Numbered from the stretch's first letter, positions 1 through 64,000 are shown. The stretch: 64,000 nt of DNA from an uncultured Thermoprotei archaeon (GCA_965367815.1 CBDUKN010000001.1:96001-160000); one strand, 5' to 3'. Made by a program: numbers and translations. Notes: a model not told the origin generated them from the sequence alone.

Positions 1-53
1 AATACTGGGTAAGTTAAACGTAACCCAATATTAAATATTTGAGGAAACTATGA

Positions 54-317
54 GTGATGCCTATGAACAAAGGCAAAGTCTACCTATTTGTAGAGAAGAA
101 CAATAGTGAGTGCGAGAAGGCTGTTGTGCTTTTAGAGTCTCTAGGTATACCTTTTGTCAAAGTAGATGTAGACGAGAATGGTGTTCGCGGCTGGATGATA
201 TTAGAGTTTGGGTCAAATAAAACTCCTCTAGTGGCTACAGAAGAAGCCATACTTGTAGGACTTAAACAGATAGAAGAATACTTTAAAGCAAAAAACAGAG
301 CTTCTGCAGGCGAATAA
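54..317 (+). CDS. glutaredoxin-like protein (NrdH/Grx fold, single Cys)
   Basis: 87 aa; NSECEKA at the CxxC position, cis-Pro motif KTPLV, C-terminal LVG. Confidence 0.7.
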   Translation: MMPMNKGKVYLFVEKNNSECEKAVVLLESLGIPFVKVDVDENGVRGWMILEFGSNKTPLVATEEAILVGLKQIEEYFKAKNRASAGE

Positions 318-352
318 CAGTCTTAAATAGTGCTTCCGTAAGTATAGATATT

Positions 353-1387
353 GTGAAGTTTAAGGTTAGAGCGGTTACTCTCGCTATACCTGAGCTGAAT
401 GAAAGTTTTATAGAATTAGCAAGAAAAGTAAAGGAAACGGAAGTAAGAACTGAGATCTGGAGCTATAGAATTGCCTTAGCTCCAACTAAGTGTTCTTTAA
501 AGCTTCTCGACAGAGCTTCTGCTTTCGTCGAGGAAGCGGACTTCGATTATTTTTCTGTGCCTTTGTCAGCTGAAGGGAATTTAGCTGAAATATGTGAAAG
601 TCTGTCTTCGTATGAAAATCTTTTCGCGAGTTTCAATGTCCCTGAACTAGAGTTAAGTCGAATTCCGTGTCTAGCCGAGAAGTACTATCAAGCCTTGAAT
701 TCTCTAAGGAAGAGAGGCGATTATCTTACTCAGTGTAGAATAGCTCTTGTCGTTAAAGGTCCTATTGAAACACCTTATTTTCCGGCTGCAGCCTGTGTTT
801 CAGGGAAGCCCTTTTTAACGGGGGCTCTTCTCTACGCCAAGTATCTTTACTCAAAGGGGAATATTATTGAAAAAATAAGAGATGCTGGAAGAACTTGCTT
901 AAAAGTTCTCACAGAAATCTCCTGTAAAGCAGGGATTGAGGTTAAGGGAGTAGATCTATCTATTTCACCTTGGATGGAGGAGTCTGTTGTTCCTTTAATT
1001 ACTTCAGGAAAGAGAAGTATTTCTCTCTACCGAATACTTGTTTTGAATAAGGCTATTGAAAGAGCTTCAGCTGAGCTAAAGTCTTGTGGATTTAACGAGA
1101 TTATGCTCCCTTTAGCTGAAGACAATGAGTTAAAAAGGCTTGCAGCTGAGGGGGCTCTGAGGGCAAGAGACTTCATTAGGTTCTCTGTAGCATGTGTAGC
1201 TGGAGTAGACATGGTGCTTCTTCCCAATGCTCCTAGAGAAAAGTTCCTCGAGTACATTGAAGAGTGTCTTGCTGTAGCTTTCATTAAAAACAAGCCTATA
1301 GGCTTTCGCTTAATCTACACTGATGCTGAGCCCGGCGAATTTATTGAATTAGGAAAATTTTCTAGTACGCCTGTAATAGACTTCTAG
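353..1387 (+). CDS. DUF711 (PFL-like/UPF0210) family protein
   Basis: TPYFPAA, GVDLSISP, GFNEIMLPLAED and CVAGVDMV motifs. Confidence 0.75.
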   Translation: MKFKVRAVTLAIPELNESFIELARKVKETEVRTEIWSYRIALAPTKCSLKLLDRASAFVEEADFDYFSVPLSAEGNLAEICESLSSYENLFASFNVPELELSRIPCLAEKYYQALNSLRKRGDYLTQCRIALVVKGPIETPYFPAAACVSGKPFLTGALLYAKYLYSKGNIIEKIRDAGRTCLKVLTEISCKAGIEVKGVDLSISPWMEESVVPLITSGKRSISLYRILVLNKAIERASAELKSCGFNEIMLPLAEDNELKRLAAEGALRARDFIRFSVACVAGVDMVLLPNAPREKFLEYIEECLAVAFIKNKPIGFRLIYTDAEPGEFIELGKFSSTPVIDF

Positions 1388-1441
1388 TTTTCAATGAATT
1401 TACGATAGTTTTAAATTACATTACGCTTACTCACACACAAT

Positions 1442-2413
1442 ATGAGGACAGTAGTCACGGGTGGTGCAGGTTTCATTGGAAGCTGGCTCGTAGATAAGCT
1501 TATCGAGGAAGGACATGAAGTAATAGTAGTAGATAATCTCAGCAGCGGTAAAGTAGAGAACTTAAGTAGGCACTTAAATAATTCTCGCTTTAAGCTAATT
1601 AAAGCAGATTTAAAGACTTTAACCGACTGGAGTTTTATGAAAGATTCTGAAGTAGTCTTCCACTTGGCTGCAAATCCCGAAGTAAGAGTATCCTCTATAA
1701 ATCCTAGAATACACTTTGAGGAAAATGTCTTAGCTACGTTTAATGTCCTTGAAGCAGCTCGATTAAACGATATACCCTACTTCATTTTCACGAGCTCGAG
1801 CACAGTTTACGGAGAAGCCAAAATTATGCCTACTCCTGAAGACTATCATCCACTTGAACCTATCTCGGTATATGGTGCGAGTAAACTTGCCTGCGAGAAT
1901 TTCATTGTGACTTATTCTAAGCTCTATGGAATTAAAGGAGTAATCTACAGACTAGCCAATATTGTGGGAGGAAGATCTACTCATGGAGTAATATGGGATT
2001 TTATACATAAGCTCAAAAAGAACCCCTCATGTCTAGAAATACTCGGTGACGGGACTCAGCAAAAAAGCTATCTCCATGTATCAGACTGTGTTGAAGCCAT
2101 GCTCTATCTCTTCAATAAAGTAAAAGACCCTATCAAAGACTACGAGGTATTTAATGTGGGAAACGAGGACTGGGTTAAAGTAATAGAGATAGCCGATATT
2201 GTTGTAGAGGAAATGGGCCTCAAAAACGTGAAATACGTGTTTAAGCCGATGACTTCCGATGGAAGAGGATGGCCCGGCGACGTCAAGTTAATGCTACTTG
2301 ATATAAGTAAAGCTAAGAAGTATGGCTGGAAGCCTAAGCTAAGCTCGAGAGACGCTGTCAGAAGAGCCGCAAGAGAAATTCTCGAGTATTTATCTAAGGG
2401 ACAGAAGCTATGA
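1442..2413 (+). CDS. NAD-dependent epimerase/dehydratase (UDP-glucose 4-epimerase-like)
   Basis: TGGAGFIG Rossmann motif, YGASK catalytic motif, GWPGDV. Confidence 0.9.
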   Translation: MRTVVTGGAGFIGSWLVDKLIEEGHEVIVVDNLSSGKVENLSRHLNNSRFKLIKADLKTLTDWSFMKDSEVVFHLAANPEVRVSSINPRIHFEENVLATFNVLEAARLNDIPYFIFTSSSTVYGEAKIMPTPEDYHPLEPISVYGASKLACENFIVTYSKLYGIKGVIYRLANIVGGRSTHGVIWDFIHKLKKNPSCLEILGDGTQQKSYLHVSDCVEAMLYLFNKVKDPIKDYEVFNVGNEDWVKVIEIADIVVEEMGLKNVKYVFKPMTSDGRGWPGDVKLMLLDISKAKKYGWKPKLSSRDAVRRAAREILEYLSKGQKL

Positions 2414-3021
2414 CCTACAGTATTCTAGTAGCAGACCCTGTCAACAGGCTTCTCGGAATAATAACTGTCTCCGGCAGTATCGCTGTGGGAAGCAGAGTTC
2501 CTTACATAAAGTACCCTTACTGCGCGGTAGCATCTCAGGCGTTAACTAATCCTTCCTTAGGGCCGATCATAGGAGAACTCATTAGTAGAGGAAGTACAGC
2601 TGAGCAGGCTCTGAATCTAGCTATCAAGAAAGATAGCTATCCTCAACACAGACAAGTAGCAGTAATTACTCTTGGCTTAGACAAGGCAGCGTACACTGGC
2701 TCTGAGGCTCCTCAGTTTCGTGGAGAATATTTGGGAGAAGACTTTGCTGTCATAGGAAACTATGTGCGCAAAGGAGTAGTAGAAGAGGCGGCAGACGCTA
2801 TGAGGAGAAATAGAAAACTCAATATGCTTGATAGACTCATAGAAGCAGCTCGGAGAGCTCATGAAGTGGGAGGAGACATGAGAGGTGACAGGAGTGCTGC
2901 ACTAATTATTTGCGGCGAAACAGAGTATTCGCCTTACTACAATAAGCTACTTGATCTAAGAGTAGATTTTTCGAGAAACCCTGTAGAAGAACTCATTAAA
3001 ATAGTCAATATGCTAAAATAG
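2410..3021 (+). CDS. DUF1028 family Ntn-hydrolase-like protein
   Basis: N-terminal MTYSI, VASQA, GGDMRG..SAAL, DLRVD; ATGA overlap with the upstream gene. Confidence 0.85.
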   Translation: MTYSILVADPVNRLLGIITVSGSIAVGSRVPYIKYPYCAVASQALTNPSLGPIIGELISRGSTAEQALNLAIKKDSYPQHRQVAVITLGLDKAAYTGSEAPQFRGEYLGEDFAVIGNYVRKGVVEEAADAMRRNRKLNMLDRLIEAARRAHEVGGDMRGDRSAALIICGETEYSPYYNKLLDLRVDFSRNPVEELIKIVNMLK

Positions 3022-3072
3022 TTTGTGATTTCTGCAAGGGAAATGTTAAAAGTAGTAGTTTCGAAGTAAAGA

Positions 3073-3837
3073 GTGATGTTAATAGACCTAAAAGTAGCTA
3101 AAGTCGGGTCTCTCGTATTGGAAGTCGAAGACGAAGAGCTTGCTCACTTTCTTTCATCTAAAGCTCCTTCCTCTGTAATCAATGTCTGGAAAGAAGAGAT
3201 ATACTTCAATATACCTTTTTCTAAAGAGTTTGCAGAAACTGTAGCTTATGTACATAAGGGAGACGTAGCTTACTGGGAGCCAGGCCCGGCTCTCTGTGTT
3301 TTCTTCGGCTACAGTCAGCCCTATACTCCTGTGGCAGTTGTGGGCCACAGTATTTCTCCTATTCACCACTACTACTGGGTAGAAGACAGAGCAGAAGTAC
3401 AGGTATCTGCTCACAAAGAAGTTTTTAAAGAAGACTACGAGGGTATAAAAGAAGTACTTCGGAAAGCTGGGTACACGGCAGCAGTAGCAGACATGGAGGG
3501 AGGATACCCTGTAGTAGTTGCGTGTAAGTATATTGAAGGGAGAAGGATAAGCCTAGAGCTAGATGTAGAGGACTACGGATACTATATTGAAACAGAGCCT
3601 CTCTACAAGTATTCTCGAACAGCATTTCACGTAGTAATAACAGAAAACCTTACAAGAAGACTTTCTCCCTTCAAGTACTCTAGAGTAGACTTAAACGAAG
3701 ACGGATACCTCTGCGTATCAGCCTGCTGCACTAGGGAAAAAGAGTTAAAAAGTGCCATAAGAGAACTCGAAGAAAAGTATTTGAAAGCACTAGATTTCAT
3801 AGAGTCACTCTATTCTGTTCCAATGATTGAACTGTAA
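3073..3837 (+). CDS. cyclophilin-like (DUF369) domain fused to a YbjN-like C-terminal domain
   Basis: WKEEIYF and GDVAYWEPGPALCVFFG in the N-terminal half; alpha/beta C-terminal half ending in RVDLNEDGYLCV plus a helix. Confidence 0.65.
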   Translation: MMLIDLKVAKVGSLVLEVEDEELAHFLSSKAPSSVINVWKEEIYFNIPFSKEFAETVAYVHKGDVAYWEPGPALCVFFGYSQPYTPVAVVGHSISPIHHYYWVEDRAEVQVSAHKEVFKEDYEGIKEVLRKAGYTAAVADMEGGYPVVVACKYIEGRRISLELDVEDYGYYIETEPLYKYSRTAFHVVITENLTRRLSPFKYSRVDLNEDGYLCVSACCTREKELKSAIRELEEKYLKALDFIESLYSVPMIEL

Positions 3838-3875
3838 CGCTATGTTTAAATTAAATTAAAATTACTTAAAAAACG

Positions 3876-4292
3876 ATGCCAGAAGATATTGAGCTAGAGA
3901 AAATAAAGTTGAAAAAACTAGCTAGGCTGCTGGGAGGAGGAAAAGAGAAGCCTCGAAGTGAAGTCATTGAAGTAGAGAGCTACGAGGAGTTTAAAGAACT
4001 TTTAGCGAAGTCGGCTAGTGAAGGCAAGTTGCTCGTAGTAGATTTCTGGGCTCCCTGGTGTCCTCCCTGCATAATGATGGCGCCTATCTTCAAAGAAGTA
4101 GCTAAAGAGCTTTCAGACAAAGTTCTCTTCGCTAAAGTAAATGTAGATAAAGTAAAGGAAGCTGCCCTAGACTACGGTATAACGGCAATACCTACTCTCA
4201 TGGCATTTAAAGGAGGAAAGCCTGTAAGCATGCGCGTAGGCTTCGCGCCTAAACCTGCTTTAAAGTCTTGGGTAGAGAGCCTAGTTAGATAA
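3876..4292 (+). CDS. trxA: thioredoxin
   Basis: VDFWAPWCPPC active site, IPT motif. Confidence 0.92.
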   Translation: MPEDIELEKIKLKKLARLLGGGKEKPRSEVIEVESYEEFKELLAKSASEGKLLVVDFWAPWCPPCIMMAPIFKEVAKELSDKVLFAKVNVDKVKEAALDYGITAIPTLMAFKGGKPVSMRVGFAPKPALKSWVESLVR

Positions 4293-5046
4293 GTTCTTCT
4301 GGTATAGAGTCCGGCCTGAAGCTCACTTTAGGCTTTATGCCCGCTTTTCTCAGACGCTCCATTACGTGAGGGTACTCAAAAACATATTCCTCCTCGAATT
4401 CCTCTACTAGTACTCTGTCTATTTCTTCTAGTCTTTGAATTAGGTACTTCAAACTCTCTTTAGTGCTGAAAGAAAGCATTACAGCAGGATGGCATTCAAC
4501 ACCGTAATCGAGAAGGTTTTTTAGTGCCTGGAGCTGGTACTCGAAGGACTTTGGTGTAGCGCCGGTAAGCATAGAGAATTCTTGGGGAGTACAGCCCTTA
4601 ATAGATACTCTCACGTGTACACATGTAAACTTAGAGAGATCTCGGGCATAAGACTTGTCATATCCTATGAGTATTCCATTAGTTTCCAGTATAAACAGGT
4701 ATTTTCCTGACTCTTCTACAAGCTCCAGCAGTTTAGTTAAATGTTCTCGGCCGATAGTTGGCTCGTTACCGCTTACTCTCAGCTGACGGTATCCTCTCCT
4801 CGAGGCACATTTATCGAGCTTCATGAAAATGTACTCAGGCGAATAAAACTTGCCTATTTTGTCTGGATGGTCTCGTGGTGCTCCGCTCCAGCAGAAAACA
4901 CATTTGAGGTTGCAGCCAACGCAGTCAGCTGTAGCTATTCCTCCATACCAGCGTCCTCCTCTAGCTACACGGTAGTATTTTCTAAGAGAATTCTTTGTTA
5001 CTATTCTCTTGAGAGCTTCAGCGTATTTTACGGGATCATAGGGCAT
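4285..5046 (-). CDS. radical SAM protein (archaeal activase-like family)
   Basis: CNLKCVFC (CxxxCxxC), SGNEP, ETNG. Confidence 0.85.
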   Translation of the reverse strand: MPYDPVKYAEALKRIVTKNSLRKYYRVARGGRWYGGIATADCVGCNLKCVFCWSGAPRDHPDKIGKFYSPEYIFMKLDKCASRRGYRQLRVSGNEPTIGREHLTKLLELVEESGKYLFILETNGILIGYDKSYARDLSKFTCVHVRVSIKGCTPQEFSMLTGATPKSFEYQLQALKNLLDYGVECHPAVMLSFSTKESLKYLIQRLEEIDRVLVEEFEEEYVFEYPHVMERLRKAGIKPKVSFRPDSIPEELI

Positions 5047-5123
5047 TTTCTCAACTATGATTAGACTCTACTTTTTCATATTCTTTCTCCTCGAAATAGG
5101 AGTACTGCGCTAAGCTTGCGAAA

Positions 5124-6362
5124 ATGGCCTTTATTTGGCTAAATTTAATTACTGTTGCTAGACTATTTTCTGTGATTATGAGAGAAGAATTTCCTGTACT
5201 CAAGAAAACTGTCTACTTGAATACTGCGGGCTACGGCCTTGTTCCACAAAGAGCTATAAAGAAGGTAGTGAGCACTGCTCAGCGTTTACTAGAGGAAGGG
5301 CCTTGGAATTCTTCCTTCGAGGAAAAAGTTTTAGATGAGGCTAGGAGAGAGGCCGCAAAAATCATAGGTGCTGAAGCAGAAGAAGTATTTTTTACCACGT
5401 CTACTACGACGGGTTTAAGTAAAGTCATAGCAATGGTTGGATTCAAGAAGGGGGATAATGTAGTTAGCTTCGACTTAGAGTTTCCTGGTGTTGCATCAGT
5501 AGTAAAGACATACTGTAGTAAAGTTGGCTGCGAAGTACGTATAGTAAGACATAGAAATGGCTTCTATGCGGTAGAAGATATTGAGAAGGCTGTTGATGAG
5601 AAAACAAAAGCTATTGTAGCTAGCAGTGTTCAGTGGGTTAATGGTTTAGTCATGCCACTCAAAGAAATGCGCGAAATAGCGGATAGAGTAGGTGCCTACT
5701 TGATTTTAGACTCAATACAGCATATAGGTGCAGTCAAGTTCAATGTAAATGAAATAAAGCCAGATTTCGCTGTAGCTGGTGGAGAAAAGTGGCTTCTTTC
5801 TACATGGTTTGGAGTTGGTCTAGTTTATGTTAGAAAAGAGCTTTTGAGCGAACTCGAGTCTCCTCCTTATGGCTTACATAACATGGAGGAGCCTGCCGAG
5901 ACATGGTCTCAGTACTGGTTCAATCCAGATAAAGACTGCTGGAAATTACTCGAGCTGAAGAAAACTGCAGCCAGGTTCGAGTGGGCCGGAACTCCACCGA
6001 TACTTGGTGTACTTGGTTTTACGGAGTCATTGAAGCTTTTAAATGAAATAGGAATAAACAAAATACATTATCACAATTTGTCGCTTAAAGAAAAGCTTAT
6101 AGATATAATAATTGAGCTAAATGGAGAGATAGTGACCTTTACTGAAAATAAAGAAAAGTGGTCTAGTATAACTACATTTAAATTAAGGAACATTAGTTTA
6201 AAAGAACACTATAACATAGTAGCTGAATTAAAGAAAAGAAACATTATTGTCGCAGCTAGAGGGGCTGGGGGACTAGGCGGTATAAGAGTATCACCGCATT
6301 TATACAATACAGTAGACGACTTAGAGAAGCTATTTGAAGTTATTAAAGAACTTATTAAGTAA
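5124..6362 (+). CDS. class V PLP-dependent aminotransferase (cysteine desulfurase/lyase-like); true start probably ATG 5178
   Basis: YLNTAG, DSIQHIG, GGEKW (PLP lysine), RVSPHLYN. Confidence 0.85.
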   Translation: MAFIWLNLITVARLFSVIMREEFPVLKKTVYLNTAGYGLVPQRAIKKVVSTAQRLLEEGPWNSSFEEKVLDEARREAAKIIGAEAEEVFFTTSTTTGLSKVIAMVGFKKGDNVVSFDLEFPGVASVVKTYCSKVGCEVRIVRHRNGFYAVEDIEKAVDEKTKAIVASSVQWVNGLVMPLKEMREIADRVGAYLILDSIQHIGAVKFNVNEIKPDFAVAGGEKWLLSTWFGVGLVYVRKELLSELESPPYGLHNMEEPAETWSQYWFNPDKDCWKLLELKKTAARFEWAGTPPILGVLGFTESLKLLNEIGINKIHYHNLSLKEKLIDIIIELNGEIVTFTENKEKWSSITTFKLRNISLKEHYNIVAELKKRNIIVAARGAGGLGGIRVSPHLYNTVDDLEKLFEVIKELIK

Positions 6363-6402
6363 TGATACTTAGTTTTTTATTCCATGGAGCGGACATGTAG
6401 AC

Positions 6403-7378
6403 GTGATTAAAGTATCTTTAATTGGCACGAGAAGCGCTTCACTTAAGGTTTACTGGGAGACTTCTTTCGAGTAAATGACCTATGGGGCAGCACTTTTTGT
6501 CTAATGAATATGGTTGAGTCGACTGTGCAGCTGCAAGTCTTTACACTAAAGTAAATGTAGTCGAGTTATGTCATAGTGTATATCATATCGTGAAATTAGC
6601 GTCAAAGCTACTGAACATAAATCCTCAGGGGGATTAGTGTTCATGCTGGAGGATTAAACCACTTTATATGGACTACTGATATAGTCTATAAAGGAGAGTC
6701 CGTGTTCTCTGTCTTAACAAAGGAGTTATTTAATTCGAGCAAGTACAGTATTATGGAAAACACCCATACTCAATTAGACGCGAAGTCTACAAAGTTTTTA
6801 AGGTTCTGCCTACCTTGAGTGATAGACGATTCGCAGAGTTTTTCCCTTATTTAAGCTACTGGCTTAATCGCCTTAAATATGGTTCTGTATTGAAAAGAGT
6901 AAGTGGGGTCATAGATTTCGATAAAATGAGGCTCAGCGAGCACGTTGTCAGAAGACAAGGGGATGTTTTCTCTGCTGTAATTAAAGGTGAGAAGAAAATA
7001 AGGCCTTCGGAAGAATATGCTCTTGACATAATTTCAGCTTTCTCTAATGAGAAGAGATTGTCACTGCTAGCAGTTAATATACTTAATAAAGGAAGGTCTG
7101 ATAAGCGGGTTACCTAGTGAAATAGCTGTAGAAGTGCCTGCAGTAATCGACGGTAGGAAGATAGAGGGAGTTTCGGTAAAGCTACCCGATGCTGTTAAAG
7201 CTTGATTGAGGCTGCATTCTGAGAAATACCTGCTATTAGTCAAAGGGATGGTTGAGGGCTCTATAGAGCTAGTTGAGCAGGCAATGGTTCTGGATCCCTT
7301 AACGCCTTCACTCGAAGCTGCTGAAATATTTTGAAAATGTATCTAAGCGAATTAAAGAGACTTGGGATGATGCCTTAA
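6403..7378 (+). pseudogene. decayed GH4 (NAD-dependent alpha-galactosidase/glucosidase) gene
   Basis: Fragments across frames: VIKVSLIG at 6403, VELCHSV near 6560, GGLNHFIW near 6650, RPSEEYALDII..VNILNKG, LPSEIAVEVPAVID, QAMVLDPL; multiple stops and frameshifts, shorter than a full GH4. Confidence 0.8.
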
Positions 7379-7401
7379 GTGAGTAGTATAATATTTGCTC
7401 T

Positions 7402-8427
7402 GTGCGGAAACAGAACATGAACAGAAATTTCTCTGTTCTAAACTATCTTCGCAAATTAGAGAGTGAAAATAAACCTTTACTTGAGTTCAAGGCGAAAAGT
7501 TTCGACGAGTGGAGGGAGTGGAGAGAGAAGCTTAAGAGTAAGTTAATAGAGCTTCTCGGAGGTTTTCCTGAAGAAAAAGTTCCTCTAAACCCTGAGGTAG
7601 TCGAGTCCTTTGAGAAAGACAGTATTATTGTAGAGAAAGTAGTCTATGATACTGAGGAGAACTTTAGTGTTCCTGCTTATCTTCTCAAGCCAGCCGACCT
7701 TAAGGGTAAAGCTCCGGGTATTCTTGCGCTTCATGGTCATGGGCGAGGTAAAGTTGATGTGGCCGGGATAGCTTCAAGTGAAATAGAGTACCAGAGATAT
7801 ATTGCTCCGCTGAACTACGATTATGGCTTCAAGCTAGCTAAGAGAGGCTTCGTGGTACTAGTGCCTGATGGGAGATGCTTTGGCGAGCTGTCGAAGGATG
7901 GCGTGACCTGCACATGGGGATTTACTTCTTCTCTTTTGTTGGGCAAAACTATGGTTGGGCAAAGAGTATGGGACGCCATTAGATCTATTGATTATCTTCA
8001 ATTGCTGCCTTTCGTAGATAAGGAGAAGATAGGCTGTGTAGGGTTATCTTGGGGCGGCACGTGGACTGCCTATACGAGTGCACTCGACGAGAGGATAAAG
8101 GTGGCTGTTATAAGCGGATACTTCAGCACTTTTAGGGACATGCTTATTGAGAGAGGAGAGTGTCCCTGCCAGTATATACCGGGCATACTCAAGTACGCTG
8201 ATTTTCCCGATATTGTGGGCTTAATTGCTCCTCGACCACTCTTAATAGAGTACGGTAAAAGAGATCCTCTTTATACACCGTCTTACGTTATGAAGGCTTA
8301 TGAAAAGCTTAAGAGGATTTATGACTTCCTTGGTGCGGGCGACAAGCTAGACATAGATGTATTTGATGGAGGACACATGTTTTCAGGGAGAAAGTCTATA
8401 GCTTGGCTAGAGAGGTGGCTAAAGTGA
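7402..8427 (+). CDS. alpha/beta hydrolase (dienelactone hydrolase / acetylxylan esterase-like)
   Basis: LHGHG, GLSWGG nucleophile elbow, Asp in KRDPL, GGH. Confidence 0.85.
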   Translation: MRKQNMNRNFSVLNYLRKLESENKPLLEFKAKSFDEWREWREKLKSKLIELLGGFPEEKVPLNPEVVESFEKDSIIVEKVVYDTEENFSVPAYLLKPADLKGKAPGILALHGHGRGKVDVAGIASSEIEYQRYIAPLNYDYGFKLAKRGFVVLVPDGRCFGELSKDGVTCTWGFTSSLLLGKTMVGQRVWDAIRSIDYLQLLPFVDKEKIGCVGLSWGGTWTAYTSALDERIKVAVISGYFSTFRDMLIERGECPCQYIPGILKYADFPDIVGLIAPRPLLIEYGKRDPLYTPSYVMKAYEKLKRIYDFLGAGDKLDIDVFDGGHMFSGRKSIAWLERWLK

Positions 8428-9726
8428 AACTATTTTCTCGAAGAGCGAGTATAGGAGAGCTTTTTCTGGCTCGCTGTGAGCTTTTTTAATCAAAATAAAG
8501 AGGCCCCGGTCTCCTTCTTCGAGGAAAGAGAGCATTTCTCTTGCAATTAAATACGTTTTCCTTAAGCCTTTTTCTGTAGTTAAATCTGTTAAGTTATCGA
8601 AGACTAACAGGAATGGGTAGCGGCAGCGGCTGCGCATTTTTCTAAGTAAGTATATTATATGTGCTTGTTCAGCCGATACTTCGTATTCTCGGTCACTTAT
8701 TTGTTTAGGATAGCTTACAGGTTCTAGGTAGCAGAAAATAATAGGCAAGTTTTCTTCACTTAGTTTCTCTCTTAAGGGGCTTTTCTTCTTAGTAAAGATT
8801 ATTGTACAGTATTCTTTGGCCTGTAGAGTATTCTTAATTACGCTCGCTGCGTCACTAGGTGTGTCTACTTCAAGTAGTATGCTTTTGTCTGCCGAGACTT
8901 TCATATGTGAAGTACTTGCTGAAGCCAGGAGAGTTACGGGTGTAAAGCTGCTCCAAGTTAGTGCCATTATCAGTACGCCGAGAGCAACTATTTCGAAAGA
9001 TTTCTTGAGAAAGAATAGTGATAGTTGAGAATATGCGTAGAGATCTTCGAGAATATAGAGCGAGAGAACAATTATGAAAAAGAGTCCACTAAGTCTATAG
9101 AAGTCTATTATTAGCTGAATTGACCAGTTATCTGATCCTCTTGTGAAAAGCATTAGGGTCCACACGACTACTGCAGCTAGCATACATGTCTCGGGAAAAA
9201 TATCTTGTAATAGCTTGTTGAATGAAGGATACGTGTATCCTCCTCCTATACTGACTATAACAAATGTCAGTACTAGTAGAATAGCTGTAATAGTAGTTCC
9301 AACAGAAGAAACTGGAGTTATTGCTGGTTCGTGGACTGTTATTTTCTTTAGCCATAAGTATATTCCTATGGCTAGAAAAAGAGCTCCTGTTAGAGGTGGT
9401 ATCTTAAGTGTAAAGAGTTGCCCGTATTCTCTTATAGTCGCTAATTCGTCGCAGAGATCTAGTATTGTGGAGAGTGTTAAGAGGAGTACTCCTCTGAATA
9501 CAAGTCTCCACTCCGAGAACCTGTATTCGGGTCTTTTTAAGTAGACTATAGTTGTGTGAATAGATGCGTTTAGGATAATCATTGTGACAAAAATTTTCAT
9601 GTACAGTTTGTCCCACAATATAGTGAATCTAGGCATTATGTACCCTTGGGCAAATAGCCAAATGATAGTCGAGGCAGTCAAGGCGAGTACTCCGTAAAAT
9701 ACTGTATTTTCGATAACTCTTTTCAC
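8419..9726 (-). CDS. polytopic membrane protein with C-terminal DUF835-like (inactivated KaiC/RecA) domain
   Basis: About 8 hydrophobic segments, then a soluble domain with LVFDNLTDL (degenerate Walker B) and KAHSEPE; no Walker A. Confidence 0.7.
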   Translation of the reverse strand: MKRVIENTVFYGVLALTASTIIWLFAQGYIMPRFTILWDKLYMKIFVTMIILNASIHTTIVYLKRPEYRFSEWRLVFRGVLLLTLSTILDLCDELATIREYGQLFTLKIPPLTGALFLAIGIYLWLKKITVHEPAITPVSSVGTTITAILLVLTFVIVSIGGGYTYPSFNKLLQDIFPETCMLAAVVVWTLMLFTRGSDNWSIQLIIDFYRLSGLFFIIVLSLYILEDLYAYSQLSLFFLKKSFEIVALGVLIMALTWSSFTPVTLLASASTSHMKVSADKSILLEVDTPSDAASVIKNTLQAKEYCTIIFTKKKSPLREKLSEENLPIIFCYLEPVSYPKQISDREYEVSAEQAHIIYLLRKMRSRCRYPFLLVFDNLTDLTTEKGLRKTYLIAREMLSFLEEGDRGLFILIKKAHSEPEKALLYSLFEKIVSL

Positions 9727-9749
9727 TAGGTATATTTCGAGTGCCTAAT

Positions 9750-11039
9750 TTAAATCTCTAAGTATGTTCTTGTAAGCGACTTAAGTACTTCAATGTTCTT
9801 TTCTTCATGGGCTTTTACATAGACTATGAAGTATACAATATCTCCAGGTGAGAGAATACTGCTTATTTCTTTCACTATTTCATAGGACTTTTTATCTCCT
9901 CTCATTATATAAATATCTGTTAAGTTATCAAAAATTATTAGAACATTTGTTTTACTCGAAGACTTTACGGTTTTAACAAGCTTTACAATATGTGCAGTTT
10001 CTGGAGGTAAAGTGAACTCTGTAGGAGATATGCTCCGCGGATAAGAGGTTTCTGGGTCTAAATATGCTATAAATGATTTTTCTCGGAATTCGTAAAATAT
10101 CGATAAAAGAGGGCTTCCCCTCCTTGTTATAACTAGTATTGAGTAGCCTTGACGAGCATACGATGCTAGAATATCCCTGATATACTCAGAGTAGCCTACA
10201 ATAGATGTTATTCCTAAGAGAACTGATTCGCTGTATCTTCTTGTAATGGGCATTGAGGCCCCTATAAGTAGCATAGAGCCTCCGATGAAAATAAGTAAAG
10301 CTATGTTTACTGCTGTAAAACTTACTACTGCATCTATTATGCTGAAGTACCCTTTTGCAAATGCCAGTATTTTAATTAAAGTATAGGATGCTTCAAAAAC
10401 AAAGCCCAGCGCGATTAGCAGTTTAAAGGCCTCAATAGGATATGAATAGCTTTTGTAGTTATATGTTAAATAAAAACTGTATAATAAAGTAGCCTTAAAA
10501 ATAATTATATTTAATATTACTTCAACATAATCGTTCTCTATGCAATATGGAATATTTTCCTTAAATGTAATACTTATTATTGATGAAGAAATAGATAATA
10601 TGACGATTATTGCTAGTGAAAATACTATAAATGGCTTGAAAGTACGCGAAGTACTTTTTATAACACCTACTTTAATAAAATAGTTTTTCGTAGAGAGAAA
10701 TAGTATAGTAATTCCTATTGCGAAGCCGACGTTGCTAAGCAAGTACTTTAAGAATATTATGTCAGGTGAATAATACAGTGTTTCAGCTATAAGAGATAGC
10801 GCCACTACCATTAGTCCAGAAAAAATTTCTACTTGTTCTTTTTCGAAAGAATGTCCTGAAAGTATTAGTCCTATTAAACTTGACGCTACAAAGAATATGC
10901 AGATGTAAAAGGATAAGAGACTTAGTGAGAAGATTTCAAGAGAAAGGTAAGCTTTTCTTCCTCTGAAGAAAAGATATATTAAAAGGAGAATTGATAAAGA
11001 GAGCCAGCCTAAAACTATTTTATCGCGGTCTATTCTCAT
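9750..11039 (-). CDS. polytopic membrane protein with C-terminal DUF835-like domain (paralogue)
   Basis: About 8 TM segments; IIFDNLTDI, SYPRSIS and KAHEEKN match the neighbouring paralogue. Confidence 0.7.
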   Translation of the reverse strand: MRIDRDKIVLGWLSLSILLLIYLFFRGRKAYLSLEIFSLSLLSFYICIFFVASSLIGLILSGHSFEKEQVEIFSGLMVVALSLIAETLYYSPDIIFLKYLLSNVGFAIGITILFLSTKNYFIKVGVIKSTSRTFKPFIVFSLAIIVILSISSSIISITFKENIPYCIENDYVEVILNIIIFKATLLYSFYLTYNYKSYSYPIEAFKLLIALGFVFEASYTLIKILAFAKGYFSIIDAVVSFTAVNIALLIFIGGSMLLIGASMPITRRYSESVLLGITSIVGYSEYIRDILASYARQGYSILVITRRGSPLLSIFYEFREKSFIAYLDPETSYPRSISPTEFTLPPETAHIVKLVKTVKSSSKTNVLIIFDNLTDIYIMRGDKKSYEIVKEISSILSPGDIVYFIVYVKAHEEKNIEVLKSLTRTYLEI

Positions 11040-11725
11040 GGCTTAAATGGCGCTAACACTTCGAAGCCTTTATCAGTAATCGATATCTCATAGTATGCTC
11101 TACTGTGTCCAGCAACTCTGTTCTTAAGAACTGTCAGTCTTAAAGTATATCCTTCTGCTCGCTCGTATTGCTCTAGCTTAATAATAGTATCACACATGAA
11201 TTCTTCTACGCCAACTGTAGGCGACTTACCTGTAAGTGAGATTTCTCCTACAAGAATTCCAAGAAGCTTTTTGTCTATAATATGTTTATAAAGTGACCCC
11301 AGAATACCTCTTACTTTGACTACCGGTATAAAATTAACTAGAGAAGTTATACTGTCTAAAGCTATGTTAGAGAATTCTCCTGTCTCTACTTTGGCTAAGA
11401 CTTCTTCCAGCAAAGTAGCAACTATATTTTCCTCTGAAATCGGTGTACCATAAGCTACTTCAATTAAGTTATTTTCTACTAGTTTTTCGAAGTCTATACC
11501 CATTGACTTCAATCTGGAGATAAGGAGAGAGGGGTGTTCTGAGGTGCATATATAGAGTCCTTTTTCACTATGTTTCTTAGCTCTCTCGTAGAGAATCTGG
11601 GCACAAAGTGTTGTTTTTCCTGTACCAGTATGTCCCACTAGGTACACGACTCCAGGTCTAGGTAATCCCCCTCCTAGCACTTCATCGAGTCCAGGAATAT
11701 AGGTTTTGATCAGCTCGACGTGCAT
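11036..11725 (-). CDS. single-domain KaiC/RAD55-like RecA-superfamily ATPase
   Basis: IPGLDEVLGGGL, Walker A GHTGTGKT, Walker B IALDS, LKNR finger. Confidence 0.9.
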   Translation of the reverse strand: MHVELIKTYIPGLDEVLGGGLPRPGVVYLVGHTGTGKTTLCAQILYERAKKHSEKGLYICTSEHPSLLISRLKSMGIDFEKLVENNLIEVAYGTPISEENIVATLLEEVLAKVETGEFSNIALDSITSLVNFIPVVKVRGILGSLYKHIIDKKLLGILVGEISLTGKSPTVGVEEFMCDTIIKLEQYERAEGYTLRLTVLKNRVAGHSRAYYEISITDKGFEVLAPFKP

Positions 11726-11802
11726 ACTAGACCACTACATATTAAATCCGCTAGGCTATTAAAATATAGTTTAGAGAATCAGTTAAAGTATTGTTTGGTG
11801 AA

Positions 11803-12432
11803 TTATATGCCTATGGAAATTATTCTGCGGTAAAGGCTTAAATGATTTAATGTCTCAGGATTTTTAACTAATATAGCTTTTATTCTAAGAGATACTGGTA
11901 TTTTATAGTCGTAAGTAAAGTTGTCTCCTATGTGCACTATCGAGCTTGCAGGTACTTTAAGATCTTTAACAACTCTTGCGTAAAAACTTCTAGTTTTTCT
12001 TACTAAGGAGTAGTCACTTACACACGAATATATTTCCCTAAAGTAGCTTCTAATAGAGAGGTAGTCTAGGATACTAGTGGCTAGTTCTCTAGGAGCATTA
12101 GTGCAGAGAATTATCTTAATTTTCATTTTAGATAGAGTGTGTAAAAGGGGTTTCACATAAGGATATGGTTTACTTTCTCCAAAAGCTTCGTGTATTAGCT
12201 CGTTTAAGCTCTTTTTAATACCTAGGCACTTCAGCCAAAAATCGGGTAAGTACCATCTTATGTCGCTATCGCCTATTTCATCGTACTTTGAGTAGACGAT
12301 TCTCTTAGCTTCATTTAACTTTAAGCCCTTTTCTTCAGCATATGTTCTCGGTATTACTTCAAGCCAGAAATAGTCATTGTACTTTCTATCGATAATAGTT
12401 CCATCAAGATCAAAGGATACTACTCTTAGCAT
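11803..12432 (-). CDS. HAD-IA family hydrolase
   Basis: FDLDGT, CTNA, HIGDNFTYD. Confidence 0.88.
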   Translation of the reverse strand: MLRVVSFDLDGTIIDRKYNDYFWLEVIPRTYAEEKGLKLNEAKRIVYSKYDEIGDSDIRWYLPDFWLKCLGIKKSLNELIHEAFGESKPYPYVKPLLHTLSKMKIKIILCTNAPRELATSILDYLSIRSYFREIYSCVSDYSLVRKTRSFYARVVKDLKVPASSIVHIGDNFTYDYKIPVSLRIKAILVKNPETLNHLSLYRRIISIGI

Positions 12433-12437
12433 AACTA

Positions 12438-13550
12438 CTACACTTTCCAGTCTTTAGGAGGCTCTCTTTTTGTAGATACTCGAATGAAGCTGAGTATTAG
12501 TATTAAAAGCCATATTGGCGAGTAAATGAAGTAATACAGAAGGAACTCATACATCTTGAACTCATATTCGAGTTTTCTAGCAAAATAGTAGAAAACAGCA
12601 GTTATCGCAGCAGTAGCTATAATTAGCGGTATTAGGTTTCTGTGAAGAGAGTATCCTAGAGAAATTAGAACTAGGATAATTAAAAGAGGATCATATTTCA
12701 GCGCAGTAAGCAGAATAAAGGTTACTACAAGATATTCTCCCAGAGTTAGGCTCAATGAAATAAATGTGAAGAAGATCACTAGCGAGGGAATTAGCATCAG
12801 TAGTCCGAGTATTGTTAGTAGAGGGTTCTCTTTAACGAATTTTGCTAGTTCTTTCCAGTACTTAAAAATCCACTGAGCTACACCATATCCCCATCTCCTT
12901 CTCTGCTTAAACCACGTTTTCCAAGAAGGAGGGGCAGGCATATACACAGAGAGATTATTGAGAAACATGTACTTCATTCCATGTAGATACGACTTTGTGC
13001 CTATATCTAAGTCTTCGCAAACTACTCTAGAAAATCCCCCTATTTTTTCGAATGCGCTTTTCTTAATGGCAAATGCTGCGCCATTGACTGCCAAACATTT
13101 ACTTAATTTACGTGAAAAAACCCAGTTAATAGCGCTATAGCTTAGGTAGTCGTAGTGAACAAGTCTCGAGAGTACTCCTTTTCTAAAAACTCTTTTGCTC
13201 ATTTCAACTACTTCATAGTGGTTTGTAGCGTGGGCTATTTCCGCCAAGAAACTGTTCTTGGGTTTTATTTGGGCAATGTCGCTGTCTATAAAAACAAGTA
13301 TGTCTCCCGAGGCTTGCTTAACTGCGTTATTGAGCGCCGTAACTTTCCCTAAACGCGTTTTATTGAAGATAAATTTTACTTTATCTTTGTACTTGTCTGC
13401 CAGCTTTAGGCTTTTTACTGTAGGCTCGTCTACGATAACAATTACTTCCTTTTTCTCATAGGGGTCTTTGAGAAGCTGGTCAAGTAGACTTTGAAGCTGG
13501 TCTGATTCTCTGTAGACGGGTATTAGTACGCTGATCAGCGGAGTGTCCAT
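12438..13550 (-). CDS. membrane-bound GT2 glycosyltransferase (processive-type motifs)
   Basis: DSD (DxD), EDLD, QRRRW, C-terminal TM helices. Confidence 0.88.
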   Translation of the reverse strand: MDTPLISVLIPVYRESDQLQSLLDQLLKDPYEKKEVIVIVDEPTVKSLKLADKYKDKVKFIFNKTRLGKVTALNNAVKQASGDILVFIDSDIAQIKPKNSFLAEIAHATNHYEVVEMSKRVFRKGVLSRLVHYDYLSYSAINWVFSRKLSKCLAVNGAAFAIKKSAFEKIGGFSRVVCEDLDIGTKSYLHGMKYMFLNNLSVYMPAPPSWKTWFKQRRRWGYGVAQWIFKYWKELAKFVKENPLLTILGLLMLIPSLVIFFTFISLSLTLGEYLVVTFILLTALKYDPLLIILVLISLGYSLHRNLIPLIIATAAITAVFYYFARKLEYEFKMYEFLLYYFIYSPIWLLILILSFIRVSTKREPPKDWKV

Positions 13551-13630
13551 AGCGTAGTATTAAAGACAGTAGATAATATATTCTCTTGCTCTTCGGGTAA
13601 TTTATTAAACTTAATGCATGCAGATAGTAC

Positions 13631-14464
13631 GTGTTAGTTAGAGAGTTCACGCTATCCGACTTCAAGCAAGTAGACGACTTGCTATCTTCAACTTACGCAG
13701 GCTTTACGACACTTAAAAACGTGTCCGATATACTATACTTTCAGGGAAAATATCCTCACTTGTCGCTTGTCGCAGAAGATGAAGAGTTCATAGGACATAT
13801 TTTTGCAATAGAGTTCACGAGAAGAAAACCTTTGCTCTTCAGAAAAGTTAAAGGAAAATGTTATGAGCTGAAATGCTTTTTAATGCGTCCTAAGTACTGG
13901 AGAGACCAGTACTTGAGCGAAATTATGGACTGGTTTCTTAAAAAACTTGAAAAATACTTTGTTAAAGGAATAGTTGCTGAAGTAGAGCTTCACCAGATTG
14001 AAGCAGTAGAGTTTCTTTTCAGAAGTGGGATGAGAATTCACGAAGTAAGCTATTTTAAGCCCGTAGAGAAGAAAGAACAGTATTTTAAGCCTACTGAAAT
14101 AGAGGACATAGGTTATTTGAAGGACTTCGAGCTACATAGTGTTTCGGACTATAAGTTATCTGAAGAGGATTTAGAGAAGCATACAACTTTTTACGTGAAT
14201 CGAGAAAATGAGGGCAAGTGTCTAGTAGTTGTTAGAAAAGAAAACGATATCGGTAGAATTACGTATTTAGCGGTATCTAGAAATGCTCTTTCTTCTGGAC
14301 TTTTCTCTAAAGTTCTCGACTCTATAGTTAGCGAGCTGTACTACCTTGGGGCAGAAATTCTTGTCTTGGACTGCTTAGTTGAGAAAAGAGAATTCAGGAG
14401 GTATTTAAGAGAACTAGGCTTTTATCCCTTCTCGTGCTTCCTTTACATGGTGTTAAGAGACTAA
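13631..14464 (+). CDS. tandem GNAT-fold acetyltransferase-like protein
   Basis: Two GNAT-like halves (MLVREFTLSD...FIGHI; GRITYLAVS...LRELGF). Confidence 0.6.
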   Translation: MLVREFTLSDFKQVDDLLSSTYAGFTTLKNVSDILYFQGKYPHLSLVAEDEEFIGHIFAIEFTRRKPLLFRKVKGKCYELKCFLMRPKYWRDQYLSEIMDWFLKKLEKYFVKGIVAEVELHQIEAVEFLFRSGMRIHEVSYFKPVEKKEQYFKPTEIEDIGYLKDFELHSVSDYKLSEEDLEKHTTFYVNRENEGKCLVVVRKENDIGRITYLAVSRNALSSGLFSKVLDSIVSELYYLGAEILVLDCLVEKREFRRYLRELGFYPFSCFLYMVLRD

Positions 14465-16576
14465 AGTCTGTAATAAAAGTCCTGTATAGTAAACTGTGAG
14501 TGAGACGACTGTAGCTAAAGCTACCATATATATTGTTGCGAAAATAGTGGTTCTTAAGCTTCTGCTTTCGAAAAATATTGCAGCTAAAGTAGCTAAGCAG
14601 GGAACATAGAGTGTCATGAAAACTAAGAGAGAGTATGCCTGTAGTGGAGTTAAGCCTAGTGCTAATAGTGCTTCACGAGTAGAGAGAGTACCACCGTACA
14701 TTACGGCTATTGTTTCCACCAGAGCTTCTTTAGCAACAAATCCCTGTAGAAGTGCAAAAGCTGTTTTCCAGGCGTTTTCTCCGTAAATGCCATAGAGCGC
14801 TAGCAGTGGAGCCAGAGTCTTACCAATTATTGCTCCAAAGCTTTCTTCTACACTGCTTGCTAGCCCTGAGGGACTGTAGCTTAGTAGCCACCACGTAGCT
14901 ACGCTTAAAGCCACTATTATTGTACCTGCTTTTCTCAGGAAGTGCTTGCTGTAATCCCATGTGAGCCACCAAACTACTTTGAGTGAAGGCTTGTGTATTG
15001 GAGGTATTTCGAGAATTAGTTCGGGAGGCTCTTTCTTTTTAAACCGAAGTGCTCGCATTAAAAGTGACGTAAGTAGTGTGAGAAAAATGGCTATGATGTA
15101 TATGCTGACTATAGCGAAAGCTTGGTGAAGAGGGGAAGTAAAGTAAGCTGTAGTAAAAGCTAAGATAACTAATAGTCTTGCTTGACAAGGTATAATAGGT
15201 GCTGAAAATATGATCTGTCTTCTTTCCTCTTCTTCTATCGATGCTCTAGAAGCCATTACTGCGGGAACATTACATCCTAAGCCTATTATCAGGGGATATA
15301 TTGCTTTGCCTGAAAGCCCGAAGTAGTTGAAGAATCTATTTACCGATACAGCTATACGGGGACCTATACCGCTATCTTCTATTATCGAGAGAGCGATGTA
15401 TATTACTACGATAAGAGGGAAGAATGAAAGTACGCTGCCTACACCTGGTACTATTCCGTCTACTACAAGCGATACTAGCCAGTCAGGTAGCTTAGCCCGC
15501 ACCATTATTTGCCTTAAAATGTCGCTCAAGTAGTTGAAGACAGTGTCTATTAGCCCGCTTAAGCTGTATTCTTCTACTACTTCGGCGGCTTCAGAAAATC
15601 CCATGAAGTCGAGTAATATATTCAGCGGAAAGCCCGTATTCAGCGCAAAGGCTGCTGTAAAAGCTAGAAGAAGAACTAAAAGCCCTAGTGGGGGGCCGTA
15701 AACAGGGTGTATTAAAAGCTTTTCGAGTAGAGATTCCTCGGATACTGCAGAAGTCTTGACTCTCACAACAACTTCTCTAGCAATAGAGTCTACGAGATTA
15801 AATCTAGACGTAATAACATGTTCGCCTATGTCTTTTCCAGTGCTTCTAGTAATAGCGGTTCTCAAACGCCTTATTTCTTCTATTAGCTTTTCAAAGCCTC
15901 TTTGTTCAAGTATTTCTTCTAGCCTCAAGTCTCCTTCAAGAAGCTTTACAGCAGCCCATCGTCGATCGTACTCAGGTAAAGCATTATACTTGCTCAGCAG
16001 AGACTCTACTTCAGCTATATGGGGCTCTAGCCACGAATAGTTTACTTTTAAGGGCTTTTTCCTGCCTTTTTTCCCTTCAGCTACATCGACTACTGCATCG
16101 AGAAGTTCTCTCAGTCCTGTACCTTCTAGAGCCGAAACTAAGACTACAGGGACACCAAGCTTTTCTTCAAGTTTATTGACGTGTATGTGTATTCCTAAAC
16201 TGTGAGCAGAGTCAGCTTTAGTCAGCGCTACGACAACTCTAGGTGTTAACTCAAGAACCTGTATAGCTAAATTTAGTGTTCTTTCAGGAGCTGTAGAGTC
16301 TACTAAAACTAAAACTACATCGGGTTCTCCGCTGACAATATATTCTCTGGCAACGATTTCTTCAGGTGAAGTAGCCGAAATAGAGTATGTTCCAGGTAAA
16401 TCAACAAATCTTATTTTTTTTCCTCGGTATTCTCTAAAGCCTTCTTTCCGTTCAACAGTTGTTCCAGGCCAGTTAGCTACATGTGCTATTTCTCCAGTTA
16501 AAATAGTGAATAGCGTGGACTTGCCTACATTAGGATTTCCTGCTACTGCTACAACTATTACCTTCTTCTCCGACAT
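14453..16576 (-). CDS. feoB: ferrous iron transporter B
   Basis: GNPNVGKS, NWPGTTVE, DLPG GTPase motifs; GLGCNVPA, LYVPC; multiple TM segments. Confidence 0.95.
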   Translation of the reverse strand: MSEKKVIVVAVAGNPNVGKSTLFTILTGEIAHVANWPGTTVERKEGFREYRGKKIRFVDLPGTYSISATSPEEIVAREYIVSGEPDVVLVLVDSTAPERTLNLAIQVLELTPRVVVALTKADSAHSLGIHIHVNKLEEKLGVPVVLVSALEGTGLRELLDAVVDVAEGKKGRKKPLKVNYSWLEPHIAEVESLLSKYNALPEYDRRWAAVKLLEGDLRLEEILEQRGFEKLIEEIRRLRTAITRSTGKDIGEHVITSRFNLVDSIAREVVVRVKTSAVSEESLLEKLLIHPVYGPPLGLLVLLLAFTAAFALNTGFPLNILLDFMGFSEAAEVVEEYSLSGLIDTVFNYLSDILRQIMVRAKLPDWLVSLVVDGIVPGVGSVLSFFPLIVVIYIALSIIEDSGIGPRIAVSVNRFFNYFGLSGKAIYPLIIGLGCNVPAVMASRASIEEEERRQIIFSAPIIPCQARLLVILAFTTAYFTSPLHQAFAIVSIYIIAIFLTLLTSLLMRALRFKKKEPPELILEIPPIHKPSLKVVWWLTWDYSKHFLRKAGTIIVALSVATWWLLSYSPSGLASSVEESFGAIIGKTLAPLLALYGIYGENAWKTAFALLQGFVAKEALVETIAVMYGGTLSTREALLALGLTPLQAYSLLVFMTLYVPCLATLAAIFFESRSLRTTIFATIYMVALATVVSLTVYYTGLLLQTLVS

Positions 16577-16581
16577 TTAGC

Positions 16582-16806
16582 TCAACCTATAGGCTGAACT
16601 ATAATCTTTCTCGCAACTCCTCTCCCGAGAGCAATAACTACTCCTCTTACTCTAACTAAAAGAGGTCCAGGTCCGCTGTTAACTACCTCTACTATAGTTC
16701 CTGGAGTAAATCCCATTTCCATAAGTCTTCTACTTAAACCGTAGCCTCCCGCTACTCCCAAAATACGTGCTCTTGTGCCTGGAGGCAAGCTCTCTAAAGA
16801 AATCAT
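16582..16806 (-). CDS. feoA: ferrous iron transport protein A
   Basis: RRLMEMGFTPG, GPLLVRV, ALGRG. Confidence 0.93.
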   Translation of the reverse strand: MISLESLPPGTRARILGVAGGYGLSRRLMEMGFTPGTIVEVVNSGPGPLLVRVRGVVIALGRGVARKIIVQPIG

Positions 16807-17414
16807 TACCTAATCACCTCTACGCGAATAAGCCTAGCTATATCCAAAGGAATTCTAAGACTCTTATTTTCGTGAAAAACTTCAAGATAGTAAGCAGTCT
16901 TGCTTTTAACGAAGAGCCTAGAGCCTTTTGAAATACCGTGCTTAGAGAGGAACCTGAATAAAGACTTTAAGTCATTAAAAGCTACTACTCTACATGCGCT
17001 GTTTTCGCCAACGTCACTTAACTTTGTTCCCTCGATAGCGCTTCTGTGGGAAGCTTCAGGTACTTTAGCCTTAATTTTTTCTAAAAGGGAGTCAGGTATA
17101 TGCTCCAAGTAGTGTGCTATTGCATGAGCATCAGCATAATCTATTCCCAAAACCTCCATTAAGACTTCTTCGACAACCAGGTGTTTATCTATTAGCTTTC
17201 TGGCGGCTTCTTTACCTTTCTCAGTAAGCTTAATTTTCTTTTCTACAGTTTTCTTAACTAAACCCATTTTTTCAAGTTTTCTAATCATTTTAGATACAGT
17301 AGCTGGAGATACGCCTAGCTCTTTTGCCAGTCTACCTACTCTAGCGTATCCGTAAGCTTCTTCTAGTCTATATATTTCAGCTAAATAATCTTCAAGAGAG
17401 TTTTCTAAGTACAT
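16806..17414 (-). CDS. DtxR/IdeR-family metal-dependent repressor with C-terminal FeoA-like domain
   Basis: EDYL..IY, HTH VSPATVS, KHLVVE, AHYLEH. Confidence 0.9.
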   Translation of the reverse strand: MYLENSLEDYLAEIYRLEEAYGYARVGRLAKELGVSPATVSKMIRKLEKMGLVKKTVEKKIKLTEKGKEAARKLIDKHLVVEEVLMEVLGIDYADAHAIAHYLEHIPDSLLEKIKAKVPEASHRSAIEGTKLSDVGENSACRVVAFNDLKSLFRFLSKHGISKGSRLFVKSKTAYYLEVFHENKSLRIPLDIARLIRVEVIR

Positions 17415-17420
17415 TTCTAC

Positions 17421-17448
17421 TGTTAGACGTATCTAACACTTTATAAAA
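17421..17448 (-). promoter_or_regulatory. probable DtxR operator TGTTAGA-CGTA-TCTAACA (17421-17438) and TATA box TTTTATAAA (17440-17448)
   Basis: 7-bp inverted repeat with TTAG...CTAA core lying between the TATA box and the start codon of the repressor-feoA-feoB operon. Confidence 0.7.
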
Positions 17449-17521
17449 TTAGCGTCGCTTATTTTTACATGCCAGCGGAGATAACAAAATAGTTGAGACA
17501 GTATAGATATCTGTTGTCGGA

Positions 17522-18802
17522 CTAGACGGCAATGTATTTAAAGTATTTAAAGAGAAATTCCTTTGATTCTCTATAAGCATTGAATATTATTAAGTCGGGA
17601 CTAAGTACTGATATTTTCTCTACAGTCTCTACTACAAGGTCCTCTGATAAAACTTTGATGTTAGAAAATATTTCTTTAGAATATTTGTTTTCGAAGCACT
17701 TTTTACTACACGAGATAGCTGCGTAAAGTGGCTTATTTTCTACGTTTAGTTCAATGCAAGCTTCAGCTATTTCGCTTAAAGCTTCAATATCGAGTCCTTC
17801 TTCCTTAAGAACATTATATGGTTTGGTGTATTTGCTGTCTAGTCCTAAGAGCCTAAAGTATATTTTGGTCAAGAGGTCTTTATTTATGCCGCTTTTATCG
17901 CTTATTTCCTTTACTACGGGTAAGCCTTCCCATATTATCTGGTCGAAATAGAGTAGAGGTTCTATGAAGTCGACAATTATGCTGAAGTCTCTGTAGTCTT
18001 GACCTACTAGTATGCTCCACATAGGAGCCATGAGAGTTGCGCCGACGGCTAGTGAGGGTCCGCCAAGACTCTTAGCTAGCTTAGTGAGATAATATGTGTA
18101 CTCGCTAATTATTTCTCTATGTAGAGCTAGCCAGTCTGTAAGCGAGTGATAGTCGATTGTAGTGTAGACCCACTCGAAGAGCGAAGTTAATTGAGGAAAG
18201 TTGACTAAGATATCTACGTCTACTGAGACTACTTTTTCATACAGCTCAATTAGATCTGACTTAATGAGGTATAAGTTAAAGCCTCTTTCTTTGGCGTCTC
18301 TGCAGCACTCTTCGCAGAAACAAACAAGGTAATTTTCTAGTCCATAGAAAACACCACCGTATCTCAAAAAGTCGAGCAGAATACCGTCTACATCATATGT
18401 CTCTATGAGATTACGCATGTCGGCTTCGACTCTGTGTCTGACTTCGTTATTCACGGGGCAAGCCCACTCTCTATTCCTCTTGTTAAAGACTGTTACTGAA
18501 GCTAAGTCTATATTTTCGTCGAGCTGACTGAAGTGAAAGACTTTTAGCGGAGGTACTACCTTTAAACCGATACTCTGAGCGTCTCTAACAAGCTCTCTTA
18601 GCTTAATGATAAGGCTTCTTTTAACATGATGAGGCTTAATTCTAGTGTCTGTGTAATACTCTTCTACTCTAGGTAGGGGAAGACTGACATGAAGAACTTC
18701 TAGTCCTTTATCTGTGAGTTCGGCTAGTTCATCGAAATCATTCTCGAGATCGCTGTACGTCAGATAGAAGCCGTACTTCAAAGAGTTTTCACCACTTCGC
18801 AT
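17522..18802 (-). CDS. GHL10/DUF187-like TIM-barrel putative glycoside hydrolase
   Basis: WACPVN, YDVDGILLDFLRY, CFCEEC, GQDY, IEPLLY. Confidence 0.6.
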   Translation of the reverse strand: MRSGENSLKYGFYLTYSDLENDFDELAELTDKGLEVLHVSLPLPRVEEYYTDTRIKPHHVKRSLIIKLRELVRDAQSIGLKVVPPLKVFHFSQLDENIDLASVTVFNKRNREWACPVNNEVRHRVEADMRNLIETYDVDGILLDFLRYGGVFYGLENYLVCFCEECCRDAKERGFNLYLIKSDLIELYEKVVSVDVDILVNFPQLTSLFEWVYTTIDYHSLTDWLALHREIISEYTYYLTKLAKSLGGPSLAVGATLMAPMWSILVGQDYRDFSIIVDFIEPLLYFDQIIWEGLPVVKEISDKSGINKDLLTKIYFRLLGLDSKYTKPYNVLKEEGLDIEALSEIAEACIELNVENKPLYAAISCSKKCFENKYSKEIFSNIKVLSEDLVVETVEKISVLSPDLIIFNAYRESKEFLFKYFKYIAV

Positions 18803-19920
18803 AGTTTTTCTACAGTTTCGTGAAGTTTATTGGTGTAAATGAAGAAGTTTACTCCACTACAGCCGGCCTCGATTACTTTTTGAGCCGCAAAGACTACTTG
18901 AGGATCTTTAAGTATTATAATGGGCTCTACTCTACTGCTTTCAGCAAGTCTCAGGGCTTTAGTAGACTCTACGTGAATTGCTTCAAGAGGTAAACCTTTC
19001 TCAAATAAGTCTTCCAGCTTGAGTGGAGGACTCAAAGTATCTAAGCCGCACAGCCTATAGAGAAGGAGCAGTATATCCGAGACAGCACTACCCGAGAGCT
19101 CTGAAATATCTTTAGCGCAGACAGCTAACTCGTAGTTATAGCAGGCTACTCCCTCGCCGAGCCTATATATCATCGGCTGAAAAACATCTAAGTACCATGC
19201 TAGCCTCCTGTAGTCCTGTCCCACTAGTTTCGACAAAGTCGGAGTGAAGAGATAGGCTCCTAGCTCTAGCTTGGGGTCAATAGATTTCAGAAGATTTCTA
19301 GTTTCTTTAACATACTCGGCGATACATTCTGCCCTAAAGCTCAGCCACTCTAATACTCCCTCATAGTCTAGCAGAAAGTCTATAAGCATTGAGAAATCAT
19401 TTACTGTTTTCTTCAAGTATTCTATAAAACTAGGATTCTGTAGACTCTTATGCAGTCTCTCAACGTCTTTTTTCATTCTCCAGTAATTGTAGCCTAATTC
19501 CTCTGCCTTGTATTTGCAGTTCCTGCAGAAACATGTCATGAAAGCGTTAATGCCGCTTCCAGGCGAAGCGAATCTTATACCGTCAAGCGATATTCCATGT
19601 ATGTCGTACTTAGTGGCTATTTCCTTTAGTTTTTCTAGTCTTTCTTCTCTTAAAAGAGGGTTATTTGGGCACCCTGAGCTAAACCATACGTGTTTTCTTC
19701 CATAAGGATCTTCTGCAAGTAGACTAGGTTCTCCGCGTTTGTTGCTAATATCAAATGCTTTAAAGACTATAAAGACTTTGAACCCATGGTCTAAAGCGAG
19801 TTTAATGAGGTTTTCTTTCAGAGGTAAAGTTATATGAGTAAAACCTCCTCTACTAAGTAGATCTAAAGCTTTTTCAGGATTCTCTGAAGGCAAACCAAAC
19901 ATCCACAAAATTTTCTTCAC
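18778..19920 (-). CDS. GHL10/DUF187-like TIM-barrel putative glycoside hydrolase (paralogue)
   Basis: GCPNN, YDIHGISLDGIRF, CFCRNC, GQDY, FQPMIY. Confidence 0.62.
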   Translation of the reverse strand: MKKILWMFGLPSENPEKALDLLSRGGFTHITLPLKENLIKLALDHGFKVFIVFKAFDISNKRGEPSLLAEDPYGRKHVWFSSGCPNNPLLREERLEKLKEIATKYDIHGISLDGIRFASPGSGINAFMTCFCRNCKYKAEELGYNYWRMKKDVERLHKSLQNPSFIEYLKKTVNDFSMLIDFLLDYEGVLEWLSFRAECIAEYVKETRNLLKSIDPKLELGAYLFTPTLSKLVGQDYRRLAWYLDVFQPMIYRLGEGVACYNYELAVCAKDISELSGSAVSDILLLLYRLCGLDTLSPPLKLEDLFEKGLPLEAIHVESTKALRLAESSRVEPIIILKDPQVVFAAQKVIEAGCSGVNFFIYTNKLHETVEKLCEVVKTL

Positions 19921-19984
19921 ATAACTATTTCTGAAAACACTTTTAAAACACTTTTAGCTCACTTGAAGAGTATACGTGGTTGAT

Positions 19985-20719
19985 TCACTTCGTCAAAGTT
20001 AATTTCTCTTTTATAGTCTTTATTAATTCATCTCTACATGATTTTTGCTTAATTCTAGCTTCCTCTGAAACTTTTGCTATTACTGGCTTGATTTCACGTA
20101 CAAAATCTATTAACTCGGCGTCGTACCACTTCTTATAAAGACTTTTGAGAGCTTGAGCCGCGAGAACTACTGCTCTACCAACATTCGCGGCGTCTAACAG
20201 TACGTCTTCGTTTTCTAGCACGTCTCCCTTCTTATTGAAGTAAGCTAAAGCCCAGGGCGGTATAGCGAAGCCCATCGAGACTAGAGTCGCGTAAAGATTT
20301 GCTATTACCTGTATGCAGCCGCTGTCGTTTCCACACGCTATTACGCCGGCTACTCTTCCTTCAACCCAGCTCTTGCCGTCAATAAAGATCATGTTCTCAA
20401 AAGCAGTCAATCTATCGATAAAGGTCTTGACTACGCTAGACATGTTGAACCAATATATGGGCGTAGCAATTATTAAGGCATCTGCTTTCAGTACTTTGTC
20501 GTATAAAATCTTCATATCGTCTTCAATAGCGCAGGGATACCCGCAGGCAGTTTGTTCGTCGCAGAGACAGCCTTCGCAGGGCTTAATATCATAGTCGTAC
20601 AAGTGTACGAGCTCTGTTTCAGCACCCAGCTTTTCCGCCGTCTTTAGCGCGACCAACAACAGTTTAGCAGTATTACCATATTTACGCGGAGACCCATTAA
20701 TGCCGAGAACTTTCACCAT
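19985..20719 (-). CDS. iron-sulfur flavoprotein (Isf, flavodoxin-fold)
   Basis: GSPRKYGNT, CEGCLC...C...IEDDM, TPIYW; ATG at 20719 follows a GGGGTGA SD. Confidence 0.85.
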   Translation of the reverse strand: MVKVLGINGSPRKYGNTAKLLLVALKTAEKLGAETELVHLYDYDIKPCEGCLCDEQTACGYPCAIEDDMKILYDKVLKADALIIATPIYWFNMSSVVKTFIDRLTAFENMIFIDGKSWVEGRVAGVIACGNDSGCIQVIANLYATLVSMGFAIPPWALAYFNKKGDVLENEDVLLDAANVGRAVVLAAQALKSLYKKWYDAELIDFVREIKPVIAKVSEEARIKQKSCRDELIKTIKEKLTLTK

Positions 20720-20790
20720 ATTATCACCCCTAAAAAGCCTCTTTAGCAAATGAGCTACACAATATAAGTCTTACTAATGTAAATCTCCTC

Positions 20791-21417
20791 TTAAGTGCTA
20801 TGAGCATTCGAAGACCTCAACTTATATAGGAAGTAGACAATCACAACTAGAGCTCCTACGATAACAACGATATCCAGTAAATGAAAATATTTTTCTAAAA
20901 TAGTCCAAGAAGGCCCTAAGCAGTACCCAAGAAGAACTAAAGCAGTGTTCCACGGAATAGACCCGACTACTGTAAGTAGAATAAACTTACTGAGATTCAT
21001 TTTAAAAACTCCAGCCGGAAAAGAAATAACTGTGCGTACAGCAGGCATAAGTCTTCCAAAGAACACGGCGTAATCTCCGTACTTCGAGAAAAGCTTCTCC
21101 GCGTACTTTAGTTTATCTCGAGTTACTAGAAAATACTTACCGTATTTAAGAAGCATGGGCTTACCTACCTTTAATCCAAGGTAGTATGCTAGCAGAGACC
21201 CGAGAAGATTACCTAGTGTTCCGGCAATTACTGCTTCAACGACCATAATCACAGAACTATTAAGGTAGGCTACATAACCCGAATATGGCATTACAATTTC
21301 GCTAGGAATAGGCACTAAAGTGCTTTCAAGAGCCATAGTAGCAACAATCCCTAAAACCCAGTAACGTGAAATAAAGTAAACGAGGAATTCATGGAGTATT
21401 TTGACTAGGCTATGCAC
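20791..21417 (-). CDS. DedA family membrane protein
   Basis: ESTLVPIPSE, GRLMPAVRTVISFPAG. Confidence 0.9.
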   Translation of the reverse strand: MHSLVKILHEFLVYFISRYWVLGIVATMALESTLVPIPSEIVMPYSGYVAYLNSSVIMVVEAVIAGTLGNLLGSLLAYYLGLKVGKPMLLKYGKYFLVTRDKLKYAEKLFSKYGDYAVFFGRLMPAVRTVISFPAGVFKMNLSKFILLTVVGSIPWNTALVLLGYCLGPSWTILEKYFHLLDIVVIVGALVVIVYFLYKLRSSNAHST

Positions 21418-21464
21418 ACATTAATTGAGCTAACTGATTTATATTTCCAGCTCGCTAAAAAGAC

Positions 21465-22715
21465 ATGAGTCTTCCCACTATAAGAGGAGTCTTGTGGAGT
21501 CTCCCCTACTTAAGGAACGCTGTAACTAAAAGAGAGTCTAGCTGGGATCGAACAGGAGGCAATAGAGACTACATAACAATAAAGCCCGGAGACACAGCTA
21601 CACTAGCCAAAATCAAGGGACCGGGCGCAATAAGACACATATGGATAACGATTTCTTGTCCCGACAAATACTACTTGAGGAAAATTCTCCTGAGAATGTA
21701 CTGGGATCATGAGAATAAGCCTAGCGTTGAGTCACCTATAGGCGATTTCTTTGGAATGGGACACGGAATAACCAAACATTATATTTCACTTCCTTTGACC
21801 ATGACTTGCGACAAAGGCTTTAACTGCTATTTCCCTATGCCTTTCTTCGACTATGCCGAAATAGAGGTAGTAAATGAGTGCGATACTGAAGTCAGAGCAT
21901 TCTACTACCACATTGACTACGAGCTCTACGACAAGCTTGAAGATGAAATAGGACTGTTCCACGCAAAATGGCGGCGAGAAAAAACAGTAGCTCAGAAAAC
22001 TAAAGTGAACTTAACGGGAGAAAACAACTACCTCATACTCTATGCTGAAGGCAGAGGACACTACATAGGCTGTGTCCTAAGTGTACACGGCTTGAGACCC
22101 GGATGGTGGGGTGAAGGCGACGATATGATTTTCGTTGACGGCGAGAAATGGCCTCCGAGTCTCCATGGCACAGGAACAGAAGACTACTTCTGTTCAGCAT
22201 GGGGCTTTAACCGCGAATACTGGGGGCCCTACCACGGATTTCCCTTGTGGGGCAAGAGAAGTTGGCTAGGCTACCACACAATGTACCGCTTTCACTTAGA
22301 GGAGCCAGTAGTCTTCAAAAAATCCATTAAAGTTACCATTGAGCATGGTCATGCAAATGACCGCGCCGACGATATATCTAGTGTAGCTTACTGGTATCAG
22401 ACAGAGCCTCACATAGAGTTTACGACAATGCCTCCGCCCGAAGAGCGCATACCTCTTCCCGAAAGGAAGTCTAGCGAAGTACTTGAAGAAATTCTCAAAG
22501 AGGAGCTTAAGAAAGGTAAAGTAGAGGACTACGACCGATACTTCTACTACTTGTATATAGTACTTGAAGAGGAGCTTGGGTTAAGGGAGCCCGCTGCAAG
22601 TGTCCTCAGATTCATGTGGGATCTATTTGCGAAACTAGACAAGAGGCTGAAGAAAGAAGTCTTAGTAGACTTATACACTAAGGCTATTAGCATTCTAGAA
22701 GAGCGAGGAAAGTAG
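21465..22715 (+). CDS. GH172 (DUF2961) glycoside hydrolase with C-terminal helical extension
   Basis: SSWDRTGGNRD, GWWGEGDD, GTGTEDYF, IEHGHAN. Confidence 0.9.
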   Translation: MSLPTIRGVLWSLPYLRNAVTKRESSWDRTGGNRDYITIKPGDTATLAKIKGPGAIRHIWITISCPDKYYLRKILLRMYWDHENKPSVESPIGDFFGMGHGITKHYISLPLTMTCDKGFNCYFPMPFFDYAEIEVVNECDTEVRAFYYHIDYELYDKLEDEIGLFHAKWRREKTVAQKTKVNLTGENNYLILYAEGRGHYIGCVLSVHGLRPGWWGEGDDMIFVDGEKWPPSLHGTGTEDYFCSAWGFNREYWGPYHGFPLWGKRSWLGYHTMYRFHLEEPVVFKKSIKVTIEHGHANDRADDISSVAYWYQTEPHIEFTTMPPPEERIPLPERKSSEVLEEILKEELKKGKVEDYDRYFYYLYIVLEEELGLREPAASVLRFMWDLFAKLDKRLKKEVLVDLYTKAISILEERGK

Positions 22716-22746
22716 TCTCGAGCTAATTTATTTATATTTTTTATTC

Positions 22747-23772
22747 GTGAGCATAGTTGTGAGGAAAGCTAAAGTTCTTGTCACTAGAGAAATACCTGAG
22801 CCCGGCCCCTCTATTATTAAAGAATACTGTGAAGCTGAATGGTGGACTCGCGAAGAACCTCCTCCCAAAGAGTGGATAATAGAACACATTAAAGATAAAG
22901 ATGGTCTTCTCTGCCTGCTTACAGATAAGATAGATAAAGAAGTAATGGATGCTGCGCCCAACCTCAAGGTAATAAGTACTTACAGCGTGGGCTATGATCA
23001 CATCGACGTAGAGGAGGCAACGCGCAGAGGAATATACGTAACAAACACGCCCGGCGTGCTCACCGAAACTGTCGCAGATCTAGTTTGGGCGCTGATACTG
23101 GCTGTAGCTAGAAGAGTAGTTGAGGCAGACAAGCTTGTTAGAAGCGGTGGATGGAAAGTAGGCTGGCACCCCTGTTTCATGCTGGGATACGATGTCTACG
23201 GAAAAACTCTCGGAATAGTAGGACTAGGCAGAATAGGTGCTGCGGTAGCTAGAAGAGCTAAAGGATTCGACATGAAGGTTATTTACTGGAGCCGCAGACG
23301 CAAACCAGACCTCGAGAAAGAACTTGGACTAGAGTATAGAGAGCTCGACGACCTGCTAAGAGAAGCAGACATAGTGAGCATAAATGTAGCGCTCACTAAG
23401 GATACATATCACTTGATAGATGAGAGAAGACTCAAGTTAATGAAGAAGACAGCTATACTCATTAACACTGCGAGAGGAGCTGTTGTAGACGAAAAAGCTC
23501 TCTACAAAGCACTTAAAGAAAAGTGGATAGCTGGAGCAGGACTAGATGTATTCGAGAAAGAGCCCATACCTCCAGACCACCCGTTCCTAAAGCTAGACAA
23601 CGTAGTTCTCACGCCGCATATCGGCAGCGCCAGCCACGAAACGAGATCGAAAATGGCTGAAATAGCTGCCAAAAACTTAGTGTGGGTCCTTAAAGGAGAG
23701 AAACCGCTCTACTTAGTTAACCCAGAAGTAGAGAAAATAAGACCTCTCGGTCAAGTCAAGGTAATCGAGTAG
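22747..23772 (+). CDS. gyaR: glyoxylate reductase / D-2-hydroxyacid dehydrogenase
   Basis: SVGYDHID, GLGRIG, NTARG, DVFEKEP, PHIGS. Confidence 0.85.
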   Translation: MSIVVRKAKVLVTREIPEPGPSIIKEYCEAEWWTREEPPPKEWIIEHIKDKDGLLCLLTDKIDKEVMDAAPNLKVISTYSVGYDHIDVEEATRRGIYVTNTPGVLTETVADLVWALILAVARRVVEADKLVRSGGWKVGWHPCFMLGYDVYGKTLGIVGLGRIGAAVARRAKGFDMKVIYWSRRRKPDLEKELGLEYRELDDLLREADIVSINVALTKDTYHLIDERRLKLMKKTAILINTARGAVVDEKALYKALKEKWIAGAGLDVFEKEPIPPDHPFLKLDNVVLTPHIGSASHETRSKMAEIAAKNLVWVLKGEKPLYLVNPEVEKIRPLGQVKVIE

Positions 23773-23777
23773 CCTCC

Positions 23778-25250
23778 ATGTATTCTCTTGGAGTAGACTT
23801 AGGTACAACTAAACTTAAAGTTCTTTTGCTCGACATAGAGTCCTTTAGAATTATTCGAGTCGTAGAAGGATACTATCGCACTTATAGACCTAAGCCGCAG
23901 TGGGCTGAACAAGACCCTGAGGACTGGTGGAGAGTACTAGCGGAATGCTTGAAGAAAGTACCGGGGAAAGACTTAGAGAAAGTAGTTTCAGTAGGAGTAG
24001 TTAGTCAGAGAGAAGGAATAGTATTCATAGATAAAAGTGGAGTGCCATTAGACCGTTGCGTTATATGGATGGATAGACGCTGTACCCAAGAATCTCTCGA
24101 AATAGAGAAAGAATATGGGCTAAAAGAGATATATTATAGAACGAGGCTGAGGCCAGATGCTACTTTCTCTTTTCCAAAACTTCTGTGGTTCAAAAAACAT
24201 AGTCCGGAAATTCTAGAGAAGGCTGAAGTATATCTTCAGCCTAAAGACTACCTTGTTTATAGACTGACAGGCGAGTATACTACAGACTATACCTTGGCTA
24301 GCAGAACAATGATGTTTGATATCAGCAAACTGAAGTGGATAGATGAGTTTTTCAGCAAATACGATATTCCAAACAAGTTTCCCCGGCTCTACTGGTCTAG
24401 TGAGCCTGTAGGAGAAGTAACAGAAAATGCTGCACGCGAGCTAGGTTTACCTAAAGGAGTACCCGTAGCTGCAGGCGCAGGTGATAGACCCGCCGAAAAT
24501 TTCGGAGCAGGCGCGGTAAAGGAGGGAATAGTTGTAGAGTCTACAGGCACGACGACTAGCGTAAATTCGGTTCTCTCTAAACCTCTCTTAGACCCTAACT
24601 GTAGAATAATTGTCTCAGTACACATGGCTCCCGGGCGCTGGCTACTAGATACAGGTCTCTCTTCAACAGGGTCTCTCTTAGAGTGGGTAATAGATAACAT
24701 GTTCAGGGACTTTAACAGAGACGAGTTTTTCGAGAAAATAGACCTAGAGGTGTCTAAAATTCCCCCAGGTTCTGAAGGAGTAAAGGTAATGCCTTTCTTC
24801 ATAGGTGCTAGAGCACCTTGGTGGAAGCCTGTAGCCAGAGGAGGACTAATAGGTTTGCTCTTAGGTCACTCGAGATGGCACATAGTTAGAGCGTTAATGG
24901 AGGCTATAGCCTATGAAGTTAAATTAGTACTAGATATCGTTGAGAGCCTTGGAGTTAAAGTAAGTGAAGTTCGCTGTATTGGAGGAGGAGCTCGTAGCAA
25001 GGAGTGGCTTAAAATAAAGTCAGCGGTCTACGGAAAGAAAATAGCCGTACCTGAAGCCGAGCACGCGGCAGCATTGACAGCCGCTGTTTTAGGAGCTAAA
25101 GCAGCCGGTTTGATAAGTAGCCTCGAAGAATATCTCTCGAAAGTACAGTTAAAGTCATTAATGTCTCCTAGCGCAGACTTAGCTAAAGAATATAGACGCC
25201 TTTACTTAGAGTACTGTGAAATAGCAAAAAAATTCCTAAAATTTTTCTAA
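23778..25250 (+). CDS. FGGY-family carbohydrate kinase (xylulokinase-like)
   Basis: GVDLGTT, EQDPEDWW, WMDRR, GAGD, GGGARS. Confidence 0.9.
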   Translation: MYSLGVDLGTTKLKVLLLDIESFRIIRVVEGYYRTYRPKPQWAEQDPEDWWRVLAECLKKVPGKDLEKVVSVGVVSQREGIVFIDKSGVPLDRCVIWMDRRCTQESLEIEKEYGLKEIYYRTRLRPDATFSFPKLLWFKKHSPEILEKAEVYLQPKDYLVYRLTGEYTTDYTLASRTMMFDISKLKWIDEFFSKYDIPNKFPRLYWSSEPVGEVTENAARELGLPKGVPVAAGAGDRPAENFGAGAVKEGIVVESTGTTTSVNSVLSKPLLDPNCRIIVSVHMAPGRWLLDTGLSSTGSLLEWVIDNMFRDFNRDEFFEKIDLEVSKIPPGSEGVKVMPFFIGARAPWWKPVARGGLIGLLLGHSRWHIVRALMEAIAYEVKLVLDIVESLGVKVSEVRCIGGGARSKEWLKIKSAVYGKKIAVPEAEHAAALTAAVLGAKAAGLISSLEEYLSKVQLKSLMSPSADLAKEYRRLYLEYCEIAKKFLKFF

Positions 25251-25269
25251 AACCTAAAGTTTAATAGTT

Positions 25270-26070
25270 TTGTCGAATTATTTGCTTGTGCTCACTCAAT
25301 ACGATTTAATTATAGTAGATTTAGACGGCGTACTTTGGCGAGGTAAGGAGGTAATAGAAGGAGCAGTTGAGGCGGTCAACAAGCTAATGAAAACGAGTAA
25401 AGTCGTTTTCGCTACTAACAATTCTTCTAAGAGTCGCGAACAGTACTTAGAGAGACTTAGAGAAATTGGTGTTCACGCGTCTTTAGAGAATATTTTTACA
25501 AGCGCGTATGCTACAGCAGTTTTTCTTGAAAAAAAGAATCTGAGAAAAGTATATGTTGTCGGCGAAGCAGGACTCTTCTATGAGTTATCGCGTAAAGGAC
25601 TTCTAGTAGTAAATGAAGAACAGTGCTTTACAGGAAAAGTCGACGTAGTTATAGTAGGCATAGACAGGAACATAACTTACCTCAAGTTATCTGCAGCAGC
25701 TAATGCTATTAGGAAGGGAGCGCTCTTCGTGCTAACAAATCCTGACACAACATTACCTGTAGAAAACAGGCTAGATCCGGGAGCAGGGGCAATAGCGGCT
25801 GCAGTGGAAGTAGCTTCAGCTAAAAAACCGGATTACATTATAGGCAAGCCGAGTCCTCTTTTTTACGAAATTATATGTAGTGAAGTAGGTGAATACAAGA
25901 AAGTGCTCGTAGTAGGCGACAGACTAGACACTGATGTAATGTTTGCTAAGAACATAGGTGCCGATTCTCTTCTTGTTTTAACAGGAGCTACTCGTATGAA
26001 AGATTTGAAAGAGTCAAGTTTAAAGCCTACCTATGTATTAGATTCATTGGTACAGATTCTTGAAATGTGA
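25270..26070 (+). CDS. HAD-IIA phosphatase (NagD-like)
   Basis: DLDGVLW, TNNS, TNPD, GKP, GDRLDTD. Confidence 0.9.
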   Translation: MSNYLLVLTQYDLIIVDLDGVLWRGKEVIEGAVEAVNKLMKTSKVVFATNNSSKSREQYLERLREIGVHASLENIFTSAYATAVFLEKKNLRKVYVVGEAGLFYELSRKGLLVVNEEQCFTGKVDVVIVGIDRNITYLKLSAAANAIRKGALFVLTNPDTTLPVENRLDPGAGAIAAAVEVASAKKPDYIIGKPSPLFYEIICSEVGEYKKVLVVGDRLDTDVMFAKNIGADSLLVLTGATRMKDLKESSLKPTYVLDSLVQILEM

Positions 26071-27480
26071 TAGGTGGGGGGAGGGTCTGAGACTCCATGA
26101 TGAAGAGCTCCGCGTCATATTTTTTAAGTATCTTCTTTAACGGTTGAAGGTCTTTAATTAATTTCTTTTTGCAAGCTTTTATTAAGCACATGGTATTATA
26201 TGGAAAAATGATTTCTACAGCTTGCATCCTTAAGCGAGCGAAGAAGTCTCTTTAAAATTAAAGAAACCTTTATCGAGATAAGCCAGTTCAAAGTCTTTTC
26301 TTTTTGCTTTCCATCATGTTTCTAGTCTTCTTGACGAATTCTTTGTTTAGTCTACTTCAGGTTTATGTAGCTTTGCTATAAAGAGGTTAACATATATGAA
26401 GCCTACATTGTCTTTGTCTATGAGTTGCGAGTACTTCAAGTATCAGTCAATGTCCTCTACTAGAGATTCATAGTGTACTCTAAGTAAAAACATTGACTTA
26501 GAGATTTACATTCGCACATTCCATGCATTTTTATTCTTCTTCACAAGTCTCGTGAGGCGAAGAATCATTTAGTACTACTCCAATAGCACTGCCTTTGAGT
26601 ATTTCAGGTAGTAGCGATAGTCCTTGGACTCTCTTTCTGTTTGCTTTTCACTTAGCTTACAAAACTTGACTTGTCTGCATATACTTAAAGTAAATCACTC
26701 ATGACAACAATCATTGATAGTAGAGGCTTAGTGCTTTCCCTAAGAGATTACAATAGGAGAAGACCAGTTGGTGCCTCAGAGAGAAATATCTATGGTTTCT
26801 TAGAGAAAACAGAGAAAGAACTCGAAAAAGAACTACCAGTTAATTTATTTTCGTTAAGGAGCTTCAATCTGAAGGGCATAGATTAGGAGTATCTATACAG
26901 CCCTCTATAGGCTTAGAAAATTCCCTTATTCCTAAAAAGCTGTAAGAGAGAACTCTCCATCTCAGAACTTATATGCATAAAACACTTCTTGGCCTTATTA
27001 TCAAATAAGTCTACTTAACATAGGATAGTGGCTAAAGGCTAACTCTAACTTCTCTTATAGCTATGTTCTTCATAAATTTCTAAAGCTAATTCTATTTATG
27101 GGCTTATAACTAATCATCATATACTATTTGCTATTAGAAATATCATAAGCCTAACTCTAGCTATAAAATCTAGGAAGTATTGCTTTGCCTGTAAGGATTA
27201 TTCACTACGATTTTATTGTTAATTATGACTCTTTGTAGCCAGAAGAGGGCTTAGTTACCTCCTGAACTTAAAGTTTATACTTGTGCTTTAAATATAACTT
27301 TAGCGTAGCTAAGAAATCTCGAGAAACACTATAATAACGATATATCAACATATAGTACATTTTCTTAAAAATTCTCTAAATATTAGGCGATGAAAAAGGA
27401 AGGTCCCTTGCTTGACATAACATACACTATTTTATCTATATGCACGTTCAACTATCTCTAAGGCCTTACCGCTTTTAAGA

Positions 27481-28869
27481 TCAGTCAGCTTTTATACTGA
27501 AATGAGTTAGTATTTTTGGTAATGCTCTTAGAGCTTTAAAGGTTAATGTTCCTTTATTTTTTACAATATCTTTTATTACTCTCTTTGGAGATAGATAGAA
27601 TGAGAAGTATGCCCACTCTAATAAATATTGTATTCGATTAGGAGGAACGTACATATTTTTCATTACAACTTTTGTTGTAGTATAATTCCGCCAGTTCTTA
27701 GTTAATAAGAGATTCTTTGTAACAGCAATATTCCATAACTCTGTTCCTGGATATGGTGTAGCTATAGTAAACTGAGCAAAATCTACATCTAGAAACTTTG
27801 CAAAACGTATGGTTTTCCTCATGTCCTTTTCTTTTTCATATGGAAACCCTATTATGAATGAGCCTAATGTTCTAAGCTTAGCTTTTTTAGCTATTTTCAC
27901 TGCATCAATTGATTGAGTAAGCGTTATGCCTTTTTTTATAAATTTTAATGTTTTTTCCGAACCTGATTCTATTCCAAAATATATAGTATGAGCACCAGCT
28001 TTTTTCATATATACAGCAGTATCTAAATCGAAAGTATCTACTCTGCTTGAAGCTGACCAAGAAATATCTAGCCCTTCTTGTATTATAGCTTTAGATATTT
28101 CTTGTACCCTCTTTTTACTTAAAGTAAACGTATCATCTAAAAATTCTATCTCTCTAATTTTAAATTCATCATGTAAGATTTTTAATTCTTCAACAACTCT
28201 TTCTACACTATGTGCTCTCCATTTCTTTCCAAATTGTAGGGAAGAAGAACAAAATATACATTGAAATGGGCATCCCCTAGAGGTAATAATTACGCCAAAT
28301 CTTTTTTTATTGAACTGATACTTTTCCATAGGCAATAGATCAAAAGCTGGAATAGGTATATTATCGATATCTTTTATTAAAGGCATAGGAGGATTACTTC
28401 TAATTCTATTATTTTCTCTATATGTTATTCCTCGTATATTTGACAATTTCTTTCCTTTATCCAAATTATGTAAAAGCTGTTTAAATATTTCTTCTCCTTC
28501 ACCCCTTACTACTATATCAATATAGGGTGACTCTTTTAATGTAAGCTCTGGTACAAATGTTACATGGGGTCCTCCTATCACTGTTATAACGTTAGGATTT
28601 ATTCTCTTAGAAATTTCAGCAACTTTGTAGGCGTCAGGAATTGACGTTGTGGTTGAAGTAATTCCCACAACATCTGGATCATATTCTTTTATTTTTTTCT
28701 CAAGTTCATTAAAAGAAAGATTTTCAGCCAATGAATCTATTATCTTTACATCAAATCCCTCATTTCTTGCTACAGATGCTAAATAAGCAAGCCCAAGCGG
28801 AGGACTTACCGTGTTAAGTACCTTTTTTATATCTGTTGCTGTTGGAGGTTCGATCAACAGCACTTTCAC
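27481..28869 (-). CDS. cobalamin-binding radical SAM protein (class B methyltransferase-like)
   Basis: PPLGLAYLA, GGPH, SRGCPFQCIFC, GIESG, TPYPGT; visibly AT-richer than neighbouring genes. Confidence 0.9.
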   Translation of the reverse strand: MKVLLIEPPTATDIKKVLNTVSPPLGLAYLASVARNEGFDVKIIDSLAENLSFNELEKKIKEYDPDVVGITSTTTSIPDAYKVAEISKRINPNVITVIGGPHVTFVPELTLKESPYIDIVVRGEGEEIFKQLLHNLDKGKKLSNIRGITYRENNRIRSNPPMPLIKDIDNIPIPAFDLLPMEKYQFNKKRFGVIITSRGCPFQCIFCSSSLQFGKKWRAHSVERVVEELKILHDEFKIREIEFLDDTFTLSKKRVQEISKAIIQEGLDISWSASSRVDTFDLDTAVYMKKAGAHTIYFGIESGSEKTLKFIKKGITLTQSIDAVKIAKKAKLRTLGSFIIGFPYEKEKDMRKTIRFAKFLDVDFAQFTIATPYPGTELWNIAVTKNLLLTKNWRNYTTTKVVMKNMYVPPNRIQYLLEWAYFSFYLSPKRVIKDIVKNKGTLTFKALRALPKILTHFSIKAD

Positions 28870-29588
28870 TCACATAACGCCATTTTTTAAAAATTCTTGG
28901 ACTAGTTTATATAATTAACTTCCTTGGTTTTAGATAGAATACTTTCCATGCAACGTCTATGTACTTTTATATTTAAGAGACTCAAAGCTCGAGCTAATTT
29001 TCACAGATGAGCAGGTAGTATAAGTGTTCTACTAGCGTCAATAACTCGACCGGTAAAATACATTACTGCAGTCTTCTCGATGCTTAATCTATACCTGTAT
29101 TACTCTATTTCCTCTATGAGGTGCAAAAGCGCAAGTGTATAACTTTTTAGCTTGTAGAAAAACAGCTCAGCTTCTTGAGTCTTAGGGGCACTGAATAGCT
29201 TGAGCTTATTTATATCTTTTTCCATGTACAATACTAAACTTTATGTCGTACTTCTTACTCTTAGTCTCAGACTTGCTTAGTGCTCTGGTATATAGATCCT
29301 TGTTATTTCTAACATGTTTTCAAAGCAAGTGTGAAAATCGTGACCAGATTACGATCCCCTTACAAGTACGATAGCTCTAACGGTAGAATGAGAAGTCTAG
29401 GACTTAGCATAGTGTTCAGGGTTTATGAGCTTCGAGGCTTTTCTATCTTTAAAGACATAGCTTACGTGACACTAGCTGTCCTTATTTCCTAGGATTACTT
29501 GGCTAAGGTCGTATACGGCGGAGACCTGAGGTTCCTAGAGACCTATTAATCTCAGAACAAGCTTTAGTGTATTTCATGCTTTATCTAG

Positions 29589-30323
29589 TTAATACTGTTG
29601 TATATTGTTGATTTTATTTTTCACAGTATAGTAGATCCTTTTTCTAAGCCTACCTTTACTCTCGTATTTGAGTAAAATTATTTCACCTATTTCACTTGTA
29701 TTCGCTACATGTGGTCCTCCATCTGCTTGAATGTCTACGTTGGGTATTTCGACTATTCTAAGCTCCTTTACTTGAGGAGGCATGCGTGAAAGCAGCTTAA
29801 CTACTCCTGGTATCTGTAAGGCTTGTTCTCTTGGAAGGAAGTAGATTTTAACCTCTATGCCTTTCTTGGCTATTTCGTTTGCTTTAAGCACTACTTCCTC
29901 AGCTAGTAGTCTACTGAATTTTTCTACTGTAAAGTCTAAACGAGACTCTTCTACGCCTATAGCTCCGCCCGATATCAGTGCATTATATTCTTTGTACATT
30001 ACTGCCGCTAAGATGTGGGCTGCAGTGTGCATTCTCATAATAGTGTATCTTCTTTCCCAGTCGAGCACTCCTTTCACTATGTCTCCTTCGCTAAAATCTA
30101 GCTCTTTTTCGAGGAAGTGTACTACTTCGTTTCCTTCTTTACCGACTTTAATTACACGGTATTCTTTATCTCCATGAATAATTACACCTGTATCGTAGGG
30201 TAGACCTCCTCCTCCTGGGTAAAACGCAGTTTTATCTAAGACTACTTTATTTTCAGCTATTTTAACTACTTTTGCTTTAAACTCTTTTACATAACTATCC
30301 TTAAGGTATAGGAGCTCAGTCAC
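29589..30323 (-). CDS. alaXM: alanyl-tRNA editing protein AlaX-M
   Basis: GTG start at 30323 (VTELLYLKDSY); FYPGGGG, RMHTAAH, DGGPHV. Confidence 0.9.
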   Translation of the reverse strand: MTELLYLKDSYVKEFKAKVVKIAENKVVLDKTAFYPGGGGLPYDTGVIIHGDKEYRVIKVGKEGNEVVHFLEKELDFSEGDIVKGVLDWERRYTIMRMHTAAHILAAVMYKEYNALISGGAIGVEESRLDFTVEKFSRLLAEEVVLKANEIAKKGIEVKIYFLPREQALQIPGVVKLLSRMPPQVKELRIVEIPNVDIQADGGPHVANTSEIGEIILLKYESKGRLRKRIYYTVKNKINNIQQY

Positions 30324-30385
30324 GAATAAAGGTCGGCTAAAATAAATAAATGGTTTACGTGTTAATAACTTAGGTTCCGCTAAGT

Positions 30386-31156
30386 ATGTGTAAAGTAGAG
30401 ATAACGAGCCTTTATACAAAAGAGCTAAAGGAGCTAGGATTGCTCGGCAAGACAAGAATTTTCTTGAAGAATACTGGAGATTTTCTAGCAGTAACTGCTA
30501 GGGAAAACGAGAGTTTTGTTGTCTACTTGGATCCCCGTGTCCTAAAGTCGAGAGTTTTAAGGAGATACGCGAGATATCTTATTAGACACGAATTCCTCCA
30601 TGTTCTAGACATTTTATCAGGAAAATACGGTACAGATTTCAAGAAGACAGGAGTACCTTTACTCGATGAGTGTATTGAACAGCTCTATTTGGCATATACT
30701 GACTTAATAGCCGACCGAGAATATGTCGAAGTATTTGGCGAAGACGACATAATGTTGTTAGTAGAGTTGTCTTACAACATGGCGAAAAATCTTCTCAGAG
30801 AGGAAGTTTCGTGGCGGACTTTTTTCAGGTCACTGAAGTATGCTGTATCTTGTCTACTATATAGTGAAGGTAGAATAAAGCGCAGTAAAACTTTGCGAAG
30901 ACTATATAACCTTTATCAAATGCTATACAAAGATTTACTTTTAATAGAGAGGTCGGACGGAGACTGGTCTTTTAAGTCAAATCTGCTTGCAACAGAAGCT
31001 CTAGCAGTGCTCTCGCTAGTTGACTTGAAGAGAACGTGGGAAGAGAAAACAGTAGTATTTAGAGAGAATTGGGGTGAATTCATGCTAATTGCTGAGCATT
31101 TAGAGCTTACAGGAGAAGATAATTTCTTCATAAAGATATGGGCTTCGAGAGTATAG
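30386..31156 (+). CDS. hypothetical protein with zincin-like HExxH motif
   Basis: IRHEFLHV followed by a helix carrying TDLIADRE. Confidence 0.6.
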   Translation: MCKVEITSLYTKELKELGLLGKTRIFLKNTGDFLAVTARENESFVVYLDPRVLKSRVLRRYARYLIRHEFLHVLDILSGKYGTDFKKTGVPLLDECIEQLYLAYTDLIADREYVEVFGEDDIMLLVELSYNMAKNLLREEVSWRTFFRSLKYAVSCLLYSEGRIKRSKTLRRLYNLYQMLYKDLLLIERSDGDWSFKSNLLATEALAVLSLVDLKRTWEEKTVVFRENWGEFMLIAEHLELTGEDNFFIKIWASRV

Positions 31157-32095
31157 CTACTCATTTAGTAAGAAAGAGTAGTTTTTCAGCGAAACTAGCA
31201 GTGAATCTAAATCCCATCCAAGTTTTTTCCATGCAAAAAGAAGAGCCCCTACTACAGGCTTAAATAAAGGTTTCTTAAGCTCTATTTTCTTTTTAAAAAC
31301 TTTTCTCAGCATTAATTCGGTTAATTTCGTAAATGTACTTGAATCAAAGAGGCCTCCTTGGCAAAAGATAGTAGAGGAAGATATTCCTGCTTTAATAGCA
31401 ACGCACTTAGCTAATTGAGCTAGTTCTCTACAAGCCTCTCCGATTATTCTGCGGCAATAGACATCTTCTTCAAATAGCTCTAAAGCTATTTTTGCGAGAG
31501 AAGCTATATCAGATACTGTAAGACGGCTATAAGTCAGCTCTACGAGCTCGTCAAGCGTGCTCACATTAAGAAACTCTAGAGTCTTTTCTAAAAGAAGAGA
31601 AGGCTTTTCTCTGCTATCGAGCATTTTTGCTACAGTCTGCAGAACTCTAAGTCCTATCCAGTAGCCTGAGCCTTCGTCGTCGAGTAGATAGCCCAGTCCA
31701 CCGCACCTATAGGTATTTCCAGATGAATCTAAGGCGTAGGCAATTGATCCTGTACCAGCTATAATTAGTATTCCTGGCTTAAAGAGCGTTGAAGAATAAA
31801 GCGCTATTTCAGCGTCCGGCATTATAATAAGCTGTTTCGCTTCAAGTACTCTCGATACAGCTCTAGTAGCTTTCTCTAAGTGCTTTTTTCTCCCAGCTCC
31901 AGCCAAGCCGAGTACTGCTATATCTACTTTGCTTAAGTCCTTTAAAAGAGAACAAATTACTTTAGCTATAGCATCTTCGCTTAAAGTAGCTACATTGCAT
32001 GCCTCTCCTCTTCGGTAGTTCAAAATACGTGCTTTTTCATCGAGTAAAACTGCCTCTGTCTTAGTTCCTCCTCCATCAATGCCTAAAATAAGCAC
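31157..32095 (-). CDS. BadF/BadG/BcrA/BcrD-type N-acetylglucosamine/MurNAc kinase-like protein
   Basis: GIDGGGTKT, GLAG, IAGTGS, GGLGYLLDDEGSGYWIG. Confidence 0.85.
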   Translation of the reverse strand: MLILGIDGGGTKTEAVLLDEKARILNYRRGEACNVATLSEDAIAKVICSLLKDLSKVDIAVLGLAGAGRKKHLEKATRAVSRVLEAKQLIIMPDAEIALYSSTLFKPGILIIAGTGSIAYALDSSGNTYRCGGLGYLLDDEGSGYWIGLRVLQTVAKMLDSREKPSLLLEKTLEFLNVSTLDELVELTYSRLTVSDIASLAKIALELFEEDVYCRRIIGEACRELAQLAKCVAIKAGISSSTIFCQGGLFDSSTFTKLTELMLRKVFKKKIELKKPLFKPVVGALLFAWKKLGWDLDSLLVSLKNYSFLLNE

Positions 32096-32147
32096 AAGAT
32101 ATCCACGTAGCTAAGATATTTATTTCCTAAGCCAGTATAATACAGCT

Positions 32148-33263
32148 ATGAGATATAGAGTTCTAGGAAGAACTGGGCTAAAAGTTTCGGTAATAGGTTT
32201 TGGTGGAATAAAGCTCCCCGAGATTTCGCAGAAAGAAGCCGACGAAATATTAAACAGAGCACTCGACCTGGGTATAAACTTCATAGATACTGCTAGAGCA
32301 TACAAAGACAGTGAAACTAAGATAGGCAAGGCAATAAGCAAGCGGAGAGACGAGTTCATTTTATCGTCTAGAAGTCTTTCAAGAGACCGCGACGGCATAC
32401 TCAAAGACCTTGAAACAAGTATGCGCGAACTACAGACAGACTACATTGACATTTACGAACTTCATGCAGTAAATGATATGGAGACCTTGGAGAAAGTACT
32501 GGCACCAGGTGGCGCACTCGAAGGACTTAAAATAGCTAAGCAAAAAGGACTGATAGGCCACATAGGTATAACAATGCACTTTGACCTAAACGCTATGAAG
32601 AAAGCCATTGATTCAAACGAATTTGAGGTAATAATGCTAGCGTACAGTCCTCTTGACCACGAAGGAGTCAATAGAGAGGGAATACTTGAGCTCGCGAAAA
32701 AGCATGGAATGGGCATAATTATTATGAAGGCGTTGCTAGGAGGACAGCTGGTTCTACCTGAAACAGCTGCAGGACTAAGAAAAGAAGATCCTTTAGTCAG
32801 ACTAAGCCTGAAGTATGTCATCTCGAACCCTAATGTAGATACAGTAATTCCCGGCATGAAGAAACTTCACGAAATTGAGGAAAATGCTAGAGTAGGCGAC
32901 GAGCCCTTGCCAATAACAGAAGAGGAGAAAAAGCAGCTATATGAGCTTATATCAAAAGTAGCTAGGCCTGCTGAGCGCGGCTGGCTCGCTCAAGCATGCC
33001 TCCAGTGCGGCTACTGCAGGCGAGTATGTCCTCAGAACATACCTATACCAGAAGTGTTCAAAGCATACCGTATTTACATGAATTATCCGCAGAACTTAAA
33101 GCACTTAGGCCTCGAAATCTACAAGAGTCTTGAAGTAAAACCCGACGCCTGCATTGAGTGCAAGAGCTGTGTACAAGTCTGTCCTATAAAAATAGATATA
33201 CCAGCCAAGCTCAAAGAGGCTCAGAAAGTACTCGAAGAAGCTATCACTTCTAGGAAACAGTGA
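32148..33263 (+). CDS. aldo/keto reductase with C-terminal 4Fe-4S dicluster
   Basis: LGRTGLKVS, DTARAY, CLQCGYC..CP, CIECKSC...CP. Confidence 0.9.
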   Translation: MRYRVLGRTGLKVSVIGFGGIKLPEISQKEADEILNRALDLGINFIDTARAYKDSETKIGKAISKRRDEFILSSRSLSRDRDGILKDLETSMRELQTDYIDIYELHAVNDMETLEKVLAPGGALEGLKIAKQKGLIGHIGITMHFDLNAMKKAIDSNEFEVIMLAYSPLDHEGVNREGILELAKKHGMGIIIMKALLGGQLVLPETAAGLRKEDPLVRLSLKYVISNPNVDTVIPGMKKLHEIEENARVGDEPLPITEEEKKQLYELISKVARPAERGWLAQACLQCGYCRRVCPQNIPIPEVFKAYRIYMNYPQNLKHLGLEIYKSLEVKPDACIECKSCVQVCPIKIDIPAKLKEAQKVLEEAITSRKQ

Positions 33264-33299
33264 ACTCATTTATTTCAGGGGGCGAGACTTGGAGCATGA

Positions 33300-34389
33300 A
33301 TGAGTAAGATTCGTGTAGGCGTCATTGGTGTCGGCGGAGTAGCTTGGATAGGTCACTTACCATGGTATAAAGAAAATCCTGACGTAGAGCTGGTAGCCGT
33401 AGCCGATATTGATGAACATAAAGCCCGGAAGGCAGCAGAGTACTTTCACATACCCTATTTCTACACAGATTACGAGAAGCTTATTTCTCGCAAAGACATA
33501 GATGCCGTAAGCATATGTATTCTTGTTCACTTACACGCAGAGCAGACAGTAAGAGCAGCTGAAGAAGGAAAGCACGTGCTAGTAGAGAAACCTATGGCTA
33601 GAGACATCTACGAGTGCGACAAATGATAAGAGTCTGTGAAAAAGCAGGAGTAGTGCTGATGGTAGGCTTCATGAAAAGATTCAATCCAGGTTTTCAGAAA
33701 ATAAAGAAGCTGCTAGATGAAGGGACTCTAGGAAAACCCCCTTTATGGAAGTACACTGGTCGCTCTTCGGTATAAAGGGTACAGAAGCATTTAGATATAA
33801 AGCATATACAGGAGAAGGCATTTTCCAGGACCACGGTAGCCACTACATAGATTTATTCAGGTGGTGGACAGGAGATGAAGTTTCAGAAGTTACAGCAGAA
33901 TGCAATCTAATAGTACCTGGCAGACAAATAGAAGACCATGTCGTAGTCCTGCTACGCTTTAAAAGAAGCTCAGTAGCTGTAATAGAGACGAGCAGAGTAG
34001 GTCCTTCTCACGAACAATACGGCTTATGGGAGCGCGGACAAATATACTGCACTAAAGGAGCAATACTATTCGATGTGCCTGACTGGACATCATATGAGTT
34101 ACCACTAATAAAAGTCTTCAAAAGAGGTACGTGGGAAACACTGACTATGTACAAAGAAGGAAGGTATCCTCCAAAGCACTATATGTTTAAGAGAGAAATA
34201 AACCACTTCATAGAGTGCATTAAATGCGGCAAAAAGCCTTTAGTAGTAGGATATGACGGTAGAGCTGCAATAGAAGTAATTAACGCCGCCTATTTATCTC
34301 AGATTGAGGGCAGAAAAAACAAACTGCCTTTAAAAGGATTCAAAATAAGAGAAGATATTTTCAAGCATTTTCCAGTTTTCAGAGACTAG
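33300..34389 (+). pseudogene. Gfo/Idh/MocA oxidoreductase interrupted by two -1 frameshifts (near 33621 and 33740)
   Basis: ORF1 has GVGGVA and VEKPMA; a bridging frame at 33623-33742 reads MIRVCEKAGVVLMVGFMKRFNPG; ORF3 has DHGSHYID. Confidence 0.8.
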
Positions 34390-34835
34390 TATACTGCAGT
34401 ATCTTCTTCTCCCATAACTTCAGTTTCACTACCACGGTATTTTGATCGTAGACGATAAAGTATTTCATCTATTTCTCTTATAGCGTTTTCAACTTGTCTC
34501 TTAGCCTCCATTATTTTAAAGTGTCTGAGTAGGTCTGCGAAAAGAGAGTCAAAAGCTACGTCAGTTATAAACCATAAATTAGAGTCATCGAGCTCAGGTA
34601 TAATCGAACTATACTTTTCTGCTTGCTTTAAATAATATTTAGCGTAATCTATTTCTCTTAAAGCTTTCTTGTAATCATCATACTCCATAATATCTATTAT
34701 AGCGCTAAAGAGTCCTCCGAGAAACATATCTACTAAAGACTTTGTTTCAGCCTGACCTAAGTAGTATAAGGCTCTCTCAAAGTGTCTTCTAGCAGAAATA
34801 AGTAGTCTTTCTACTTCTAAAGCCTCTCTAGCCAT
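34386..34835 (-). CDS. hypothetical all-helical protein with internal duplication
   Basis: 149 aa; two helix-hydrophobic turn-helix units (DMFLGGLFSAII and DVAFDSLFADLL). Confidence 0.65.
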   Translation of the reverse strand: MAREALEVERLLISARRHFERALYYLGQAETKSLVDMFLGGLFSAIIDIMEYDDYKKALREIDYAKYYLKQAEKYSSIIPELDDSNLWFITDVAFDSLFADLLRHFKIMEAKRQVENAIREIDEILYRLRSKYRGSETEVMGEEDTAVY

Positions 34836-34860
34836 TTCCGAGGTAAAAGTAGAGGGCTAG

Positions 34861-34876
34861 TAAATAAGCTTATTTA
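34861..34876. promoter_or_regulatory. perfect 16-bp palindrome TAAATAAGCTTATTTA (possible bidirectional TATA/operator)
   Basis: Self-complementary; begins 26 nt upstream of the 34835 start codon. Confidence 0.45.
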
Positions 34877-34981
34877 GCTCCACGAGATAATGTTCATAGG
34901 TGATGAAGCCCCTCGCTTTGGATAGATGACGTCTACGCGGAGTTGGACTGGCCTTAAACATATATTTCTTAACGCCTCCTT

Positions 34982-35770
34982 ATGTGCGTGAACCTAGTAG
35001 ACTACTTCTGGATAATCATTACTATGTTAGGCGACGAAAAATTCTACGTTGCCTTAATACCTTTCATATACCTAGCTATCTCGATGGATTTAGGAATAGA
35101 GCTAGCCTTAGTCTTCTTAGCAGGCATGTGGCTCAACGGCTTCCTCAAATACTCTCTTAAGCTTCCTCGACCTCCCAAAGAATACTGGAAAATATCTGCT
35201 AAAGGATACGGTTTCCCCAGCGGACATGTGCAGGCGACAACAATTTTCTGGGGCTTCTTTACACTTAAAAAGAAAAGACTTGGACTAGCCTTATTCTCGA
35301 CAATACTCATTACTCTAGTAGGTTACTCTAGAGTATACTTAGGCGTACACTACTTACACGACGTGCTCGGCGGAGCATTTTTCGGCTTACTCACCCTACT
35401 TTCCTACATGTTCCTTAAACAGAGAATAAGATTATCATGGAATCAAAAAATCTACACAGGAATACTTGCGTCGTCAGCTATGTATACTCTGTCTTTCCTC
35501 ACAGAAAATATCTACGATCCAACACCTCCTACTCTACTCGGAATGAGCATAGGATACTTGCTGACCACTAGAGAAGCTATTAAACTACCCGGCAAAACTA
35601 CTAAAAGAATTCTATGGGGTCTATGCGGAATTCTAGTATCTTTCGGAATTTATCTACTGTCGCACTGGGTACCCGACGTTATTTCATTCATATTATGCTA
35701 CGTTCTGCTAGGCCTCGCAATATCTTATATAATTCCTAAAATACTATCAAAAATAAGTAAAGTTACTTAA
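34982..35770 (+). CDS. PAP2 family phosphatase
   Basis: KYSLKLPRP, PSGH, SRVYLGVHYLHDV. Confidence 0.9.
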   Translation: MCVNLVDYFWIIITMLGDEKFYVALIPFIYLAISMDLGIELALVFLAGMWLNGFLKYSLKLPRPPKEYWKISAKGYGFPSGHVQATTIFWGFFTLKKKRLGLALFSTILITLVGYSRVYLGVHYLHDVLGGAFFGLLTLLSYMFLKQRIRLSWNQKIYTGILASSAMYTLSFLTENIYDPTPPTLLGMSIGYLLTTREAIKLPGKTTKRILWGLCGILVSFGIYLLSHWVPDVISFILCYVLLGLAISYIIPKILSKISKVT

Positions 35771-36221
35771 GCTTCTCTATTAAATTCTTTAAAAATAATT
35801 TAAATTTCTTAGATTCATGTAAAATAGCTTCGGCATTCTTTTTTGTGTGGTCATCGAAAGAATTTATTGTATTTTGAAGATGATTAACCAAAGCTTCTAG
35901 GTGATTATCTGCTATTAATGAGACAAAATTTTTGAATAGGTCTGTTAACGAAGAGGATGCAGCATAAAACTTCTTTTTCCCCACTCTCTTAACTATCTTA
36001 ACTAAGCCAAGAGACTCTAGTCTAGAGAGATTCATGCTAACAATACCTAAACTGTAGTTTGTTAACTTAGATATCTCTTTTTGCGATAAACTTCCTCCAG
36101 TAAGTAAGAGAACTCCCCATATTCTTCCTGCTGCTTCATTTAAGCCTAGAAGAGAGGCTAACCTAGTTAACCTGTTTAAAAGTTCTTTTTCGACTTCAGT
36201 GAGCACTGCTTTCATTTTCAT
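35763..36221 (-). CDS. GbsR/MarR-like winged-helix transcriptional regulator
   Basis: GLNEAAGRIWGVLLL, LSQKEIS, VSMNLSRLESLGLV, KKKFYAA. Confidence 0.8.
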   Translation of the reverse strand: MKMKAVLTEVEKELLNRLTRLASLLGLNEAAGRIWGVLLLTGGSLSQKEISKLTNYSLGIVSMNLSRLESLGLVKIVKRVGKKKFYAASSSLTDLFKNFVSLIADNHLEALVNHLQNTINSFDDHTKKNAEAILHESKKFKLFLKNLIEKLK

Positions 36222-36258
36222 AAAAACACCTTTCTTACAATATAAAAATCTCGCGGCA

Positions 36259-36963
36259 CTATCTCTCGAAGAGTGGATGTACTTTTACTTTGAGTTCTCT
36301 AGGTACTCCTTCAGGTACATAGATTATCCAGAAGTAGTTTATTCCAGTAAAAGGCAGAGCTACGTTAGGATGATATCCCTTTTCTATTACAACTGCGTCG
36401 TAGTCCTCGACTTTAAATGCTTTAAAAACGCCGTTTTCTTCAATAAACTGTACTCCATAGTACTTGCCTATGCCGTAGTACACGTAGACTTCAGGCTTTT
36501 CGTCGTGTTTATGTGGAGGAAAGCTAGTCCAGTTACCTGGATATCCTTCAGTAAATCCTGCTAGAAAGTGGTCTGAAGGGTCTTCAGGACTCACTGCAGT
36601 ATAAACGTATCTTAAGTAGCCCTTTTCTCCTACAAGTTTTCTCTCCATGGAGCTTATGTGCTTAAAGTAAAACCTGTGCTTGTTTACTGCTTTAGCTTCG
36701 GCTACAACTACTACAGCTTTTTCTGCAGAAACTTCGGCTTCAGTGTTTACAGGTACATAGGCTAGACTTCTATCAGTTAAAACATACTTTGAGTTCTCTA
36801 CTTTAAGCTCGATTTCTCCGTCGAGTACAGCTACAGCTTTCTCGAAACTATTGTTGGCTAATTTAAGAACACCATTCGATAGCAGTACTTCCCATACTTT
36901 AAATTTCCCTATATCGTATATTGTTTGAGAAACATTAGGCTTTCTTTCAAATTTAACTAACAT
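36259..36963 (-). CDS. iolB: 5-deoxy-glucuronate isomerase (IolB/KduI family)
   Basis: GNWTSFPPHKHD, EVYVY, GYHP. Confidence 0.8.
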   Translation of the reverse strand: MLVKFERKPNVSQTIYDIGKFKVWEVLLSNGVLKLANNSFEKAVAVLDGEIELKVENSKYVLTDRSLAYVPVNTEAEVSAEKAVVVVAEAKAVNKHRFYFKHISSMERKLVGEKGYLRYVYTAVSPEDPSDHFLAGFTEGYPGNWTSFPPHKHDEKPEVYVYYGIGKYYGVQFIEENGVFKAFKVEDYDAVVIEKGYHPNVALPFTGINYFWIIYVPEGVPRELKVKVHPLFER

Positions 36964-37048
36964 ATTTTCTCACAATATTTTCTTCTTATCAAACTCTATT
37001 AAACTATCTCTCGGAAGTAATATATTTGTGAAATAAAGACTAATAATT

Positions 37049-37963
37049 GTGCTTGTAGCCTTGGCTAAGATAAAAGGAATAGAAGTAATAGCGAAGTTTC
37101 CCTGGAAAATAGGTGTAGTTTCATTTATGCTTTACCCAGAGCTCATAAAGAAAAGTGAAGGTATAGCAGAAACAATTATTAAAATAGCTCAAGACCCCTA
37201 CATGGACTTAATTGAAGTATCTAAGATATCTGACAAAGATTGGGCTTTGATTAAAGAGAAGGTTACTGAAGTAGAGTTTGCTAGAGGACTACAGCTAATG
37301 ATTCTAGGAGGCCTTGACATAAGTTCTCTAGATGAGGAAACGAGGCGAAAAGCCGTAGATTCTTTGAAAAAGGAAATTGAACATGACGTAAAATACGGCA
37401 TAAAAGCCTTCGGTATATGTACTGGAAAAGATCCCGGCGAAGCTAAAAGAAAGGAAGCAATCGAGAAGCTAGTAGACAGCTTAATAGAGCTTACTTCAAC
37501 AGCCAAAAACTATGGAGCAGTAATTTTGCTAGAGACTTTTGACAGAAAATGGGATAAAAAACTGCTATTGGGTCCCATTGGCGAAGCAGCACAAGTAGTA
37601 GAGAGAGTAAGAGAAGTAAATAGCAACATAGCGCTTCTCTGGGATCTGAGCCATGCACCAATGCTCGAAGAAAAACCAGAAGACCTTAAGCCCTATGCCG
37701 ATTTACTAGGACACATCCATATAGGATGCACTAAAAAGGTAGAAGACAGGCTATACGACTGGCATCCTGTCTTCTATAGGCCAGGAGCACTCAACACAGT
37801 AGACGACGTAGCAGAGCTCCTTGAAGTACTTCTTGACATCAAGTATAGAGGAGCAGTAAGCTTCGAAGTAAAACCTGAAGAAAACCAGCTACCAGAAGAA
37901 GTATTTTACACAGCAAAACAAGTACTCACTGAAGCATTTATAAGAACTTTAGAAAGAATATAA
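37049..37963 (+). CDS. sugar phosphate isomerase/epimerase (AP endonuclease 2 TIM barrel)
   Basis: LETFD, DLSHAP, HIHIG, SFEVKP. Confidence 0.8.
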   Translation: MLVALAKIKGIEVIAKFPWKIGVVSFMLYPELIKKSEGIAETIIKIAQDPYMDLIEVSKISDKDWALIKEKVTEVEFARGLQLMILGGLDISSLDEETRRKAVDSLKKEIEHDVKYGIKAFGICTGKDPGEAKRKEAIEKLVDSLIELTSTAKNYGAVILLETFDRKWDKKLLLGPIGEAAQVVERVREVNSNIALLWDLSHAPMLEEKPEDLKPYADLLGHIHIGCTKKVEDRLYDWHPVFYRPGALNTVDDVAELLEVLLDIKYRGAVSFEVKPEENQLPEEVFYTAKQVLTEAFIRTLERI

Positions 37964-38248
37964 AAAATATAGTACCTTGAATATATCTAATATAATATTT
38001 TTGTCCAAAATAAGTAAAAATATTGTATTTTGTAGGCATTAATTAAATAGCTCCATGATACTTAATCGCACTAGCTAACGCTTTACAGCCAGAAATTTCT
38101 CAATATCCTTATTTAACCAATGGCCTTATCAACTCTTTCTCGCAGACGGCTTCTACTATAATCCTAGTCGTTAACTAACTTAACTTTATATCAGAGTCTA
38201 TTCTAGCTGTATAATAAGCTTTAAGTTAGTAGCATTAAATAAACTAAC

Positions 38249-38611
38249 ATGATAGAAGGAACAGGTTTCGGCTATATAATTGTAAATGGTGTAAGGTATG
38301 ATCACGATATAGTGGTACACGTTGACGGATCAGTAACTAAACGGAAAAAAGAGTTAAGTAAACCCTACAAAAAAGGAGTCCATACACCGCTAGCTCCACC
38401 CGAAATAGAAGAAATTTTAGACGAAAACCCTGAGATAGCAATAATTGGCAGCGGGCAATATGGAGCTCTTCCTATTCTTGACGAAACAATTAAGTTACTT
38501 GAAGAAAAGAATGTAAAGTATATTATTGAAAAGACGCCGAAAGCAATAGAAGAATACAATAAGTTGAGTAAAGAGAAGAGAGTTGCTGGCATTTTCCATG
38601 TCACATGTTAG
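38249..38611 (+). CDS. Mth938-like (DUF498) protein
   Basis: GFGYI, IGSGQYG, TPKAIEEYN, FHVTC. Confidence 0.85.
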   Translation: MIEGTGFGYIIVNGVRYDHDIVVHVDGSVTKRKKELSKPYKKGVHTPLAPPEIEEILDENPEIAIIGSGQYGALPILDETIKLLEEKNVKYIIEKTPKAIEEYNKLSKEKRVAGIFHVTC

Positions 38612-38652
38612 CGGTCCCGAGAACTTAATTAACCTCTTGTAGTATACCAGCA

Positions 38653-39018
38653 GTGTTCTTTAGGAAAAAACAGGAACTACCCTATCCTAAAGTAGTATAT
38701 GCTGATCGAGAGTACTATGAGGTACCTTTAACGGCCATAAAGAAACTTGAAAAAGTTCGTGTTAAAGTATCAGGAAAAATTACGTCGAAACCAGAAGTAA
38801 AATATTATTCAGCGGGCTTTCCATGGAGTCTTGAAGCAAAAATAGAGGAAGACCACGGACATGAAACAGTTTTCATGGTTTCTGAAGTAACTGTTGTCTT
38901 CAAGGGAGTGGCGTTTCTCAAGAAAGGAGAAGAGGTTACTGTCTACGGTGAAGCAAGAAACGGTGTAGTGTACGCAGAGGTAATAGAGACTAATGATGTA
39001 GTCTACGTAAGAGAGTAA
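38653..39018 (+). CDS. hypothetical OB-fold-like protein
   Basis: VRVKVSGKI ... GEEVTVYG ... VYAEVI beta-strand pattern. Confidence 0.55.
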   Translation: MFFRKKQELPYPKVVYADREYYEVPLTAIKKLEKVRVKVSGKITSKPEVKYYSAGFPWSLEAKIEEDHGHETVFMVSEVTVVFKGVAFLKKGEEVTVYGEARNGVVYAEVIETNDVVYVRE

Positions 39019-39036
39019 TTAAGGAGCATCGGAAAC

Positions 39037-39747
39037 TTAGTGTTGGTTAAGGCTGTAGGCTAGTATTCCTTCTTTTTCAGCTTTTTCGAGAATATCTAGT
39101 ACTTCGTTTTCGCTTAAGTCATACCATGTTTCATAGGCGTCTGCGACTGCGTAGAAGAGGCCTCCTCTCGGGTTGAGGCATACTATTTGGTCTACTTCGC
39201 TTAATAGAAGTTGAAGAGATTTTGTGTGAGCTGTAGGTACTGCTACTACTATTTTACTTGGCTTTAGTTTCTTGAGGAAAGAGAGTGCTGCCCGCATAGT
39301 GTAGCCAGTAGCTATACCGTCGTCGACTACTACGACTTTCTTGCCTACTAGAGGCTTGTAGGGCTTATTTGCTCTAAATAACGCTAGCCTTCTTTTAATT
39401 TCGTCTAACTGTTCTCTTAAAGCAGCCTCTATTTCTCTATCAGATAAGCCTAGGTACTCAGCGAAGGCTTCGTCTATAAAGTAGGTTCCATCCGGCGCTA
39501 CTGCTCCAAAGCCTGCCTCTCTATTCCACGGAATTAATATTTTTCTGCAAATAAGTACATCTAGTTTAGCTCTAACTATCTTAGCTACGGAGTAGCCGAC
39601 AGGAACACCGCCCGAGGGAATAGCATACACTATATCGGCGTCTATTTTATTTTCTCTTAGTTTCTCTCCAAGTTTATGTCCAGCATCCCATCTATCTTTA
39701 AAAACATAGACTTTGTTTACTAGAGATTCTTCCATTACTAATTTCAC
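39037..39747 (-). CDS. phosphoribosyltransferase family protein
   Basis: FKDRWDAG, PSGGVP, VVDDGIATG. Confidence 0.88.
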   Translation of the reverse strand: MKLVMEESLVNKVYVFKDRWDAGHKLGEKLRENKIDADIVYAIPSGGVPVGYSVAKIVRAKLDVLICRKILIPWNREAGFGAVAPDGTYFIDEAFAEYLGLSDREIEAALREQLDEIKRRLALFRANKPYKPLVGKKVVVVDDGIATGYTMRAALSFLKKLKPSKIVVAVPTAHTKSLQLLLSEVDQIVCLNPRGGLFYAVADAYETWYDLSENEVLDILEKAEKEGILAYSLNQH

Positions 39748-39787
39748 GTAAAATAGTGTTTTATTGAATTTAATATTTCTTATCTTA

Positions 39788-40168
39788 CTAAAATATTCTA
39801 GTAATATTTTCTAGGTCATCGAAGTCTCTGTCGTTTGAAATTATTACATGAACATTATGCTTAAGCATTGTTGCTAAGTGAATTCTGTCCTCAAAGTCTC
39901 GTGGCTTCTTTAAGTTCCTAGCAGCGCTTATAATATTTGCCGTTAAGGGAAGTAGTTCTATTTCAAGTTCCGAGAGAATCTGGTCAATATTTTCGAGTCC
40001 TGTCAGTACGTAGAGTAGCCATACTGTTAAAACTGAAGTAGACAGCATGCCTGAGTACTTACTTAAAAGAGACTTAGCTTTTTCTCCGAAAAGAGGATGC
40101 GCTGTCAGATAATAGTACAGTACATTAACGTCAACATATATCTTTTCTAAGTATTTTTTCTGCCTCAT
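39788..40168 (-). CDS. vapC: PIN-domain toxin (VapC)
   Basis: YVDVNVL, FEDRIHLA, SNDRDFD. Confidence 0.85.
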   Translation of the reverse strand: MRQKKYLEKIYVDVNVLYYYLTAHPLFGEKAKSLLSKYSGMLSTSVLTVWLLYVLTGLENIDQILSELEIELLPLTANIISAARNLKKPRDFEDRIHLATMLKHNVHVIISNDRDFDDLENITRIF

Positions 40169-40376
40169 TTTTTATAGCCTCGTCTATTTCTTCAGGTGAA
40201 GTATACTTCGGTTTCCCTGCAATACCGTAGTACTTTTCAATAGCAGGTTTAATTGGTTCAAGAATTAAAGTTTCTCCATCAGTAATTACTCGGTACTTCC
40301 TATACTTCAGTCTTCGTCTTATACTTGCGGGAATATAAATGCGTCCGTGTGCGTCTAATTCAACTATAGCAGACAC
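40131..40376 (-). CDS. vapB: AbrB/MazE-family antitoxin (VapB)
   Basis: LDAHGRIYIPASIRRRL; directly upstream of and overlapping the PIN gene. Confidence 0.85.
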   Translation of the reverse strand: MSAIVELDAHGRIYIPASIRRRLKYRKYRVITDGETLILEPIKPAIEKYYGIAGKPKYTSPEEIDEAIKNEAEKILRKDIC

Positions 40377-40390
40377 ATTACAATATATTT

Positions 40391-40414
40391 TACCAAAATA
40401 TATGTATTTTGGTA
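40391..40414. promoter_or_regulatory. inverted repeat TACCAAAATA-TATG-TATTTTGGTA, probable VapBC operator over the TATA region
   Basis: Perfect 10-bp arms, 15-38 nt upstream of the antitoxin start. Confidence 0.65.
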
Positions 40415-40599
40415 TTTTTCTTTATTCATTATCCCCACTATGTAGGCTTGGAATAGACTTATTTTGGCTATTGCAGACCATCGGACCTTATGCTATGTAA
40501 AGTCTTTAAATAAAGAAGGCTTAATCTTTTTATAACTAATTTAATGTTGTTTCATTAATATATAATATTTTGTTAATCAATAATATATAATTTTCTAAA

Positions 40600-40980
40600 A
40601 TAATTTTCATTTTTTTCCCAAATCAATTGTCTTTCTATAATGTTCCTATAGACTTTGCTTTTCTTTAAAAGGTTCTTCATGAGTTCCTATATCTGCTATT
40701 AGTTCTTTTGCGTCAGCTAATTTTAGTACTTCACGTACCTCTTCATCTTTTGCACTACATCCAAAGAGAATATTATCTTTAAGACTCATTGCTAGTAGAG
40801 GAGGTCTGTGAGACATAAGCTATTTTTCTCTTAGACTTTAAAAATCATACATACCCATATTAACTTCATTTATAAACACTTCATCATCATCAGGTTTAAG
40901 TAAGCCTACTAATATTAAGACCAATGTGCTTTTTCTTACACTACTGGCGCCTACAATAGCTAATGAACATCTTTTAATAC
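40600..40980 (-). pseudogene. remnant of an ABC exporter nucleotide-binding domain
   Basis: Minus strand reads LAIVGASSVRKSTLV..LLKPDD, SLREKIAYVSQ, SLKDNILFG, IGTHEE with a stop, frameshifts and loss of the signature/Walker B region. Confidence 0.7.
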
Positions 40981-41046
40981 TAGCAGTACTAAAATTATAG
41001 TTTTATTGAGCAGTTTATAGTAGATCTGTGGAAATACTAGCAGTAT

Positions 41047-43413
41047 TCACATTATATATTTTCCGTTGTAGAGATTTAGTATAGGCTTGTTTTCATTATT
41101 ACAGGCTACTGGAATCCATACTATGCATAGTTTTTCTACAATAATTTCTTTTTTCTTGGGCTTAATTCTATACTCTTTGATTTGAGATAGCTTTAGTTCA
41201 TATTCTTTTTTAAGTTTCTTTATTCTGGTTTCTAGTTCAGAGTCAAGTATTCTGCGCTCTGTTTCAAGTTTGCTTAATTTTGCTTTAGATAGTGCTATTT
41301 TTCTTTCTAGCTGCTGTATAGTTTTCTTAAAATCTCGTTTACTGGACTTCTTTCTTTTCTTTCCTGCTAAAAAGTAGACTGTAGAGATAAAGGTGTCTAC
41401 TGCTTTTTCTCGCTTAACTGCGCTGAGTTCTTTTTCTAAACGCTTTAGTACTTCTTGCTCATAAACTATTTTACTTTCAATGCTTCTTAACTGCTTTAAA
41501 TATTTTTCTTTAATATCAGCTATTTTTAATTCTATTTCTTTCCACAAAATACTCTCTATTCTTTTTCTGAACGACTTTAAGTCTTCATTGACTTCGGATA
41601 CATATTTTCCTCCTAGAGCTGTGTGAACTACGAGGGTGTTATTTTCAACTATATGGTTTTTTACTAATTGTTGTAGAGACTTTATGAATGTTTTCTTAAA
41701 GAATTTAGGCGGAAGGTTTGCAAAAGAGAATTGAAGGTCTTTACTTGTTTTTAAGTCTTCTTTCTTTAATTCACTTAAAGTGAGTCCATAGGCTTCTCCT
41801 CTTTCCAGTACTGGGTTTTCATTTGCTTCGCAGAGATATCTTATTGTTTTAGAGTAGTCTAATGGAGGTCTCTTTCTAACTACTTCTATTTTAGCCTCAA
41901 TGTAGAGAGCAGGATAGTATACTGGCTTAAAGTCTCCGGCCGGAAATTTGGGTGGTAGATAGTAGACTTCAAGGTCTTCAGGAAAAGTATGTACGAGAGT
42001 CGTTTTAATGGGCTTCAGGGAAAGTTTTCTTGTTTCGAGTACGGGTTTCGATTTCAGCTTAGATATTTCGTTAAGTGTCAGCGGGCCTCTTAAGTACGAT
42101 ATAGCCTGCCTCGTCTTAAATAAGATACTTCTGTTCTTCCTGGCGTCGTAAAGGAGAAAAATGCGTCTACCGAGCAGTGATATTATTTTCGAGAGTTCTT
42201 TTTCATTGAAGCCTCCGCTGGAAGCTAGTCTGAGTCCTTCTAGTACTCTTCTTTTATCGTTTTCTGTTTGAAGCTTACCAATAATCCATAGACCTGCGTT
42301 AGTTAAAGCCTTATAGTCTAAGTCTACGGGATTCTGCGTGGCAAGAATTATGCCTAGACCGAATGCTCTAGCCTGCTTAAGTAGCATTAGGAGCGGGGTT
42401 TTAGAAGGAGGATTACGGGGGTACGGCGGCAGATATCCGTAGACTTCATCGAAGTAAAGAAGATATTTTAGCTTAGAGGAGCCTGGCCGCGTAAACATCC
42501 AAGAATATAAGGCTTCAAGAATCAGTGTCACGGCAAACATTCTTTCAGAGAGCCCGAGGTGCGCTAAATAGAAGACGACTGCTCTTGGTTTTCCTTCGGG
42601 ACTCCAGAATAGTTTATTGAAGTCTAGAGGAATTCCAGTAAACCATGTTCTGAAGCCGGGTGAAGCTATGACTCTGTTTAAGTCTCTTGCAAGCTTTTTG
42701 CGCTCATTTCTAGACATGAAAGCGTCTACTTCGAGGGCACCAATTCTGTCTAGAGGAGGGTCTATAATGTACGAAAGAAGCTTTGAGTAATTGAGTGGCT
42801 CATTCTTTCTCCAGCAGTGTTCAATAATGCTAGATATCAATACATGTTCATAGCTCTTAAGAGGATCGCTAGGGCGTCCAGCTAGTTCGAGGAGAGCTGA
42901 AACAGTTACCTTAATTTTATTCAAAAGTACTTCCTCGTGTTCGCTCCAACTCAAGTTTTCGGGTGGTGTTAGCTCAGATAAAAGTGATAAAGGAATACCC
43001 GCGGTGCTGCCGGGAGTTACTACTATTACTTCGCTTTCTTCGAAAAGCTTCTTTCTCCTGTCAGTTAAACCATATTTTCTTAAAGACTTGCTGTATTCTT
43101 CGAAGACTTTACAGGCATATTCTTCGGGAGACATCCCTAAGCGAGCGGCTTCTTCTACTTCAATCCACTTCAAGAAGTCCTCTGGGCTATTGAGCCTTAG
43201 GGCAATATTGACTGCGTCTCCTTTTGAGTCAATTACTGCTACTGGTATTCCTTGAATTAAAGCTTCTTCGAGAAGAATAGTAGCTAAGCCTGTTTTACCT
43301 GAGCCAGTCATGCCTACAATAATACAGTGTGTTGTCAACGTATCAGGGTCTAAGCTAAATTTTTCTTCAGTCTCTCTGAAGCTAGGGTATTCTACGGCGT
43401 GGCCTAAGTACAT
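41047..43413 (-). CDS. HerA/FtsK-like (DUF87/DUF853) ATPase with long C-terminal coiled coil
   Basis: LTTHCIIVGMTGSGKT, IDSKGD, YFDEVYG, KQARAFG, ATQNPVDLDYK. Confidence 0.85.
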   Translation of the reverse strand: MYLGHAVEYPSFRETEEKFSLDPDTLTTHCIIVGMTGSGKTGLATILLEEALIQGIPVAVIDSKGDAVNIALRLNSPEDFLKWIEVEEAARLGMSPEEYACKVFEEYSKSLRKYGLTDRRKKLFEESEVIVVTPGSTAGIPLSLLSELTPPENLSWSEHEEVLLNKIKVTVSALLELAGRPSDPLKSYEHVLISSIIEHCWRKNEPLNYSKLLSYIIDPPLDRIGALEVDAFMSRNERKKLARDLNRVIASPGFRTWFTGIPLDFNKLFWSPEGKPRAVVFYLAHLGLSERMFAVTLILEALYSWMFTRPGSSKLKYLLYFDEVYGYLPPYPRNPPSKTPLLMLLKQARAFGLGIILATQNPVDLDYKALTNAGLWIIGKLQTENDKRRVLEGLRLASSGGFNEKELSKIISLLGRRIFLLYDARKNRSILFKTRQAISYLRGPLTLNEISKLKSKPVLETRKLSLKPIKTTLVHTFPEDLEVYYLPPKFPAGDFKPVYYPALYIEAKIEVVRKRPPLDYSKTIRYLCEANENPVLERGEAYGLTLSELKKEDLKTSKDLQFSFANLPPKFFKKTFIKSLQQLVKNHIVENNTLVVHTALGGKYVSEVNEDLKSFRKRIESILWKEIELKIADIKEKYLKQLRSIESKIVYEQEVLKRLEKELSAVKREKAVDTFISTVYFLAGKKRKKSSKRDFKKTIQQLERKIALSKAKLSKLETERRILDSELETRIKKLKKEYELKLSQIKEYRIKPKKKEIIVEKLCIVWIPVACNNENKPILNLYNGKYIM

Positions 43414-43474
43414 TTAGTTAAATACCCACTGAACGTTATTTAAATTGAACTAAATTTCTTTCTTCTTATAGCAG

Positions 43475-44107
43475 TTAGAGTCTTGGTCCAAGTTTTATTC
43501 GCTTGAATAGAGCGCGGGTAAAGAGAACGTAGCCTAACGGAGCTAGTAATATTGCTTGAATACTCAGTATACATAAATCAGCTAAAAGAGCACTCGTAGG
43601 AGTGTTTAATAAGAGAGCTTCTCGAACTACTTTAAGAGTATAAGTATGCGGAAGCAGAAGCGAGGCATACTGAAGTGTTTTAGGAAGAACGTCTACCGGA
43701 AAATAAAGCCCTGAAGCTATTTTTGATAAAAGTTTCATAGTCTATTGAATAGGCTCTGTTCCTCTGTGTACACTAGTATAAAGATATATGCTAGCCGATA
43801 TAAGGCCAGGTTCGGCTGTCGCGATAATGCCTAAAGCAAAAGCTAGCAGAGCATAAGCAAAATTATCTAATGTTAAGTAATATAATTTTGCCAGATCCAT
43901 TTGGATCTAGCACTAACACACGGTCATCTTTATCTACAATAAAATTAATGTCGCTTAAGGCTGCAATGTATTTCTTGCTTTTTTCTCAAAGAAGTATTTT
44001 ACTATAGCTGAGGGTAGTTGATATGATACAGGAAGCTTAGAAGCAATAGGATACTCATAGAATTTATACAAGTTAATTACTTCAATAGATTTCTCAGAAA
44101 CATTCAT
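43475..44107 (-). pseudogene. ABC-2 operon remnant: ATP-binding N-terminus joined by deletion to permease C-terminus
   Basis: MNVSEKSIEVINLYKFY...ALSDINF..LDPNGSGKIILL running into membrane segments and SGLYFPVDVLP...LLPHTY. Confidence 0.7.
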
Positions 44108-44343
44108 TATGTCATTACATAGAAGGATAAGAATTTGTTATTTACTCTCAGCTATCTTAGTATCGAGTAAAAAGTGATTATTCTACGAAAAATCTTCGTG
44201 TTAAATTGTTTTGACAGTTAGCTAAAGCAAGCTCCTTGATAACATGAAATAGAGTAAATAAAGTATAAGTAAATAGTATTGGGAATATAATATGGAGGTT
44301 ATATAGACTAATACTTTTAATCAAGAGCTAAATTTTTATTAGA

Positions 44344-45804
44344 GTGAATAAAGTTTTAGGCGTGGCCTCTACTTTTGTAGGTGAATTAAAGCCTTGTTCC
44401 CAGCACATAGTGTTGATTTGGCTTGATGCTTTGGCCGGAGATCTTTTCGTAGAAATGTATCTGAAGGGAGAGCTCAAGAATTTAGAGGAATTTTTTAGTG
44501 AGGGAGTCTTAGTAAAAAATGCTATAGCGTGTTTTCCGACAGTATCAGAGTCTGCTGAGGGAGGAGTTATTTCAGGATTTTATGCTGGAGAAACAAACAT
44601 GCTTGGTGAGCGGTATTTTTCGAGAGAACAGCAAATAATGATGCATTACAAGTTTAATGCTAAACCTGAAGCTGACTTCGCTAGAGAGCTCAAAGACTGT
44701 ACTATTGATGCTTTAAGTAAAAAAAGCATAGGTATGGGCAGACTTATTCGTATGGCTTCAGAGGAAATAGTAGACATTAAGGCAATGCACTATGAGCGGA
44801 CAGGAGACTTGAGAATAGTTGACAGACGTATAGAAGTAGCGATAAATGTAATTAAGGTAAAGAAACCGCGATTTTTCTTTTTCACTATCTCAGCCGACTA
44901 TATTTCACATGTAGACGGGCGAAAAGGTTCCTCTGTATATAGCTTTGTGAAGCGATTTGACGAGAAGTTTCCTAGCTTAATTCAAGTTCTAGATGAAGTG
45001 TATGGGAGAAATAGCTATACTGTAGTAGTTTTTTCTGATCATGGCACGGCGAGTGTTTCTAACCACTTGGATTTACCTAGGTTTCTTGAAGAGCAGGGAT
45101 TTTCTCCGGCGCCAACAGACCTTATTTGGAGAAAAAACTCTAATTGTGCAGCATTATCTAATGGAAGGAGATCGGCTTTAGTTTATTTTGCCCATCCCAA
45201 TGAGGGATGGAGAAAAAGACCTGGATGTAAGAACTTAAGGAGGTATCCTCATAGAGGCAGAGAAGTAGACTTACTCAAACTTTTTGCAGAAGAAAGAGGT
45301 GTTGCGCAGGTTTTTGCTAAGCGAGACGAATACTCGGTTATTGTTGTGTCAAGTGAAGGTGAGGCTGTAATAGAGTATAATCGCGCGGAAAACAAGTACA
45401 GATATCGTGTTATTAAAGGAGAAGACCCCCTGGAGTATAATATTGAGTCTAAGTGGATGACTGAAGAAGAGTGGCTTAAAATGACTTACAGCAAGAAGTA
45501 TCCTGACGCAGTAGTGCAGCTTTACTGGATTTTCAAGTCCCCTAACTGCGGAGACATCGTGCTTAATGCCTCAGATAAATGGGACTTCTGGGAGCCATGG
45601 GACATATGGTATCCGAGACTAGTGGCGGCTCATGGAGGATTATCGCGGGATGAAATGTCAGTATTTATTTTAGCGAAAGGACCCCACATAAAGGCTGGAG
45701 TACTTCCTTATGCACGTGTACTAGACATTTACGCTACTTTAGCTAAATGTTTTTCAGGACAGATAGCGAAATCACATGCTGTAGAGAGAATGCTAGCTAT
45801 CTAA
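44344..45804 (+). CDS. alkaline phosphatase superfamily / nucleotide pyrophosphatase-phosphodiesterase
   Basis: WLDAL, FPTVS, DYISH, FSDHG, AHGG. Confidence 0.85.
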   Translation: MNKVLGVASTFVGELKPCSQHIVLIWLDALAGDLFVEMYLKGELKNLEEFFSEGVLVKNAIACFPTVSESAEGGVISGFYAGETNMLGERYFSREQQIMMHYKFNAKPEADFARELKDCTIDALSKKSIGMGRLIRMASEEIVDIKAMHYERTGDLRIVDRRIEVAINVIKVKKPRFFFFTISADYISHVDGRKGSSVYSFVKRFDEKFPSLIQVLDEVYGRNSYTVVVFSDHGTASVSNHLDLPRFLEEQGFSPAPTDLIWRKNSNCAALSNGRRSALVYFAHPNEGWRKRPGCKNLRRYPHRGREVDLLKLFAEERGVAQVFAKRDEYSVIVVSSEGEAVIEYNRAENKYRYRVIKGEDPLEYNIESKWMTEEEWLKMTYSKKYPDAVVQLYWIFKSPNCGDIVLNASDKWDFWEPWDIWYPRLVAAHGGLSRDEMSVFILAKGPHIKAGVLPYARVLDIYATLAKCFSGQIAKSHAVERMLAI

Positions 45805-46761
45805 TGAAAGAGGGCAAAGTACATCTGGCACATCTTCTTTTCTAAGTAAGTATCTTCGGGCAAAACACCCTCCTTTACAGATATAATTTACTTGACACGT
45901 TTTACACTTACTTGGTACTGATGCTAAGCTCTTGTCTACGTACTCTAAGTACCTTTCTTTAAGCTCCTCGAAGTCTTCTTCAAGGAAGTTTCCGACGACA
46001 ATGTCTAGCGTATCACATAGCAGTAGCTGCCCACCAGGGCTGATATCTATCATAGTGAGAGTCGGGCATGTTCCTACATACACGTATCCCTTTAAGTAGA
46101 GTCTAGCGAAAGGAGCACACCACACTGAAGCTTCTACGCCTAATTCACGAGCCTTGTTCTCGAAGGAAATAAGTGCTTCTTTCACTTGGGAGCAGTTTGG
46201 CATAGCTTCTCTAGCTCTCTTAGTCGACGGGATTACTGGTATACATGAAATATAGTCTACATTGAGGTTAACTGCTAGCTCTACGTAGCCTGCTATATCA
46301 AAGTAGTTGTACTTAGTTATAGTAAATGAAGTATGTACACTTATGTCTCTCTTCTTCAGCAACTTTATTCCCTTAACAGTTTTTCTCCAAGTTCCTTCTC
46401 CTCTAATATAATCGTGTACTTCAGGTCTAGATCCATCCAAGCTAGTCAATACGTATATATTTCTTCTCTCTAGTTCTCTCGCTATTCTATCGTTTAGTAA
46501 AAGTAGGTTAGAGAAAATAGATACTGAAATACCATTGTCTAAAGCATAGTCGATTATGTCGAATATATCTTTTCGTAGTAAAGGTTCGCCTCCCGTCAAG
46601 TTTAATGCTGCTACGCCTAGGTCAGCTAGCTTAGAAATAAGCCTTAGTGCTTCTTCAGTAGATAGCTCGTTTTTCCAGGGTCTCTCTCGGACATAGCAGT
46701 GTCTACAATTTAAGTTACAATTTGGTGTAATCAACCATACTATGTACTTAGGCTTATTCAT
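45793..46761 (-). CDS. radical SAM/SPASM domain protein
   Basis: CNLNCRHC, TGGEP, C-terminal CKTC..ICKGGC. Confidence 0.9.
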   Translation of the reverse strand: MNKPKYIVWLITPNCNLNCRHCYVRERPWKNELSTEEALRLISKLADLGVAALNLTGGEPLLRKDIFDIIDYALDNGISVSIFSNLLLLNDRIARELERRNIYVLTSLDGSRPEVHDYIRGEGTWRKTVKGIKLLKKRDISVHTSFTITKYNYFDIAGYVELAVNLNVDYISCIPVIPSTKRAREAMPNCSQVKEALISFENKARELGVEASVWCAPFARLYLKGYVYVGTCPTLTMIDISPGGQLLLCDTLDIVVGNFLEEDFEELKERYLEYVDKSLASVPSKCKTCQVNYICKGGCFARRYLLRKEDVPDVLCPLSLDS

Positions 46762-46858
46762 ATTATTCAGGCCCGCATACCAGTAGAATGGCTAGTTTAT
46801 TTAAGTGCAGCGTCTTGATATAGCTTCCGGTCATGAAGAAATAGAATAAATTTTATAT

Positions 46859-48103
46859 ATGAATCTAAGATACTCCCTACAGGTAGTTATGGTGAACTCA
46901 GCTGATTCTTCTGAAAGCTCTATATCGAGTAGAACGGCATACAAGGTCGTCTTCTTTCTTGGATTAGTAAGTCTTTTCGGCGACATAGTGTATGAAGGAG
47001 CTAGAGGACTTATACCGAGTTTCTTTCTCTACTTGGGGGCGTCAGCGACAATAGTAGGGATCGTAACGGGCTTAGGCGAACTAGTAGGCTATACAGGGAG
47101 ACTTGCTGGAGGTTTTCTTGCTGACTTGAGTAAAAGATACTGGCTTTTCATTTTTATAGGCTACGGACTAATAGCTGCTTTACCTTCTATGCCTTTAAGC
47201 TTAATTGCAGGAGGCTGGCTTCTAGCAGCTATTCTAATAATTGCTGAAAGATTCGGTAAAGGCTTTAGAGCGCCTGCTAGAGACGCTATAATAGCTTCAG
47301 TAAGCTCAAAAATAGGTAGAGGAAAGGCTTTTGGTATACACGAGTTTTTTGACCAGTTGGGAGCTGTTACAGGGCCTCTCTTAGTAGCTGGAATAATGGC
47401 TTATACTCAAGAAAACTATGCTGTGTCTTTCGGAGTTCTCTTCATACCATATTTGATTCTAATGTGTGTGCTCACTTTAACGTACTTCAGTATTAGGGAT
47501 ATTGAGGCGAAATCTTCTAAAAAGTACACTATCAAGGGCCCTATGACAAGGCCTTTAGCAATGTATATTACGGGAGTATTTTTGAATAGTTTAGGTCTTA
47601 TTCCGGCGTCACTTATACTCTACAAGGCGGGATTAATTGCTAAGGGGTATGAGTGGCTTGTTCCAGCAGTGTATGCGCTAATACAGCTTATTGATGCTCC
47701 TTCAGCTCTAGCTGCCGGCTTTGTCTACGACAAGATAGGACTATCTGTGCTCTTCGTTCCGTTTTTCTTAACAATACTGATATCACCGGTCCTATTTTCA
47801 GAAAATACTTTAGCTATAGTCTTTGCCGCATCTATACTCTATGGAATAGTGCTGGGTATGATAGAGTCAACTTATAGGGCAGCTATAGCTGACTTAGCGC
47901 CTCCGAAGTACCGTGGAACAGCATACGGAGTCTTCTACACGGCTCTCGGACTAGGTTCTCTTCTAAGCGGAGCTATCTACGGGCTAATGATGGACTTAAA
48001 GTTCGGTGTTGGGCAGGTGCTAGTTTACGTAGTGATAATAGAGGCTCTAGCCTTAGCTCTACTAGCTTCAGCTATAAAGAATCTAAAAGAGTCCTCTAAG
48101 TAA
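46859..48103 (+). CDS. MFS transporter
   Basis: About 12 TM segments; ERFGKGFRAPARD, GKAFGIHE. Confidence 0.9.
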   Translation: MNLRYSLQVVMVNSADSSESSISSRTAYKVVFFLGLVSLFGDIVYEGARGLIPSFFLYLGASATIVGIVTGLGELVGYTGRLAGGFLADLSKRYWLFIFIGYGLIAALPSMPLSLIAGGWLLAAILIIAERFGKGFRAPARDAIIASVSSKIGRGKAFGIHEFFDQLGAVTGPLLVAGIMAYTQENYAVSFGVLFIPYLILMCVLTLTYFSIRDIEAKSSKKYTIKGPMTRPLAMYITGVFLNSLGLIPASLILYKAGLIAKGYEWLVPAVYALIQLIDAPSALAAGFVYDKIGLSVLFVPFFLTILISPVLFSENTLAIVFAASILYGIVLGMIESTYRAAIADLAPPKYRGTAYGVFYTALGLGSLLSGAIYGLMMDLKFGVGQVLVYVVIIEALALALLASAIKNLKESSK

Positions 48104-48170
48104 TATTCGGGTATAGTTAATTGAAGTAGGCGTCCAATATATATTATTGTTTTCTTGAGTAAAATAATAG

Positions 48171-49754
48171 ATGCTTTTTAGAGACTTAGTAGAGCTATGT
48201 CTTAAGCTTGAAAAAACAACTAGCAGGACCGAAAAAGTACTCTATATAGCTGAGTTTCTCAAAAAACTTGATTTAATTGAGGTGAAGCCAGCAGTATGGT
48301 TTCTTACAGGAAGAATTTTTCCAGACTATGAGGATAGAAAACTTGATGTAGGCTGGGCTACTGTAAGCAGAGTTCTCAGAAACCTCAAATCTACAGGCAG
48401 ACTTGTAGCCAGGCCTATTACTATACTTGAGCTCCATAGAGCACTGCTTAAGATCTCGTCGATTGAAGGCGAGGGGTCCCGCAGAAGAAAAGAGAGGCTT
48501 CTTTTCAGTATTTTATCAAGCATGACTCCCACTGAAATAGAGTATTTTCTACGAATACTTTTCGGCGAAGTAAGAGTAGGGGCAGCAGATGGCCTAGTTC
48601 TAGACGCTATAGGGAAGGTAGCTGGAGTAGACGAAGATACTGTTAGAAGAGCCTACATGTTTATCGCCGATATAGGCGAGCTAGCTGAAACGGCTTTAAC
48701 TAAAGGAGCTGAAGGACTGCGAAGCGCTACACTTCAGCTATTTAGACCCGTTAGACCGATGCTGGCTGAAATGGCTTACGATATTAGAAGTACTATAAGA
48801 GAGCTAGGTGGAATAGCTGCTTTTGAATACAAATACGACGGCATAAGGTTGCAAATACATCGCAAAGGAAATAAGATAAGAATATACACTAGGCGCCTTA
48901 CGGATGTTACTGAAAGCCTACCTGATGTAGTTAAAATAGCTAAGGAAATAAAAGCCGACGAATATGTAGTTGACTGCGAGGCGCTTAGCTTTAAGGACGG
49001 AAAACCCGTTAGATTTCAGGATTTAGTGAAGAGGATTAGGAGAAAATATGATGTTCGTAGAATGATGAAAGAAATACCTCTTGAAATAAGAGCTTTTGAT
49101 CTATTATATCTTAATGGGAAAGTTCTCGTAGATATTCCTTATAAAGAGAGATGGAGTCTTTTAGAGGAAATAATTGATGAAAAGTACTTAGCGAAAAGAA
49201 TAGTTACAGGGGATCCTAATGAAGCTAAAAAGTTTCTCGAAGAATCAGAGAAAGAGGGTCATGAAGGACTTATGGCAAAGAAATTGGACAGCCCGTATAC
49301 GCCAGGAATACGTGGAAAATACTGGTTTAAAATAAAGCCTGCTCAGACAATAGACTGCGTTATTATAGCGGCTGAGTGGGGGCATGGCAGGAGAAGGGGC
49401 TGGCTAAGCGACTATCACTTGGCAGTGCTGGACGAGAAAACAGAAGAGTTTGTTATGGTTGGTAAAACATTCAAGGGGCTCACAGATGACGAGTTTGAGG
49501 AAATGACTAAGAGGTTGCTGGAACTCAAAGTAGGTGAGAAGGGTCATATAGTTTACGTTAAGCCTCAAATAGTAGTCGAGATAGCGTTCAATGAGATACA
49601 GAAAAGTCCTAAGTATAAGTCAGGGTTAGCTTTACGTTTTGCTAGAATAACTAGAATAAGATACGATAAGTCTCCTTACGATATAACTACGTTAAGTGAG
49701 CTGAAAAAACTCTATGAACAGCAATTTGAGAAAAAGTCTAGAATAGAGGAGTAG
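48171..49754 (+). CDS. lig: ATP-dependent DNA ligase (LigB-like)
   Basis: EYKYDGIR, EGLMAK, WFKIK, WGHGRR, ALRFARI. Confidence 0.93.
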   Translation: MLFRDLVELCLKLEKTTSRTEKVLYIAEFLKKLDLIEVKPAVWFLTGRIFPDYEDRKLDVGWATVSRVLRNLKSTGRLVARPITILELHRALLKISSIEGEGSRRRKERLLFSILSSMTPTEIEYFLRILFGEVRVGAADGLVLDAIGKVAGVDEDTVRRAYMFIADIGELAETALTKGAEGLRSATLQLFRPVRPMLAEMAYDIRSTIRELGGIAAFEYKYDGIRLQIHRKGNKIRIYTRRLTDVTESLPDVVKIAKEIKADEYVVDCEALSFKDGKPVRFQDLVKRIRRKYDVRRMMKEIPLEIRAFDLLYLNGKVLVDIPYKERWSLLEEIIDEKYLAKRIVTGDPNEAKKFLEESEKEGHEGLMAKKLDSPYTPGIRGKYWFKIKPAQTIDCVIIAAEWGHGRRRGWLSDYHLAVLDEKTEEFVMVGKTFKGLTDDEFEEMTKRLLELKVGEKGHIVYVKPQIVVEIAFNEIQKSPKYKSGLALRFARITRIRYDKSPYDITTLSELKKLYEQQFEKKSRIEE

Positions 49755-49792
49755 CATTTAAGCTATTTATTTGTCAGCGAAGCTTATTTTCT

Positions 49793-50191
49793 GTGAATAG
49801 TGATAAATTCCTAAAAGAGTTTTATAGCGAGTTTATGGAGCTCAACACGCAATATAATAATGCGGTCACTAAGGGAAGGTTCGATGAAGCCATTGATATC
49901 GGGTTAAAAACCATGGATCTCTTGCTTGATGTTGCGAAGAAAAGAGTTCTTGAAGCATTATCGAGTAGAACAGCTATTGAAATAGTTTCAGATATAATTA
50001 ATTACTATGAGAAAGACTTAGCCTATGTGAAAGGTCTTAAAGAAGCAAGTAGGAAGATACCTGTCCTTTATGCATATAATGCCAAAGAGAAAGCTCTCGA
50101 AACTCTTGCGAGAGATATAAGGGAACTATTTAGCTTCGTTTTAGGTGCGTTAGTTGTATTAACTGAAATTGCGGGCCTTATCAACAAATAA
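49793..50191 (+). CDS. hypothetical helical protein
   Basis: 132-aa ORF, composition typical of the window, fills the intergenic space. Confidence 0.6.
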   Translation: MNSDKFLKEFYSEFMELNTQYNNAVTKGRFDEAIDIGLKTMDLLLDVAKKRVLEALSSRTAIEIVSDIINYYEKDLAYVKGLKEASRKIPVLYAYNAKEKALETLARDIRELFSFVLGALVVLTEIAGLINK

Positions 50192-50193
50192 GT

Positions 50194-51354
50194 TTACTCT
50201 CTTAAACTAGCGTAATCGAACTCCCAGTTCCACATTCTTGAAGCTAGCTTTCCGTCGTAAAGGAATTTATCTTTTATCTTCTCAGCTTCCTTTACTTTCT
50301 GCTGGTGTTTCTTGAGGAACTCTTTAATTCTTTCAGCTAACTCTTTCTTGCACTCACCGCAAAGCAGTTCGCCGTTTATGCACTTTTCGTATCTTTCGAG
50401 GAGGGCTTTGTCTGAAGGCTCGAAAAGTATTCTGAACCATTGATAAACGCAGCAAATATTCGGATTCCCGCCTTTTTCTCTTTGTTCTTTAATTGTGGGC
50501 TGTCCTCCGGTAAATGCGTTCATTATTTTCTTAGCGGCTACTTCAGGAGGATCCTTAAGAAATATAGCGGTCTCAGGCTTTGATGCAGACATTTTAGATT
50601 TAATACCTTCTAAACCAGGGATAAGTATTGACATAAGACTGGCGGTCTTGCAGTAACCTAGCTTGGGAGCAATGTCTCTCTGTATTCTGAAGTAAGGATC
50701 CTGATCTATACCATAGGGTATAAGACATCTCTTTTTCTCGAAGAGTGTGGGCACTATTTGTAGTGCTGGATAGAAAATAAGTCCAATAGAGGTTTCGCCG
50801 TGGAACCCGAAGACAGCTTTAGCTAGAGAGAAGTTTATTCTTCTAGCGACTACTACTGCAGCTGTATAGAGGTGCTTTATGTACTCTCTATCTCTAAAAA
50901 TGAATGTTCTGTCGGGATCGAAGCCTAGAGCAATAATATCGAGTATTGTCTGTTCTACAAGCGAGTCTACTTTAGCTAAGCTGGAAGCCTTTTTAGCTAA
51001 ATATTTTTCTTCGTCAGGTATCATTATGTAAGTATTTACTTTGAATTTTTCTTGAAGCCACTGAGTCATAACGAAAGGCACTATATGCGCTAAATGCATT
51101 GTACTCCTACTAGGAGCTATCCCTGTGTAAAGAAAGAATCCTTTCCCCTCAGCATAGTCCTTAAGAACTAAATCTAAGTCTCTGTGAGCATAGAATACTT
51201 TCCTCGATAAAAGTATGTGAAGCTCTCCTGTATGTTTCTTAAGTTCCGTTAAAAGCTCGTCTGTCACTCTGTATGCACCAAATTCTTTAAGCAGTTTCTC
51301 GTAGTCTACAACGCCTTCAACTTCCCACGGCGTAAAGACAGTTTTCTCAGTCAT
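50194..51354 (-). CDS. trpS: tryptophanyl-tRNA synthetase (archaeal type)
   Basis: TPWEVEG, YTGIAPS..MHLAH, DQDPYFR, KMSAS, CGECK. Confidence 0.95.
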   Translation of the reverse strand: MTEKTVFTPWEVEGVVDYEKLLKEFGAYRVTDELLTELKKHTGELHILLSRKVFYAHRDLDLVLKDYAEGKGFFLYTGIAPSRSTMHLAHIVPFVMTQWLQEKFKVNTYIMIPDEEKYLAKKASSLAKVDSLVEQTILDIIALGFDPDRTFIFRDREYIKHLYTAAVVVARRINFSLAKAVFGFHGETSIGLIFYPALQIVPTLFEKKRCLIPYGIDQDPYFRIQRDIAPKLGYCKTASLMSILIPGLEGIKSKMSASKPETAIFLKDPPEVAAKKIMNAFTGGQPTIKEQREKGGNPNICCVYQWFRILFEPSDKALLERYEKCINGELLCGECKKELAERIKEFLKKHQQKVKEAEKIKDKFLYDGKLASRMWNWEFDYASLRE

Positions 51355-51524
51355 TGTCCCGAGGCACTAAATAAGCGGAAGTAATAAAAACTTTAGCTCT
51401 ACACAGGTTCTAAACTAAATAATAGCCTACAAGCAAGTGTTGACGGCATGTCTGCCGAGCAAATTAAGGTTTAGATCATATTGAAAATACTTAATAGCCT
51501 AAATTACATAATTGTTGTGAAAAT

Positions 51525-51815
51525 ATGGCTCTAAAACAAGTCGCTGAAGAACTAGGATTTGATGAAAAAGAGCTTGAGAAAAAAGCCTTAAGAGCATTTA
51601 TTATAAGTGAGTTACGTAGAATTAAAGCTGAAAAAGCTTGTATTCTGTTAAGATATAAAAAATATGGTGTAAAGAGTGTAAATGATCTTTTTAAATTGAT
51701 TGAAAAAGACATTGTAAGTGATATTGACGTTCATGATGATTTAATAAAATTAGATTACCTTGAACATATAGAAAAAAAGCTGATAAGTCTACTGAAAAAC
51801 CTAAAAATAGAATAA
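51525..51815 (+). CDS. putative antitoxin (TumA-like)
   Basis: Small helical protein with KYGVKSV..L..LIE..HDD; TAATG coupling to the downstream gene. Confidence 0.6.
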   Translation: MALKQVAEELGFDEKELEKKALRAFIISELRRIKAEKACILLRYKKYGVKSVNDLFKLIEKDIVSDIDVHDDLIKLDYLEHIEKKLISLLKNLKIE

Positions 51816-52168
51816 TGAGAAAATTATATAAAAAGCTCGGAAGAATAACATTGAAAGAGTTTTCCGATATAGTAGTTGACGTAGAGTATCGTGAGGATAG
51901 GTTGCGAGTACATATAGTCGATGGAAGCTTTCTTGATGTGTGGTTTTCGTTATTCATAGAAGGTAAATACGCCTACCATTGGGAGAGAAGATTTATCGAC
52001 GGGACTGTGTATCGGTGGGATAATGCTAGACATGAAAAGTGGAGAAATATAGAAACTTATCCACACCATTTTCATGAAGGGAGTCAAGATAATGTAAAGC
52101 CGTTTCATGTAGCAGTTTCTCCTGAAAATAATTTAGGAAAGTATTGGAATATATTAGAAACTATTTGA
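51815..52168 (+). CDS. DUF6516/TumE-like putative toxin
   Basis: YAYHW, RWDNA.H, TYPHHFH. Confidence 0.75.
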   Translation: MRKLYKKLGRITLKEFSDIVVDVEYREDRLRVHIVDGSFLDVWFSLFIEGKYAYHWERRFIDGTVYRWDNARHEKWRNIETYPHHFHEGSQDNVKPFHVAVSPENNLGKYWNILETI

Positions 52169-52190
52169 GTAGCCAGAAATAGCTTAAATT

Positions 52191-53081
52191 TTATGAGAGA
52201 TATCCTGTTTCGCTTAGTTTAATGACGTAGTCGCCTATGTTTACTCCTAGCTCTTTAGCTATGTTTCTGCACTTTGCTTTAAGCATGTATACTACTGGCT
52301 TCGAGGGAATATTGGCTTCTGATAGATACTCGAAGTTAGCCATACCTTTCGATATCACTAAATCCGAGTTCATGTACTCTTCTTTAAGTTCACTACTCAC
52401 TTCGTTCCAGAAAATACTTGAGCCGTCTGTACCCGAGCCTATTACTTTACAGTATTTGCTGAGCTCTATTTCTTCAGCTTCTTTTAATGTTATGTCGTTT
52501 TGAAATGAACCTGACTTAACTACAGCAACTACTTCATGACCCATAGCTGTCAACTGCTTTATGAGAAGTATATCTAAAACAGCTTCACCGCAGTTATCCA
52601 TTAAGTACAGTATCTTCATTTTTCTCGACGAAATTTCTTCAAATACTTTCTTAGAATCATCGACTGCCAGCTTTATTTGCTCGACTTCCTTTGAGAAATC
52701 TTCTATTCTAGCAGAGTATCCGGCTACACCGAAGTCTATGGCGTTTCCAGCTAATGCTGCTAAACAAGCTTCTCTAAAAGCGCTATAGCCCTGTAAACTT
52801 GATATTTTTCTTTTTACTTCATTTAGTATCCTTAAAGCGACTTTATTTGAGTAAACTTTCACTTCCCGGTAGGGATCATTGTTTCCGCTAAGCTTTTTAA
52901 CTAGGCGGAAAGCGTTAGTTGCGTAGACAGTAACATATTCATCGTAATCGAGGTTCTCTGCCATAAAAGAGAGAAGTTCTTTAACTGCTTGCTTGAGTTT
53001 TTCTTCATCAGTAATAAGTCTCATGAGCTCGTTTACTCTAACTGTAAGTATACAGGGTATACACTCCGGTCTTATTTTCAC
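52191..53081 (-). CDS. DUF89/ARMT1-like damage-control phosphatase
   Basis: ECIPC, DPY..K, GNAID, DNCGE, KGMANFE. Confidence 0.9.
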   Translation of the reverse strand: MKIRPECIPCILTVRVNELMRLITDEEKLKQAVKELLSFMAENLDYDEYVTVYATNAFRLVKKLSGNNDPYREVKVYSNKVALRILNEVKRKISSLQGYSAFREACLAALAGNAIDFGVAGYSARIEDFSKEVEQIKLAVDDSKKVFEEISSRKMKILYLMDNCGEAVLDILLIKQLTAMGHEVVAVVKSGSFQNDITLKEAEEIELSKYCKVIGSGTDGSSIFWNEVSSELKEEYMNSDLVISKGMANFEYLSEANIPSKPVVYMLKAKCRNIAKELGVNIGDYVIKLSETGYLS

Positions 53082-53117
53082 GGGAATTCTTCCAGCAAAA
53101 CTAGTTAATAAAGAAAC

Positions 53118-53738
53118 CTACTCTACTTCGGGTACAGTACCTGTTCTTATTGCTTCTGCTTCGTAGTCCTCTATGTCTTCTTTAAGGAATTTAACTAGCT
53201 CGCTGCTTATGAATGGCTGTCCGTCAACAAGAGGATATGCGTAAGGTAGATTTATTGTAAGGTATTCGTTTACCTTAATGTCTAAGCCTATTTGGACAGG
53301 TATTTCCTCTATTCTTCTGCCGCGGTATACTTGTAGAGCCATGTAAACTGCGCCATCGATAGCGAACTGGTAGTCGCCTAAAGTCCTCGCTTTAGCTCCT
53401 GTAAGCCGGCTAGTTAAGTACAGCCATGTCCTTCCGCGCGGAGGATGGTCTCCCATAATTCCTCCTACGACAATATACTCTGCGTCACTGAAGTCTTCCG
53501 GCTTCAGTTTTTCTGATGCTTTCTGGTCTAAAACTATAAGCTTTGTTCTATCAATGTCCAGTTCACATACACTTTTTTCTTCAACAGCACCCAGTTCGGA
53601 TAACTTTAATCTATGTTTTTCTTTCTTAACGTTTGTAAAGATTAAGTTACTTTTTTCAACTAGCTCTGATACGTGCTTATATTCTATCCAGAGCCATATG
53701 CTTAAAATAGGTTCTAGGTGCTCTATAATGACTTTCAT
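53118..53738 (-). CDS. SFM1-like (DUF431) SPOUT methyltransferase
   Basis: IIEHLE, VGGIMGDHPPRGRT, QFAIDGA, LPYAYP. Confidence 0.85.
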   Translation of the reverse strand: MKVIIEHLEPILSIWLWIEYKHVSELVEKSNLIFTNVKKEKHRLKLSELGAVEEKSVCELDIDRTKLIVLDQKASEKLKPEDFSDAEYIVVGGIMGDHPPRGRTWLYLTSRLTGAKARTLGDYQFAIDGAVYMALQVYRGRRIEEIPVQIGLDIKVNEYLTINLPYAYPLVDGQPFISSELVKFLKEDIEDYEAEAIRTGTVPEVE

Positions 53739-54751
53739 TTTACTTGTACTTTCGTTTTCTTTTTAATAGATTCTATAATACTGCAAAGTATTTTAGTGTT
53801 AGCTAAAGCGTCTTCAGGCGTTATTATAGGCTCTTTGCCTTCAATAAGGCAGTCTACAGCATGGTGTATTGCTTCTCTAGTAAAGCCCACGTATTTTTCG
53901 TTGATTACATATCCTCCGGCATAGCGAGGGTATTCGTAGGTCTTTGAAGCTACTTCTATTCCTTGACATAAGTCGTCTATGAAAATAGAGCCTTCTTCAC
54001 AGAGTATTTCTGCCCTAAAGTCTACTATAGACGGCAAGCTCTCGGGCAGAATCCACGCTGATTCTAAGAGAGCTCGACCACCGTTTCTGAACTCTAGTAT
54101 TGCTACTACGTAGTCGTATGTATCGACTCCACGGGACTTCAAGTATTTGCGTGATGCTACTGCGTAAACGTACTCTACTTCGTCTTCAAATATCCATCTA
54201 GCGAGATCTGCTGTGTGGCTCATGAGAAAGAATACTACGCTTGTTTTAGCGGCCCAGGAAAGCATTTTGAATGGAACATACTTAGTGTCGCTTAATCTGA
54301 AGTAAGCGTAGAGAGGTTTTCCTAGCTCACCGCTACTTACTTTTTCTTTAGCTACAGCAAACGGAGGATTCCACCTATTAGCGAAGTCTACGAAAAGCAT
54401 AAGCTTTTTGGATTTAGCTAAGTTCACCATTTTTTCTGCTTCTTCAACATTCATTGCTAAGGGTTTTTCTACAATGACGTTGACTCCGTGATTCAGCGCA
54501 AAAGTAACGGGCTCGAAGTGGAGAAAATCGGGAGTTACTATTGAAACTAAATCTAAGTCTTCTTTTTCTATCATTTCGCGGTAATCAGTATATTTATGTT
54601 CAATACCGTATTTATCAGATACTTCTTTCAGTCTTTTCTCGTTAATGTCAGCTATAGCTTTAAGTTCAACTAGAGGATGAGCTTTGTACGCCTTAACATG
54701 TTGTTCTCCTTGAATACCTACGCCTACAACACCTACTTTGATTTCTCTCAC
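53735..54751 (-). CDS. Gfo/Idh/MocA oxidoreductase
   Basis: GVGIQG, TPDFLH, VEKPLA, SHTAD. Confidence 0.9.
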   Translation of the reverse strand: MREIKVGVVGVGIQGEQHVKAYKAHPLVELKAIADINEKRLKEVSDKYGIEHKYTDYREMIEKEDLDLVSIVTPDFLHFEPVTFALNHGVNVIVEKPLAMNVEEAEKMVNLAKSKKLMLFVDFANRWNPPFAVAKEKVSSGELGKPLYAYFRLSDTKYVPFKMLSWAAKTSVVFFLMSHTADLARWIFEDEVEYVYAVASRKYLKSRGVDTYDYVVAILEFRNGGRALLESAWILPESLPSIVDFRAEILCEEGSIFIDDLCQGIEVASKTYEYPRYAGGYVINEKYVGFTREAIHHAVDCLIEGKEPIITPEDALANTKILCSIIESIKKKTKVQVK

Positions 54752-54804
54752 AGAAAATTACAGCGCTTTAAGCTAATAACTTCTTCTTCTTAAGCTCTAT
54801 TGAA

Positions 54805-54849
54805 GCGATGAGCAGGTAGAAGTCTGTTGATCAAAGCAAGTGCCTCTGA
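54805..54849 (+). ncRNA. candidate C/D-box methylation guide sRNA
   Basis: C GCGATGA, 12-nt guide, D' CTGT, C' TGATCA, 12-nt guide, D CTGA; intergenic. Confidence 0.55.
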
Positions 54850-54916
54850 GAGTAAAGGCGCTAGGAGCTTCTTAAGCGCATTTATTTTTATATATTAAGC
54901 TCAGTAATTTTATCAT

Positions 54917-55891
54917 GTGAAAACCGAAAAGCTTGTACTAGCGTTTTACTATGCGTGGTACGGCACTCCTGAAGGACCTCACGGAAAGTGGGTTCACTGG
55001 AATCACCCAATACTAGCTCGCGGAGGAGTCTTAGGATACCATAATCCTGATAGAGTCATAGACGGCAGAAGAGACATAGCTGCAGCAGAGTACCCTCTAC
55101 TAGGACCCTATGACTCACTAGACCCAGAGGTAATAGAAACTCACCTTAAGTGGGCTCAAGACTACGGCGTAGACTGTTTTATTGTAAGCTGGTGGGGCAG
55201 AGAAAAAGACGAAGATAAAGTTCTCGAGAAAATGATGAATATTATTGAAGAAAAAGGATACTCTGTCAAAGTAAGCGCTTACTACGAAACAGTCGGCTTA
55301 AAAAGAGATGTAAATGAAATGACAGATGACTTCAAGTATATTCTCGAAAAACATGCCTATAGAGAATCTTTCCTAAAAATAGGTAAAAGACCAGTTATCT
55401 TTGTGTACTCTGCCGAAGTACTTGAAAAAAGCTTCTGGAAAATAATTCTAAGTTATCTAAGGTCCAGCGAAATAGAGCCTTTCATTATAGGAGACACTCG
55501 CGACCCTGCTTACGCCGAAATATTTGACGGAATACACGTATACATACCGCTCAAGGAAGCAAAAGATTCCTCAGGAACAGCCTTGCGAAGACTCTACAGT
55601 AGACTCAAAAACATAAGTAGAACTAAGGGGAAACTTTTCGCGGCAACAGTTCTTCCGGGATACGATGATAGAGTAATACGAATACCTGGAAACTACTTAC
55701 CTAGAAAAAGAGGACAAGTATATGAACTGTGCTGGAAAATAGCGCTCGAACATAGCCCTGAGTGGATTATTATCACCAGCTGGAATGAGTGGCATGAAGG
55801 CACCGAAATAGAGCCGAGTAAAGAATACGGTTTTATGTACTTAGAGTTCACTAAGAAGTTTTCCGAGGAATTTAAGAAGAGCGGCTTGTAG
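54917..55891 (+). CDS. GH99/GH71-like glycoside hydrolase
   Basis: AFYYAWY, YPLLGPYDS, VSWWG, PGYDD, TSWNEWHEGTEIEP. Confidence 0.88.
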   Translation: MKTEKLVLAFYYAWYGTPEGPHGKWVHWNHPILARGGVLGYHNPDRVIDGRRDIAAAEYPLLGPYDSLDPEVIETHLKWAQDYGVDCFIVSWWGREKDEDKVLEKMMNIIEEKGYSVKVSAYYETVGLKRDVNEMTDDFKYILEKHAYRESFLKIGKRPVIFVYSAEVLEKSFWKIILSYLRSSEIEPFIIGDTRDPAYAEIFDGIHVYIPLKEAKDSSGTALRRLYSRLKNISRTKGKLFAATVLPGYDDRVIRIPGNYLPRKRGQVYELCWKIALEHSPEWIIITSWNEWHEGTEIEPSKEYGFMYLEFTKKFSEEFKKSGL

Positions 55892-55911
55892 GCTTCCCAT
55901 ATTTTACTGAT

Positions 55912-55935
55912 ATATAGGATAATATTATCCTATAT
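55912..55935. promoter_or_regulatory. perfect 24-bp palindrome ATATAGGATAATATTATCCTATAT
   Basis: Exactly self-complementary; intergenic, upstream of a TATA-like TTATAAA and a small ORF. Confidence 0.6.
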
Positions 55936-55978
55936 TTTAAACTGATAGAAATCTATTATTATAAAGCGCGTTATTACC

Positions 55979-56158
55979 GTGAAGCCGGTTATTGAAGTAA
56001 TTAAAGAAGCTCAGATAGCTCCTACACCTGCTGCACTAGTTCTAGCAGAAATTATTGCAGATAAGCTAGAGAAAGTAAAGTACTCTAACCCCGAGAAATA
56101 CTGGGAACTCAGGAGAACCTACATAAATGTCATGAGAGAGTCCCTGAGAGCAAAGTAA
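55979..56158 (+). CDS. small helical protein, 59 aa (absent from the ORF track)
   Basis: GTG...TAA; MKPVIEVIKEAQIAPTPAALVLAEIIADKLEKVKYSNPEKYWELRRTYINVMRESLRAK; AT-rich TATA-like stretch upstream. Confidence 0.6.
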   Translation: MKPVIEVIKEAQIAPTPAALVLAEIIADKLEKVKYSNPEKYWELRRTYINVMRESLRAK

Positions 56159-56229
56159 TTTTAGAAAACCCGGGTTAGGGCACTTAAATATTTTTAAGAC
56201 TTATATTTATTCAAGCTAATTTATACTAC

Positions 56230-57459
56230 GTGTACGATGTAGCAGTAGTAGGAGCAGGACCTGCAGGATCCACTGTCTCCTACTGCCTAGCTAAAGAGAA
56301 AATTAAGGTAATTCTTTTCGAAAGACATAGATTTCCTCGACGAAAAGCATGTGCAGCAGGACTTTCTCTCTACTCAATTGAACTACTTAAAGAACTAGGA
56401 CTTTTCTCAGAAGAATACATAGTAAATGAAACACATAAATGTAAAATAGACTTTGTTATTGCGAAAGAAGTCTTTGAAGCAGATGCGCATATTTGCTTAA
56501 CAACGAGAGAGCAATTTGATGAATATTTAGCTCGAAGAGCTCAAGAAGCTGGAGCAGAGCTTCACGAGGGAGAAGGCGTAAAAAGTATTTCAATTAAAGA
56601 CGATTTTGTTGAAATACGCACATCTAAAGCCGTGTATCGTAGCAAAGTAGTAGTACTAGCTTGTGGTCAGCCTAATGTTCTCGGCAAGTCGATAGGACTC
56701 TATCCTAACTACGGAAAAGCAATAGCATTTGAATTCAATGCTCCTTTGCCCACCGAGTATAACCTGGACTACTGCGAGTTCTACTTTTCGCTAGACAAAG
56801 ATTTTGCAGGATACTTTTGGATCTTCCCGAAGAAGGGTTTCGCAAACTATGGCGTAGGCACGTGGCTACACACTGTAACAGTCATGAAAAAGAAGTACGG
56901 GTCTGTTGTCGAGTGGACTAAATCAATTTTAAAGGATCTAGGATATTGGAATAAAATAAAAGACATTAAAAAGCATTTAACTAAGATTAAAGGAGCTATA
57001 GTACCTGTGTATACTAATGCTAAAGCAGAAGACATGGTTATGGATAGAGCGATAGCTATAGGTGATGCGGCAGGGCTTGTAAGATACTCCGGCGAAGGCA
57101 TATGTTATGCACTTAAATCAGGTCAATTAGCTGCAAAAGCCTTGATGAAGTGCATCGAGGAAAATAAATTTGATAAACAGACACTAGTAAAATACTATAC
57201 AGAGCCTCTTGATAAAGAAGTTTTAAGAGAATTAAAGTATACTTCTAAAATAGAGAAAATAATGACTTACGCTACTGACGCCGTTATAGATCTTCTCAAA
57301 AAAGAGCCCGAAGTACTTAATCTGCTAGGGAAAATGCTTGAACACAGTATAAGTGATGAAAAGTATTTTAATGAAAGCAGTAAGTATGCTAGAAAACATA
57401 TATCTATTGCTGCTAGAATGATGGCAGCTTTGCTCCGAGGTACTCTAAAAGGAACTTAG
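56230..57459 (+). CDS. geranylgeranyl reductase family FAD-dependent oxidoreductase
   Basis: VVGAGPAG, PRRKAC, GYFWIFPK, IGDAAG..GEGI. Confidence 0.88.
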   Translation: MYDVAVVGAGPAGSTVSYCLAKEKIKVILFERHRFPRRKACAAGLSLYSIELLKELGLFSEEYIVNETHKCKIDFVIAKEVFEADAHICLTTREQFDEYLARRAQEAGAELHEGEGVKSISIKDDFVEIRTSKAVYRSKVVVLACGQPNVLGKSIGLYPNYGKAIAFEFNAPLPTEYNLDYCEFYFSLDKDFAGYFWIFPKKGFANYGVGTWLHTVTVMKKKYGSVVEWTKSILKDLGYWNKIKDIKKHLTKIKGAIVPVYTNAKAEDMVMDRAIAIGDAAGLVRYSGEGICYALKSGQLAAKALMKCIEENKFDKQTLVKYYTEPLDKEVLRELKYTSKIEKIMTYATDAVIDLLKKEPEVLNLLGKMLEHSISDEKYFNESSKYARKHISIAARMMAALLRGTLKGT

Positions 57460-58105
57460 CGCTGTCTTTAAGTGATACATCTTTAAAGAATCCCGGCTTT
57501 TCTTTCTCTATTACTTCAACCACTTTTTCTACTGGAATAGTTCTCTGAATATAGAAGCCTATTATGCCACTTTTGTCTATAGGTCTCCATACGCTCCACC
57601 AGATATTCTCTACTCGAAGTATTTTGAAGGCTATTGCTGTAGCTGCTTCAAAGCCTCCCGACGCCATATAATAGGGATTGACTCCGCTGATAGTCTCTAT
57701 TTTATCAGCGAAAGTCTCCTTACTCTCTACTGACTTAACTATGCCTTCGATAATGTATCCGTTTTCTTCTTTAATTATTTTGGACGAGAAATAAGGTGAG
57801 TGTCCGCTGAACCAGTTCCAAGCTAGAATAGAGTATACTTCCATGAAGTCGGCTACGCCTTCAGGATTGTGGTCTGAGGGATATGTTTTTCTTAAGTCTT
57901 CTGGCTTAGATAGTTCTACGAGGCATCTGCTTCCTCCCCATATTCCTAATCTGTGCAGTTCTCGATTGATATCTGCTGGATTAGTGAACTCTGCCTCTAG
58001 TTTCGCTATAAGAAACATTAAGAGCATTCTAGGAACAAGGACATGTACTGTAGGCTGAAAGTGTTTACTTAGTCTCCCGATGAGTTTAGCTAGTTCTCTT
58101 TTCAC
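57413..58105 (-). CDS. Bet3/TRAPP- or V4R-like protein
   Basis: INRELHRLGIWGGSRCL, ILAWNWFSGHSP and YYMASGGFEAA in Bet3-like order and spacing (recognised by eye). Confidence 0.5.
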   Translation of the reverse strand: MKRELAKLIGRLSKHFQPTVHVLVPRMLLMFLIAKLEAEFTNPADINRELHRLGIWGGSRCLVELSKPEDLRKTYPSDHNPEGVADFMEVYSILAWNWFSGHSPYFSSKIIKEENGYIIEGIVKSVESKETFADKIETISGVNPYYMASGGFEAATAIAFKILRVENIWWSVWRPIDKSGIIGFYIQRTIPVEKVVEVIEKEKPGFFKDVSLKDSAKFLLEYLGAKLPSF

Positions 58106-58548
58106 TTTGCTACCACCTCTTTTAGTTCTTTGAGATATCCTGCACCGTATAGTGACTCGACTATTGCTTTGACTAAACCATAGGGCATAGAGAGTGCTTC
58201 AGCTATTTCGCTTAAAGTAGTCTGTCCGTCACACCAAGTGAGCACTGCTAGCTCCTCGTTAGACAGCTTGTTCAGAGAAGGCATTTTTTCTTTAGGTTTA
58301 GGTACAGGAATTATGTCAAATTTAAGGAAAACAGGTTTTTCTACTTTTACTAAAGGAGCTGTTTCAACTCCTCTTATACCTCCTTTCTCGTCAATGTATA
58401 TCAGAACGACATGATCTTTGTGCTGAAAAGCAAGAGAGAATAGTCCCATCTTCTTAGCCCTCTCAACGGCTTTAGCTAAAGTATCTCCTGAAATAACTAT
58501 TTTTTCATTACATTGAGGACACTTAACTTTCTTGGTGAGAGACAGCAT
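58102..58548 (-). CDS. Zn-ribbon plus C-terminal winged-helix protein
   Basis: KCPQC...HKDH..IYIDEKGGIRG; C-terminal VLTWCDGQTTLSEIAEAL..LYGAGYL; likely start ATG 58548 behind a TATA-like element. Confidence 0.65.
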   Translation of the reverse strand: MLSLTKKVKCPQCNEKIVISGDTLAKAVERAKKMGLFSLAFQHKDHVVLIYIDEKGGIRGVETAPLVKVEKPVFLKFDIIPVPKPKEKMPSLNKLSNEELAVLTWCDGQTTLSEIAEALSMPYGLVKAIVESLYGAGYLKELKEVVAK

Positions 58549-58621
58549 ACAATAATATTTTCCAAAAAATATATTAAACATTTTCATTGGCTCGGCTAGT
58601 TTTGAACTATGCTAGTAGTAC

Positions 58622-59512
58622 TTAAAAATACTTGTATAGAGGGTGGTCTCGAGACTTCACTCTTATACCGTAGAACCTGTTAGCATAAGAAATAATCGAA
58701 GACAACATTGCACAGAGAGGAAAAACTTCAGGTGCTTTTCTTATTGACCCGTAGATAATGAAGTCTGCTCCATAAGCTATACTGAGTCCTATGATGCCTC
58801 CGACACAGATTTTCTTAGCTTCTTGTCCAAGTTCTTTTACTCTTTTCCAGTAACCGACAACGCCGCAAGGAGCGATGCCGCAGGGGTATCCTAGTTTCTC
58901 TTTAAGGTATTTAAGTGTCTTAAGAGATAGGCCTACACTGGCTAAGTCTAGTACTGTAGGTAGAAGCAGTATATTTTCTACAGAAGAGCATTTAGCTAAA
59001 AGACCGTTTTCGCCTGAGAGCAGCTGTAGTGCTCCTTCAGGTCTAATATTCTTTGGATTAAATGTTTGCATAATAAGGTTTTTTACTTTAAGTTCTTTTA
59101 ATGCTCTAAATTCTTCATCGGGAGAAACGTAGTTAATAGAAGTATATACAACTCTATCATTTAATCCGACTTCATTAACATATTTCATAGCTTCTACTCT
59201 AATTCTCCAAGTAGCTCCGTTTAAGAGAATAGGCTTATCAGTAACAGATGATACGAAGTCGATATATTTCGCGAGAGCCTGGCTTGTTTCTCCAGCCACG
59301 TCAACCATACACGGGACTCCTGTTTTATCGCTCCACTCGTCTTGAATTACAATAAGTTCTTCAGCTTTCTTTCGATCAAACTCTCCTCTAACATGGTCTT
59401 TAACTATTTTGTGCTTATGGTAGAACATGCAGCCTATTAAAACAATAGGGTTTTCTCCTTCTTTTCCACCCAAGTAGATCTCTCCTATCTTCACAGTTTT
59501 TGTAGCACTCAT
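58622..59512 (-). CDS. mtrH: tetrahydromethanopterin S-methyltransferase subunit H-like (pterin:corrinoid methyltransferase)
   Basis: GGKEGENP.VLIGCMFY.KHKIV, EFDRKKAEELI, GADFIIYG, HPLYK. Confidence 0.8.
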   Translation of the reverse strand: MSATKTVKIGEIYLGGKEGENPIVLIGCMFYHKHKIVKDHVRGEFDRKKAEELIVIQDEWSDKTGVPCMVDVAGETSQALAKYIDFVSSVTDKPILLNGATWRIRVEAMKYVNEVGLNDRVVYTSINYVSPDEEFRALKELKVKNLIMQTFNPKNIRPEGALQLLSGENGLLAKCSSVENILLLPTVLDLASVGLSLKTLKYLKEKLGYPCGIAPCGVVGYWKRVKELGQEAKKICVGGIIGLSIAYGADFIIYGSIRKAPEVFPLCAMLSSIISYANRFYGIRVKSRDHPLYKYF

Positions 59513-59526
59513 TTGCCTCTACTAAT

Positions 59527-60228
59527 TCATTCGGCGAGCTGTTTAAAGAACTTTAGGAGTCTTACAACTCTATGTATATTTCTTTCATCAAGATATTTTT
59601 CTCTAGATAAAATATACTCATATACTTTACGTGGACGCAGTATAGGAACGCCTTCCCATGTTTGTTCCCGAATTTTAATATCTCCTGCAATGACTACAAT
59701 AGGCTCTACGGGTACACCCAGTAAGCTGTAAAGTTTGTCTGCATAGCTTTTCACTTGAATAACAGGCGACTTAATAAGTCTTGAGTTGTGTCTAGAGAAG
59801 ACTCTTTTCCACGAGCCGCCTTTACGTGGAATAAGGCGTCCCCCCTTCCAGTGCTTTACTTCAATAGCAAAAACACCTGTAGGTCCTACTACAACGAAGT
59901 CTACGTCGCCTCTAATTAAATCGACGCCAGGAAATACATGATAGCTTCTTGGAAGTGATCTTAGTCTCTTAAATACTTCCATTTCTCCCTTAACGCCTTT
60001 CCTGTAACCTACAGCTCTTTTTACACAAAAACCTGCTAGAAAAGCTAATGCTACGGAAAGAGCTGTTAGAGAAAGCCTTACTGTAAGCTCCTCTAGCGGA
60101 AGATTCCAGACAACAAGAGGTAGAAGAAACGAGAGAGCAATTAGTATAATAGCTGAGGCGGTGTAAAGCCGCGTGAGCTTAGATAGCCTTGTGGCGACTC
60201 TGCCATGTATTCTAGCCACTACTTTCAC
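59527..60228 (-). CDS. membrane-anchored NERD (PD-(D/E)xK) nuclease-related protein
   Basis: Two N-terminal TM segments, GVKGE, DVDFVVVGPTGVFAIEVK, SPVIQ. Confidence 0.85.
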   Translation of the reverse strand: MKVVARIHGRVATRLSKLTRLYTASAIILIALSFLLPLVVWNLPLEELTVRLSLTALSVALAFLAGFCVKRAVGYRKGVKGEMEVFKRLRSLPRSYHVFPGVDLIRGDVDFVVVGPTGVFAIEVKHWKGGRLIPRKGGSWKRVFSRHNSRLIKSPVIQVKSYADKLYSLLGVPVEPIVVIAGDIKIREQTWEGVPILRPRKVYEYILSREKYLDERNIHRVVRLLKFFKQLAE

Positions 60229-60270
60229 TACCCTATTGAATAAAATAAAGATTTTAGTTCCTTAAGTTAC

Positions 60271-61557
60271 TTAACTTAAAATAGCTTCATGTACTTTTTC
60301 TAAAGGTACTGTTACTTGCTTTTTCTCCTTTAAATCTTTTATTGATATTTCTCTAGAGGATACTTCTTTTTCTCCTATTATGGCTAAGTAGCGGTATCCT
60401 GTTTTAACTGCGTACTTAATAGCGTCTCTTATACTCCTGCTAGTGTAGTCTAGTGAAGCCGAGAGACCTTTTTCCCTTAAAATGTATGCTGCTTTAACTG
60501 CTTCCTTGAAGTACTTGCCGAAGAAGAACACTAGAACTTTATTTTCTTCTTGAATCCATGGAGTTTTACCGTATTCTTTAAGTAAGAGAGCTATTCTATC
60601 GACTCCTAATGCAAATCCTGTTGCAGGAAGCCCTGGCTCTCTATACAATCCTATTAGTTCATCATAGCGTCCTCCTCCACCTATTGACAACCTGTTCCAT
60701 TTTTCTCCTTTCCCACCATAGGTCTCGAAAACTAAGCCTGTATAGTATTCTAGTCCCCTGACTATCGAGCAGTCTAGTTTAAACAAATCTAGTACTCCAT
60801 AGCTGTCCAGGAGCTCTACTAGTTTTTTGAAAAATTCACTTAACTCTGAATCTACATCCTTTACGAAGTCAATCGAATCTCTTAGAGGAATTAGAGTTGA
60901 GGAAAAGTCGGCTATTTTTATGCAAGTATCTTTCGGCAGGCCTAGTCTACTCAAACCGCTTAAAAATTCTTCTTCACTTATCTTCTTCCTCTTATCGATT
61001 AATCTGCAGACTTCTCCAAAAATAGTTTTGGGAACACCCATCTTACCTAAAGCTTTTTCGACAAGTCTCCTGTCGCAGATAAGTATCCTGAGGTCAGGTA
61101 CATCTACTTTCTTCAAGCACTCTGCCGCTAGCGCCAGTACTTCTACGTCAGCCTCTACATTCTTTAACCCCACTAGCTCTACGCCGAATTGCCAGAATTC
61201 TCTCCAGCGCCCAGCTTGAGGCTCGTCGTATCTCCAAGCACGGCCAAAATAACACCACTTAATTGGCTTAGGTAGCTCAGGGCGAGCTGCAATAGCTCGG
61301 GCTAGAGGAACAGTGTAGTCGAAGCGTATGCCCAGCTCGCGTCCCGCTTTATCTTTAAACCAGTAAATTTCATCTACTACGCTGGGCCCGGCTTTCTTTT
61401 TAAGTATCTCTAAGTGCTCTAATATAGGTGCTTCTACAGGAGAATATCCCCAGAGAACAGCTATTTCAGTAAATTTTTCTCCAAGCCACTTTAGTGCTTT
61501 CCACTCTTCTGGCAAGTAGTCTCTAAATCCGCGAGGAGGCTGTAGCAGAGTGAATAT
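60271..61557 (-). CDS. hisS: histidyl-tRNA synthetase (probable non-canonical ATA start at 61557)
   Basis: QPPRGFRDYLP lies upstream of the track's TTG; RYDEPQAGRWREFWQ, RGLEYYTG, GGGRYD. Confidence 0.93.
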   Translation of the reverse strand: MFTLLQPPRGFRDYLPEEWKALKWLGEKFTEIAVLWGYSPVEAPILEHLEILKKKAGPSVVDEIYWFKDKAGRELGIRFDYTVPLARAIAARPELPKPIKWCYFGRAWRYDEPQAGRWREFWQFGVELVGLKNVEADVEVLALAAECLKKVDVPDLRILICDRRLVEKALGKMGVPKTIFGEVCRLIDKRKKISEEEFLSGLSRLGLPKDTCIKIADFSSTLIPLRDSIDFVKDVDSELSEFFKKLVELLDSYGVLDLFKLDCSIVRGLEYYTGLVFETYGGKGEKWNRLSIGGGGRYDELIGLYREPGLPATGFALGVDRIALLLKEYGKTPWIQEENKVLVFFFGKYFKEAVKAAYILREKGLSASLDYTSRSIRDAIKYAVKTGYRYLAIIGEKEVSSREISIKDLKEKKQVTVPLEKVHEAILS

Positions 61558-61645
61558 GGATCACCTCCATTTAAAATACTGTGCGGTATATAAGCTTGTA
61601 TCTTGTTTCGGCAAGTTCTATATACTAGGTTTTAAGGAAATACTC

Positions 61646-62581
61646 GTGGAGCCGCGGGAACGCTTCATTAGGGCTCTTTTGCTCGAAGAACCTGATAAAG
61701 TGCCGATGTTCGAGTTAGAGGTACAGATAGCGGAGAAAGTTGTCGGCCGGAAACTGATTGTAGGTGAAGATTATAAGAAAATGGTGAATGAAGGCAAGGC
61801 AGACAAGGTCTTAAAACATAATGTCGAGGTGCAAGTAGAGGTTTCGAGAAAACTGGGCTATGATGCGGTCAGGCTATACGCTGTACCTGACTTAGTTGAA
61901 GCAATTCGGCTTGCTAAAAAACTAGCTCCTGAGCTAGCAGTAATCGGGTCTGCTGACGGCACTATGAGTGTTCCCGGAAGTTACGCTGATTTCGCTAAGC
62001 TCATCCGGAGAATGAGGAAAGAGAGAGCTCAGCTCAAGAAAGAGCTCGAAGACTCTACTAGAAAAAACATCGAGTCCGCTAAAGCACAGATAGACGCGGG
62101 AGCAGACGCAATAGTAGGCTGCAGCGACTACTGTACTAACTCAGGGCCGTTTCTTAATCCAAAAGACTTTGAGGAGCTTATTGCATACTACTTAAAACAG
62201 CTTGTAGACGCGATTCACAGAAAAGGAGGACTATATATTAAGCATACAGACGGCAACTTGTGGCCAGTAATAGATATTCTTGTCTCAACGGGTATCGATG
62301 CACTCCACTCAATAGACCCTACGGCCGGCATGGACTTAGGTGAAGTTAAAGAGAAGTACGGTGACAGGCTCTGCTTATGCGGCAACATAGATATAGGCTT
62401 AATGCATAGGGGAACACCACAAGAAGTGTATAGAGCGTCAGTTGAGTGTATAAGAAAGGCGGCTTACGGAGGAGGATATATTCTCTGCACAAGCAATGTT
62501 GTTGAAATAAATCATCCGCTAGAGAATGTCCTAGCGATGTTTAAAGCGAGAGACAAATATGGAAGATATCCTCTAGTCTAA
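61646..62581 (+). CDS. uroporphyrinogen decarboxylase / MtaA-CmuA-like methyltransferase family protein
   Basis: EPRERF..L..EEPDKVP, HTDGN, CGNID, GGYILCTSN; likely GTG start at 61646. Confidence 0.85.
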   Translation: MEPRERFIRALLLEEPDKVPMFELEVQIAEKVVGRKLIVGEDYKKMVNEGKADKVLKHNVEVQVEVSRKLGYDAVRLYAVPDLVEAIRLAKKLAPELAVIGSADGTMSVPGSYADFAKLIRRMRKERAQLKKELEDSTRKNIESAKAQIDAGADAIVGCSDYCTNSGPFLNPKDFEELIAYYLKQLVDAIHRKGGLYIKHTDGNLWPVIDILVSTGIDALHSIDPTAGMDLGEVKEKYGDRLCLCGNIDIGLMHRGTPQEVYRASVECIRKAAYGGGYILCTSNVVEINHPLENVLAMFKARDKYGRYPLV

Positions 62582-63678
62582 AACCTCTTCAAGCCTACAA
62601 TTAAGTTGTGTAGTTTGGGTCTAAAGCGCACTATTTTCTTATTCTCTCTCGAGGGATGAACTCTGTTCGTAAGAAACACTACGAAGAGATCTAGCTCGGG
62701 GTCTATCCACAGGGATGTTCCAGTAAAACCAGTGTGACCATAAGCGAGGTCCGAAAATAGGTCTCCACAAGAAGCACCTTTATCTTTCAGCTGCCAGCCA
62801 AGACCTCTTCTAGCACTAAGTCCCTCTGTGTGACATTTAGTCATTTCTTCTACACTTCTCTTAGATAATACTCTCACTTCATTAAGTGTACCTTTATTCA
62901 ACATCATTTGGGCGAAAATAGATAAGTCGAGCGCCGTCGAGAAAAGCCCGGCGTGCCCTGCTACACCGCCCATAGCGTAAGAGTTTTCATCGTGTACTTC
63001 GCCCCAAATAAGCTTTTTCCTCCACTTACATATCTCAGTAGCCGCTACTCTGTCTCTAAGTTCTCTAGGAGGATTAAACATAGTGTCTTTCATACCCAAA
63101 GGAGCGAATATATTGGCTTCTGTAAACTCTGAAAGCCTTTGTCCAGCGAGCTCTTCAACAATGTATCCTAGTAAAATAAAGCCTATATCGCTGTAAACAA
63201 CGCGAGTTCCCGGCTCGTAGGTTAGGAAAACGCCTGTACATATTTCATCAATTATTTCTTCCACTGAGCTACACCTGTAGTAGAATGGTTCATGCGGAGG
63301 AAAGCCTGCTGTATGAGTTAATAAGTGTCTTATAGTTACTTTATCTTTGAAGGGACCTTTAAACGAAGGTAAGTAATCCTGAACTTTATCGTCTAAAGCT
63401 AAGAGACCTCTCTCGATCAGAATCATAATGCTAGTGGCTGTAGCTATAGGCTTAGTTAAACTCGCTAAATCAAAAATAGTGTTTTCTTTCATTGGTTTCT
63501 TTTCTTCAACTATAACAGAGTAGCCGTAAGCCTTAATGTAGCCTACTCCTTTACTGCATCCAAGAGCAATAACAGCGCCTGGATAAACATCTCCTACACC
63601 CTTTTTAATGAATTCGTCGAGTTCACTTAGCCTGTTTAGATAATATCCCATTTCAGCTAAAATTTCCTTATTAATCAT
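62578..63678 (-). CDS. beta-lactamase-fold serine hydrolase (AmiE-like)
   Basis: ASLTK (SxxK), LLTHTAG, YSD, GEVHDEN, GHAGLFS, GHTGFTG. Confidence 0.88.
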   Translation of the reverse strand: MINKEILAEMGYYLNRLSELDEFIKKGVGDVYPGAVIALGCSKGVGYIKAYGYSVIVEEKKPMKENTIFDLASLTKPIATATSIMILIERGLLALDDKVQDYLPSFKGPFKDKVTIRHLLTHTAGFPPHEPFYYRCSSVEEIIDEICTGVFLTYEPGTRVVYSDIGFILLGYIVEELAGQRLSEFTEANIFAPLGMKDTMFNPPRELRDRVAATEICKWRKKLIWGEVHDENSYAMGGVAGHAGLFSTALDLSIFAQMMLNKGTLNEVRVLSKRSVEEMTKCHTEGLSARRGLGWQLKDKGASCGDLFSDLAYGHTGFTGTSLWIDPELDLFVVFLTNRVHPSRENKKIVRFRPKLHNLIVGLKRF

Positions 63679-63735
63679 GTTTTACTGAAGTAAGTGACTG
63701 CCTAAAGTATTAAAAGCTTTTATCAAAGGAAAACT

Positions 63736-64000
63736 GTGCTAGGAACCTTACTGAATGCAGCTGGAGTAGCATTAGGAGCATCTATAGGGCTTCTTCTACG
63801 TAGAGGTATTCCCAAGGAGCTCGAAGAGAAGATATTCGATGCAGTAGGCCTCTTTACAGTAGCCTTAGGCATAGTAATGTCATGTTCTATTGAAAGACCT
63901 GTAGCAACAGTCTTGGGACTACTAGCTGGAAGTATTTTGGGAAGCTTTCTCAAAATAGAAGAAAACTTAAGCAAAATCGGAAGCATTATAAAGAAAGAAG
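63736..64000 (+). CDS. DUF554 family membrane protein (truncated by the window edge)
   Basis: GTG start; MLGTLLNAAGVALGASIGLLL...AVGLFTVALG...LGSFLKIEE. Confidence 0.75.
   Translation, partial: MLGTLLNAAGVALGASIGLLLRRGIPKELEEKIFDAVGLFTVALGIVMSCSIERPVATVLGLLAGSILGSFLKIEENLSKIGSIIKKE

Follow-up and report, generated by a model that had tools for sequence, protein, structure and literature searches.

A candidate archaeal sensor module pairing a KaiC-like ATPase with two membrane proteins that carry predicted inactivated KaiC-fold tails

The window analysed here, a 64,000-nt stretch of DNA, contains three minus-strand genes (ORF listing), encoding in order a KaiC-like ATPase and the membrane proteins M1 and M2 (Table 1). 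They form a conserved, candidate sensor-plus-ATPase module of the KaiC/inactivated-KaiC kind already proposed in 2017, and we lean towards viewing the locus as a self-contained membrane-sensor/KaiC-ATPase module. Direct reading of the sequence bore out the original prediction that the KaiC gene overlaps the first membrane protein gene in ATGA (AAG CCA TGA / ATG AGA ATA), an arrangement suggesting translational coupling of the two, and M2 starts 23 nt beyond the M1 stop. The spacer 5′ of the KaiC gene could possibly hold a promoter of its own. Neighbouring genes encode a HAD hydrolase, a GT2 glycosyltransferase and an alpha/beta hydrolase. The source organism is an uncultured heat-loving archaeon.

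Table 1. Features of the locus and its upstream neighbours (window positions).
Feature	Position	Strand	Basis
KaiC-like ATPase, single-domain, 229 aa, predicted active	11036..11725	-	ORF + PF06745
ATGA, KaiC stop / M1 start overlap	11036..11039	-	read in sequence
M1, 429-aa membrane protein, C-terminal predicted inactivated-KaiC tail	9750..11039	-	ORF
M1 membrane region, residues 1-264, ~8 helices	10248..11039	-	hydropathy, AF2
M1 cytoplasmic tail, residues 265-429, RecA/KaiC fold	9753..10247	-	AF2, Foldseek, VIA, hhalign
M2, 435-aa M1 paralogue, same architecture, GTG start	8419..9726	-	ORF
M2 membrane region, residues 1-269, ~8 hydrophobic segments	8920..9726	-	hydropathy
M2 cytoplasmic predicted inactivated-KaiC tail, residues 270-435	8422..8919	-	homology to M1 tail
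A/T-rich spacer, 77 nt, 5′ of KaiC gene	11726..11802	-	sequence read
HAD hydrolase, upstream neighbour	11803-12432	-	PF00702 E 3.5e-19
GT2 glycosyltransferase, upstream neighbour	12438-13550	-	PF13641 E 1.1e-22

The ATPase matches PF06745 at E 1.7e-42 (145.8 bits, cut-off 26.6, residues 6-225), in line with the intact single-domain KaiC-like protein first proposed. Its Walker A reads GHTGTGKT, and the catalytic E63, the Walker B D124-S125, K201 and R203 are invariant in 16/16 cognate KaiCs. With these motifs intact, the protein looks catalytically competent. It scored under every NCBIfam equivalog cut-off, including those for ArlH and circadian KaiC.

The tails are the only part of M1 and M2 that BLASTP aligned (33% identity over 153 aa, E 1e-22), and a shuffle test gave z 30, with 0/300 shuffles reaching the score. 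Both share GSP/KSP, SYP(R/K)(S/Q)IS, AHI, FDNLTD and KAH, and both lack GxxxxGK[ST], matching the shared motifs and missing Walker A described earlier. The AF2 model of the M1 tail (pLDDT 95.3, pTM 0.90) has the RecA-like fold on which the original prediction staked its account of inactivated KaiC-like domains. With Foldseek the tail had 98 matches in the PDB at E<=0.001, headed by FlaH, Sso2452, KaiC, PH0284, RAD51/DMC1 and Elp456; FlaH 4yds came first (E 7.8e-7), followed by 2w0m, KaiC 8zn5 and 2dr3, and E values across FlaH, Sso2452, KaiC and PH0284 ran from 7.8e-7 to 1e-4. VIA aligned the same tail to Elp4/5/6, PH0250, Sso2452, PH0284, PH0321 and FlaH at Z 13.0-12.1, and hhalign paired its FDNLTD with LDSITS, the Walker B of KaiC (probability 52%, E 1.5e-4).

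Inspection of a 31-row tail alignment revealed which ATPase residues have gone. No G-K-[ST] occurs in the 5-residue loop after strand 1, the end of strand 2 reads T-(R/K)-x-G-S-P where the catalytic Glu is expected (RRGSP or KKKSP follow strand 2 in the two tails), and the tails stop before the K..R (Arg-finger) region, leaving the Walker B Asp (D107) as the only ATPase motif residue retained. The M1 and M2 tails are a minimal 165-aa form that stops short of the final strand, which most relatives retain. Together, the model and alignment support the view that the tails are KaiC/RecA-fold domains, predicted to be inactivated by loss of the P-loop, the catalytic Glu and the C-terminal Arg-finger region.

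The description of the tails as DUF835-like held through intermediates but not directly. PF05763 (DUF835; gathering score 33.1 bits) matched neither tail at E<=1, a six-frame genome search with it found neither at E<=10, and no Pfam iKaiC model detects M1 or M2, the DUF7090 match of M1 reaching only E 0.02. A tail profile search recovered 220 cluster representatives at E<=0.001, and we scanned 110 proteins, namely M1 and the 109 best-ranked matches, excepting M1's own cluster representative. At E<=0.001, 48 of these matched DUF7504, 43 DUF835, 35 DUF7090, 7 MEDS and 3 KaiC; fusions to wHTH and to MEDS were each found in 7/110. One same-order relative (L020) exceeds the DUF835 cut-off outright (41.6 versus 33.1 bits), and precomputed PF05763 annotations exist for 7/10 longer relatives. 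Transitive homology thus supports placing the tails, on sequence grounds, in the DUF835/DUF7504/DUF7090/MEDS superfamily (iKaiC). Galperin et al. 2018 (PMC5847659) label DUF835 and MEDS as iKaiC, with reference to the 2017 proposal, and also describe the tail family as fused to REC and PAS domains.

The lineage had been assumed generally to lack histidine kinases, and for this genome, which is 99.4% complete, searches returned 0 HisKA and 0 REC matches, with controls positive in 12/14 genomes. The one HATPase_c match in the genome lies inside a 533-aa open frame. Absence of a two-component system agrees with the account of Crenarchaeota in the same source (Galperin et al. 2018, PMC5847659).

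Hydropathy identified ~8 hydrophobic segments in each of M1 and M2, as originally proposed, and the AF2 model of M1 places eight helices at residues 5-26, 32-61, 67-90, 95-123, 134-162, 170-193, 202-229 and 232-249, in a part modelled at low confidence (means of 36-79 for 10-residue blocks across residues 1-280). By the positive-inside rule, M2 fits eight TM segments with both ends inside, and M1 is ambiguous at its first two helices. The membrane regions are as divergent as the original prediction held: a shuffle test detected no similarity between those of M1 and M2 (z 0.59, with 84/300 shuffles reaching the score). Pfam assigned M1 to no family at E<=0.001, returning only chance-level rows (E 0.01-0.04), and M2 matched nothing at E<=1. 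A word-index search found only three close M1 homologues, at 72-96% identity. M1 and its orthologue P0003 are 63% identical in the membrane part and 85% in the tail, values that we read as probable purifying selection; for M2 and its cluster representative (P0004) the corresponding values are 91% and 96%.

Synteny, suggested at the outset as a check, revealed a KaiC gene upstream on the same strand in 15/19 related loci of the phylum besides the window (4/5 same-order loci and 11/14 strong loci elsewhere), a count that overstates independence because many of the loci are kin, five being from one genus. The pairing spans at least eight family-level lineages. In eight of the paired loci the genes are immediate neighbours, spaced from a 4-nt overlap to a 93-nt gap, in two they are separated by 355-438 nt, and in five a single GH3-like gene intervenes. 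The KaiC/receptor junction is a 4-nt overlap or a 2-nt gap in the relatives L020-L023, and start/stop overlaps or 2-nt gaps occur in five lineages overall. Adjacency is not obligatory, because two of the 19 loci (G004, with two tandem receptors, and G174) have no KaiC in the 11.9 to 13 kb of sequence retrieved; the other two unpaired loci are cut by contig ends. These counts support conservation of the pairing far beyond chance.

Phylogenies of the two partners run in parallel. The window KaiC groups with that of G234 (100/99), the tail tree unites M1 and M2 with the receptor of G234 (SH-aLRT 98), and other supported groups also agree between the trees. The cognate KaiCs were not resolved as a single clade relative to the genome's other KaiC paralogues (10/24 inner branches open), so the trees do not show that the pairing arose once, in an ancient ancestor. 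Judged from gene order and trees, many families of the phylum have conserved the pair of a KaiC gene followed by that of a putative membrane iKaiC protein, and the two partners diverge in parallel. Flanking genes, scanned at 1-5 per locus in five relatives' loci, vary (phosphoribosyltransferase/DHDPS, YdjM, TIM, SpoIIM, archaellin/wHTH/HIT), and something therefore holds the KaiC/receptor pair together.

These observations suggest a working model in which the dead tail docks on, or mimics, a live KaiC through the side-by-side contacts of RecA folds. If it does so, the state of the membrane domain would control KaiC by setting its oligomerisation, ATPase activity or autophosphorylation. ArlH offers the analogy: its autophosphorylation controls oligomer size and ArlI binding (bioRxiv 10.1101/2021.03.19.436134). 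The catalytic Glu that ArlH requires for autophosphorylation has a counterpart in E63 of the window KaiC. M1 and M2 would derive from an old duplication, after which their membrane parts diverged fully; because that divergence is complete, the two probably feed different inputs into the same ATPase. Sensing in or near the membrane is more likely than sensing by a large external domain, since the loops between helices are short.

Other readings of the locus deserve weight. The 8-helix domains might instead carry out transport, flipping or secretion, with the dead tails only tethering KaiC as an energising or gating subunit, comparable to the place of ArlH on ArlI/ArlJ in the motor of the archaellum. 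Conserved pairing of KaiC with a membrane protein fits such a machine equally well, as does FlaH/ArlH being the tail's top Foldseek match. So does the lack of an output gene: there is no DNA-binding or effector gene in the conserved module, no output component in the operon and, in the flanks scanned in five relatives' loci, no output gene conserved beside it. We nevertheless regard a membrane machine as rather unlikely, given that the membrane parts of M1, M2 and their relatives have diverged beyond recognition while the tails can still be aligned. Sensor input domains typically diverge in this way, and a catalytic or transport core seldom does. Moreover, neither M1 nor M2 matched a transporter family in Pfam or NCBIfam, the wHTH, MEDS, REC and PAS fusions of the tail family (the last two from the account cited above) make up a signalling repertoire, and the Atlas neighbours that resemble the membrane part in structure, all under the service's bar, are 7TM modules from the N-termini of histidine kinases and GGDEF proteins.

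A narrower alternative extends the operon to five genes, the module regulating the upstream GT2 and HAD in surface glycan or polysaccharide synthesis. All five share a strand, with gaps of only 5 nt (GT2-HAD) and 77 nt (HAD-KaiC), and a BcsA-type GT2 is listed as an output domain of archaeal response regulators in a table of Galperin 2018 (PMC5847659); yet neither GT2 nor HAD appeared among the 1-5 flanking genes scanned at each of five relatives' loci, which makes the proposal improbable. The comparison rests on other loci, the contig of the same-genus relative beginning inside M1. Equally doubtful is a linkage that is historical only, in which the tails came from a duplicated KaiC fused to a membrane protein and adjacency persists by descent with no interaction. 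Homology of the tail and KaiC folds is what such a history predicts, but the two sequences can be aligned only around Walker B, and retention of the pair across so many lineages, overlaps or near-overlaps in five of them, and parallel divergence of the KaiC and tail trees all speak against mere descent. Least probable by far is an anti-phage defence built on a KaiC-like NTPase: the ATPase has a weak PADLOC match to mad8 (E 5.2e-7), confined to the P-loop region (residues 21-97), M1 and M2 match nothing in PADLOC, and no recognised mobile-element or defence family was found among the neighbouring ORFs scanned (window 7402-13550).

The reading that we prefer, a sensor/ATPase module, has precedents. 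In 2017, Makarova, Galperin and Koonin (mBio) reportedly proposed archaeal KaiC-like ATPases as signal transduction hubs, together with iKaiC domains, DUF835 and MEDS among them. As in those hubs, a presumably active single-domain KaiC is encoded beside a protein with a KaiC-fold domain devoid of ATPase motifs. A membrane module, presumed to be the input, is joined to the dead domain, and DUF835, DUF7504, DUF7090 and MEDS occur in relatives of the tail. Unlike them, M1 and M2 escape the Pfam iKaiC models with their minimal tail, and one KaiC is shared by two receptors with unrelated-looking membrane parts.

ArlH (FlaH; PDB 4yds, 4wia) is likewise a single-domain KaiC fold that works at the membrane with partner proteins, and it resembles the M1 tail in structure (VIA Z 12.1 / 11.8). 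In contrast to ArlH, which retains its nucleotide-binding loop, the M1 and M2 tails have none. We rejected ArlH/FlaH as the identity of the window ATPase, which scored 48.8 against 215 bits (NCBIfam) and has the HAD, GT2 and alpha/beta hydrolase genes for neighbours, with no archaellum genes in the stretch of the window examined (ORF listing). The cyanobacterial circadian KaiABC system has its ATPase in the same Pfam family; a circadian KaiC identity was also rejected, as the window protein has one domain rather than two and scored 107.7 versus 408 bits with NF006799 and 66.7 versus 546 bits with TIGR02655, and the best KaiB match in a genome-wide search was below cut-off (E 0.58).

Complexes of Elp4/5/6 and of RAD51 paralogues (PDB 4a8j, 4ejs, 8faz, 9q25) assemble degenerate RecA-fold subunits into rings or caps, and provide precedents for dead RecA-fold subunits that assemble with one another or with live ones. 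The best VIA match of the M1 tail is 4a8j_D (Z 13.0, rmsd 2.5 over 147 residues), a likeness of fold only, at 8-13% identity; these complexes are eukaryotic and soluble and act on tRNA or DNA.

Also related are the loci with KaiC, GH3-like and receptor genes (L072, L073, L075, L076 and L077; GH3_M E 7e-9), which come from two families of the phylum; their receptors and M1 and M2 share one tail family. The window module differs from these in having no GH3 gene and a duplicated receptor, and its receptors are 429-435 aa long compared with 552-717 aa.

The minus strand of the window holds three open reading frames between 8419 and 11725, as read from its ORF listing: a gene for a KaiC-like ATPase, followed by genes for two membrane proteins, M1 and M2 (see the table). 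Direct reading of the sequence bore out the predicted overlap of the ATPase gene with the first membrane protein gene, with the M1 ATG and the upstream TGA overlapping as ATGA (...AAG CCA TGA, then ATG AGA ATA in the other frame). At the opposite end, M2 and an alpha/beta-hydrolase gene converge and share 9 nt at their 3′ ends (8419-8427), an overlap with no space for a terminator between the two genes; because the last 9 nt of M2 lie within this convergent gene, the transcription unit must stop at the M2 end. Three further ORFs resembled, by eye from their translations, a FeoB-type iron transporter (14453-16576, minus strand, 707 aa), a radical-SAM-like protein with a CxxxCxxC motif (4285-5046, minus strand) and a class-V-aminotransferase-like protein (5124-6362, plus strand). 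All three look like routine housekeeping genes, and nothing obvious ties them to the module.

Genes of the KaiC-receptor module and its immediate neighbors, in window coordinates
Feature	Coordinates	Strand	Remarks
Alpha/beta-hydrolase gene	7402..8427	+	PF12715, E = 6.6e-22
M2, 435 aa	8419..9726	-	ORF; GTG start, 23 nt past M1 stop
M1, 429 aa	9750..11039	-	ORF; ATG start
KaiC-like ATPase, 229 aa	11036..11725	-	ORF
HAD hydrolase	11803..12432	-	Upstream of KaiC gene, same strand
GT2 glycosyltransferase	12438..13550	-	Upstream of HAD gene, same strand; hydrophobic C-terminal half

The ATPase matched Pfam KaiC (PF06745) across its full length (E = 1.7e-42) and carries the Walker A motif GHTGTGKT, consistent with its original description as an intact, single-domain KaiC-like protein; it scored far under the NCBIfam cut-offs for circadian KaiC, four archaeal KaiC equivalogs and ArlH. 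Alignment with 15 KaiCs adjoining related receptors revealed 13 invariant residues (G31, G34, G36, K37, T38, E63, D124, S125, R139, E174, E175, K201 and R203, in window KaiC numbering). Because Walker A is present and these residues are invariant among the cognate KaiCs, the window KaiC looks catalytically competent, as predicted from its motifs.

By hydropathy, M1 and M2 each have some eight hydrophobic segments within their first ~265 residues, and an AF2 model of whole M1 contained eight helices (residues 5-26, 32-61, 67-90, 95-123, 134-162, 170-193, 202-229 and 232-249), in agreement with the ~8-TM topology proposed for the pair. Since confidence in the membrane part was low (block means 36-79; overall pLDDT 72.1) and helix packing is unreliable, the model is good for the helix count only. 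BLASTP aligned M1 with M2 over 153 C-terminal residues only, at 33% identity (E = 1e-22). Shuffle tests confirmed that homologous tails are joined to highly divergent membrane regions: the tails gave z = 30, with 0 of 300 shuffles equaling the score, versus z = 0.59 and 84 of 300 shuffles for the membrane parts. Structural look-alikes of the membrane part in the Atlas all fell under the service's bar, which makes them no more than leads, and we assign the membrane domain to no family. M1 had three homologs in the protein collection, P0001, P0002 and P0003, at 96, 91 and 72% identity; the most distant, P0003, was 63% identical over the membrane part and 85% over the tail. A word-index search with whole M1 returned only these 3 near-identical proteins, and the tail profile, directed at longer relatives, returned 10, neither set giving a taxonomic range. 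M1 and M2 are real, conserved genes, and a second genome of the same genus also encodes both.

All shared tail motifs listed by the original prediction were found in both tails, and neither contains Walker A. M1 and M2 gave no usable match to DUF835 or to other Pfam and NCBIfam families, and neither protein was recovered when the genome was searched in six frames with PF05763 (DUF835) and PF24336 at E ≤ 10. In a library of 1.84 billion proteins, a profile built from the two tails detected 220 cluster representatives at E ≤ 0.001, including 47 at E ≤ 1e-10; most measure 400-470 aa and have the domain C-terminally. We scanned 110 of 150 rows of this family against Pfam, comprising M1 and the 109 best-ranked members other than its own cluster representative, with 40 lower-ranked rows left out. 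Among these best 110, matches were to DUF7504 (48), DUF835 (43), DUF7090 (35), MEDS (7), HTH_45 (7) and KaiC (3), with M1 itself matching none of these families; one relative from the same order, at locus L020, scored above the DUF835 gathering score. Current Pfam models miss part of the family of inactivated KaiC (iKaiC) tails. Seven of the 110 scanned members (for example P0010, 408 aa) carry HTH_45, a winged helix, N-terminal to the dead KaiC domain and are candidate soluble output components of such systems; the tail profile found none of these fusions in the window's genome.

Structure prediction gave the M1 tail a RecA-like fold. The M1 tail, modeled by AF2 from a 31-row alignment with no conserved stretch of 7-10 columns, reached a pLDDT of 95.3 and a pTM of 0.90, and its strands and helices follow one another as in the RecA core. 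Foldseek ranked FlaH/ArlH (4yds, E = 7.8e-7) first among its PDB matches, ahead of Sso2452, designed and native KaiC, and PH0284; DMC1/RAD51, RecA and Elp4/5/6 came next. A VIA search, independent of Foldseek, gave Z scores of 13.0-12.1 for Elp456, PH0250, Sso2452, PH0284, PH0321 and FlaH. Strand 102-107 of the model ends at the Asp of FDNLTD, a residue conserved almost without exception that hhalign matches to the KaiC Walker B; this alignment of the tail profile with five cognate KaiCs was marginal (probability 51.6%, E = 1.5e-4, 61 columns around Walker B), and a PDB sequence search with the profile returned nothing under E = 0.08. At the P-loop site the tail has a five-residue loop without Gly-Lys-Ser/Thr, the counterpart of the strand bearing the KaiC catalytic Glu is followed by RRGSP or KKKSP, and the tail ends ahead of the KaiC K..R..H region. 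The family's Pfam matches, the fold recovered by AF2, Foldseek and VIA, and the lost motifs together support an inactivated KaiC-like tail. That part of the prediction therefore stood, with DUF835 serving as a superfamily label; Pfam DUF835 membership did not, as neither protein matched the model.

We then surveyed the synteny of related loci. The tail profile matched 8 of the 61 relatives, 9 of the 98 genomes from the class and 49 of the 401 from the phylum (the last at E ≤ 1e-5). The weakest matches probably include true KaiCs aligned around Walker B. At 15 of 19 loci, comprising five from the same order and 14 strong matches from other families, a KaiC gene lay upstream on the same strand. 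Eight of these 15 were directly adjacent, with spacing between 4 nt of overlap and a gap of 93 nt, two were separated by 355-438 nt, and in five a single gene for a 540-571-aa GH3-like protein intervened (GH3_M, E = 7e-9 at L073). Two of the four misses, L071 and L074, lie 1.5-2 kb from a contig end; no KaiC gene was present in the 13 kb examined around the two tandem receptors of genome G004 or in the 11.9 kb examined in G174. Kinship inflates the count of 15 of 19, as a single genus contributes five loci and each of two other families contributes a pair; the pairing spans at least eight family-level lineages. Chance adjacency would fall well below 1% per locus with ~10 KaiC-family genes in a ~2,000-gene genome, an estimate rather than a computed test.

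Phylogenies of the two partners gave a parallel picture. The KaiC tree comprised the 16 cognates, the remaining KaiC paralogs of the genome and three RadA-like proteins. In it, the window KaiC grouped with that of G234, a genome from another family (support 100/99), and the remaining cognates fell into three supported groups; cognates as a whole were not separated from paralogs, and 10 of 24 inner branches stayed open. The tail tree placed M1, M2 and the G234 receptor in a supported trio (98) and repeated the three further groups. Because the two trees give the same groups, KaiCs and their receptor partners can be said to travel together. The tails of M1, M2 and the G234 receptor are roughly equidistant (path lengths 2.8-2.9), and the duplication behind M1 and M2 is therefore either old or fast-evolving.

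Several loci showed variant architectures. L072 (6093-10094), L073 (6063-10499), L075 (2101-6543), L076 (6057-10600) and L077 (2006-6531), from two families of the phylum, carry a three-gene cassette on one strand encoding KaiC, the 540-571-aa GH3-like adenylate-forming enzyme and a 552-717-aa membrane protein with a dead KaiC tail of the same family. Receptors at L066 (5957-7240, broken by a masked N run), L067 (88-1614) and L070 (789-2642), each directly downstream of a KaiC gene, have two dead KaiC-type domains, MEDS and then a DUF835/DUF7504-type tail. At L024 of G004 (6135-8943), membrane-iKaiC genes again occur as a tandem pair (456 and 463 aa), in a lineage other than that of the window; the upstream neighbor of the pair is a 195-aa ORF.

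How Crenarchaeota/Thermoproteota sense the outside without histidine kinases or response regulators is the question on which this locus bears. Consistent with the view that the lineage lacks histidine kinases, neither HisKA nor receiver domains were detected in the assembly (99.4% complete), with controls positive in 12 of 14 reference genomes, in agreement with the report, in passages of Galperin et al. 2018 (PMC5847659), of neither protein class in 44 finished crenarchaeal genomes. The genome has one HATPase_c match, within a 533-aa open frame, and no KaiB. PF06745 gave 14 matches at E ≤ 0.001, 12 above the cut-off; our own HMM assigned ~8 proteins as KaiC-like and 3 as RadA-like. Other members include a 441-aa double-domain KaiC (C6:53051-54376), two KaiC-like genes transcribed divergently from each other (C9:9298-11274) and a 267-aa KaiC-like protein above the DUF7504 cut-off with Walker A kept (C5:114213-115016). 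The latter and C9:10450-11274 were considered as soluble dead KaiCs through their matches to the DUF835/DUF7504 models or the tail profile, but both keep Walker A and were reassigned as divergent KaiCs.

In the mechanism that we consider most likely, the tail would dock on KaiC through RecA-fold contacts and pass the state of the membrane domain to KaiC oligomerization or autophosphorylation. The ArlH abstract (bioRxiv 10.1101/2021.03.19.436134) offers a precedent for the window KaiC, describing catalytic-Glu-dependent autophosphorylation that sets oligomer size and ArlI binding. Two receptors may convey two different inputs, which fits the complete divergence of their membrane parts, and sensing would be expected in or near the membrane because the inter-helix loops are short. 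A general role for the dead domain as an adaptor to KaiC also fits, since the tail family is fused to wHTH and MEDS domains here and to REC and PAS in passages of Galperin et al. 2018. We tentatively extend this to a reading that we consider unlikely as a whole: that dead-KaiC membrane proteins are the main receptors of archaea without two-component systems, each docked as a pseudo-subunit in the ring of its dedicated live KaiC, with M1 and M2, whose membrane sensors would be unrelated, competing for or co-occupying one KaiC ring whose ATPase and phosphorylation state integrates their inputs. Such a ring would be a KaiC-based counterpart of the histidine-kinase signaling array. When KaiC and the M1 tail were modeled as a 1:1 complex, in a single job without controls, the score was 0.00 against a mark of 0.32, which speaks on neither side of the binding question.

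Other readings of the locus must be weighed as well. M1 and M2 might form a membrane machine energized or gated by KaiC, a doubtful but conceivable arrangement. The module holds no output gene, and no flanking gene recurred among those scanned in five of the surveyed loci. Control of the upstream GT2 and HAD genes, which share the strand of the KaiC gene, have 5 nt between them and stand 77 A/T-rich nt upstream of it, seems improbable to us, and we would be surprised if descent alone accounted for the KaiC-tail linkage. Anti-phage defense was rejected as exceedingly improbable, the ATPase match being at the P-loop level only.

KaiC-like ATPases with inactivated-KaiC partners were reportedly proposed as archaeal signaling modules, or missing hubs, in a 2017 paper. 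Our literature search found no experiments on a membrane iKaiC receptor, and relevant mentions of DUF835 and iKaiC only in Galperin et al. 2018, in passages of which DUF835 and MEDS are designated inactivated KaiC domains; titles and abstract openings on KaiC-like proteins, archaea, membranes and autophosphorylation covered archaellum, Haloferax and cyanobacterial work, with no such receptors. The locus is a compact, well-delimited example of this kind and adds no new principle; its local distinctions are a Pfam-invisible tail subfamily, a dead domain pared down to 165 residues, and a single ATPase gene followed by two diverged receptor genes. With three genes and a 165-residue tail modeled at very high confidence, it is close to the smallest test case. 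The closest relative of the module, L069 of G234 (2268-8464), is flanked on one side by an archaellin-family gene (PF01917, E = 3.2e-31) and a divergent MarR/TrmB-type wHTH gene, and on the other by a HIT gene and a second wHTH gene (DUF7343/MarR_2), hinting, in this one lineage, at a possible link to an output or a surface filament.
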